Source of the DNA: Candidatus Omnitrophica bacterium CG22_combo_CG10-13_8_21_14_all_43_16
GTDB lineage: Bacteria; Omnitrophota; Gorgyraeia; Gorgyraeales; Gorgyraeaceae
Direction: 5' to 3'
Length of the DNA stretch: 48,006 nucleotides
Assembly: GCA_002771475.1 (NCBI GenBank)
Contig: PCTH01000051.1
Span: 1 to 48,006, forward strand
Numbering within the stretch: the stretch's first letter is position 1; each line of letters begins with the position of its first letter. Shown here piece by piece: positions 1 through 48,006 of the stretch. Both the position numbers and the translations under genes were made by a program. The notes beneath the pieces were generated by a model. The model saw only the letters and a list, made by a program, of their open reading frames with translations, made no database searches and was not told the DNA's origin.

Positions 1-8929: not shown

Positions 8930-9565
8930 ATGTCGCCTAAAAAGACAGTAAAAAGAAGTTTCAGGAACGCGAAATGGTTCAAGGCCCTGATAGCAGGATT
9001 GTGGCAGGACAATCCCACATTCTGCATGGTCCTCGGGCTATGCTCCATGCTTGCCATAACAAACCGCATGGATAATGCTATTGCCATGGGCCTGGGGGTG
9101 ACATTTTGCATAGTTTTCAGCTCGCTCCTTGTTTCTCTTTTTAGAAATGTTATACCTAGCCGCGTGCGCATGCTTGCCTACATGGTTATCATCGCCACGT
9201 TTGTAATCTGCGTGGACAGGTTTCTTAAGGCGTATTTCCCGCCCATAAGCGAGGAGCTTGGGCCGTACGTCGGGCTTATTATCACAAACTGCATCATTAT
9301 GGGAAGGGCAGAGACATACGCTATTAAAAACGGGCCGCTTCTTTCCGCGCTTGACGGGTTAGGCTGCGGCATAGGCTATACTTTCATGCTTATCTTGATG
9401 GCGTTTGTAAGAGAAACAATCGGTTTCGGTACGCTTCTCGGCTACAGGGTAATGCCCGGATCCTGGGTAAACTGGGTGGTAATGACTATCGCGCCGGGCG
9501 CATTTTTTCTTTTAGGGGTTTATCTGTGGATATTCAGGACTATTGCTAAAAAGACAGAGGCTTAA
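8930..9565 (+). CDS. nqrD: NqrD subunit (RnfE homologue)
   Basis: 211-aa polytopic protein with NPTFCMVLGLCSMLA and GLIITNCIIMGRAE, typical of the NqrD/RnfE family. Confidence 0.85.
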   Translation: MSPKKTVKRSFRNAKWFKALIAGLWQDNPTFCMVLGLCSMLAITNRMDNAIAMGLGVTFCIVFSSLLVSLFRNVIPSRVRMLAYMVIIATFVICVDRFLKAYFPPISEELGPYVGLIITNCIIMGRAETYAIKNGPLLSALDGLGCGIGYTFMLILMAFVRETIGFGTLLGYRVMPGSWVNWVVMTIAPGAFFLLGVYLWIFRTIAKKTEA

Positions 9566-9567
9566 AA

Positions 9568-10161
9568 ATGAACGCGACTAATCCGTTAATCCTTCTGGTC
9601 GCCGCAATATTTACGCATAATATAGCGCTTGTGTACATATTGGGGATGTGCCCTTTTATAGTTATTTCAAGGAATTTTAAGACAGCCATGGGTATGGGCG
9701 TGGCTATCATATTCGTGGTCACATTGACCGCCATTATTATCTGGCCTATATACTGGCTGATCCTTGTGCCTGCTCACGCTGAGATAGTCTCATACCTGAT
9801 TTTTATTGTTGTAATTGCTGCAACAGTGCAGCTATTGGAGATGCTTATTGAAAAGTTTTTTCCACCGCTTCGGTCTTCGTTCGGGATATTTCTTCCGCTC
9901 ATTACTGTTAATTGCATTGTCCTCGCGGTACTGCTTTTCATGGTATTGAGAAAATATGATTTCGTTCAGACAATATTTTATTCTGTAGGGACCAGCGCAG
10001 GCTGGGCTCTTGCTATCATAATCATGGCGGCTATAAAAGAAAAGATGATGCTTGTTTCCGATGTGCCGAAAGGCCTCAGGGGAGCGGGCATTACAATGAT
10101 TATCGCGGGGCTCTTGGCTTTTGCCTTTATGGGCTTCGCGGGGATGATTACGCTACAATGA
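9568..10161 (+). CDS. nqrE: NqrE subunit (RnfA homologue)
   Basis: 197-aa polytopic protein with FTHNIALVYILGMCPF and LPLITVNCIVLAV, typical of the NqrE/RnfA family. Confidence 0.85.
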   Translation: MNATNPLILLVAAIFTHNIALVYILGMCPFIVISRNFKTAMGMGVAIIFVVTLTAIIIWPIYWLILVPAHAEIVSYLIFIVVIAATVQLLEMLIEKFFPPLRSSFGIFLPLITVNCIVLAVLLFMVLRKYDFVQTIFYSVGTSAGWALAIIIMAAIKEKMMLVSDVPKGLRGAGITMIIAGLLAFAFMGFAGMITLQ

Positions 10162-11231
10162 CAGCTATACTCATAATGAATGCTATTCTGGCGGTGATTG
10201 CCATACTTCTCGTGATAGCGGAGAAGTTTCTTGTTACCTATGGGGAGTGCAGGATCACTATTAATAAGGAAAAGATCCTGACTGTTGACGGAGGCGATAA
10301 TCTCCTGAGCTATTTCGCCCAGAATAAGATCTTTGTGCCGTCAGCCTGCGGAGGCAAGGCGACTTGCGGATACTGCAAAATAGAAATATTAAGCGGCGGA
10401 GGCAGTATATTGCCGACCGAAGAGGTGTTTATCTCCCGCAAGGACAGGCTCAGGGGAGTCAGGCTTGCCTGCCAGGTTAAGGTAAAGAACGATATCGAGG
10501 TCTTGATTTCCCCGGAACTTCTGTCTGCCCAGGAATATAAGGCGGTAGTGGCCAAGATATTGGACCTTACCGCAGATATAAAACATGTCTTTTTGAAATT
10601 AGAAGAACCTTCCGCTATAAGCTTCAAGCCCGGCCAGTACGTGCAGTTTAAGATACCGGAAACAGATGAGTTCCGGGCATATTCTGTCGCGTCCAGGCCT
10701 TCGCAGGATAATATAGTGGAACTGATCGTGCGCTTAGTGCCGAACGGCATGTGCTCCTCATATATACATGAAGTGCTGGATATAAATGATAAGATCGCGC
10801 TTACAGGGCCTTTTGGGGATTTTTACCTGAGGGAGGATTCTACGAGGGACATAGTCTGCATTGGCGGCGGCTGCGGCATGGCGCCGATACGTTCCATATT
10901 ATTGCATCTGAAAGAAAAAAATATGCCGAGAAAGGTCACGTATTTCTTCGGCGCGCGCAGCAAAAAGGATCTTTTCTTTACGGAAGAGCTTTTCATGCTT
11001 TCGAAAGAGTTCCCGAATTTTAAATATATCCCGGCGCTTTCAGAGCCAAAGCCTCAGGATAGCTGGAGAGGCGAGACAGGCCTGATTACCCAGGTTGTGG
11101 AAAGGACAGTAGTCGGAAACGGGCATACAGAAGCGTATCTTTGCGGTCCGCCGCCCATGATAGACGCTTCCATAACTGTGCTTACCAAAAAAGGCATAGA
11201 GGATATATACATATACTATGATAAGTTTTAA
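10158..11231 (+). CDS. nqrF: NqrF subunit (TM anchor + 2Fe-2S ferredoxin + FAD/NADH-binding FNR-like domain)
   Basis: N-terminal TM helix, a CGGKATCGYC...C 2Fe-2S motif, RAYSVAS (FAD-binding RxYS) and GGGCGMAP (NAD-binding). ATGA overlap with nqrE. Confidence 0.85.
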   Translation: MTAILIMNAILAVIAILLVIAEKFLVTYGECRITINKEKILTVDGGDNLLSYFAQNKIFVPSACGGKATCGYCKIEILSGGGSILPTEEVFISRKDRLRGVRLACQVKVKNDIEVLISPELLSAQEYKAVVAKILDLTADIKHVFLKLEEPSAISFKPGQYVQFKIPETDEFRAYSVASRPSQDNIVELIVRLVPNGMCSSYIHEVLDINDKIALTGPFGDFYLREDSTRDIVCIGGGCGMAPIRSILLHLKEKNMPRKVTYFFGARSKKDLFFTEELFMLSKEFPNFKYIPALSEPKPQDSWRGETGLITQVVERTVVGNGHTEAYLCGPPPMIDASITVLTKKGIEDIYIYYDKF

Positions 11232-12141
11232 GCGTTTCGCAGTCTGGATAAAGGCAGCTCGCGCGCCGTTTTTGACAGCCGCTTTAATGCCGGCAGCGCT
11301 TGGCGCTGCGATAAGCTGGCGGGAGGCAGGAAGGTTTGACCTTTTGATTTTTTTCATGGTGCTGCTAGGGGTAAGCTTGCTGCATCTGGCGGCTAACACG
11401 TGTAATGATTATTTCGACCACGTTACAAAAAACGACTGGCTGAATAAAAATCCGACGCCTTTCAGCGGAGGCAGCAGGGTCATACAGGAAGGCATGATAT
11501 CGCCCAAAAAAATCCTGGCGCTAAGCCTTGTCTTTTTCAGCGCTGGGTCTCTTATAGGGCTATGGCTTAATCACAGGATGGCTACGAATGTAATATTATT
11601 TCTGGGAATCACAGGCGTGTTCCTGGGATTTTTTTATACAGCGCTTCCTTTGAAGATTGGATACAGGGGCCTTGGCGAAATAGTGGTGGGTTTTTGTTTC
11701 GGCCCGCTTGTTGTAATGGGGTCTTATTACGCCCAAGCCATGAGATTTTCCTGGACAGCGTTCTGGGCATCCATACCTGTCGGCATCCTGGTAGGCCTGA
11801 TACTTTTTATAAATGAATTCCCTGACTATGAGGCCGATAAAGCGGTAAATAAAAACACATTTGTGGTGCTCCTGGGGAAAGAAAAAGCTGTTATATTTTT
11901 TAATATACTTCTATGTCTGGTATATGTTATTATTGCTGTATGCGCTATTTTTAGAAGCCTGCCATGGATAAGCCTTGTAACTTTTTTAACTATCCCGGCT
12001 GCCTTCAGGATAATGAAGGTTTCCAGGGCGAATTTCGATAAGGTAAATGAGCTGTTGCCTGCAAATGCAGGCGTCATAAGATTGCATATTATGGTGAGTT
12101 TTCTTATGGGCGCATCTTTTTTGCTGAAGACATTTTTTTAA
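11218..12141 (+). CDS. menA: UbiA-superfamily prenyltransferase, MenA-like (1,4-dihydroxy-2-naphthoate polyprenyltransferase-like)
   Basis: Polytopic protein with a NDYFDH first Asp-rich motif followed by FSGGSRVIQ, and a second motif region NEFPDYEADK. The overall layout resembles MenA/DmkA. Confidence 0.7.
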   Translation: MISFKRFAVWIKAARAPFLTAALMPAALGAAISWREAGRFDLLIFFMVLLGVSLLHLAANTCNDYFDHVTKNDWLNKNPTPFSGGSRVIQEGMISPKKILALSLVFFSAGSLIGLWLNHRMATNVILFLGITGVFLGFFYTALPLKIGYRGLGEIVVGFCFGPLVVMGSYYAQAMRFSWTAFWASIPVGILVGLILFINEFPDYEADKAVNKNTFVVLLGKEKAVIFFNILLCLVYVIIAVCAIFRSLPWISLVTFLTIPAAFRIMKVSRANFDKVNELLPANAGVIRLHIMVSFLMGASFLLKTFF

Positions 12142-12158
12142 GGAAAAGGCGGAGTAAA

Positions 12159-13160
12159 ATGCTTTTGAGAGAGATCTATAAGCCGGTTGAAAAAGAATTA
12201 GCCCAGATCGAGGATCTTTTAAGGGATAGCCTCGGGAGGTCGAAAAGAAAGTCTATTCTGAATATAAATAATTATGTGCTTGTCTCTCCGGGCAAGCGGC
12301 TCAGGCCTGCGCTGGTAGCTCTGTCCGGCAAGGCGGTTTCAGGCGCTCAGGCGCCGGAAATAGAAAAACAGCTGATAAAGATCGCCACTAGCGTCGAGCT
12401 GATCCACATGGCGTCCCTGATCCACGACGATGTTATTGATCACGCCAACCTCAGGCACAATAAGCCCACGATCAACACAAAATTCGGAGAGGATATCTCT
12501 ATCGCCCTCGGCGATTACCTTTATTCCATAGCGTTCCAGCTTGTTTCGCGCTGCGGCAGCATGGATATACTGGATTGTATCAGTTCTGCCGCGAAAGAGA
12601 TGTGCGAGGGAGAGCTGGTCCAGGTGTGCGAAAGGGATAACATATCCCTTTTAAAGAAAAGGTATTTATTGATCATAAAGAAAAAGACAGCTACTCTTTT
12701 TGCAGCGTCCTGTGAAGCAGGCGCGATTGCGTCCGGCTGTCCCGAAGAAATGAAGCTCTCTTTAAGAAAGTACGGGCTTAATTTCGGCATAGCGTTTCAG
12801 ATTATCGATGATTGCCTGGATCTTATAGGCAAGGATAAAGAACTCGGAAAAGTTCCGGGAGCTGACTTTAATATGGGTGAATTGACCTTGCCCGCGCTGA
12901 ACCTTTTATCATGCTCAAAGGACAAAACCAGGATCATGCGTCTTTTGAAACAGCAGGAGAAAGGGGCGTTTAAGGAAATACGGCGCAGGTTTATTGATTC
13001 GCCCGCATTTTTAAAAACAAGAGAAGACGCGTGTTCGTATATTAATAGATCGAAGGATCATCTGTCCGGGCTGGAGGAATCGTGTTTCAAGAAGAGTTTA
13101 AGCACGCTGGCAGATTACATGATGCGCAGGATGGCGCATGATAAAAGCGGGGAGATATGA
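12159..13160 (+). CDS. Long-chain trans-polyprenyl diphosphate synthase (IspB/HepT-like)
   Basis: First DDxxD region LIHDDVIDH and second IIDDCLD, with GKRLRP near the N-terminus. 333 aa. Confidence 0.85.
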   Translation: MLLREIYKPVEKELAQIEDLLRDSLGRSKRKSILNINNYVLVSPGKRLRPALVALSGKAVSGAQAPEIEKQLIKIATSVELIHMASLIHDDVIDHANLRHNKPTINTKFGEDISIALGDYLYSIAFQLVSRCGSMDILDCISSAAKEMCEGELVQVCERDNISLLKKRYLLIIKKKTATLFAASCEAGAIASGCPEEMKLSLRKYGLNFGIAFQIIDDCLDLIGKDKELGKVPGADFNMGELTLPALNLLSCSKDKTRIMRLLKQQEKGAFKEIRRRFIDSPAFLKTREDACSYINRSKDHLSGLEESCFKKSLSTLADYMMRRMAHDKSGEI

Positions 13161-14479
13161 AAAGTGTATTGATAGCTATGCTGGCGTTAGCGTTATGGGC
13201 ATTGTTTATCCCTTGCAGTTTTGCAGGGACAGATGAAGAAATCCAGGTGTTGAAACAGCAGGTTCAGCAGCTTATGCAGCGCATCGAAAAGCTGGAATCC
13301 GAGCAGGTTAAGGCAAAAGACGAATCAGCCAGGGCTAAGGAAGAACTTGCAAAGATAAAGGAATCAGGCTCTGCTGCGCCCGCGGCTGCGAAAGTGGATC
13401 TTTCTAATGCGCTGTCAAAACTTAAAATGAAAGGCAGATTCGCGGCAGGGTATTATAAATCAGGGAGCGCAGGCTCGTTTTCTTCAGGGTCTTTTGAGAT
13501 GCCTGACGCGAAAATCCAGTTTAGTTATCAGCCGGATGAAATAAATACAGTTGTCCTGAGATTTAAATTAGACAATGGCGTGACAGGCATATCATCAACA
13601 AGCCCGCTATTGGATTATTTTTATCTCTCTTCCAGGGATTTTATACAGTCCTTGAAAGATACGCCTTTCAGCCTTTCTTCCAGGCTGGGAAGATTTAAGC
13701 TTGGTTTCGGGGAAGAGAACTGGTCTAATAACCCGGTAGAAGGCGCATTGCCGTCTAATTCTGCAGCCAATGCAGGAGTCACTGATGAAGGATTGGAATT
13801 AGCTGGCAAAATAAAATTAGATAAAATAGGATTAAAGCCTTTAGGATGGGCCGCTTCTATAAGCAATGGCAATAGTACCGCAGGTTCTGATTCGGGCGGA
13901 GGAAAGGCGTTTATGGGGAAACTGTATTATACGCCGATCGATCCGCTATATTTATCCGCCAGCTATTATGATTCAGGCAGGCTGAAATCTTCTGACGCAG
14001 AGTTATCCGTGGCAGGATTAAAGACCAGGCCTAGCGGCGCGGCTGACTGGCAGAGAAATGTATGGGAAGTTGACGCAAGATATGATTTTAAAAAAGGCGC
14101 GAAACCGCTGGACCCGCCTGCGTATTCCGACAGTAAGGCTATCGTGAGGCTTTCGTACGGAGGATTCCATGATACTACAAGCACCGCAGGCGTTAATGAG
14201 AGGGCAGGCAATTTCGCTTTTATAGAAGGCATATACAATATTACTAAAAAGGTCTATACTGCCGCGAGATACAGTTACGTGGATCTGGATAATGAAGTAA
14301 CCGCTGTTTTAAATAGCGTTACAGCCAATAAGTATGACCGTTATTCGCTTGGCATGGGGTACAGATGGAGCGATAATACGCTTCTGAAACTTGGTTATGA
14401 TTGGAATAAAGAGTCAGGCCCTTCTACGCAGGAGGCCAGTAACGACCAGTTAACAGCTGTCCTTACAGCCCAGTTTTAA
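13157..14479 (+). CDS. Outer-membrane porin-like beta-barrel with N-terminal coiled coil (paralogue 1)
   Basis: Signal peptide (..PCSFA), a heptad-like EEIQVLKQQVQQLMQRIEKLESE stretch, then an alternating amphipathic Gly/Ser/Tyr-rich sequence. It ends in a C-terminal aromatic residue (..LTAQF). Confidence 0.6.
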   Translation: MKSVLIAMLALALWALFIPCSFAGTDEEIQVLKQQVQQLMQRIEKLESEQVKAKDESARAKEELAKIKESGSAAPAAAKVDLSNALSKLKMKGRFAAGYYKSGSAGSFSSGSFEMPDAKIQFSYQPDEINTVVLRFKLDNGVTGISSTSPLLDYFYLSSRDFIQSLKDTPFSLSSRLGRFKLGFGEENWSNNPVEGALPSNSAANAGVTDEGLELAGKIKLDKIGLKPLGWAASISNGNSTAGSDSGGGKAFMGKLYYTPIDPLYLSASYYDSGRLKSSDAELSVAGLKTRPSGAADWQRNVWEVDARYDFKKGAKPLDPPAYSDSKAIVRLSYGGFHDTTSTAGVNERAGNFAFIEGIYNITKKVYTAARYSYVDLDNEVTAVLNSVTANKYDRYSLGMGYRWSDNTLLKLGYDWNKESGPSTQEASNDQLTAVLTAQF

Positions 14480-14503
14480 ATGCGCAGGATATGCTGATTG
14501 TTG

Positions 14504-14914
14504 ATGAAAAATGTCCGGGGAAAAAAAGAAGACAAAGATTTTTATAAGACAACGCGGTTTGACCTGGTCTTTATAATATTGATTTTATTTTTTTCCATCG
14601 TTTCTTTCTGGGCTATTCATAAACGTTCCGGGCCTTCTTCCGGGATGAGCAGGGTATATATATATCAGGAAAATAAGCTTCTGGAAGAAAGCGGATTGGA
14701 TAAGGATAAAATAATCACTATCCTTGACGGGAAGATGCGGCTTGAACTTAAGGGCGGAAGAGTGAGGGTTCTGGATACTGATTGCCCTCACCATATATGT
14801 AAAAATATGGGCTGGATAAAGTATAACGGCGAGACTTTATTATGCGTGCCTAACAAGGTATTGATCGAAATCAAATCAAAGGGCCCTGCGATTATAGACG
14901 CGGTAGCTTACTAG
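14504..14914 (+). CDS. NusG domain II-containing (DUF1312) membrane-anchored protein
   Basis: TM anchor followed by ..LELKGGRVRVLDTDCPHHICKNMGWI..GETLLCVPNKVLIEI, characteristic of the NusG_II family usually paired with Gx transporters. The ATG at 14504 is preferred over the TTG at 14498. Confidence 0.7.
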   Translation: MKNVRGKKEDKDFYKTTRFDLVFIILILFFSIVSFWAIHKRSGPSSGMSRVYIYQENKLLEESGLDKDKIITILDGKMRLELKGGRVRVLDTDCPHHICKNMGWIKYNGETLLCVPNKVLIEIKSKGPAIIDAVAY

Positions 14915-14915
14915 T

Positions 14916-16136
14916 ATGAAAGAAAATCAAACAACAGACAATAATATATATAAAATCGCGCTTTTGGTATCTCTTGCCTGTGTCCTGCAGATAGCCGAAT
15001 CCCTTATCCCTCATCCTGTCCCGGGATTAAGACTTGGCCTGGCAAATATAATCACGCTGGTGGCATTGGTAAATTTAGGTTTCGGATACGCGCTTGAAAT
15101 AACAGTTCTGCGCACCGTGTTGAGCTCTTTTGTGATGGGCACTTTTATGTCGCCCGGATTTATCCTGAGTTTCGCTGCAGGAGTTATGAGCACGCTTACC
15201 ATGGGATTTTTATACTGGCTGGCGCATGCCGCGAAACAGCGCTTATTCAGCATAGTGGGGATCAGCGTTGCAGGCGCGCTCGTGCATAATATCGTCCAGC
15301 TGGGCCTTGCGTATCTGATACTGGTAAAGCACCCGGGGATATTCATATTTTTACCGTGGCTATCCATAGGAGCGGTTTTTATAGGCTGGTTTACAGGCGC
15401 AGTCTCCAGCAGGATCTGCCTGAAACTGAAAGAAACAGAAGGCAGCAGGATAGCGTCGAAGGTTAAAAACCAATATCAGGGATTAAGCCTTAGCCATTAT
15501 CTGGCCGGGGATTCTATCGTACATCGGATATCCCCTGAGATTAAGATAGCCTGTGTCGTTATCCTTTCGCTTGCAGTGTTATTTTTTACCAGCCTGTGGT
15601 TTTATGCGGCGCTTTTTGTATTCTTTGCCGCAGTAGCCTCCATGTCAACGATATCGTTCCGGTATCTTTTTTCAAGCGCCAGGAAATGCTCTTCCTTGAT
15701 ATTCGTGTCGTTTCTATTCCCGGTGTTTTTTAATTCCGGAAAACATGTCGTGTCTCACTTCGCGTATTTCAATATTACAAGCGAAGGGCTTAATACAGGT
15801 ATTATATTTGCGCTGCGGTTGATTTGTCTCATATGGGCCAGTTCTTTGCTGGCCAGGACCACGTCGCCTGAAGATCTCGGCAGGGGATTATCCAGAATAC
15901 TGGCGCCTTTACAGCCTTTAGGGATTTCAGGAAAAAGGATAGCGGCTATACTTTCCTTGTCCTGGACAGCCATACCTATGTTCTGGGAGACAGCCAAGGC
16001 AGGTATCCGGAGTCTGGATCTGAAAAAAGCAAAAGACCCGCGCTATTTGATCACGTTTATGAGCGATATAATAGTAAATCTTTATTTGGAAACAGACGAG
16101 CTTTTTGTAAAAAGCAGTCTTTTAACCAAATGTTAA
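14916..16136 (+). CDS. Fusion protein: Gx-transporter (Hpre_diP_synt_I-like) domain + EcfT/CbiQ-like transmembrane domain
   Basis: aa 1-175, ..LQIAESLIPHPVPGLRLGLANIITLVAL..RTVLSSFVMGTF.., matches the Gx transporter family. aa ~190-406, ..HRISPEIKI..ARTTSPEDLGRGLSRILAPLQPLGISGKRIAAILSLSWTAIP.., matches the ECF T-component. Confidence 0.65.
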   Translation: MKENQTTDNNIYKIALLVSLACVLQIAESLIPHPVPGLRLGLANIITLVALVNLGFGYALEITVLRTVLSSFVMGTFMSPGFILSFAAGVMSTLTMGFLYWLAHAAKQRLFSIVGISVAGALVHNIVQLGLAYLILVKHPGIFIFLPWLSIGAVFIGWFTGAVSSRICLKLKETEGSRIASKVKNQYQGLSLSHYLAGDSIVHRISPEIKIACVVILSLAVLFFTSLWFYAALFVFFAAVASMSTISFRYLFSSARKCSSLIFVSFLFPVFFNSGKHVVSHFAYFNITSEGLNTGIIFALRLICLIWASSLLARTTSPEDLGRGLSRILAPLQPLGISGKRIAAILSLSWTAIPMFWETAKAGIRSLDLKKAKDPRYLITFMSDIIVNLYLETDELFVKSSLLTKC

Positions 16137-16156
16137 AAAACATAAAGGAGGTGGTG

Positions 16157-17443
16157 ATGTTGAAATTTAGTATTTTGTTGTTAGTCCTGTGCGGATTTTT
16201 GTTTTTTAGTACAGGGCTTGTTCTGGCGGATGATATCTCTGACCTGAAGGAACAGGTAAAGGTTTTGCAGGAGACTATCAAGTCCCAGCAGCAGACCATA
16301 GACGCCATGAACTCTAAAATCCAGGCTGTTGAAACAAAGCAGCAATCCCAGGCAGCTGAGATTAAGAAGGTTCCGGAGCTCGCCAGGGCAGTAGATGCGA
16401 TAAAAGAAGGTTCTGCCGGAGTAATGGACGGCGCAACCGTGGGAGGCCATCTTAAATTGTACATGTTTGATGCCTCAGAGGGAGTAGTTAGGGGGGGTAA
16501 CGGAGAAAGTAAGGATGCCCAGCATAACGACACTTCAGCGGGTATTCATCATTTGTACCTCTATTTAAATAAGGAGCTGTCTGATATCCTGAAACTTGAC
16601 GTGGCGATAGATAACTCAGTGTCTGCGAGCGCAACCCCGTCTATCGGGTCTGATATAGCGAGGAACAGCAGCGCTACGAGCAGCACTGTTATTCATTCCG
16701 CTACTATTACCGCGCTTCTGCCTAAAGGAGCAGAGCTAAAGACAGGCGTATTCAATCCGATGTTTTCTGAGGAATATGCGAAAGAAACATGGTGGCACGA
16801 GTTATATCATCAGAATCAGGGGCTCGCTTATTTAGAGTCATGGCATGATTCAGGAATAGAACTTTACAAGAACTTTGATTTTGAAAAGTTATCCCTGCCT
16901 GTATATGTCAGCTTATTGAACGGTAATTCCTCAAGCCGGTATGCGGATAATAACGGCTCTAAAACGCTTTTGTTGCACATCGCGCCTGAATTATTCCATA
17001 CGCAGTTAAGGCTTCTTGGATCTGTTGGCTTTGGAAACTGGGGCAATCCTGACAGCAGTTTTCAATCTGTTGTTGGATTTGACTGGAAACATGAGAAGCT
17101 GAATATAACCAGCGAATACATCTACAGAAAATGGGATGACCTGGTTGTTACAGGTTCTACAAAAGCTGATGGAAAAAGGGAAGGATATTATGCAAGGGCC
17201 TTGTATAATTTCACTCCGGAATGGGCTGGTTTACTTAAATACAGCCACGCGGAGCTTTATAAGACAGGCTCAAGCACCATGTTAAGCGACAACTATGATA
17301 CTACAACACTGGGCATAAATTACAATATAACGCCGAGCTCTACGATCATAGGAGATTATTCCTTGATTAACGGCGAAAGGTCAAATAGCTCAGCCAGTAT
17401 AAGAGCTAACAGGTATACGATAGGCTGGAGAACGACGTTCTAA
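16157..17443 (+). CDS. Outer-membrane porin-like beta-barrel with N-terminal coiled coil (paralogue 2)
   Basis: A GGAGG RBS precedes the ATG at 16157. Signal peptide, then coiled coil (ISDLKEQVKVLQETIKSQQQTIDAM), then beta-strand-like repeats. C-terminal ..IGWRTTF. Confidence 0.6.
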   Translation: MLKFSILLLVLCGFLFFSTGLVLADDISDLKEQVKVLQETIKSQQQTIDAMNSKIQAVETKQQSQAAEIKKVPELARAVDAIKEGSAGVMDGATVGGHLKLYMFDASEGVVRGGNGESKDAQHNDTSAGIHHLYLYLNKELSDILKLDVAIDNSVSASATPSIGSDIARNSSATSSTVIHSATITALLPKGAELKTGVFNPMFSEEYAKETWWHELYHQNQGLAYLESWHDSGIELYKNFDFEKLSLPVYVSLLNGNSSSRYADNNGSKTLLLHIAPELFHTQLRLLGSVGFGNWGNPDSSFQSVVGFDWKHEKLNITSEYIYRKWDDLVVTGSTKADGKREGYYARALYNFTPEWAGLLKYSHAELYKTGSSTMLSDNYDTTTLGINYNITPSSTIIGDYSLINGERSNSSASIRANRYTIGWRTTF

Positions 17444-17456
17444 GGGTTGTTTGGTA

Positions 17457-17531
17457 ATTGTCATTGCGAGGAACGAAGTGACGAAGCAATCTTTCTTAAG
17501 AAGATTGCTTCGCTTCGCTCGCAATGACAAT
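17457..17531. repeat. Imperfect 75-nt palindrome of the cattgcgag..gaagcaatc type; likely terminator/REP-like element after the porin gene
   Basis: attgtcattgcgaggaacgaagtgacgaagcaatctt / aagattgcttcgcttcgctcgcaatgacaat form long complementary arms around a central tcttaaga. It lies between the porin stop (17443) and apbE (17563). Confidence 0.65.
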
Positions 17532-17562
17532 AATTTAGAAATTAACGTAGATAAGGTTTAAT

Positions 17563-18579
17563 GTGAAAAAATTAAAACCGGTATTTATTATAATAATAGT
17601 GATATTCGCAGCGCTCTGGGCGGTAAGATCGTATAATGAGCGCAGATTTCATGTGGAAAAAGAGACCCGCTTCATGATGGATACTTATGTGACCATTTAT
17701 GCAGTGGGGCCAAAGGCAGTCACTTTAAAGGCGATAAATCTCGCTTTAAACAGGATGCAGGAAATAGATACGAAGTTTAACTCGCTGAATTCCAAAAGCC
17801 CTGTTTATGCGTTTAATCATACGCTCGAGCCCATCTCTGATAAAGAGATCATCGGCCTGATTCAGATAGCGCTTAATGTAAGCGAAACCTCAGGCGGCGC
17901 TTTTGATATCAGCATAGCTCCGCTGGCAGAGCTATGGGGATTTTATAATAAGGATTATTATCTTCCCGCGCCGCAGGAGATAAAAGATTGCCTGGCTAAT
18001 GTAGGGTATCAGCATTTATCCCTGGACAAAGGAAAACTGTCCAAGGATAATATGGCTGTAAGGATTGATCTGGGCGGGGTTGCTAAGGGGTACGCGATCA
18101 GCGAAGCGACAAAGGTTTTAAAATCCAATGGAGTGGCTTCTGCATTGATAGATGCGGGAGGCGATGTATATGGTCTTGGCAGAAAGGGCTCAAAATTATG
18201 GAGGATAGGCATTAAGGATCCGCGCGGCGAAGGGATACTGGGATACGTAGAGGTGGAAGACATGGCAGTGATGGGTTCCGGGGATTATGAAAGGTTTTTT
18301 ATTAAAGACGGCAGAAGGTATCATCATATATTTGATCCGAAGACAGGGTACCCTACCCAGGGGGTCCAGAGCGTCATACTTATTTATAATGACCCTGTTG
18401 TTGCGCAGGCATGGACAAAAATACCTTTTATAATGGGCCCGGAAAAAGGATTGAAAAGATTGGAAAAAATTCCAGACATGGAAGTAATTATAATAACCGA
18501 ATCCGGAAAAATATTATATTCTTCCGGATTAAAACATAGCCTTAATTTTATCAAAGAGGCGGAGGGTAAAGGGAGGTAG
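17563..18579 (+). CDS. apbE: FAD:protein FMN transferase (ApbE family)
   Basis: N-terminal anchor, F.MDTYVTI, FDISIAPL, GGVAKGYA, IDAGGD and HHIFDPKTGYP, all typical ApbE motifs. GTG start. Confidence 0.85.
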   Translation: MKKLKPVFIIIIVIFAALWAVRSYNERRFHVEKETRFMMDTYVTIYAVGPKAVTLKAINLALNRMQEIDTKFNSLNSKSPVYAFNHTLEPISDKEIIGLIQIALNVSETSGGAFDISIAPLAELWGFYNKDYYLPAPQEIKDCLANVGYQHLSLDKGKLSKDNMAVRIDLGGVAKGYAISEATKVLKSNGVASALIDAGGDVYGLGRKGSKLWRIGIKDPRGEGILGYVEVEDMAVMGSGDYERFFIKDGRRYHHIFDPKTGYPTQGVQSVILIYNDPVVAQAWTKIPFIMGPEKGLKRLEKIPDMEVIIITESGKILYSSGLKHSLNFIKEAEGKGR

Positions 18580-18583
18580 CAGC

Positions 18584-19174
18584 ATGTTTAGAAAGTGTGT
18601 TTTATTTTTAACTGTGGCGCTATGCGCCTGGTTTAGTTTTTCAGGGGTTACTTACGCGGTTCGCCTTATGACAAGAGAAGATGCCCTGAAAAAGGTTTTT
18701 GGCGAAGGCGTAGAGATTACCACTGAAACAAAGGAGCTCGCTGATCCGGAGTTATCCAAAATTTTGGAAAGGCTGGACGGGAGCCTTGTTTATTTTCAGA
18801 AAGGGTCAAAGTCAAAAGAGTTTGAGGCCCAAACCAGCGTTGAGTTCCATTTTGCTTTAAAAGACGGGCAGAAGATAGGCGTTGCTATTTTTGATGAGGA
18901 GCCCGGAAAATGGGGTCCGGTTGATTTTATTATCGGTTTAGATCTCCAGGGCGCTGTAACCAGGGTAGAGGTCTTAAGTTATGAAGAAAAAAGAGGCCAG
19001 CCTATTGCGCGCAGAAGCTATCTGAGCCAATATGACGGCAAGACCGGCGAATCCAAACTTACTGTGGGTAAGGATATTACAGGCGTGAGCGGCGCTACGA
19101 TTTCTTCGCGTTGCGCCACATTTGCCGTAAAAAAGGCTATCGTCCTTTATGAGGAACTTTACCTTAACAAATAA
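18584..19174 (+). CDS. Exported FMN-binding domain protein (flavinylation substrate, NosR/PplA-like FMN_bind)
   Basis: Signal peptide and a C-terminal FMN_bind domain with DITGVSGATISSRC, which matches the [S/T]GA[S/T] flavinylation motif. Confidence 0.7.
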   Translation: MFRKCVLFLTVALCAWFSFSGVTYAVRLMTREDALKKVFGEGVEITTETKELADPELSKILERLDGSLVYFQKGSKSKEFEAQTSVEFHFALKDGQKIGVAIFDEEPGKWGPVDFIIGLDLQGAVTRVEVLSYEEKRGQPIARRSYLSQYDGKTGESKLTVGKDITGVSGATISSRCATFAVKKAIVLYEELYLNK

Positions 19175-19194
19175 AAGGAAGGAGGCGTGCTAAG

Positions 19195-19653
19195 ATGGAA
19201 AAAATAAGGCTTTCAAAAGCGCCGATAAGCGCGAAATTATTTATAACGGCCTTGCTGTGTATAGTAGGGTTAATTTATCTTTCGCTTCTTCTGCATATCT
19301 GGCAGGATACAGAAATGAAGCCGGCATTGATTGCGAAGGCATACGGTTCGATGGAGTCTATGGAACTGGCGGATCACACGCATAAGTATCTTCCTTATTA
19401 CGCGCTTTACCTTCTTGCTTTGCCGGCTGCGCTGTTTATGTTTACCGGCTATTCGGAAAAGCTGAAAAGGATTTTTGCCGTTCTTCCGTTTCTGGTGATT
19501 ATTGTCGACATAGGGGCAATGTGGCTGATCCCTTACGCGAATCAGATATTTTTCAGCTGGGTGTTGGAATTTGCGGGTACTTTTTTAGCAATGATTTTTC
19601 TTGCTCTCTTTTTGCTGGATGTTTATGATGTCTGGCTGGGGAAAGCGGATTAA
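19195..19653 (+). CDS. Hypothetical 4-TM membrane protein
   Basis: Four hydrophobic segments and no recognisable motif. Tightly packed between the FMN-binding gene and the response regulator gene. Confidence 0.5.
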   Translation: MEKIRLSKAPISAKLFITALLCIVGLIYLSLLLHIWQDTEMKPALIAKAYGSMESMELADHTHKYLPYYALYLLALPAALFMFTGYSEKLKRIFAVLPFLVIIVDIGAMWLIPYANQIFFSWVLEFAGTFLAMIFLALFLLDVYDVWLGKAD

Positions 19654-19664
19654 GGAGGCAAGGC

Positions 19665-20054
19665 ATGGCAAGGATTTTGATTATTGACGATGACCCTGAT
19701 ATAGTTGAGGCGATGCGCGTAGTTCTGGAAAGCAGGGGCCACAAGATTGTAAGCGCCAAAAGCGGCGCAGAGGGGTTAAAAAAAGTAAAGCTGGAATCCC
19801 CGGACCTTGTGATACTTGACGTTATGATGGAGACCATGGATAAAGGTTTTGAGGTGGCCAGGGAGATTAAAAGCGACAAAGGCAGTAAGGATGTGCCTAT
19901 ACTTATGCTGACTGCTATCAAAGATAAGATAGGCATGGATTTTAAAAAAGAAGCAGGCGACGAGACATGGCTTCCGGTTGACGATTATGTGGAGAAACCC
20001 CTTAAGCCGCAAGAGTTGCTGGAAAAGGTTGAAAAATTGCTCAAAACCATATAA
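19665..20054 (+). CDS. Stand-alone response regulator receiver (CheY-like)
   Basis: ILIIDDDPD..DLVILDVMM..PILMLTA..K: REC-domain acidic pocket, phospho-Asp and conserved Thr/Lys. Confidence 0.85.
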   Translation: MARILIIDDDPDIVEAMRVVLESRGHKIVSAKSGAEGLKKVKLESPDLVILDVMMETMDKGFEVAREIKSDKGSKDVPILMLTAIKDKIGMDFKKEAGDETWLPVDDYVEKPLKPQELLEKVEKLLKTI

Positions 20055-20060
20055 CCCTGC

Positions 20061-21377
20061 ATGAAATATGAAGGCCTTTTAGAGAGAATAAACTGGCTTA
20101 TCAGATTGCGATGGATCGCGCTTACGGGCGTAATCCTCACGGTTTTCGTTGTGCAAAAAGTAGTAAGGCTTTCCCTCCCGTTTTTTCCCCTGTATCTAAT
20201 CCCTATCCTGATAGGTTTGTATAATTCGGCATTTTTTTTATACACAAGGCATATCTGGAAAAAACAGCCTGAGGATATTGAAACCAGGGCAATTGTTTTC
20301 GCCAATCTTCAGATAGGACTGGACCTCCTTAGCCTTACTGCGCTTATACATTTTTCAGGCGGCATAGAAAATCCGTTTATATTCTATTTTATCTTTCATA
20401 TGATTATTGCGAGCATCCTGCTTTCCAGGAGGGCGAGCTTTCTGCAGGCCACGTTCACTGCGTGTCTTTTTGTATCAATGGCGGGCCTGGAATATTTCAA
20501 TATCCTGGGCCATCATTGTCTGAAGGGATTTGTCGTAAACGACCTTTATATGAATAAGGTATATATACTCGGCACATCTTTTGTTTTCATCACCACCTTG
20601 TATCTGGCCGCGTATATGGCGAGTTCTATATCGGTAAAGCTCAGATTAAGGGAAAAAAGCCTGAAAGAGGCCAATCTGCTTCTTGAAGAAAAAGACAGGA
20701 TAAAAAGCGAGTATGTTTTGCGCGTGACGCATGATATAAAAGAGCACATTTCTGCCATACAGAGCTGTATCGATCCTGTGGCCGAGGGCATGCTGGGAGA
20801 ACTTAATCCCGGACAGAAAGACCTGATACGCAGGGCAGGCACCAGGACAAGTAAGCTTATATTTTTCATAAAGGCGCTATTGGAGATAACGCGCATCAAA
20901 TTGAGCAGGGATATAGAGATGAAGGATTTTTCTATTGTTAAAACTGCGGAGAACGCCATTATTCTGGTGGACCCGAGGGCAAAGGCTAAAAGCATATACA
21001 TGAGCCGCCGTATAGATGCCGGGGTGGACATTATAAAAGGCGCACAGGTTTATATTGAGGAAACGATTGCAAATCTTCTGGCAAATTCGGTGAAGTATAC
21101 TCCGAAAGGCGGAAAGGTTGAAATAACCATAGAGGATAAAGACGGCTCCGTGCTGATACGGATTAGCGATAACGGCATCGGGATACCCAAGAAAGAACTC
21201 CCGTATATCTTTAATGAATTCTACCGCGCCAGCAATGCAAAAGAATTAGAGAGAGACGGCACAGGCCTGGGCCTCTCAATGGCCAAGCAGGTTGTCGAAA
21301 GGCATAATGGAAGGATTTGGGTGGATAGCGAGGAAGGCAGGGGAAGTACCTTCAGCATCATGCTCCCTAAAAAATAG
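20061..21377 (+). CDS. Membrane sensor histidine kinase
   Basis: About six N-terminal TM helices, an H-box VTHDIKEHIS, an N-box LLANSVKYTP, and G-boxes DNGIGIP and GTGLGLS. Confidence 0.85.
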   Translation: MKYEGLLERINWLIRLRWIALTGVILTVFVVQKVVRLSLPFFPLYLIPILIGLYNSAFFLYTRHIWKKQPEDIETRAIVFANLQIGLDLLSLTALIHFSGGIENPFIFYFIFHMIIASILLSRRASFLQATFTACLFVSMAGLEYFNILGHHCLKGFVVNDLYMNKVYILGTSFVFITTLYLAAYMASSISVKLRLREKSLKEANLLLEEKDRIKSEYVLRVTHDIKEHISAIQSCIDPVAEGMLGELNPGQKDLIRRAGTRTSKLIFFIKALLEITRIKLSRDIEMKDFSIVKTAENAIILVDPRAKAKSIYMSRRIDAGVDIIKGAQVYIEETIANLLANSVKYTPKGGKVEITIEDKDGSVLIRISDNGIGIPKKELPYIFNEFYRASNAKELERDGTGLGLSMAKQVVERHNGRIWVDSEEGRGSTFSIMLPKK

Positions 21378-21436
21378 CAGGTCTTTCCTTATAATTTGCA
21401 ATACTTTCAAGGATAGGCAACACTAATAGGTATTTG

Positions 21437-21628
21437 CAGCCCTGCGCCGGCAGGCCTGAGGCACATCAGAAACGTTTCGGCATCAGTGGGTTTTACGTAT
21501 AAGCGCGCAAGGAATTACGGCGAGATTTTTATACTGTCAAGACTACCTTCAGTATAAAAAACGAGCCGTAAGCCGTAGCGCGCGGCGAAACCAGTTTCAG
21601 TGCCGAATGGCCTGTCTGCGCAGGGCTG
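21437..21628 (+). ncRNA. Copy 1 of an unassigned ~190-nt rod-like structured element (candidate ncRNA / structured repeat)
   Basis: 20-bp closing stem cagccctgcgccggcaggcc/ggcctgtctgcgcagggctg and nested helices shared with the copies at 41274 and 43069. Compensatory changes occur between copies (see findings). Confidence 0.6.
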
Positions 21629-21667
21629 ACTGTTACAATACTGTTACCTGCCTATTTAAATAATACA

Positions 21668-21696
21668 GTTGTCTATATTTTTCAGTTATGGTACAT
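21668..21696 (+). promoter_or_regulatory. Sigma70-like promoter for the UPF0016 gene
   Basis: TTGTCT, 17 nt, then TACATT. It lies between structured element copy 1 and the ATG at 21723. Confidence 0.4.
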
Positions 21697-21722
21697 TATC
21701 CTGAAAGCACAAAGGGGGAAAC

Positions 21723-21995
21723 ATGGACTGGAAAATCTTTTTAGCGACGTTTACAGCTGTATTTTTCGCGGAGATGGCGGACAAGACTCAGATGGTCGGG
21801 ATAGGCATGGCTTCGAAATCATCCAAGCCATTGACGGTATTTATCGGCTCTGTCTGCGCGTACATGGTCATCACGGCTGTTTCGGTTTTAATAGGCGCGA
21901 CTCTGGGTAAATATATAAAACCCGAGATCATAAAATACTGCGGCGCGTCTTTATTTATAATCCTCGGCGTACTGATGCTCTTCGGAAAACTATAG
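21723..21995 (+). CDS. UPF0016 (GDT1/TMEM165) family single-repeat membrane protein, putative Mn2+/Ca2+ transporter half-unit
   Basis: 90 aa with 3 TM helices and the signature E-x-A-D-K-T (FAEMADKTQ). Confidence 0.75.
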   Translation: MDWKIFLATFTAVFFAEMADKTQMVGIGMASKSSKPLTVFIGSVCAYMVITAVSVLIGATLGKYIKPEIIKYCGASLFIILGVLMLFGKL

Positions 21996-21997
21996 CC

Positions 21998-22026
21998 TTG
22001 ACTAAGGCGCCTATTATAGGTATTAT
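21998..22026 (+). promoter_or_regulatory. Strong sigma70-like promoter ~215 nt upstream of marC-like gene
   Basis: TTGACT (21998-22003), a 17-nt spacer, then TATTAT (22021-22026). Confidence 0.45.
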
Positions 22027-22239
22027 ATTTCCATCGGCATGTCGGTTAAAAATTATAATGCGGCATTAATATAGATAGAAAGAATTGCATCAATGGAAGA
22101 CAGTAAAAAGCCTCGCGGTTTTATCAGAATCAATAAAGTCAGGGCATATCTTCTAATCAAAAATATAAAAAGCCTATTGAAACAGCAGGAAAGAAAAAGA
22201 AAAAATAAATAGGCGCTAGCTACCGGAAAGAGGTAGATC

Positions 22240-22821
22240 ATGATTAAGAATGTCTTATTGGCTTTTATCCCCATCTTTGTGGCGGTTGACGCTATAGGTG
22301 TCCTGCCGCTTTTCGTAGGCCTCACAGAAAAACACAAGAAAAAAGAAAAATCCAAAATAATATTTCAGTCCATGATTACAGCTATGTGCCTGGCAGTAGG
22401 TTTTATATTTCTGGGCAAGGCTGTTTTTAATCTTATGGGCATTACTCTGGAAGATTTTATGGTAGCCGGAGGGGCTATTCTTTTTTATATTGCTGTGGCG
22501 GATATCAGAGGCCCGGGCAAAGGCAGCCAGTATGCGAATCAGGAGCTCGGAGCAGTGCCGCTCGGGACGCCGCTTATAGTAGGCCCGGCGGTTCTTACCA
22601 CATCGCTTATTATGAGAGGCGAATACGGCCTGTCTGCTACGCTTATATCAGTGCTGGTCAATATTTTATTGGCAGGCGTCATACTTTCATTTTCTGGTTT
22701 TATAATAAAGATTCTTGGGAAGGCAGGTACAAGGGCGTTGTCAAAGGTCACAAATCTTCTTTTAGCCGCAATAGCAGTTATGCTTATCCGGAAAGGCATT
22801 ATCCAGATATTCCATTTATAA
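22240..22821 (+). CDS. marC: MarC family (UPF0056) integral membrane protein
   Basis: The N-terminus LLAFIPIFVAVDAIGVLPLFVGLT is typical of MarC/NAAT family proteins. About 6 TM helices. Confidence 0.8.
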   Translation: MIKNVLLAFIPIFVAVDAIGVLPLFVGLTEKHKKKEKSKIIFQSMITAMCLAVGFIFLGKAVFNLMGITLEDFMVAGGAILFYIAVADIRGPGKGSQYANQELGAVPLGTPLIVGPAVLTTSLIMRGEYGLSATLISVLVNILLAGVILSFSGFIIKILGKAGTRALSKVTNLLLAAIAVMLIRKGIIQIFHL

Positions 22822-22837
22822 AATGCATGGAGGCAGC

Positions 22838-23560
22838 ATGGAAAGCTTAAAGTTAGAAGGCATAAAGCCTGAATTAAAGGCCGTTATCCAGCCTTATCTC
22901 ATCAAGCTTCTCGGGATACATAAAGAAAACATAATCTCGATTGTATTATACGGCAGCGCTACCGGAAAATATTTCATTCCGGGAAAATCGGATATAAATC
23001 TGGCCGTTGTATTCAAGTGTCTTGGGCTGGCGCAGCTGAAAGATTCGCTCCGGGTCATAAATTCCGGCATGTCCAAAAAGATAACGGCGCCTTTATTTTT
23101 ATCTTTGTCCCATATTGGAACATCCAAGGACACCTTCCCGATAGAGTTTATTGAGATAAAAGAAAATAATATTTTGGTCTACGGCAAAGACGTGTTCAGC
23201 GGCCTGGAGATAGACGAGGCCAACCTTAAGCTTTTCTGCAAAAAAGAAATAGAGGGAAAGCTTATAAGGATCCGCCAGGCTTATCTGGAAATAGGGCTCA
23301 GGAAAAAAGGCGTCGAGAGTCTCATGAAAGGGTCCTTGAACTCGCTCATCCCCGCGTTCAGGGCGCTCCTCAGGCAGAAATCCCCAAAGCCCCCCGTGGA
23401 CAAAGAACAGATACTCATAGAATTCTGTAATTATTACGGCCTTTCCAAAGACGTGTTTATCGCCATATTGAAGGACAAGATGAATGACGAAAAGATAAAA
23501 GGCGGGGACGTAGAGGTGTTTTTTGAGAAATATCTTAAAGAGATAGAAAAGCTTTCATGA
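22838..23560 (+). CDS. Nucleotidyltransferase-fold (Pol-beta superfamily) protein with helical C-terminal domain
   Basis: LYGSATGKYFIPGKSDINLAVVF matches hG[GS]-x(9-13)-D-x-[DE], but with Asn at the second acidic position. A GGAGG RBS precedes the ATG at 22838. Confidence 0.6.
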   Translation: MESLKLEGIKPELKAVIQPYLIKLLGIHKENIISIVLYGSATGKYFIPGKSDINLAVVFKCLGLAQLKDSLRVINSGMSKKITAPLFLSLSHIGTSKDTFPIEFIEIKENNILVYGKDVFSGLEIDEANLKLFCKKEIEGKLIRIRQAYLEIGLRKKGVESLMKGSLNSLIPAFRALLRQKSPKPPVDKEQILIEFCNYYGLSKDVFIAILKDKMNDEKIKGGDVEVFFEKYLKEIEKLS

Positions 23561-24303
23561 AAAAGATATTCATAATAGCCGCATTCTTTATTTTTACTGG
23601 CATCGGGTTCTGCGAAGAGGCGGATCTTAAAAACTATGCCGGTTATGTGAGCGATTACGCCGGTATTTTATCTTATAAAACAAAAGCGGAGCTCTCCGCG
23701 CTTTCTTCGGAAATCGAAGCCAAGACCACCAGCCAGCTGGCTGTCCTGACCATAGATACGACTGCGCCGCTCGATATAGAAACCTACGCGGTAAAGCTTT
23801 TTGAAAAATGGGGCATCGGCCAGAGAGGCAAAGATAACGGCGTCCTGATGCTCGTGGCTGTAAAAGACAGGCAGGTGAGGATAGAAGTGGGGTATGGCCT
23901 GGAGGGCGCGATACCTGACGCGCTTGCCAAAAATATAATTGAAAAGTTCATGCTCCCGTTTTTTAAAAGAGGGGATTATGACGCCGGGATTCTTCAGGGC
24001 GCTGCGGTTGTGAGCAGGCTCATAGCCGGCGAATATCATGTTGAGATCTCTGGATTGGAAAATATAAAAGTAGCCGCCCCTTCAAAAAAGCCGTCTATTT
24101 TTGACTTCTTATTTATTGTTTTTTTTATTATAATGGTAATGAGGGTTCCGCTTCTGTTGTTATTGCCGGGCTCAACCAGGCGCAGGCGTGATTATTGGTA
24201 TGGCGGCGGGGGATTCGGAGGCGGCTCAGGAGGGTTTGGAGGAGGATTCGGGGGTTTTGGAGGTGGCTTTTCCGGAGGCGGCGGCGCCTCAGGCAGTTGG
24301 TAA
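23557..24303 (+). CDS. TPM domain protein (YgcG-like) with TM segment and Gly-rich tail
   Basis: Signal peptide, a TPM region (VSDYAGILS..QLAVLTID..GVLMLVAVKDRQVRIEVGYGLEG), a TM helix, then a GGGGFGGGSGGFGGGFGG tail. Confidence 0.8.
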   Translation: MKKIFIIAAFFIFTGIGFCEEADLKNYAGYVSDYAGILSYKTKAELSALSSEIEAKTTSQLAVLTIDTTAPLDIETYAVKLFEKWGIGQRGKDNGVLMLVAVKDRQVRIEVGYGLEGAIPDALAKNIIEKFMLPFFKRGDYDAGILQGAAVVSRLIAGEYHVEISGLENIKVAAPSKKPSIFDFLFIVFFIIMVMRVPLLLLLPGSTRRRRDYWYGGGGFGGGSGGFGGGFGGFGGGFSGGGGASGSW

Positions 24304-24313
24304 TTCTAACCAC

Positions 24314-24368
24314 CTCCACCGCGTAGGTGGAGCTTCAGGTGGAGCTTCGCTCCACCTACGCGGTGGAG
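24314..24368. repeat. Perfect 20-bp inverted repeat with internal 12-nt tandem duplication (nested palindrome)
   Basis: ctccaccgcgtaggtggagc (24314-24333) is the exact reverse complement of gctccacctacgcggtggag (24349-24368). aggtggagcttc occurs twice in tandem (24325-24336 and 24337-24348). Confidence 0.7.
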
Positions 24369-24386
24369 AAAGATCAAGGGGGAAAC

Positions 24387-24953
24387 ATGAAAAAAATAGG
24401 CATGGTTTTATTGATTATCGCGGGAGTCGTAATAGTTTTCGGCGGGATGATTATCGCGGGGCTTAATAAGCCTGTGATCCTGGATGAGCAGGTAAACAGT
24501 ACCTGGGCTCAGGTAGAAAATCAGCTCCAGAGAAGGGTTGACCTGATTCCGAATCTGGTGAGCACTGTAAAAGGCTATATGGAGCACGAAAGAGGCACGT
24601 TTGAAAAAATAACAGAACTCAGGAGCCAGTGGGCAAAAGCCGCCGGCGCGCAGGAAAAGATAAAAACAGCCAATGCGATCACTGAAACGCTGTCAAAAAT
24701 TTTAATGGTCGCTGAAAATTACCCGGAGCTGAAGGCGAATGAAAATTTTCTGAACCTTCAGGCGCAGCTGGAAGGCACCGAGAACAGGATTGCGGTCGAG
24801 AGGATGAGATACAATGACGCTGTAAAAACCTTCAACGCGTACCAGAGGACCATATTCGGCAGTGTTTTCTGCGGCTTGAGAGGCCTTAGCCGGCCTAGGG
24901 TTTATTTCAAGGCAGTGGAAGGCGCGAGAGAGGCCCCGAAAGTTATTTTTTAA
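24387..24953 (+). CDS. lemA: LemA family protein
   Basis: TM anchor followed by ..VNSTWAQVENQLQRRVDLIPNLV..YPELKANENFLNLQAQLEGTENRIAVERMRYN.., a classic LemA pattern. A GGGGGA RBS precedes the ATG at 24387. Confidence 0.85.
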   Translation: MKKIGMVLLIIAGVVIVFGGMIIAGLNKPVILDEQVNSTWAQVENQLQRRVDLIPNLVSTVKGYMEHERGTFEKITELRSQWAKAAGAQEKIKTANAITETLSKILMVAENYPELKANENFLNLQAQLEGTENRIAVERMRYNDAVKTFNAYQRTIFGSVFCGLRGLSRPRVYFKAVEGAREAPKVIF

Positions 24954-26221
24954 TGAAAAAGGTACTTTTAATAAATCCATGGATATATGATTTCAGCGCT
25001 TATGACTTCGGCATAAAGCCGGTAGGGCTTTTACGCATAGGCCAGTTTCTGCGCGGTAAAGGCGCTGAGGTAAACCTGGTGGATTGCCTGGCAGGGTGCG
25101 CCAGGCGCAAAGACGAATACGGCTTTTCAAAGATACGAAAAGAAAAAGCAGAAAAGCCGGATATATTGAAAAATATAGAAAGGCCTTATTTCAGGTACGG
25201 CATATCTATTCCGGAGTTTATGGAAAAGCTATCCGCGTTTCCGGAAATAGACGAGATCTATGTGGCCAGCGGAATGACTTACTGGTATCCCGGGGCTCAT
25301 CTGGCAATAAGGCTTTTGAAAGAGCGTTTTAAAAATACGCCTGTCGCTCTAGGCGGTATTTATCCTACTATCTGCCATAAGCACGCGCGCCTCACAAGCA
25401 ATGCGGATATCATATGGAAAGGCAGCTTTCTTGATAAGGAATGTTTTTATCAGAGCGGGTTTTATCCCGCGTATGATTTATTGGAGGATAAAGAGATTCT
25501 TCCGATACAGCTTACCGCGGGCTGCCCTTTCAGGTGCACCTACTGCGCCTCCAGGATATTCGGCGCAAGATTTGAAATGAAAGACCCTGTAAGCCTGTTT
25601 GAAGAGGTAATGCATTACAACAGGGTATTCGGGACCAGGAGTTTTGTTTTTTACGACGACGCGCTTTTGTATAGAAGCGAGGAAGGCATCAAAAGATTTC
25701 TAAGGCTTATCATCGCCTCGGGCATGCAGTTCACTTTCCATACGCCTAACGGCTTGCACGCCAGGTTTATAGACGAGGAACTTGCGGATCTTTTCAGGAG
25801 GGCCAATTTCAGGGACCTGCGCATATCTCTCGAGACTTCAGACGAAAGCATCCAGCAGTTTACGGGAGGGAAGGTTACTAGTAACGACCTGAAGCTCGCC
25901 CTCAGAAACCTGAAGGAAGCCGGCTTCACGAAAAAAGACCTGGGCGTTTATATATTGATGGGCTCTAGCTATATTGATATGGAAAAGACCATGGACGATA
26001 TAATTTTTATAAATTCTCTCGGCGCGAAGGCTGTCATAGCGTCTTATTCCCCTATCCCCGGGACCCTGGACTACAAGATACTTGTTAAAAATAAAATAAT
26101 AAAAGGCAATATCGACCCTTTATGGCACAATAAATCTATCTTCTCCGAGCTCTTAATGCCGGCCTACGTCCGGAAGGCAAGGGAAATAAGGCGGTTCACG
26201 TCAAATCTGAATAAAACCTAA
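24953..26221 (+). CDS. B12-binding-domain radical SAM protein
   Basis: N-terminal Rossmann-like B12-binding-type domain (VLLINPW..KPVGLLRIG) and a radical SAM motif AGCPFRCTYCAS. Confidence 0.75.
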   Translation: MKKVLLINPWIYDFSAYDFGIKPVGLLRIGQFLRGKGAEVNLVDCLAGCARRKDEYGFSKIRKEKAEKPDILKNIERPYFRYGISIPEFMEKLSAFPEIDEIYVASGMTYWYPGAHLAIRLLKERFKNTPVALGGIYPTICHKHARLTSNADIIWKGSFLDKECFYQSGFYPAYDLLEDKEILPIQLTAGCPFRCTYCASRIFGARFEMKDPVSLFEEVMHYNRVFGTRSFVFYDDALLYRSEEGIKRFLRLIIASGMQFTFHTPNGLHARFIDEELADLFRRANFRDLRISLETSDESIQQFTGGKVTSNDLKLALRNLKEAGFTKKDLGVYILMGSSYIDMEKTMDDIIFINSLGAKAVIASYSPIPGTLDYKILVKNKIIKGNIDPLWHNKSIFSELLMPAYVRKAREIRRFTSNLNKT

Positions 26222-26223
26222 AA

Positions 26224-26275
26224 CCTGGTCCACCTGACAGGTGAGCCATCTGGCTCACCTGTCAGGTGGACCAGG
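26224..26275. repeat. Perfect 25-bp inverted repeat (CCTGWCAGG-core palindrome family)
   Basis: cctggtccacctgacaggtgagcca, then tc, then tggctcacctgtcaggtggaccagg. It begins 3 nt after the radical SAM stop codon. Its sequence is related to the palindrome at 38533. Confidence 0.75.
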
Positions 26276-26289
26276 GTCGAGGAGCGTGT

Positions 26290-26787
26290 ATGGAATTTTT
26301 CGAAGTAATAAAAAACAGGAAAAGTGTCAGGGAATATTCCGATAAAGCTGTCCCGAAACTCCTCATAGAAAAAATCGTAGACGCCGGAAGGCTGGCTGCC
26401 ACTGCCAGGAATGAGCAGCCGTGGGAATTTGTGGCGACATCTGACAAAAAAATTCTTAAGGAAATATGCGGCATGTGCCCGAACGGGCCTTTTATTAAAG
26501 ACGCTTCGCATCTCGTGGCGGTATTTTCAAAAGACACAAAATACTATATCGAAGACTGCTCCGCTGCTACCCAGAATATGCTTCTGGCGATAGAAGCGCT
26601 TGGCCTGGGCGGCTGCTGGATAGCGGGAGATAAAAAAGATTATGCGGAAGATATCCGGAAGATCTTTAGCGCTCCGGACGGGTATAAGCTGGTCAGCATG
26701 GTAACAGTCGGATATCCGAAAAAAGAAGAGAAACCTCACGCTAAAAAAAGCCTCGGGGATATTTTACGCTGGGAGAAATATGCATAA
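26290..26787 (+). CDS. Nitroreductase family protein
   Basis: MEFFEVIKNRKSVREY.., ..ARNEQPWEF.. and a conserved C-terminal GYP. I start it at the ATG at 26290, because the GTG at 26266 lies inside the palindrome. Confidence 0.8.
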   Translation: MEFFEVIKNRKSVREYSDKAVPKLLIEKIVDAGRLAATARNEQPWEFVATSDKKILKEICGMCPNGPFIKDASHLVAVFSKDTKYYIEDCSAATQNMLLAIEALGLGGCWIAGDKKDYAEDIRKIFSAPDGYKLVSMVTVGYPKKEEKPHAKKSLGDILRWEKYA

Positions 26788-29203
26788 CACGCTCTGGAGA
26801 TTCATAGATGATGACGCCACTTTTGTGGCGGAGAACCCTGATAAGATATCGAGACTTTACTTCCCCCTTGCGAACGAATCCGGCATAATGAGTTCAATCA
26901 CGCCTAACCTGCACGGCAATATAAAAACAGGGCAGCACTCTTTCCTGACAGTCCCTGTTTCTACCCTGGACCTGGATAATACCATGTATAACCGTAATTT
27001 CTGGCTGTACGTGGAAGGCCGCCCGGCATGGTCTGTTGCTTTCGGAGAGAGCGACGAGACATTGGTGGAGGCGGGATTTTTATGGCACAAGGTAATAAAA
27101 ATCAATAAAGCCCTGGGCATCAAGGTAGAGGTGCTGAATTTTGTTCCGGCCAAAGACGAGCCTGTGGAACTGATGTCTGTGGAAGTCTCCAATATCTCAA
27201 AAAAGAAATTAAAAATAACCCCTACCCTGGCTATACCTATATACGCCAGGTCCGCTGATAACCTTCGCGATCACAGGCATGTGACATCCCTCTTAAACAG
27301 GATAAAATCGAGTAAGAGCGGGGTAATAGTGACCCCTACGATGAGTTTCGACGAAAGAGGACATAAAATAAACAGGTTATCTTATTTTGTGCTCGCCGGC
27401 GACGCAAATTCCGGGTTTCCCGAAGGGGTTTTTCCTACGCTCGCGGAGTTTACGGGCGAAGGCGGAAGCCTTGAAAAGCCGGAAGCTGTTTTAAAAAATA
27501 AAACCCCCGGGAAAAAATCAGGCATAGAAAGCCAGGGCAAGGAGGCGATGGCTGCCATAAGGTTTAAAATGCTCTCCATAGCCCCAGGCAAATCTATTAG
27601 ATACGTCGCGGTAATGGGCATCACGGAATCCAGCCCTGAAAAGATATTCAAAAAGTTCAATTCCGCTGAAAAATTAGACAAGGCCCTGGCCTTTAATAAA
27701 AAATACTGGGTTGAAAAATCGCAGAGGGTTTATTTTTCTACGGATGACAAGGATTTTGACAGGTGGATGAAGTGGGTAAGCGCCCAGCCCATATTCAGGA
27801 AGATATTCGGCTGTTCGTTCCTTCCTGATTTTGATTACGGCAGGGGCGGCAGGGGATGGAGAGACCTGTGGCAGGATTTATTGACCATGCTTTTAGTGCA
27901 TCCCGGCCAGGCGCGCAAGATGCTCATAAATAATTTCGGCGGGGTACGGCCCGACGGCTCCAACGCCACGATAATAGGCAAAAATCATGCGGAGTTTATT
28001 CCCGACAGGAACAATATTTCCCGCACCTGGATGGATCACGGGTTTTGGCCGCTGGTGGCTTTGAATCTTTATATAAATCAGTCAGGCGACAAGGATATAC
28101 TTTTTGAAAAAGCCCCGTTTTTCGAAAGCGATAAAATAGACACGATGCTGGAGCATATCCTTATAGAGCACCAGAGGCCTTTTACAAAAATCGGCAAACA
28201 CGGAAATTTTCTTCTGGAAGGCGCTGACTGGAACGACGGGCTTGATATGGCGGGGGAAAACGGCGAGAGCGTTGCTTTTACGGCCGCTTACGCGGGGAAC
28301 CTTTTTGACCTGGCAAACCTGCTGGAAAAAATAAATTATAAAAAAGAAATAATAAGTGATTTGCGCCAAAAGGCCGATAACCTGGCAAGCCATATAAGAA
28401 AGGATGAATGGCTGAAAGTTGAATCCGGTTACAGTTTCTTTAACGGGTATTATGACAATCTGGGCAGGCGGGTGGAAGGTGATCATGCTCGCGGCGTGCG
28501 CATGGCTCTCACGGGACAGGTGTTCCCGATAATAAGCGGGGTTGCCACGGATGAACAGGTGCGCGAAATATACAAAAGCGCAAAGCGGTATTTATGGGAC
28601 AAGGCTCTGAAAGGCTTCAGGCTTAACACTGATTTTAAAGAAATCCAGCCTGATCTAGGAAGGGCATTCGGGTTCGCTTACGGCGAAAAAGAAAATGGCT
28701 CGTTCTTCAGCCACATGAACGTGATGTTTGCGTACGCGCTTTATAAAAGGGGATTTGCCGCGGAAGGCTACGAGGTCATAAATTCCATATGCAATATGTG
28801 CCTGAATACCGGCATCAGCAAGATTTATCCCGGCATCCCGGAGTATTTCAATTCCGAGGGCCGCGGCATGTACCATTATCTGACAGGCTCGGCCAGCTGG
28901 CTTTTATTTACCATGCTTACCCAGGTATTCGGGGTAAGAGGAGACATGGGGAGCCTCGCGATAGACCCTAAGCTGGTAAAATCGCAGTTCGGAAAATCCA
29001 GAAAGGTTTCAGTCAATACGACTTTCGCGGACAAGGCTATACGGGTCAATTATTTTAATCCGGATAATCTAGATTACGGCGAATATAAGATAGGCAGTAT
29101 CTCTATAAATGGCAATGCTGTAAAGACATTGCCTGTAAAAAGAGAAGAATTTCTTCGCCTGGCAGGAAAGGTTTTAAATATAATAGACGTCCGGTTAGCT
29201 TAA
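26780..29203 (+). CDS. GH94-like glycoside phosphorylase (cellobiose/cellodextrin phosphorylase family)
   Basis: About 800 aa, with GADWNDGLD, which matches the catalytic-Asp ADWND motif of GH94. The (alpha/alpha)6-barrel-like C-terminal half contains [10 protein letters not shown]. Confidence 0.65.
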
Positions 29204-29325
29204 CCCGCTGTTTTTTCCATTGGCTGACCGCAGCAGACCAGTTCCCCGCCGCCCGATTTTGTAACAGTCACTTCATTTCCGCAGACATTGCACTTGTACT
29301 TTTCACCGACATTTTTTACAGCCAT
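29200..29325 (-). CDS. Desulforedoxin (rubredoxin-like FeCys4 mini-protein)
   Basis: [41 protein letters not shown] has the Cx2C...CC spacing of desulforedoxin. A GGAGG RBS precedes the ATG at 29325. The longer track ORF (to 29421) is rejected. Confidence 0.75.
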
Positions 29326-29399
29326 GCACACCTCCTCTTCCCAAATATCATATAATATACTATAATATACCTGTGCCTTTAAAATTGAAAGGATTAAAA

Positions 29400-30131
29400 A
29401 TGGCCGATGATATATACCCAAGCAGGATGTCGATCATAGAGCATCTTGAGGAATTGCGTAAACGCATCATTGCGAGCCTTGTTTTTTTTACGCTGGCGTC
29501 TGTCTTTTCCTTTATGTTTGCGGATAAGATCTCTGATATCCTGAGATTGCCGGCCTTAGGCATAATAGAAAATTTTATATTTCTTGCCCCCACAGAGGTT
29601 TTCACTGCGTATCTGAGGATGTCGATTCTCGCCGGCTTTGTGATCTCCCTGCCGTTTATCCTGCTGCAGCTCGGGCTGTTTTTGATACCCGCTGTAGAGC
29701 GGGATCAAAAGGAAGCCATAGCAAGCTGGCTTGTGATTTCATTTTTACTTTCAGCGCTCGGCATAATGTTTTCTTATTTTCTAGCGCTCCCTTTCGCGCT
29801 TAAATTTCTTATCAGTTTTGCGGAAGGCGCGGCAGTCCCCATGATAAGCATAGGAAAATATTTTTCATTCGCGGGCGCGCTGCTTTTGATAGGAGCGGGT
29901 ATATTCCAGATACCGGTCATCATGGCGCTTTTATCTTATATTAGGATACTGAATCCGGCCTTTTTCAGGAAAAACCGCAAATACGCCGTAGTGGTTATCT
30001 TTATAATAGCTGCTATTATTACGCCTACGCAGGATATCGTGAACATGCTGATATTCGCGGTGCCTATGCTTGCGCTTTATGAGGCAGGCATACTTGCGTC
30101 ATGGATAATAGAAAGGAAGGGAAAGGCATGA
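29400..30131 (+). CDS. tatC: Twin-arginine translocase subunit TatC
   Basis: [15 protein letters not shown] is the canonical TatC N-terminus. 6 TM helices. I start it at the ATG at 29400. Confidence 0.85.
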
Positions 30132-31114
30132 AAAAAGTTTCAATATTCGAAAGGCTGCCCAAGAGAAAAATTACAAGAAAAGGATTTTTGAAGCTATGCG
30201 GGATAGGCGCCGGAAGCCTTGCGTTAAATAGCGTGTTATTTAAATTCGCCTTTGGCCAGGAAGAGGCTTCTAGCGGAAGGCCCGGCAAAAAAATAAAGGG
30301 CCTGCACGACCTGGTTGTGGCAAAAGGAGAAGATCCTTACGCAATGACTGTCAAGGCGATAGAGGCAATGGGCGGTATGGGAAAATTTGTCAGGAAAAAC
30401 AGCATCGTGCTTATAAAACCCAATATAGGATGGGACCGTTCTCCTGAGCAAGCGGGTAATACTAATCCTTATGTAGTGGGCGCTCTTGTGGATATGTGCT
30501 TTAAATCAGGCGCTAAAAGGGTAAATATATTCGACAGGACCTGTAACGACCAAAAGCGATGCTATGAAAATAGCGGCATAGAAAAAATCGCCAGGGAAAA
30601 AGGCGCGAATGTTTTTTCTCCGGACGACTGGAATGTGGTAAAAGCGAAATTTAATTATGCCAGCCCCATGGAAGGCTGGCCTATCTACAGGGATGCCCTG
30701 GAATGCGATACCTTTATAAACGTGCCTATATTAAAACATCATTCTTTGGCAGGACTAACGATTTCCATGAAAAACCTTATGGGTATCTGCAGCGGCAACA
30801 GGGGCCTTATGCATTTTGATATAGGGACAAAGCTGGCGCATCTTACAGATTTCATAAAGCCAGACCTGAATGTGATAGACGCCTACAGGATTCTCAAAAG
30901 AAACGGGCCCTCAGGCGGCAATCTTGCGGATGTAGTGGATATGAAAACCCTGATAGTCGGCACGGATCCTGTATTGTGCGACGCTTACTCCTGCGTATTG
31001 ATGGGCCGGGAGCCGTCTTCCATGAGTTATATCAAGCAGGCCGTGAAATACAATATAGGTAAAGGCGATTATACTGATATAGCAAAATCAGACATATTAA
31101 CCATTAATGTTTGA
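30128..31114 (+). CDS. DUF362 domain protein with Tat-like signal peptide
   Basis: Signal ..ITRKGFLKLCGIGAGSLAL.. and a DUF362 core with VLIKPNIGW. Confidence 0.7.
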   Translation: MKKVSIFERLPKRKITRKGFLKLCGIGAGSLALNSVLFKFAFGQEEASSGRPGKKIKGLHDLVVAKGEDPYAMTVKAIEAMGGMGKFVRKNSIVLIKPNIGWDRSPEQAGNTNPYVVGALVDMCFKSGAKRVNIFDRTCNDQKRCYENSGIEKIAREKGANVFSPDDWNVVKAKFNYASPMEGWPIYRDALECDTFINVPILKHHSLAGLTISMKNLMGICSGNRGLMHFDIGTKLAHLTDFIKPDLNVIDAYRILKRNGPSGGNLADVVDMKTLIVGTDPVLCDAYSCVLMGREPSSMSYIKQAVKYNIGKGDYTDIAKSDILTINV

Positions 31115-31150
31115 CCGTATTCCGATCGCCGATCGGAAAAGGTTTTCAAG

Positions 31151-32557
31151 ATGAAAAAATTAGTTTTAGCTAGAAAATTCAGCCAGGCGCTATTTCTGTC
31201 GTTATTTATTTGTCTTTTGTGGCTGACCCCGCACACAGCCGCGTTTTTTAAAATAGATCCGCTTGTCTCTATATTCAGCCTGTTTTCTTTGATGATGCTC
31301 GGAGCGACGTTTATAATAGGCAGATTTTTCTGCGGCTGGATGTGCCCGCTCGGGACTATCATTGACGCGTGCGGAATAAAATCGAAAAACAGGGATACGG
31401 GCATTTTCAGGAATATTAAATATTTTATCCTTGGCATTATTGTTATTTTTGCGTTTATCGGGATTCAGATTGCCTGGATTTTCGACCCGCTTGTTATTAC
31501 AGCGAGATTTCTTTCTTTAAATTTTATACCGTCTTTTACCCTGGCCCTGGACAAGGCATTCATTTTTCTGATAAAGAGTTTAAATTTTTACGCGCCGCTC
31601 TATGATTTTTATCGCATGCTTAAGTTATCTGCACTAGGGACAAAGATATTTTATTTTCCCCATTCGCTGATTACCTTAAGTTTTTTTGTTATGATATGCG
31701 GCCTCGCGCTTATAACGAAAAGATTCTGGTGCCGCGTCATCTGCCCCCTGGGCGCGATATATTCTGCCGTTGCCGGATTTTCCATAGTAAGCCGGCGCGT
31801 GGATAAATGCGTAAATTGCATGAAATGTAAAATCAACTGCCGCATGTCAGCGATAAGCGGGGATATGAGTTATAAAAAAGGGGAGTGCGTATTATGCATG
31901 GACTGCATATACGATTGCCCGACGCAAGGCACAAAGTTTGGCTTGCCTGCAACTCCGGCCAGGCCGCAGGCCAAGGATTCCATCACGCGCAAAGATTTTT
32001 TATTTTTGATAGCGTCTTCATTTATATTCCTGGGCTTTAAGGGAAGAGAAGGTCCTCTTAAAAAAAGGCTCATCAGGCCGCCCGGGGTTAAAAATGAGCA
32101 TGAATTTTTGAATAAATGCATCAGGTGCGGCAATTGCATGAAGATCTGCCCGACCAACGGCCTCCAGCCTGCGATATTCGAATCAGGCCTCGCGGGCATA
32201 TGGGCGCCTCATCTCGTGCCTGAGATAGGATACTGCGAGTACAACTGTAATCTTTGCGGGAAGGTCTGCCCCGCAGGCGCTATCCCCAGGTTAAGCCTGG
32301 CTCAAAAAAAGGAACAAAAGCTGGGCGCGGCAGTGATTAATAAATTTATCTGCCTTCCCTGGTCGCAGAACAAAGAATGCATTGTATGCGAAGAACATTG
32401 CCCTGTAGCCAGTAAAGCCATCAAGACCTATGAAGAAGTGGTTGCGGGTAAAAAGATTCGTAAACCTTACGTGGATATTTCTTTATGCGTGGGATGCGGG
32501 ATTTGCCAGAATAAATGCCCTACTAGGCCGGAAAGGGCTATAAAAGTCTTGCCTTAA
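31151..32557 (+). CDS. NapH/NosR-type membrane polyferredoxin (4Fe-4S binding protein)
   Basis: TM helices with CGWMCPLGT and FWCRVICPLGA motifs, plus at least 5 Cys clusters (CVNCMKCKINC, CVLCMDCIYDCP, CIRCGNCMKICP, CNLCGKVCP, CVGCGICQNKCP). Confidence 0.75.
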   Translation: MKKLVLARKFSQALFLSLFICLLWLTPHTAAFFKIDPLVSIFSLFSLMMLGATFIIGRFFCGWMCPLGTIIDACGIKSKNRDTGIFRNIKYFILGIIVIFAFIGIQIAWIFDPLVITARFLSLNFIPSFTLALDKAFIFLIKSLNFYAPLYDFYRMLKLSALGTKIFYFPHSLITLSFFVMICGLALITKRFWCRVICPLGAIYSAVAGFSIVSRRVDKCVNCMKCKINCRMSAISGDMSYKKGECVLCMDCIYDCPTQGTKFGLPATPARPQAKDSITRKDFLFLIASSFIFLGFKGREGPLKKRLIRPPGVKNEHEFLNKCIRCGNCMKICPTNGLQPAIFESGLAGIWAPHLVPEIGYCEYNCNLCGKVCPAGAIPRLSLAQKKEQKLGAAVINKFICLPWSQNKECIVCEEHCPVASKAIKTYEEVVAGKKIRKPYVDISLCVGCGICQNKCPTRPERAIKVLP

Positions 32558-32559
32558 GA

Positions 32560-33600
32560 TTATGAATTTGACCAGAAAGGCTTGTTGTTATTTTCGCTGA
32601 TTATTTTTAAAACTACATCTACGACTTCCTTGTCGTATTTATTGCCGGCGTTGTCTCTTAACTCCTGCAGTGTTACATCTATGCCCAATGCCTGCCTGTA
32701 AGGCCTGTGTGATATCATGGCTTCCAGGACGTCGCATATGGCCAGGATTTTTGCTTCGGGTAAAATTTTATCAGCCGCCAAACCTCTCGGATATCCTTTT
32801 CCGTCCAGCCTCTCGTGATGCTGGTATATTGCTTCAGGCAGCTGTGAAGGGAACGAGTAAGGCATAAGCATGTCATAGCTTTGCTGTACGTGTTCCTGCA
32901 CCATTTTATATTCCAGGTCTGAAAGCTTTCCGGGCTTATTGAGTATCTCGAGGGGTATCAAAATCTTGCCTATATCGTGCAGTTCAGCGGACATCTTTAA
33001 TTCCAGGATCCTGTTTTCTTCCCAGCCGAGCTCTTTGGCGATTCTTTCCGCGATCAGGGAAACGCGCCTTGTGTGGCCGAATGTGTAAGGGTCTTTGGTT
33101 TCCAGTATCTTGTCCAGGACCTTGAGGGAGTTGATTATCATGTCCAGGTTTGTGCGCTCGGAATTGTCGTAAGCCGTGATGTCCCTGGTTACCCCCAGCG
33201 TGCCGATGACTTTACATTCTTTATTTTTTATCGGGATCTTTGTGGTGGTGACGCAGTTATACGTGCCGTTAGGTAAAAGCGTGCGCTCGATCTTGCCTAT
33301 AATAGGCTTGCCGGTTTTAAGCACATAGGTGTCATCCTCAAACATTTTCTGGGCCTGGTCTTTGGGGAAGAAGTCGAAATCAGTCTTGCCTATAATGTCT
33401 TCAGGAGTCAGTTTAAAGCCTTCGGCGTAAAATCTGTTTACCCTTATGATCCTATTCTTGGCGTCTTTGAAGTATATGGCGTCAGGTATATTGTCTAAAA
33501 TATTCTGCAGAAGCTCTCTTTCAAGAAAAAGGGTGGACTTCAGATTTTTATATGACCTGCGAGGTTTCTTATTTTTTGTGGGCTCTCTTTTAATTTTCAT
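32560..33600 (-). CDS. PAS-domain HD-GYP phosphodiesterase
   Basis: PAS region (LLQNILDNIPDAIYFKD) with HDIGK and HHERLDGKGYP motifs. I start it at MKIKREP (33600). The track's upstream extension overlaps the dusB start and a palindrome. Confidence 0.8.
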   Translation of the reverse strand: MKIKREPTKNKKPRRSYKNLKSTLFLERELLQNILDNIPDAIYFKDAKNRIIRVNRFYAEGFKLTPEDIIGKTDFDFFPKDQAQKMFEDDTYVLKTGKPIIGKIERTLLPNGTYNCVTTTKIPIKNKECKVIGTLGVTRDITAYDNSERTNLDMIINSLKVLDKILETKDPYTFGHTRRVSLIAERIAKELGWEENRILELKMSAELHDIGKILIPLEILNKPGKLSDLEYKMVQEHVQQSYDMLMPYSFPSQLPEAIYQHHERLDGKGYPRGLAADKILPEAKILAICDVLEAMISHRPYRQALGIDVTLQELRDNAGNKYDKEVVDVVLKIISENNNKPFWSNS

Positions 33601-33667
33601 ATAGGAACTACAATATACCATATAATTTGCCAAAAAGCAATGATATAAGGTAAAATAGAAACCTGAT

Positions 33668-33700
33668 GGGAGTCCGACTCCCGTAGGGAGTCGGACTCCC
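33668..33700. repeat. Perfect 15-bp inverted repeat, nested palindrome, in a divergent promoter region
   Basis: gggagtccgactccc, then gta, then gggagtcggactccc. Each arm is itself a gggagtc/gactccc hairpin. It lies 12 nt upstream of the dusB ATG. Confidence 0.7.
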
Positions 33701-33712
33701 AATAAAAAGCAT

Positions 33713-34684
33713 ATGCTTAAAATCGGAAACCTAAAATTAAAGTCGAATCTCATCCTGGCTCCCATGGCAGGGGTAAGCGATCTGCCGTTCAGGCTCTTAA
33801 ACCGCAGGTTCGGCTGCGAGCTCGGTTTTATAGAAATGATCAATGTCCGCTCCCTGAGCTACAAGATGCGCAAGACTAAAAAGATGCTTTCCACGGGCCC
33901 TGAAGACAAGCCTCTCGGCATACAGATCATAGGCTGCGAGGAGGAGTTTATACTTAGGGCAATGGATGTCCTGGGCTCTTACGAATACGATGTCCTGGAT
34001 TTTAACGCAGCCTGCCCTGTGAAAAAGGTCGCGCGCCGCGGCGAAGGCGCCGCATTATTAAAGGATCCTAAAAAACTTAACAAGCTCTTGAAACTTATTG
34101 TCAAAACTTCCTCCAAACCCGTCACTGTAAAAATCCGCACAGGCTGGGACAGCTCTTCTATAAACGCAAGAGACTCTGCCCTCGCTAGCCAGGACGCAGG
34201 CGCAAGCGCCTTGTTCATCCACGGAAGAAACAGGGAGCAGGGCTACAGCGGAGAAGTGGATTATGGCGCTATAAAGGATGTAAAAAAGGCCCTGGATATA
34301 CCTGTTATCGGAAGCGGGGATGTATTTAGCCCGGAGCTGGCTAAAAAAATGCTGGATGAAACAGGATGCGACGGCCTTTTGCTGGCGCGCGGCGCGCTCG
34401 GGAACCCCTGGATATTTGAGCAGATAAAAGCATTCTTAAAAAATAAAAAAATAATCCCCAGACCCGGGATAGACGAAATAGCCGACATCATGATAGAGCA
34501 CATGGATTCCTATATTGATTTCTATGACGCCCTGCACGGCGTTATGAGGTTTCATAAATTTTTCGCGTGGTACACAAAAGGCATCCCCAGCGTCAGGCCT
34601 TTCAGGGAAAAGGCGTTCCGCACCAGGACAAAAGAAGGCATGCTGGATATCATCGGGTCTTTTAGAAAATTGACCAATGTTTAG
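33713..34684 (+). CDS. dusB: tRNA-dihydrouridine synthase
   Basis: LAPMAGVSDLPFRLL, the DFNAACP catalytic Cys region, and VKIRTGWD. Confidence 0.85.
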   Translation: MLKIGNLKLKSNLILAPMAGVSDLPFRLLNRRFGCELGFIEMINVRSLSYKMRKTKKMLSTGPEDKPLGIQIIGCEEEFILRAMDVLGSYEYDVLDFNAACPVKKVARRGEGAALLKDPKKLNKLLKLIVKTSSKPVTVKIRTGWDSSSINARDSALASQDAGASALFIHGRNREQGYSGEVDYGAIKDVKKALDIPVIGSGDVFSPELAKKMLDETGCDGLLLARGALGNPWIFEQIKAFLKNKKIIPRPGIDEIADIMIEHMDSYIDFYDALHGVMRFHKFFAWYTKGIPSVRPFREKAFRTRTKEGMLDIIGSFRKLTNV

Positions 34685-34726
34685 GATAGTGGTATAATAA
34701 ATATCACATAAAAAAGGGAGGATTTC

Positions 34727-35698
34727 ATGCATTCTTACAAAGAATTAGGGCTGGTCAACACAAGAGATATGTTTAAAAAGGCAATGGCTGGTAAATACGC
34801 CATCCCGGCTTATAATTTCAATAACATGGAACAGCTCCAGGCGATAGTCACTGCCTGCATTGAGACAAAGTCTCCTGTAATTCTGCAGGTTTCCTCGGGC
34901 GCCAGGAAATACGCGAACCAGATTTTATTGAGGCACATGGCAATGGGAGCGATGGAGATAATAAAAACAGCGGGTTCCAGCATTCCTGTGACGCTTCACC
35001 TGGACCACGGCGATACCTATGAACTCTGCGTTTCCTGCGTAGAGTCGGGATTTTCTTCCGTCATGATTGACGGTTCAGCGCATACATATGACGATAACGC
35101 GGCGCTGACGAAAAAGGTGGTCGAATACGCGCATAAATACGACGTTACAGTGGAAGGCGAGCTCGGAGTCCTGGCAGGGATAGAGGATGAGGTCAGCCAC
35201 GAAGCCAGCCATTACACCCATCCTGAAGAAGTGGAAGATTTTGTAAAAAAGACCGGCGTTGACTCTCTCGCGATCTCCATAGGCACTTCCCACGGCGCGT
35301 ATAAGTTTAAATTAAAACCCGGAGAGAGCGTCCCGCCCCTGAGATTTGATATACTGGAAGAAGTTGAGAAGAGGATACCGGGTTTTCCGATAGTTTTGCA
35401 CGGCTCCAGCTCTGTTCCAAAGGAGTATATAGATATCATAAATAAATACGGCGGAAAGCTTGAAAATACAGCGGGCGTTCCTGAAGAACAGCTGAGAAAG
35501 GCTACTACTTCAGCTGTCTGTAAAATAAATATTGATTCAGACGGCCGTCTCGCGATGACAGCCAAGATACGGGAGGTTTTTGCGACCAGCCCGAAAGAAT
35601 TTGACCCGCGTAAATATCTGGGCCCCGCAAGAGACGAGCTTATAAAGATGTACAAGCATAAAAACGAGCACGTCCTTGGCTCCGCCGGAAAAGCCTGA
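34727..35698 (+). CDS. fba: Class II fructose-1,6-bisphosphate aldolase
   Basis: YAIPAYNFNNMEQ, LHLDHG, GELG and LHGSSSVP motifs. Confidence 0.85.
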   Translation: MHSYKELGLVNTRDMFKKAMAGKYAIPAYNFNNMEQLQAIVTACIETKSPVILQVSSGARKYANQILLRHMAMGAMEIIKTAGSSIPVTLHLDHGDTYELCVSCVESGFSSVMIDGSAHTYDDNAALTKKVVEYAHKYDVTVEGELGVLAGIEDEVSHEASHYTHPEEVEDFVKKTGVDSLAISIGTSHGAYKFKLKPGESVPPLRFDILEEVEKRIPGFPIVLHGSSSVPKEYIDIINKYGGKLENTAGVPEEQLRKATTSAVCKINIDSDGRLAMTAKIREVFATSPKEFDPRKYLGPARDELIKMYKHKNEHVLGSAGKA

Positions 35699-35704
35699 TT
35701 TAAT

Positions 35705-35962
35705 ATGTTGACTAAAATAGCCTTAATCGCGAGCATAATGCTCCCTCTCTGGAACATCCCGCTTATAGTGAGAATCATAAAGCGCCGTTCGTCCAGGGAT
35801 ATCAGCATTCTCTGGGTAATAGGCGCGTGGTCTTGTTTTCTGGCAATGTTTCCCGCAGGCATCCAGAGCCAGGATATAGTCTATAGGACATTTACCTATG
35901 TAAACTTTTTCTTCTTCACGCTTGTAATGATTTTTACAGTGTTATTTCATAGAAATAAGTAG
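35705..35962 (+). CDS. Small 3-TM membrane protein, PQ-loop/SemiSWEET-like
   Basis: 85 aa with three hydrophobic helices. The first is followed by IPLIVRIIKRRSSRDIS, resembling a PQ-loop with Q replaced by L. Confidence 0.4.
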   Translation: MLTKIALIASIMLPLWNIPLIVRIIKRRSSRDISILWVIGAWSCFLAMFPAGIQSQDIVYRTFTYVNFFFFTLVMIFTVLFHRNK

Positions 35963-36077
35963 TATTTTCATGCCTTGAACCCTTTCTATCTATAAGGCAT
36001 ACTTAATGTTAGAAGAATAATATATAAAAAGAACCATGAATTTTATAATTCATAGATAAGTTTATTTTTATAAAATT

Positions 36078-37031
36078 ATGCTTAACTTTAAAAAAGATTT
36101 CAATGCAAAAATAATATCTTTAGTTGTAGTTATGGTATTTTTATTTAATAACACAACGTACGGAGAGGATCTTATTTTAAGGAAACCTCTTGATTTTCAA
36201 AAATCAAATTTGAGTAGTCTAAAACCTACAAGATATTCTAATATATACAAAAGGCTAAGAGATAAAGGCGATGATGTTTTAGAAAGGCTGAAAACTGAAA
36301 TAGATTTAATGCAATATTTTGAATCAAAAGGCATCACAATAATAGACAGAAGAGGACTTAAGAAACTCCCCTTGGATAAGTTAAAATCAATAGCTTTTAT
36401 TGTTTCTATTTTGCCAAAAGAACACCTGCCTGTAGAAATAATACTTGAACCTGACAATATATTTAATATATTTAGGTCAAAAGGAAAAGTTCCTGAGTAT
36501 GGAAAAGACAAAGGAAAGATTATTTTATATTGTAGTTCAATAAACAATCGCACAATCGAAAATACATTTTTACATGAAACTAGCCATACGCTTAGAAAAG
36601 AGGTTCAGCAACAGGTATCTTTTCATCCATCGCCACTTATCTTATTTCTGCTAAATTCTTTGATGACTAGTTTAATATTTTTTTATTTCATTGAAGGTTT
36701 AGAAGAGGCGCTTTGGTGGAGCAAAATATTTCGGTTTGGGGTTATAATACCTACTATTGTATTGATAAGGTGTTCCAACTATTTATTTGGACAAGATGAA
36801 AAATTCGCTAGATATTATGCTAACTATGTGTTACAAGGAGACAGGCTAAGAAAAGACAAAACTTACCAAAGTATGAAAGAACAGGTTTTTAATGGCATAG
36901 AATATACTTATGATTTAAACGGGAAACTTGTTATACTTTCCGATAGTGCTGCTAAACCAGCAGGGTTTAATGCAAAAGATAATGATGGAATTAACGGACG
37001 ATTAAACAGAGGAACATATAGCTATATTTAG
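36078..37031 (+). CDS. Hypothetical protein with HExxH motif and C-terminal TM helices, in an AT-rich islet
   Basis: Signal or anchor at the N-terminus, FLHETSHTL (HExxH), then two hydrophobic segments. No family is recognisable by eye. Confidence 0.45.
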   Translation: MLNFKKDFNAKIISLVVVMVFLFNNTTYGEDLILRKPLDFQKSNLSSLKPTRYSNIYKRLRDKGDDVLERLKTEIDLMQYFESKGITIIDRRGLKKLPLDKLKSIAFIVSILPKEHLPVEIILEPDNIFNIFRSKGKVPEYGKDKGKIILYCSSINNRTIENTFLHETSHTLRKEVQQQVSFHPSPLILFLLNSLMTSLIFFYFIEGLEEALWWSKIFRFGVIIPTIVLIRCSNYLFGQDEKFARYYANYVLQGDRLRKDKTYQSMKEQVFNGIEYTYDLNGKLVILSDSAAKPAGFNAKDNDGINGRLNRGTYSYI

Positions 37032-37046
37032 AGATAAGTACGCTAC

Positions 37047-38564
37047 ATGAAAATCATACCCATATTTATCCCGCACGCAGGCTGTCCGTACAGGTGCATT
37101 TACTGCGACCAGCATAAAATATCAGGCGCAGCAAAGATCCCTTCAGAAAAAGACATTAAATCCGTTATAGACAGAAATTTAAAAACTATTCCAAAACATG
37201 AAAGGGTGGAGCTTGCTTTTTTCGGCGGCACGTTTACGCTTTTGCCTGAAGCCCTCCAAAAAAAATACCTGGAAACAGTTTCCCCTTATGTAAAGAATAA
37301 AAAGATAGCCGGCATCCGCATGTCCACGCATCCCGAGGCTGTTACTGAAAAATCAATGAAGCTTTTTAAGAAAATGGGCGGATGCCTGGTGGAGCTCGGC
37401 GTGCAGTCGCTCGATGAAGAGGTTTTAAAGAAATGTAATAGGATGGTGGATTTTAATATCATCAAAACCGCCTGCCGCATTATAAAATCTTCAGGCCTTG
37501 ATCTGGGCGTGCAGGTAATGCTCGGACTTCCGGGCGACACGCTTTCGAAATCAATAGATACAGCTAAAAAACTTATTGAGCTTAGGCCAAAAACAGCTAG
37601 AATTTATCCTGCGATTGTTATAAGAGGCACAAAATTAGCCGGATTATTCAGGAAAGGGATATATAAACCGCTTTCAATGGAACAGGCAGTCCATTGGTCA
37701 GCAAATGTTTGCGATGTATTTGAAAAATCAGGCGTAAAAGTAATCCGCATAGGCCTTCATCCGTCAAAGGATTTGAATTCAAAAGGTGTTGTGCTCGCAG
37801 GGCCGTATCATCCGCGTTTCGGACAAATGGCGCGCTTGGCGCAAGCTTGGGGGAAACCTATTGCGGTTATTGACCCCGGGATGCCGGAAAAGGCAAAATT
37901 GAAATTAAAGCAGATGGGTTATTATGTTTTAGAAGTGCCTTTACATCCAAAATTAGCTCGACCTGTCAATGGCCATCCTGACATGATGATGTTTTTCTAC
38001 GGCAAAAAGGTCATTTACGAACCGAGCCTTGAAAAAATAGCAGGGCTTTTAAGAGATAATGGTTACGAATGCATTAAAGGCAAAGACATTAAATCTTTCG
38101 CCTATCCCGCGGATATTATTTATGATGCCTGTAGCCTTGGGAAAACCATAATTCGCTATAACGGTAAAATTGAAAAGCATATAGAAAATCTAAAAGCTAA
38201 ATTTATAAAAGTAAAGCAGGGATATGCGAAATGTTCTATTGTGCCTGTAGATGATAAAAGCATTATTACATCCGACAAATCTATAAAAGATATCTGGGGT
38301 AAATCCGCCTTGCTTGTAAAACCCGGGCATATAAAACTACCTGGCTACAAAACAGGTTTTATAGGCGGCGCATCAGGAGTTCATAAAGACAGGGTATTTT
38401 TTATAGGCTCTTTAAAAAATCATCCTGACGGTCTTGCGATAAGGGAGTTTATAAAAAATAGGGGAAAGAAAATAGTCGAATTATACAGCGGGCTTCTTTA
38501 CGACGCGGGCACCATTTTCTTTTTTGATACCTTGGTCAACCTGTCAGGTTACCCATCTGGGTAA
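37047..38564 (+). CDS. ELP3-like radical SAM domain fused to an uncharacterised ~215-aa C-terminal domain
   Basis: IPIFIPHAGCPYRCIYCDQ (CxxxCxxC) and ELGVQS. The C-terminal half carries GHPDMMMF, GYAKCS and GFIGGASG motifs of unknown family. Confidence 0.65.
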   Translation: MKIIPIFIPHAGCPYRCIYCDQHKISGAAKIPSEKDIKSVIDRNLKTIPKHERVELAFFGGTFTLLPEALQKKYLETVSPYVKNKKIAGIRMSTHPEAVTEKSMKLFKKMGGCLVELGVQSLDEEVLKKCNRMVDFNIIKTACRIIKSSGLDLGVQVMLGLPGDTLSKSIDTAKKLIELRPKTARIYPAIVIRGTKLAGLFRKGIYKPLSMEQAVHWSANVCDVFEKSGVKVIRIGLHPSKDLNSKGVVLAGPYHPRFGQMARLAQAWGKPIAVIDPGMPEKAKLKLKQMGYYVLEVPLHPKLARPVNGHPDMMMFFYGKKVIYEPSLEKIAGLLRDNGYECIKGKDIKSFAYPADIIYDACSLGKTIIRYNGKIEKHIENLKAKFIKVKQGYAKCSIVPVDDKSIITSDKSIKDIWGKSALLVKPGHIKLPGYKTGFIGGASGVHKDRVFFIGSLKNHPDGLAIREFIKNRGKKIVELYSGLLYDAGTIFFFDTLVNLSGYPSG

Positions 38565-38580
38565 CCTGACAGGTTGACCA
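38533..38580. terminator. Perfect 23-bp inverted repeat between convergent genes (CCTGWCAGG-core palindrome family); likely bidirectional terminator
   Basis: tggtcaacctgtcaggttaccca, then tc, then tgggtaacctgacaggttgacca. It contains the stop codon of the upstream gene (38562-38564) and abuts the stop of the minus-strand gene (38581). Confidence 0.7.
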
Positions 38581-39708
38581 TTAGCACATCACGATCTTTG
38601 CGGGTTTAAAGCCGTTGAAGTTCGGGACAGCGCTTGCGCATGAGTAAGCGCCTATGTTTTTCACATAGACCACATTACCCACATCCATCTCTGGAAGGTC
38701 TTCGCTCAGGGAAATAGTATCAAATGAATCGCACGTGGGTCCTGCCAGGGTGCTCAGGAACCTTTGCCCGCGGTTTAAAGTCCTGAATTCATATTTACAG
38801 TGGTCAAACACTATGCCGGAAAAATCCCCGTATAGCCCGTCGTTGAGATAATAATAATTTTTATTATTCCTGAAAGCCCTACCTATTACCTGCGTCACGA
38901 GTATTCCGGCTGGGCCTGCGAAAAATCTTCCGGGCTCAGCGATGAACTTCACGTTTTTATCAAAAAGCCTCTGTAATTTTTTCCTTATTGGGCTTGCCAT
39001 GCGCTCAAATGTCAGGTGGCTGTCAGCGTCAAAATGTTTTATAGGGAACCCTCCGCCTATATCCAGTATATTCAGGAATATCCCTGACTGCTTCGCTTCG
39101 CTGAAGATCACGCTGGACACCTCAAGCGCCTGTAAATAATTTTCAGCGTTGGTGCATTGCGATCCCACGTGGAAACTCACGCCCACTGGTTTTAGCCCCA
39201 GCGCCCGCGCTTTTTTGAGCAGCGATATCGACTGCTCCGGGTCCGCCCCGAATTTCAAAGAGAGCTCCACGATGCTTCCGATATTCGCCACCTTGATCCT
39301 TATGATGACTTTTGCTCCGGGGCATGCCTTTGCTATCTTGTATAATTCCGGCTCGTTGTCAAATGTCATGAGCTTTACTTTTTTCTTGCAGGCGGATCGC
39401 ATGTCTTCGTGGGACTTTATAGTGTTGGCGAAAATTATTTTGTCTGGACTTGCGCCGAGCCCCAGGACGGCATTCATCTCATTGGCGCTCGCCACATCAA
39501 AGCCTGTCCCTAATTCAATAAACTTTTTGATGATCCCTGGATACGGATTTGCCTTTATCGCGTAGTAAGGCATGACTTCGGGCAGCGCCTTGCGGAAGGC
39601 CTTGTATTGCTTCTCAAGCGCGTCCTCCTGTATGAGCATAAGAGGGGAAGAGTGCTTCTTGAGCATTTTACGTATCAAATTTTCTATGCCGCCGGATTTA
39701 TTTTTCAT
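38581..39708 (-). CDS. PLP-dependent Orn/Lys/Arg decarboxylase, alanine-racemase fold (ornithine decarboxylase-like)
   Basis: YAIKANP (PLP lysine), DIGGGFP and GPTCDSFD. I start it at MKNKSGG (39708), which gives an ATGA overlap with the upstream hss stop. Confidence 0.8.
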   Translation of the reverse strand: MKNKSGGIENLIRKMLKKHSSPLMLIQEDALEKQYKAFRKALPEVMPYYAIKANPYPGIIKKFIELGTGFDVASANEMNAVLGLGASPDKIIFANTIKSHEDMRSACKKKVKLMTFDNEPELYKIAKACPGAKVIIRIKVANIGSIVELSLKFGADPEQSISLLKKARALGLKPVGVSFHVGSQCTNAENYLQALEVSSVIFSEAKQSGIFLNILDIGGGFPIKHFDADSHLTFERMASPIRKKLQRLFDKNVKFIAEPGRFFAGPAGILVTQVIGRAFRNNKNYYYLNDGLYGDFSGIVFDHCKYEFRTLNRGQRFLSTLAGPTCDSFDTISLSEDLPEMDVGNVVYVKNIGAYSCASAVPNFNGFKPAKIVMC

Positions 39709-41159
39709 GACTGCGTTATTAAAAATGTCGTGAACTGCCACTGGTCCTTTGCTTTCGGTTTTTTAAGGCCGAGCGTCCGGAAAGTCTTATTGTAGTTCTT
39801 AAGAGGCGTCCAGTCAACTGGTATTGAAATAAAAGGCCCGAGGTACGGCCTTGAGATTTTCATTATGTCTTCGTGCGGCAGATCATCCGGAAGATTAAAT
39901 CCTTTATTCGGGTTCTCTATCATCCACCTGGCGGCAGCCACTACTGATATTGCGACCTGCAGGGTCGTGGCATTCTGGTTAGGGACGAGTTTTCTCGCCT
40001 CTTCGATATCCAAAAGGCTTCCCGTCCACCATGAATTAAAATCATGGCCCATGAGCAGTACGCCCAGCCTGTCCTCGCCTTTAGTGATCTCATTATTCAT
40101 TATCCTCTGATTTTCCTGGAGATTATACCGCCTCATCTCGAGTTCGTGCAGAGAAATTATCGCGGCGTCCGCGGGGCAATACGCGTAATGAACCGTGGGC
40201 CTGTAGATAGCCTTGCTTTTTTTATCCCATACGGTCAGCCTGTCAGATATCCCGAACGCCTCACCGTGGCGGATAACCATTCCCACTATCTCGCAGTCAG
40301 GCACCCACGATCTTACCCAGGTATTCACGCCCATGCTCTCCAGGCAGATCTGGTTTTTAGGCCCGGACTTATGGAAATACGCGCCTTCAGGGATATTTTT
40401 CTCATGAGTCCCCCAGCCCATCTCAGCTGGGGCGATCCCCTCTTCAAAAAACCCCTCGATGCTCCACGTATTTACAAATTCATCCACCTCTTTGGGCTTA
40501 TCAGAGATCTGCGTATCGCGCTCGCTTATGTGTATGACCTTGACGCCGGATGTTTTCGCGAGCGCGGGATAATTTTTATTATCCAGCGCCTCTTTCAATA
40601 TCTTTACGCGCTTATCCTTAGGTTTATCGGAAATAATTTTTTTTGCGATATCTTCCAGCGCGACTTTTGTAAAATGGGACACGAGCCCGGGATTTGCCCC
40701 GTGATCCACCACTGCCGTGGGGCCGTTATTGTCGCCCCATTTTTTTATTAGATTGCGTATCTCCATCTGCCTGACATAGAGAGTCAGGTTTCTAGGGTCT
40801 CTGACATCCATTGAATACGGGTCCCAGACCTCGACGGATGTATTTACGTACAGCACTTTGTTGTCCCTCGCCCACTGAAGTATTTCTATGCAGTCTATAT
40901 TCCACGCCAGGTCGATTATCAGGTCACCTGCGCCTGCGTATTTTTTTAAAAGAACAGGATAGTTTTTGCGGGTGACCCGTTCGATCACGTAATTTACGCC
41001 TTTATCCAGGCTGTCCTTTACGCGGTGACGGTTATCCGTAAAATCCATTATGGTAATATTTTTTGGCGGGGCGTCTATAATTTTTAATACGAGCGGTATC
41101 GCGCACTGCGAAACAGAACCGCATCCGATGACTAATATTTTTCCTGCGAACTTCATCAT
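39705..41159 (-). CDS. hss: Homospermidine synthase (bacterial Hss, saccharopine dehydrogenase-related), paralogue 1
   Basis: ILVIGCGSV Rossmann motif, DHGANPGLVSHF, HISERDTQ, VNTWSIEGF.EEG..PAEMGWGTHE, YRPTVHYAY and QNATTLQV. About 480 aa. A GGGAGG RBS precedes the ATG ATG. Confidence 0.8.
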   Translation of the reverse strand: MMKFAGKILVIGCGSVSQCAIPLVLKIIDAPPKNITIMDFTDNRHRVKDSLDKGVNYVIERVTRKNYPVLLKKYAGAGDLIIDLAWNIDCIEILQWARDNKVLYVNTSVEVWDPYSMDVRDPRNLTLYVRQMEIRNLIKKWGDNNGPTAVVDHGANPGLVSHFTKVALEDIAKKIISDKPKDKRVKILKEALDNKNYPALAKTSGVKVIHISERDTQISDKPKEVDEFVNTWSIEGFFEEGIAPAEMGWGTHEKNIPEGAYFHKSGPKNQICLESMGVNTWVRSWVPDCEIVGMVIRHGEAFGISDRLTVWDKKSKAIYRPTVHYAYCPADAAIISLHELEMRRYNLQENQRIMNNEITKGEDRLGVLLMGHDFNSWWTGSLLDIEEARKLVPNQNATTLQVAISVVAAARWMIENPNKGFNLPDDLPHEDIMKISRPYLGPFISIPVDWTPLKNYNKTFRTLGLKKPKAKDQWQFTTFLITQS

Positions 41160-41273
41160 ACCTCCCGGCAAGTTAATTTTTTATTAGGTTCATTCTATCA
41201 AAAATATTTTTTTAATCAAATAAAATTTTGCTGTGATGTTTTTAATATTAGATAACACTAACGAATACTTGAT

Positions 41274-41460
41274 AGCCCTGTCAGGCAAGTCTGAGGCACA
41301 TTAGAAAAATTTTGCCAAATGTCCGCAAGGGATTACAGCGAGCAAATGGCGGAACTGACCCTCGTCTATAATATATGAAGAATTCCGCCAAATTTGCGAG
41401 CTGTAAACCGTAGCGTACGGCAAAATTATTTCAGTGCCGAACGGCCTGCCTGACAGGGCT
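41274..41460 (+). ncRNA. Copy 2 of the ~190-nt structured element
   Basis: It shares the closing stem agccctgtcaggcaagtc/ggcctgcctgacagggct and all conserved loops. The apical hairpin and several helices are changed in a compensatory way. Confidence 0.6.
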
Positions 41461-41519
41461 GGAAACTATGCAATGTGTTGCCCTAGCATCCAAATAGTAC
41501 AAATAAAATTTTTACCGCG

Positions 41520-41548
41520 TTGACATAAATACTTAATTGTTGTAAACT
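41520..41548 (+). promoter_or_regulatory. Near-consensus sigma70 promoter for hss paralogue 2
   Basis: TTGACA (41520-41525), a 17-nt spacer, then TAAACT (41543-41548). Confidence 0.55.
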
Positions 41549-41562
41549 GTAAAAAGAAAATC

Positions 41563-43020
41563 ATGATAAAGTTCAAAAATAAAATCCTCATTATAGGCCA
41601 CGGCGCGGTAGGCAGATGCGCCTTGCCGCTTCTCGTAAAACACATCAGCGTCCCATATAAAAATATCACTGTAATAGATTTTGCCGACAAGCGCCGGGAA
41701 CTGGACCCCTGGATAAAAAAGGGCGTGAAATATTTCCAGGAAAAGATCACGCCCGTTAATATTGCCCGGACCCTTTCCAGGCACGTGTCTCCCGGCGGGA
41801 TTATCATGGACCTTGCCTGGAACATAGAATGTCTGAGCATGCTTAACTGGTGCCATGAAAATAAAGTATTGTATGTAAACACCTCCGTGGAAGAGTGGGA
41901 CCCGTTCGCCAATATCGAAAAGAAAACGCCTTACGAAAAATCCCTTTACTATAAACAGATGGAGATCTGGAAACTGATTTCCATGTGGAGCACTGACCAG
42001 AAGGCCGCGACAGCTGTGCTGGATCACGGCGCCAATCCCGGCCTCATCTCGCATTTTACCAAAAAAGGCATTATTAATATCGCAGAGAAGGTTTTAAAAG
42101 ACAGGGCTGTCCCGAAAAAGCACGAAAAGATCCTCGAACGTTTTATAAAAGAGGAAAAATTCCCTGAGCTGAGCATGAAGCTCGGCATAAAGGTAATACA
42201 CATAAGCGAACGCGACACCCAGGTAACGAACAAACCGAAACAGCTGGACGAATTCGTGGGTACCTGGAGCATAGAAGGCTTGAGAGAAGAGGGGATTGCC
42301 CCTAGCGAGATAGGATGGGGCACGCACGAGAAAGAACTGCCTGATCTGGCCAATGTCCCTGAAGTCGGCCCCAGAAACCAGATATTTCTTTCGCGCATGG
42401 GAATGAATACGTGGGTGCGCACCTGGGTTCCTTACGGCGAAACAGTCGGCATGGTTATAAGGCACGCGGAGGCCTTTACTATTTCAGACAGGCTCACTAT
42501 ATGGAGGAAAGGGAGGGCCGTTTACAGGCCTACGGTTCATTACGCTTATATGCCCTGTAACGAAACTATATCTTCTCTTTACGAGCTCAGGTGCAGGAAT
42601 TACGAATTGCAGCCCAGGATACGCATCATGAACGACGAGATCGTCAGCGGTTCCGATACCCTCGGCGCGCTTATAATGGGCCACAGGTATAATTCCTGGT
42701 GGACAGGCAGCATGCTGAGCATAGAAGAATCCAGAAAATTGGTAAAACATCAGAACGCTACTACCCTGCAGGTGGCAATAGGAGCCGTCTCAGGCGCTAT
42801 GTGGGCGATAGAAAACCCCGACCAGGGCGTATTAGAGCCTGACGAATTGCCCCACGAATACATACTAAAGATAGCCAAGCCGTATCTCGGAAAATTAATA
42901 TCAGAACCTTCAGACTGGGCCCCTTTCACAAACTACCAGGTATTCTTCAAGGAAAACCCGGACGCCTACCTCGACAACAAAGCCCCCTGGGCATTCAAAA
43001 ACTTCCTCTTCAAACCCTAA
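41563..43020 (+). CDS. hss: Homospermidine synthase, paralogue 2
   Basis: It has the same motif set as paralogue 1 (ILIIGHGAVG, DHGANPGLISHF, HISERDTQ, GTWSIEGLREEG..PSEIGWGTHE, YRPTVHYAY, QNATTLQV). By eye, roughly half the residues are identical to paralogue 1. Confidence 0.8.
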   Translation: MIKFKNKILIIGHGAVGRCALPLLVKHISVPYKNITVIDFADKRRELDPWIKKGVKYFQEKITPVNIARTLSRHVSPGGIIMDLAWNIECLSMLNWCHENKVLYVNTSVEEWDPFANIEKKTPYEKSLYYKQMEIWKLISMWSTDQKAATAVLDHGANPGLISHFTKKGIINIAEKVLKDRAVPKKHEKILERFIKEEKFPELSMKLGIKVIHISERDTQVTNKPKQLDEFVGTWSIEGLREEGIAPSEIGWGTHEKELPDLANVPEVGPRNQIFLSRMGMNTWVRTWVPYGETVGMVIRHAEAFTISDRLTIWRKGRAVYRPTVHYAYMPCNETISSLYELRCRNYELQPRIRIMNDEIVSGSDTLGALIMGHRYNSWWTGSMLSIEESRKLVKHQNATTLQVAIGAVSGAMWAIENPDQGVLEPDELPHEYILKIAKPYLGKLISEPSDWAPFTNYQVFFKENPDAYLDNKAPWAFKNFLFKP

Positions 43021-43027
43021 GCAGATT
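43006..43027 (+). repeat. Left copy of a direct repeat flanking structured element copy 3
   Basis: ctcttcaaaccctaagcagatt covers the last 4 codons and stop of hss2 plus 7 nt. It is repeated at 43263-43293 with a 9-nt insertion. Confidence 0.8.
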
Positions 43028-43068
43028 TGTAATACTTTCTATGCTAGGTTGCAGTAATTGTTTTAGCC

Positions 43069-43254
43069 AGCCCTGTCAGGCAGGCCTGAGGCACATCAGA
43101 AACGTTTCGGCATCATAGATATCTTATATGTAAGCGCGCAAGGGATTACGGCGAAGTTTTTATACTGTCAAGACTACCTTCAGTATAAAAAATGAGCCGT
43201 AAACCGTAGCGCGCGGCGAAACCAGTTTCAGTGCCGAATGGTCTGCCTGACAGG
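43069..43254 (+). ncRNA. Copy 3 of the ~190-nt structured element
   Basis: It is close to copy 1 in the core, but the closing stem is of the copy-2 type (cctgtcaggcaggcc/ggtctgcctgacagg). The first pair after the apical tandem G.A motif is changed in a compensatory way. Confidence 0.6.
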
Positions 43255-43262
43255 ACACTCTA

Positions 43263-43293
43263 CTCTTCAAATATTATAAACCCTAAGCAGATT
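43263..43293 (+). repeat. Right copy of the direct repeat flanking structured element copy 3
   Basis: ctcttcaaa [tattataaa] ccctaagcagatt. The two blocks (9 + 13 nt) are identical to 43006-43027. Confidence 0.8.
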
Positions 43294-43297
43294 ACAC

Positions 43298-43326
43298 TTG
43301 AGATATTTTAATTTTCAGGGTATATT
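43298..43326 (+). promoter_or_regulatory. Sigma70-like promoter for maf (would give a nearly leaderless mRNA)
   Basis: TTGAGA, 17 nt, then TATATT. The -10 element ends 9 nt before the ATG at 43336. Confidence 0.4.
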
Positions 43327-43335
43327 AATAGAACC

Positions 43336-43923
43336 ATGAATATCATACTGGCATCCGGTTCCAAGAGAAGGCGCGAGATACTCGCCTCCTGCGGCATAAA
43401 GCACAAGGTAGTGCCGAGCAATGCCGTGGAATACATGACTATTAGCAGGCTCCCGGAGCAGGTCGCCATGATAAACGCCCGCATAAAAGCCGAAGCAGTC
43501 GCTAAAAAATTTAAATCCGGATACGTGATAGGCGCTGACACCGTTGTGCTTTTGGGAAAAAAGATTATCGGCAAGCCCAAAAACGCCTCCCACGCCAAAA
43601 AGATGCTTAAAGAAATGTCCGGCAAAACCATTTCAGTTTACACGGGCCTCTGCGTAGTAGACGTAGAAGAAGAAAGCATTATTTCAGACTACGAAAAATC
43701 CCTCGTAACCGTTAAGAAACTTAAGACCAGAGAAATCCCCGCGTATTTTAAGCTCCTCGGGCCGTACGATAAGGCAGGCGGATTTTCTATAGAAGGAGCC
43801 GGCTCGTTTATCTTTGACGATATAAAAGGCTCTTATTTTAATGTGCTTGGGCTGCCCACAGCCAGATTAAAAGAGATGTTTGAGAAATTAGGTGTCAGTA
43901 TCCTGAAAGAAATAGGCGCGTGA
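43336..43923 (+). CDS. maf: Maf-like nucleoside triphosphate pyrophosphatase
   Basis: ILASGSKRRREIL, IGADTVV and YDKAGGFSIEG motifs. Confidence 0.85.
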   Translation: MNIILASGSKRRREILASCGIKHKVVPSNAVEYMTISRLPEQVAMINARIKAEAVAKKFKSGYVIGADTVVLLGKKIIGKPKNASHAKKMLKEMSGKTISVYTGLCVVDVEEESIISDYEKSLVTVKKLKTREIPAYFKLLGPYDKAGGFSIEGAGSFIFDDIKGSYFNVLGLPTARLKEMFEKLGVSILKEIGA

Positions 43924-45158
43924 TGTTTGACGTAATAGTTATAGGCGCTGGCCCGGCAGGTATGATGGCAGCCGGCCGCTCAGCCGAATCCGGAAATAAA
44001 ACGCTTCTTCTCGAAAAAACCGACTCCTCCGGCAAAAAACTCCTCCTCTCCGGAAACTCCAGGTGTAATATCACGAGTAGCTGTGAAAACGTGGAAGATT
44101 TCCTTGCTAATTTTTCCGACTCTGGAAAATTCCTCAGGAACGCCTTCAGCGTATTTTTCAATAAAGAGCTTTTGAGATTTTTCAGGAAAAGGGGCCTTGA
44201 TTTTAAGGTAGAGCCGGGCGGCAAGGTTTTTCCGATTACGGATAAAGCGGGCGATGTCCTGCGCATACTGGTAAAATACGTCAAGGATTCAGGATGCCGG
44301 ATCTTGTACAGAAAAGAAGTCTCCGGCATAGCGAAATCGGGTGATATCTTTGAAATTACCGCCAAGGATAATTCCGCGTACAGCGCCAAAAAAATAATAC
44401 TCGCCACAGGCGGGCTTTCCTATCCCATGACAGGCTCCACTGGATTTGGTTTTCACATCGCGAAGACTTTAGGCCACGCCGTCATAAAACCGAAACCCGG
44501 GCTCACGGGCATTATATTAAAAAATAATTTTTTGAAAGAATGGCAGGGCGTATCGTTTGAAGACGCTAAGGTCGGCGTTTACGCCGGTGATAAGCTCATC
44601 CATGCCGCAAGCGGGGAAATGATATTCACGCATTTCGGGATATCCGGGCCTGTCATTCTTCATATGAGCCATATAGTATACGACGCCCTGGACTCTGGAA
44701 AAAAGGTTTTTCTTTCAGTGGATTTTTCCCCGGGCCTGAATCACCACGAGCTGGGCCTGGCTTTACGGGAGGAACTTAAAAATAACCCTTCCAGGAAAAT
44801 CTCCAACACCCTTAAGGAATTCATCCCTTCCAGGCTCGTAAAAAGATTCCTGGAATCTATCCCCATAAATCCGGATAAATTGCTGGCTCATCTTTCCAAA
44901 GAAGAATTAAAGTCTGTTTTAGAAAAATTAAAAGGGTTCAGGCTGGCAGTGGAGGCTGTAAAACCCATTGAGGAGGCCATGGTTACCTGCGGAGGCGTAT
45001 CAGTAAAAGAGATAGACCCTAAAACCATGGAGTCTAAAATCGTAAAAGGCCTTTATTTCGCTGGTGAAGTTATTGATATAGACGGACGCACAGGCGGATA
45101 TAACCTGCAGGCTGCTTTTTCCACAGGCTGGATGGCTGGCGGCGCGCAGAAGGATTAG
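43920..45158 (+). CDS. HI0933/BaiN-like NAD(P)/FAD-dependent oxidoreductase
   Basis: FDVIVIGAGPAGMMAA dinucleotide fold, GKKLLLSGNSRCNIT, and a C-terminal GGYNLQ.AFSTG. The start is either the GTG at 43920 or the ATG at 43923. Confidence 0.8.
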   Translation: MMFDVIVIGAGPAGMMAAGRSAESGNKTLLLEKTDSSGKKLLLSGNSRCNITSSCENVEDFLANFSDSGKFLRNAFSVFFNKELLRFFRKRGLDFKVEPGGKVFPITDKAGDVLRILVKYVKDSGCRILYRKEVSGIAKSGDIFEITAKDNSAYSAKKIILATGGLSYPMTGSTGFGFHIAKTLGHAVIKPKPGLTGIILKNNFLKEWQGVSFEDAKVGVYAGDKLIHAASGEMIFTHFGISGPVILHMSHIVYDALDSGKKVFLSVDFSPGLNHHELGLALREELKNNPSRKISNTLKEFIPSRLVKRFLESIPINPDKLLAHLSKEELKSVLEKLKGFRLAVEAVKPIEEAMVTCGGVSVKEIDPKTMESKIVKGLYFAGEVIDIDGRTGGYNLQAAFSTGWMAGGAQKD

Positions 45159-45706
45159 CTTGCCAGCGCGCGTTTTTTTAATTTTTTAACAGTATTCTTA
45201 CCTATAAGCTTTTCTACTATAGCAAAAGCGAATTCCATTGCGGTGCCAGGCCCCTGGCTTGTTATAATATTCCCGTCCACCACAACCGCCTTGTCTTTAT
45301 ATTTCGTGCTCTTTGAGAAATCGATCTGGTCTCCCGGATAACACGTGGCGTTCTTATTGTCCAGTATCCCTATTGGAGCCATTACCACACTTGGCGCCGC
45401 GCATATACCTGCGATCACGGCGCCTTTGGCGTTCATTTCTTTTATAAACTCAGTCACCTCGCTAGAGTTGTGCAGGTGCATTGCCCCGGGCATCCCTCCG
45501 GGAATAATCACAACGTCAGCATCGCGCCTGATATTTTTTAGTCTTTTCTCCGCCGCTACCGCTATTCCGTGCGAGCCTGTTATACTCATGCTGTCGACCC
45601 CCGCGCTGATAGTCTCTATCCCGGCCCTTCTCAGGACATCCACCACGGTAATCGCCTCTATCTCCTCAAAACCCGTCGCAAGTAATATAATGGCTTTTTT
45701 CGACAT
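45155..45706 (-). CDS. DJ-1/PfpI family protein
   Basis: GFEEIE, and a nucleophile-elbow Cys in AGICAAP. About 183 aa. Confidence 0.85.
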   Translation of the reverse strand: MSKKAIILLATGFEEIEAITVVDVLRRAGIETISAGVDSMSITGSHGIAVAAEKRLKNIRRDADVVIIPGGMPGAMHLHNSSEVTEFIKEMNAKGAVIAGICAAPSVVMAPIGILDNKNATCYPGDQIDFSKSTKYKDKAVVVDGNIITSQGPGTAMEFAFAIVEKLIGKNTVKKLKKRALAS

Positions 45707-45737
45707 ATTTACCTCCGAGTATGTTATAATAGGTTAT

Positions 45738-46517
45738 ATGAAAAAATTCAAGTATATTTATGGCCCCGTATATTCCTGGAGGCTCGGAAGGTCCCTTGGC
45801 GTGGATCCCTTATCTCAGACAGACAAGACGTGCACGTTTGACTGCTCCTATTGCCAGATAGGAGAGACTAAACTTTTTAATTCCGGCAGAAAGGTCTTTA
45901 TTTCCGCGGAAGCCATCGCCAAAGAAATAAAAGCCCTCCCTAAGAACGTAAAAATAGATTATATTACTTTTTCGGGTAACGGAGAGCCGACCCTGGCTAA
46001 AAATCTGGGCGATATCATAAAGCGCGTCAGAAAGATCAGAAAAGAAAAGATTGCTGTCATAACCAACTCGTCTTTAATAGGTAAAAGCGATGTGCAGGAA
46101 GATCTTGCCCTGGCGGATTTCGTTATCCTTAAGCTCGACGCCAACGCAGAAGACCTTTTCAGGGAGATCAACAGGCCTGACCCCGGCATAAGATTCGGGG
46201 ATGTGGTAAAGGGCATAAAAAGGTTCAGCGAGATTTACAGGGGAAGGCTGGCGCTCCAGATCATGTTCGTCGGTAAAAATAAGGCCTACGCCAAGGAGAT
46301 AGTGAAGATGGCGCAGAAGCTCGGCATAAAAGAAGTCCAGATAAATACGCCTTTAAGAGAATGCGATGAAAAGCCCCTCCCCAAGTCCGATATGGACATT
46401 ATCAGGAGATACTTTAAAGGCATGTCTGTGAATTATGTCTATTGGGCCAAGAGAAAACCTGTAAAGGCCATGGATAACGAGGATACTGATAGAAGGCATG
46501 GCAAGGATAAAAAATAA
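45738..46517 (+). CDS. Radical SAM protein (COG0731-like small Fe-S oxidoreductase)
   Basis: MKKFKYIYGPVYSWRLGRSLGVDP..CTFDCSYCQ (CxxxCxxC). The track ORF start at 45345 is an antisense artefact over the DJ-1 gene. Confidence 0.7.
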   Translation: MKKFKYIYGPVYSWRLGRSLGVDPLSQTDKTCTFDCSYCQIGETKLFNSGRKVFISAEAIAKEIKALPKNVKIDYITFSGNGEPTLAKNLGDIIKRVRKIRKEKIAVITNSSLIGKSDVQEDLALADFVILKLDANAEDLFREINRPDPGIRFGDVVKGIKRFSEIYRGRLALQIMFVGKNKAYAKEIVKMAQKLGIKEVQINTPLRECDEKPLPKSDMDIIRRYFKGMSVNYVYWAKRKPVKAMDNEDTDRRHGKDKK

Positions 46518-47145
46518 CGTTCAAAAGATCCTAAGCGAATTACCCGCCCATGTAGATCTTGTAGCTGCTTGTAAATCCCGGAGCGCAGAAGATATTTCAG
46601 AAGCGATAGACGCCGGCGTAAAAATAGTCGGCGAGAACTACGTTCAGGAAGCCGAAGAAAAATTCAGCGCCATCGGAAGCCTTGTCAAATGGCATTTTAT
46701 CGGCCGCCTCCAGAAAAATAAAGTCAAGAAGGCAGTCCGTATTTTTGACATGATAGAAACAGTCGATTCGGTTGAAATCGCGGCTGCCATAGATAAAGCC
46801 TGCGCTGAAATAGGAAAGGTAATGCCTGTTTTAATAGAAATTAATTCAGGCCTAGAAAAAAATAAATCAGGCATCCTCCCCGTAGACCTGGGAAACCTTA
46901 TAAAAGATTTGCTTGGGTTTAAAAATATAAAAATAGCAGGCCTCATGACCATGGGGCCTCTTTTGAAAAGCCCCGAGGACTACAGGCATTATTTCCGGGA
47001 AACCAAAAAACTTTTCGATAAAATAAAATCCGCTATAGATATAAAATACCTTTCCATGGGCATGAGCGACTCCTACCGGGTCGCCATCCAGGAAGGCGCT
47101 AACCTCATCCGCCTCGGCACCGCCATTTTCGGCCCACATCAATAA
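46498..47145 (+). CDS. yggS: YggS family pyridoxal-phosphate homeostasis protein
   Basis: LVAACKSR (PLP Lys), GENYVQE, WHFIGRLQKNK and LSMGMSDSY. Confidence 0.85.
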   Translation: MARIKNNVQKILSELPAHVDLVAACKSRSAEDISEAIDAGVKIVGENYVQEAEEKFSAIGSLVKWHFIGRLQKNKVKKAVRIFDMIETVDSVEIAAAIDKACAEIGKVMPVLIEINSGLEKNKSGILPVDLGNLIKDLLGFKNIKIAGLMTMGPLLKSPEDYRHYFRETKKLFDKIKSAIDIKYLSMGMSDSYRVAIQEGANLIRLGTAIFGPHQ

Positions 47146-47148
47146 GTC

Positions 47149-47168
47149 ATTCCCGCGAAAGCGGGAAT
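47149..47168. terminator. Short GC hairpin attcccgc-gaaa-gcgggaat (cattcccgcgaaagcgggaatc repeat type) after yggS
   Basis: 8-bp stem with a GAAA tetraloop, beginning 4 nt after the yggS stop. There is no U-tract. Confidence 0.5.
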
Positions 47169-47280
47169 CTACCTCAGCTATCATCATGCCTAATAGACAC
47201 ATTCGCATAGCCCCTATTGATTGTTGAACTTTTAACAGGTAAAATATTCTTATATAGGTAATAATGAAGATCTATATAAG

Positions 47281-47322
47281 CCCACTTTCCCACTTGACTA
47301 ACCTCCCACTTTATGGCATACT
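47281..47322 (+). promoter_or_regulatory. Toxin-antitoxin promoter with three CCCACTT repeats (putative operator)
   Basis: CCCACTT occurs at 47281, 47289 and 47305. TTGACT (47294-47299), a 17-nt spacer, then CATACT (47317-47322). Confidence 0.45.
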
Positions 47323-47343
47323 TATAGCAGGGAGGTGAGATAT

Positions 47344-47652
47344 ATGACTATAAATGTTGAGGAAAAATTCATAGCGGTCGGCATTAAAACTGTGGATTCC
47401 AAGAACAGGATAAATCTCGGAGAAAAAGTTCTGAAAGCCGTTTCTTCTAAAAACAAGGCAGATGCGTATAAGGTATTTGTAGGAAAGGATGGAGATATTT
47501 TATTAAAACCTGTTGTTGCTGTTCCATCCAAGGAGGCATGGATCTATGATAATCCTAAAGTGCTCAAGCAGATTCGGGGCGGCTTAAATGAAGCAAATGA
47601 AGGCAAGATAGAAAAAGTAAAAGATTTGGGCAAGTTTTTTAAGGAGCTATGA
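47344..47652 (+). CDS. AbrB/SpoVT/MazE-type antitoxin
   Basis: ..GIKTVDSKNRINLGEKV.. is a swapped-hairpin-type DNA-binding N-terminus. A GGAGG RBS precedes the ATG at 47344. ATGA overlap with the downstream toxin gene. Confidence 0.6.
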   Translation: MTINVEEKFIAVGIKTVDSKNRINLGEKVLKAVSSKNKADAYKVFVGKDGDILLKPVVAVPSKEAWIYDNPKVLKQIRGGLNEANEGKIEKVKDLGKFFKEL

Positions 47653-47945
47653 ACTTTATATTATGCTTTACTATAACTGCTAAACAAGAGCTTGCTAATT
47701 TAAAACAACACCCTACGCTAGAAAAACAATACAAAGCTGTTAAAAAAACATTAGAGTTTCTTAGCCAAAATCCTCGTCATCCAAGCTTACAAACCCACCA
47801 GTATTATTCTTTGCAAGGGCCCGGGGGCGAAAAGATCTTTGAGGCATACGCGGAACAAGATACCCCTAAGGCTTATAGAGTATTTTTTTACTATGGACCC
47901 GGCAAAGGAGAAATGACTATTTTTGCCATAACATCGCACCCTTAA
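47649..47945 (+). CDS. Putative RelE/ParE-superfamily toxin
   Basis: 98 aa, translationally coupled to the antitoxin. ..NPRHPSLQTH....YRVFFYY...GEMTIFAITSHP resembles RelE/ParE-like toxins. The family assignment is by eye only. Confidence 0.5.
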   Translation: MNFILCFTITAKQELANLKQHPTLEKQYKAVKKTLEFLSQNPRHPSLQTHQYYSLQGPGGEKIFEAYAEQDTPKAYRVFFYYGPGKGEMTIFAITSHP

Positions 47946-48006
47946 CAATAATACACTCTTCCTCAGGATCCTGTAAAATAGTTTGCTGACTTTCATATTT
48001 GCTCAT

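What the first reader, a model, noticed from the sequence alone, without database searches (positions are those of the whole stretch)
21437..21628. Three-copy ~190-nt rod-like structured element with extensive compensatory base changes (candidate new ncRNA or structured repeat family)
Three plus-strand copies (21437-21628, 41274-41460, 43069-43254) fold into the same long irregular hairpin.

Architecture from the outside in:
- P1 is 18-20 bp (e.g. agccctgtcaggca../..tgcctgacagggct).
- A conserved loop UGA / GAAY follows.
- P2 is GGCAC/GUGCC.
- P3 is GAAAC+GUUUCGGC / GGCGAAAC+(CA)+GUUUC.
- The 5'-side insertion varies in length (4, 21 or 22 nt).
- P4 is GCGCGC/GCGCGC.
- A conserved 7x7 loop AAGGRAU / ARCCGUA follows.
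- P5 is UACRGC/GCYGUA.
- A tandem G.A/A.G motif comes next.
- The apical hairpin has unrelated sequence in copy 2 versus copies 1 and 3, but is still a hairpin of 11-13 bp.

Double substitutions that keep pairing:
- P1 has three consecutive pairs (cgc/gcg in copy 1 versus tca/tga in copies 2 and 3).
- P3 has two (g-c to a-u and c-g to u-a).
- P4 has one (c-g to u-a).
- P5 has one (g-c to a-u).
- The first pair after the apical G.A motif has one (g-c in copy 1, a-u in copy 3).

The G-U wobbles in P1 are only tolerable on the plus strand, which argues for an RNA read in the plus orientation. Unpaired loop sequences are conserved better than helices. That is the signature of a functional RNA rather than a decaying repeat. 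I cannot match it to 6S, SRP, tmRNA, RNase P or any riboswitch consensus I know.
Basis: seen in the sequence. Interest (0 to 1): 0.85.

Follow-up and report, generated by a model that had tools for sequence, protein, structure and literature searches.

The report
Mobile palindromic repeat with structured core
The three 190-base hairpins are real and conserved, but each sits inside a small jumping-DNA element (a MITE) found in many copies across Omnitrophota genomes, so it is a new family of a familiar kind of repeat and not shown to be an RNA gene.

Summary
Three plus-strand copies fold into the same long irregular hairpin (z about -10). About 100 further copies exist in Candidatus Omnitrophota MAGs and metagenomes. 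Across 42 distinct copies, 97% of helix cells pair and 13 of 32 pairs show compensatory changes. Internal loops are nearly invariant.

The hairpin is not a stand-alone gene. In the window each copy lies inside a 250-271 bp unit with imperfect terminal inverted repeats (TGYAATACTTTC... / ...CAAATAKTACA). Copies 2 and 3 are flanked by 13 and 15 bp target duplications. Syntenic relatives (87-91% identical neighbouring protein) lack the element at both sites. At the copy 2 site they carry one copy of the target.

TGT...ACA ends with 13-18 bp duplications match the ISTde1 subgroup of IS1202 insertion sequences. No transposase partner was found.

The evidence does not support a plus-strand RNA gene:
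- no Rfam match;
- no promoter or terminator;
- orientation random relative to genes (29:32) and to the element's own ends;
- G.U about equal to A.C (22 vs 25);
- many copies among housekeeping genes.

Verdict: a new, undescribed MITE/ERIC-like structured repeat family. Why the core fold is maintained remains unexplained.

The parts
21397..21667 (+). Element copy 1, inverted-repeat end to inverted-repeat end (271 bp). No target-site duplication detectable.
   Evidence: TGCAATACTTTC at 21397 and the reverse complement of TGTATTATTTAAAT ending at 21667. No flanking repeat of 4-30 nt. Gene order breaks at this point in relatives.
21397..21436 (+). Left arm of copy 1 (alpha-type terminal inverted repeat)
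   Evidence: Aligns with the left arms of copy 3 and L014 and with the reverse complement of the L011 right arm.
21437..21628 (+).
   Evidence: MFE -100.1 kcal/mol, z -10.75. nhmmer 173 bits. Covariance model 44 bits.
21629..21667 (+). Right arm of copy 1 (beta-type terminal inverted repeat, ends ...AATAATACA)
41217..41229 (.). Left copy of the target-site duplication of copy 2 (CAAATAAAATTTT)
   Evidence: Perfect 13-nt direct repeat. Five related genomes have this sequence once, with no element.
41230..41499 (+). Element copy 2 (270 bp). The left end is degenerate (alpha terminus partly deleted); the right beta end is intact.
   Evidence: The inserted block is defined exactly by comparison with the empty sites in L103, L104, L105, L106, L107 and L108.
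41274..41460 (+). Core hairpin of copy 2, apex type B, short (4 nt) 5' insert
   Evidence: MFE -89.9 kcal/mol, z -9.6. Covariance model 58 bits.
41500..41512 (.). Right copy of the target-site duplication of copy 2
43013..43027 (.). Left copy of the 15-bp target-site duplication of copy 3 (AACCCTAAGCAGATT). It contains the stop codon of the homospermidine synthase gene.
   Evidence: 15 nt with 0 mismatches, measured from the element ends.
43028..43278 (+). Element copy 3 (251 bp), from TGTAATACTTTC... to ...TCAAATATTATA
   Evidence: The site lacks the element in relatives L104, L105, L106 and L108.
43069..43254 (+). Core hairpin of copy 3, apex type A
   Evidence: MFE -90.7 kcal/mol, z -11.0. 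Covariance model 49 bits.
43279..43293 (.). Right copy of the 15-bp target-site duplication of copy 3

Best explanation
The three copies are insertions of a non-autonomous transposable element (a MITE) of 250-271 bp that belongs to a large repeat family specific to Candidatus Omnitrophota.

Structure of the unit:
- Imperfect terminal inverted repeats of about 24-40 bp that start TGT and end ACA.
In many genomes this core is nested in a further GC-rich outer palindrome.

Shown here:
- The inverted-repeat ends.
- Target-site duplications of 13-18 bp.
- Sites without the element in close relatives.
- Many dispersed intergenic copies.
- Persistence at orthologous sites.
- Intrastrand pairing of the core kept through compensatory changes, with nearly invariant purine-rich loops.

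Inferred:
- The unit is moved in trans by a DDE transposase of the IS1202 family, ISTde1 subgroup, which is the group described with TGT ends and 15-17 bp duplications.
- The interior flips relative to its flanks by recombination between the arms of its perfect stems. This would explain why its orientation is random.
- Any RNA effect comes from passive co-transcription within operons as a long hairpin, in the manner of ERIC, REP or Correia elements, and not from a dedicated RNA gene.
For: Family and distribution:
- 16 copies in 6 Omnitrophota MAGs.
- 81 metagenome stretches from a second scan. Some are chance hits.
- About 100 copies in 724 kb of held DNA, up to 3 per 14 kb.
- Most copies overlap no long ORF (78 of 89; the other 11 overlaps look like spurious ORF calls).

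Ends and duplications:
- Alpha and beta ends both start TGT and are mutually inverted.
- Duplications measured from the ends: 15 bp with 0 mismatches (window copy 3), 15 with 1 (L011), 14 with 1 (L014), 16 with 2 (L056), about 17 (L029), 18 with 0 (L016) and 13 (window copy 2).

Empty sites:
- Syntenic relatives whose homospermidine synthase is 87-91% identical carry a single AATCAAATAAAATTTTTACC and no element at the copy 2 site.
- At the copy 3 site they have an overlapping junction, a 37-nt spacer, or a different small palindrome.

Literature:
- ISTde1 subgroup of IS1202: 5'-TGT ends and 15-17 bp direct repeats (bioRxiv 10.1101/2022.12.17.520857).
- TGT...ACA ends as in Tn7 (PMC10132070).

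Against a dedicated RNA gene:
- Orientation 29 same to 32 opposite relative to co-directional neighbours.
- Both core orientations relative to the alpha/beta ends are common, by my reading of the listings.
- G.U 22 against A.C 25 in P2-P5. In the 42-copy alignment about 41 cells are unpaired against 15 changed on one side, 14 of them G.U wobbles.
- No promoter or terminator at the elements.
- No Rfam match.
- Neighbouring genes are 199 different, mostly housekeeping, Pfam families with no mobile-element or RNA-partner gene enriched.

Fold is real:
- 97.0% of cells paired against 90.8% in shuffles.
- 13 of 32 pairs with compensatory changes against 7.1 in shuffles.
- Both exceeded in 0 of 500 shuffles. 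Slid controls give 31-41% paired.
Against: - No autonomous partner with the same ends was found. tblastn with the ISAba32 transposase found nothing in the held loci.
- By my reading, about half of the core copies have no recognisable alpha/beta arms, so the core is not tied to this MITE shell.
- A DDE transposase acting on double-stranded DNA gives no reason for a maintained hairpin or for invariant asymmetric loops.
- Orthologous copies show compensatory changes in situ (L006 vs L098).
- The core evolves about as slowly as flanking coding DNA. This points to selection or to gene conversion among copies.
- The strand with purine-rich loops folds 6.5 kcal/mol better on average as RNA, in 68 of 74 copies. 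This hints that one strand matters. These copies are not independent events.
- Duplication lengths of 13-18 bp are somewhat wider than the published 15-17 bp.
- Copy 1 has no duplication.
- The right end of copy 3 is TATA, not TACA.
Confidence: 0.75

Rival explanations
1. The core hairpin is a functional structured RNA gene family read on the plus strand, for example a protein-binding RNA. The MITE shell only spreads it.
For: - Strong covariation and near-invariant loops.
- Tandem G.A and UGA/GAA loops are purine-rich on one strand, and that strand folds better in 68 of 74 copies.
- Copies persist at orthologous sites with compensatory changes and evolve at about the rate of coding DNA.
- The conserved motifs survive in a divergent subfamily with a completely different P1 (L045, L046, L082).
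Against: - No promoter or terminator.
- Orientation random relative to genes and to the element's ends.
- Many copies among unrelated housekeeping genes.
- G.U not favoured over A.C.
- Mismatches outnumber wobbles.
- No Rfam relative.
- Part of the loop conservation was imposed by my own search patterns.
Confidence: 0.12
2. The core (with or without the outer palindrome) is itself the mobile unit. It would be a REPIN-like single-stranded DNA hairpin moved by an HUH/Y1 transposase (RAYT or IS200/IS605-type) that recognises the fold and the conserved loops. The TGT...ACA element is only one of several places into which it has inserted.
For: - The core occurs in at least four contexts: alone, inside the outer palindrome, inside the TIR shell, and two cores within one shell.
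- Orthologous sites can carry different apex types or orientations (L004 vs L009; L028, L030 and L087).
- Further palindromes are nested in its apex (L079, L083).
- A hairpin maintained by compensatory change is what is reported for REPINs (PMC3116915).
- An 8-nt repeat CYCGCTCG flanks the core inside the outer palindrome (read from the sequences).
Against: - By eye I saw no consistent duplication or end motif around arm-less copies.
- No Y1/RAYT-like gene was enriched next to copies.
- The outer palindrome was never seen without a core.
- No G.T over A.C excess on one strand, as use of a single strand would predict.
Confidence: 0.15
3. The element is a MITE, but it is mobilised by another enzyme class that makes long duplications. 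Candidates, recalled from my own knowledge, are a casposon-type Cas1 integrase (14-15 bp), an IS481-family transposase (4-15 bp) or an IS1634-type transposase (long and variable).
For: Duplications of 13-18 bp overlap the ranges recalled for these groups. TGT ends are also typical of IS3 and IS481.
Against: The combination of TGT...ACA ends with a mode of 15-17 bp is the published signature of the ISTde1 subgroup. No Cas1 or other transposase was seen near copies.
Confidence: 0.1
4. It is a cis-acting RNA element of the adjacent genes: a riboswitch or leader (for example for the GDT1 cation transporter downstream of copy 1), or a transcription terminator.
For: In the window all three copies point the same way as the downstream gene.
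Against: - Family-wide orientation is 29:32 and the neighbours are unrelated.
- No match to yybP-ykoY or any other Rfam family.
- No U-tract terminator.
- Close relatives lack the element at the copy 2 and copy 3 sites.
Confidence: 0.02

Closest known systems
ERIC / IRU elements of enterobacteria
   Same: (ERIC properties are recalled from my own knowledge: Hulton 1991; Wilson and Sharp 2006.)
- Imperfect palindromes of more than 100 nt in intergenic, mostly operon-internal positions.
- Found in either orientation.
- Present at orthologous sites across species.
- Size variants made by internal insertions and deletions at fixed points.
- Hairpin kept by compensatory changes.
The REPIN paper notes that ERICs are thought to be MITEs (PMC3116915).
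   Different: - No sequence similarity: blastn against 5,426 E. coli genomes found nothing.
- Different phylum.
- Here there are clear TGT...ACA ends with 13-18 bp duplications.
- The core is longer (about 190 nt), with discrete interchangeable apex modules and an optional outer palindrome.
IS1202 family, ISTde1 subgroup (insertion sequences)
   Same: 5'-TGT...ACA-3' termini, imperfect inverted repeats of about 24 bp, and unusually long direct target repeats of 15-17 bp.
   Different: - Those are 1.3-2 kb elements that encode an HTH-DDE transposase. Here there is no ORF, only about 250-400 bp.
- No transposase partner was found.
- The two papers read mention neither MITE derivatives nor Omnitrophota.
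- ISAba32 ends share only TGT with these ends.
REP / REPIN elements with RAYT transposases
   Same: Abundant intergenic hairpin-forming repeats. Conserved blocks are separated by stems maintained through compensatory changes. They are thought to fold in single-stranded DNA or mRNA (PMC3116915).
   Different: - REPINs are about 70-110 nt, symmetric doublets of a short REP, without terminal TGT...ACA repeats.
- From my own knowledge they lack target duplications and are linked to a RAYT gene.
- Here the loops are asymmetric and no RAYT was seen.
Correia (NEMIS) elements of Neisseria and other bacterial MITEs
   Same: Non-coding, 100-400 bp, with inverted-repeat ends and target duplication. They are dispersed between genes and co-transcribed as long hairpins that RNase III can cut (own knowledge; MITE review PMC10969869 listed, not read).
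   Different: Correia elements duplicate TA and carry promoter and IHF sites. Here the duplication is 13-18 bp and no promoter-like site was detected.

Membership tests
Bacterial MITE | Short non-coding unit with terminal inverted repeats | tested here: met
   250-271 bp in the window and up to 522 bp elsewhere, without an ORF. Alpha and beta ends are TGYAATACTTTC.GATG..TAGGTAA and TGTAYTATTTGRATG..TAGGTAA.
Bacterial MITE | Flanking target-site duplication | tested here: met
   13, 14, 15, 15, 16, about 17 and 18 bp at seven independent insertions. Window copy 1 has none.
Bacterial MITE | Insertion polymorphism (filled versus empty sites) | tested here: met
   The copy 2 site has a single target copy in L103-L108. 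The copy 3 site lacks the element in L104-L106 and L108.
Bacterial MITE | An autonomous element with the same ends that encodes the transposase | not tested
   None in the 724 kb of held loci.
IS1202 family, ISTde1 subgroup (derived MITE) | Termini 5'-TGT ... ACA-3' | tested here: met
   All measured ends except the right end of copy 3 (TATA) and the degenerate left end of copy 2. Family definition.
IS1202 family, ISTde1 subgroup (derived MITE) | Direct repeats of 15-17 bp | tested here: met
   Mode is 15. The range of 13-18 is slightly wider than published.
IS1202 family, ISTde1 subgroup (derived MITE) | Second conserved block around position 20 of both inverted repeats | tested here: inconclusive
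   TAGGTAA at positions 17-24 is shared by the alpha and beta ends. The published logos could not be compared because figures are not held.
IS1202 family, ISTde1 subgroup (derived MITE) | HTH + DDE transposase with the subgroup-specific indel | not testable with these tools
   No ISTde1 sequence or Omnitrophota partner was available. The ISAba32 transposase gave no hit in the held loci.
Structured ncRNA gene (Rfam-type family) | Match to a described family | tested here: not met
   No hit at the gathering threshold in the window, none at E up to 10 on copy 1, and none on the long-form or divergent loci.
Structured ncRNA gene (Rfam-type family) | Secondary structure supported by covariation | tested here: met
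   97.0% of cells paired, 13 of 32 pairs with double changes, covariation score 0.213 against 0.100, all exceeded in 0 of 500 shuffles. The control does not remove the effect of shared ancestry.
Structured ncRNA gene (Rfam-type family) | Strand-specific signature (G.U tolerated, A.C avoided) | tested here: inconclusive
   22 G.U against 25 A.C in P2-P5, 20 against 13 in P1, and 27 against 9 at one position. However, the plus strand folds better in 68 of 74 copies because of its purine-rich loops.
Structured ncRNA gene (Rfam-type family) | Own transcription signals or a consistent orientation | tested here: not met
   No sigma-70-like promoter or intrinsic terminator at the elements. Orientation is 29:32. 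Omnitrophota promoter types are not known to me.
Structured ncRNA gene (Rfam-type family) | A discrete transcript | not testable with these tools
   No transcriptome data were available.
REPIN / RAYT system | Symmetric doublet of a short REP, associated with a RAYT gene and without target duplication | tested here: not met
   The loops are asymmetric, duplications are present, and no associated gene family is enriched among 150 neighbouring proteins.
ERIC | Sequence similarity to the enterobacterial consensus | tested here: not met
   No blastn match in any complete E. coli genome.

The most novel reading that the evidence does not exclude
The 190-nt core is a functional folded nucleic acid in its own right. 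It could be an RNA, or a single-stranded DNA form, whose purine-rich loops (UGA/GAAY, AAGGRAU/ARCCGUA, tandem G.A) are recognised by a conserved Omnitrophota protein. On this reading selection keeps it at orthologous sites, and a MITE shell disseminates and shuffles it. It would then be a transposon-spread structured RNA module with interchangeable apex domains, not passive junk.
Probability: 0.2. Interest if true: 0.7.

Novelty: new member of a known kind. Interest (0 to 1): 0.4.

Why it matters
- It would add a MITE/ERIC-like repeat family to an uncultured phylum, Omnitrophota. My literature searches found none described there.
- It would be an example of a miniature derivative with the long (about 15 bp) duplication signature of the ISTde1 group of IS1202. 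The two IS1202 papers read here mention no such derivatives.
- It is a caution for ncRNA discovery. Strong covariation and conserved loops can come from a mobile palindrome.
- If the core fold proves to be under selection as RNA, the roughly 100 diverse copies collected here would form a ready comparative dataset.

Tried and rejected
Searches that found nothing:
- Rfam at the gathering and E-value thresholds on the window, copy 1, a long-form locus, a divergent locus and a nested locus.
- Viral-contig scan.
- blastn of the whole unit against E. coli genomes, phages and plasmids.
- Literature searches for Omnitrophica/Omnitrophota with ncRNA or MITE.
- tblastn with the ISAba32 transposase on 724 kb of held loci.

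Candidate copies rejected:
- A fourth copy at 29548-29584 (62% identity, inside a coding region) and a covariance-model hit at 29653-29740 (15 bits). Both are chance matches.
- Four genome hits (L005, L012, L013, L018) and six metagenome hits (L031, L032, L033, L039, L040, L097). All are chance pattern matches without a hairpin.

Readings considered and rejected:
- Mn riboswitch upstream of GDT1: no yybP-ykoY hit, and the family is mobile with unrelated neighbours.
- Integron attC cassette (copies 2 and 3 flank one gene): no integrase, and the TIR plus duplication structure does not fit.
- Retron msr/msd, IS110 bridge RNA, TnpB/IscB omega RNA and 6S RNA: no adjacent RT or recombinase among 150 neighbouring proteins, many copies, and no large central bubble.
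- Promoter in the left arm: spacing of 19-20 nt, and the scan found none.
- The outer GC-rich palindrome as an independent element: never seen without a core, and mostly in a fixed orientation relative to it.

Method note:
- MAFFT plus RNAalifold on untrimmed copies misaligned the short-insert type and lost P4 and P5. It was replaced by an anchor-trimmed alignment.

Full report
**1. Observation**

Each folds as RNA into one long irregular hairpin. MFE is -100.1, -89.9 and -90.7 kcal/mol, z is about -10, and none of 200 dinucleotide shuffles folds as well. The helices, loops, variable 5' insert and the unrelated apex of copy 2 are as described.

nhmmer and a covariance model run without filters find only these three copies in the window. 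A weak fourth match at 29548 lies in a coding region and is chance. Rfam 15 has no match at the gathering threshold, and none at E up to 10 on copy 1.

**2. The family**

A gapped pattern from the two outer loops found 16 copies in six Candidatus Omnitrophota MAGs, plus four chance hits in other phyla. A second pattern from the 3' half found 81 metagenome stretches. Six of these are chance hits.

nhmmer then located about 100 copies in 724 kb of fetched DNA, with up to three per 14 kb. Most copies overlap no long ORF: 78 of 89, and the other 11 overlaps look like spurious ORF calls.

The core is modular:
- There are four discrete apex types. Types A, B and C recur in several MAGs; type D was seen once.
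- P1 differs widely between copies but stays complementary.
- Many copies are nested in a further GC-rich palindrome. That outer palindrome was never seen without a core and is mostly in a fixed orientation relative to it.
- A divergent subfamily has an unrelated P1 yet keeps GGCACAUUAGAA, CAAGGAUUUAC, GUAAACCGUAG and CAGUGCCGAA. The last two motifs were imposed by my search pattern.

**3. The fold is maintained**

I used an anchor-trimmed alignment of 42 distinct copies, with the variable insert and apex removed:

| Measure | Observed | Shuffled | Shuffles reaching observed |
|---|---|---|---|
| Cells forming a standard pair | 97.0% | 90.8% | 0 of 500 |
| Pairs with changes on both sides (of 32) | 13 | 7.1 | 0 of 500 |
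| Covariation score | 0.213 | 0.100 | 0 of 500 |

Sliding the 3' partners by 1-3 columns drops pairing to 31-41%. My own counts on 72 copies agree. Loop columns are 90-100% conserved.

**4. The hairpin sits inside a transposon-like unit**

Copy 3 is flanked by a perfect repeat, AACCCTAAGCAGATT, and copy 2 by CAAATAAAATTTT. Between these repeats and the hairpin lie arms of about 40 nt. Across loci the arms define two related ends that are inverted relative to each other:
- alpha: TGYAATACTTTC.GATG..TAGGTAA
- beta: TGTAYTATTTGRATG..TAGGTAA

Duplications measured from TGT and ACA:

| Insertion | Length (bp) | Mismatches |
|---|---|---|
| Window copy 3 | 15 | 0 |
| L011 | 15 | 1 |
| L014 | 14 | 1 |
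| L056 | 16 | 2 |
| L029 | about 17 | one indel |
| L016 | 18 | 0 |
| Window copy 2 | 13 | 0 (left end degenerate) |

Copy 1 has both ends but no duplication.

**5. Sites without the element**

I searched for homologues of the homospermidine synthase gene that lies between copies 2 and 3 and fetched their contigs.

- Five syntenic relatives (87-91% protein identity; six loci, L103-L108) have the same gene order.
- At the copy 2 site they carry a single ...TTTTTTTAATCAAATAAAATTTTTACC... and no element. This defines the 270-bp insertion and its duplication exactly.
- At the copy 3 site the two genes overlap (L105, L106), are 37 nt apart (L104), or are separated by a different 65-nt palindrome (L108). 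The window has a 315-nt spacer. This shows absence of the element but is not a base-for-base empty site.
- L109 is the same genome as the window.
- Downstream of the histidine kinase (copy 1), relatives at 87-97% identity have no element and a different gene order. This fits a rearrangement at copy 1 and its missing duplication, but that link is my inference.

**6. Which enzyme**

TGT...ACA ends combined with direct repeats of about 15-17 bp are the published signature of the ISTde1 subgroup of the IS1202 family:
- 5'-TGT at both ends and direct repeats of 15-17 bp, in bacteria from many phyla (bioRxiv 10.1101/2022.12.17.520857).
- TGT/ACA ends as in Tn7 and a TnsB-like transposase (PMC10132070).

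Neither paper mentions miniature derivatives or Omnitrophota. I could not find the partner. This step is therefore inferred.

**7. Tests of the RNA-gene reading**

- Orientation relative to co-directional flanking genes is 29 same and 32 opposite.
- Relative to the alpha/beta ends, both core orientations are common. One locus holds two cores head-to-head within one pair of ends.
- No sigma-70-like promoter or intrinsic terminator lies at the elements. The promoter-like sites found are those of the host genes, beyond the duplications.
- Among 150 neighbouring proteins, 199 Pfam families appear. None occurs in more than four members, and the listed top families are all housekeeping.
- Wobble pairs are not favoured. 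There are 22 G.U against 25 A.C in P2-P5 and 20 against 13 in P1. One loop-adjacent position has 27 against 9.
- In the 42-copy alignment, unpaired cells (about 41) outnumber cells changed on one side (15, of which 14 are G.U wobbles).
- Compensatory changes are reported as common in REPIN DNA hairpins too (PMC3116915).

**8. What remains unexplained**

A DDE transposase does not need a 190-nt hairpin, yet several results point to constraint on the core:
- The pairing and the asymmetric purine-rich loops are conserved.
- Orthologous copies differ by compensatory changes (L006 vs L098).
- The core diverges about as slowly as the flanking, mostly coding, DNA: 81-93% against 74-92% identity.
- Orthologous sites can hold different apex types (L004 vs L009). 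This suggests gene conversion among copies.
- The loop-purine strand folds 6.5 kcal/mol better in 68 of 74 copies. These are not independent events.
- By my reading, about half of the copies lack recognisable arms.

These points keep two minority readings alive: a functional RNA or single-stranded DNA module, and a REPIN-like independently mobile hairpin.

**9. Verdict**

This is a real, previously undescribed structured repeat family of Omnitrophota. In this window it is carried by a MITE with IS1202/ISTde1-type ends and duplications.

It works like ERIC, REP or Correia elements, but it is not a member of any of them by sequence. It is a new member of a known kind and of moderate interest. 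The ncRNA interpretation is not supported by any test I could run, but it is not excluded.

Noticed in passing
window 26225-26276 and 38532-38581: A second, unrelated family of about 50-nt perfect palindromes lies directly after gene ends. The copies are CCTGGTCCACCTGACAGGTGAGCCATCTGGCTCACCTGTCAGGTGGACCAGG and TTGGTCAACCTGTCAGGTTACCCATCTGGGTAACCTGACAGGTTGACCA. The arms differ between the two copies but stay complementary. Each arm contains the sub-palindrome CACCTGNCAGGTG.
   Followed up: no
L108:1613-1680: At the exact place of window copy 3, a relative with a 91% identical homospermidine synthase carries a different small palindrome, AAGTTTACACTTTTGACAATGTCAAAAGTGTAAACTT. The gene junction looks like an insertion hot spot.
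   Followed up: no
L045:6795-6928, L046:1328-1457, L082:1454-1586, L062:24-163: A divergent subfamily has P1 GTTTCGCT/AGCGAAAC and a GGA/GAA loop, with no TIR arms and no outer palindrome. In L045, L046 and L082 it lies 16-22 nt after a stop codon and antisense to that gene (leuS, an amidohydrolase-like ORF, shikimate kinase).
   Followed up: partly
L079:3738-4018, L083:750-1025, L061:973-1182, L021:557-771: Extra palindromic inserts are nested inside the type B apex or in the 5' bulge of the core, giving copies of up to about 280 nt.
   Followed up: no
L056:9089-9610: Two cores lie in head-to-head orientation within a single pair of TGT...ACA ends, flanked by a 16-bp duplication with 2 mismatches.
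   Followed up: partly
window 21378-21722 versus L110, L111, L113, L114: Gene order breaks immediately downstream of the histidine kinase gene in all close relatives. This is exactly where copy 1, the copy without a target duplication, sits. It could reflect recombination between element copies.
   Followed up: partly
window 38581-43020: A polyamine gene cluster holds two divergently transcribed homospermidine synthase/saccharopine dehydrogenase paralogues next to an Orn/DAP/Arg decarboxylase-family gene. The arrangement is conserved in relatives.
   Followed up: no
L028:3662-3830, L030:7112-7267, L087:1619-1801: Three genomes have a core at the same intergenic site upstream of a gene that starts MFEKLDSLLKRY. 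The P1 sequences differ, and in L087 the orientation is opposite.
   Followed up: partly
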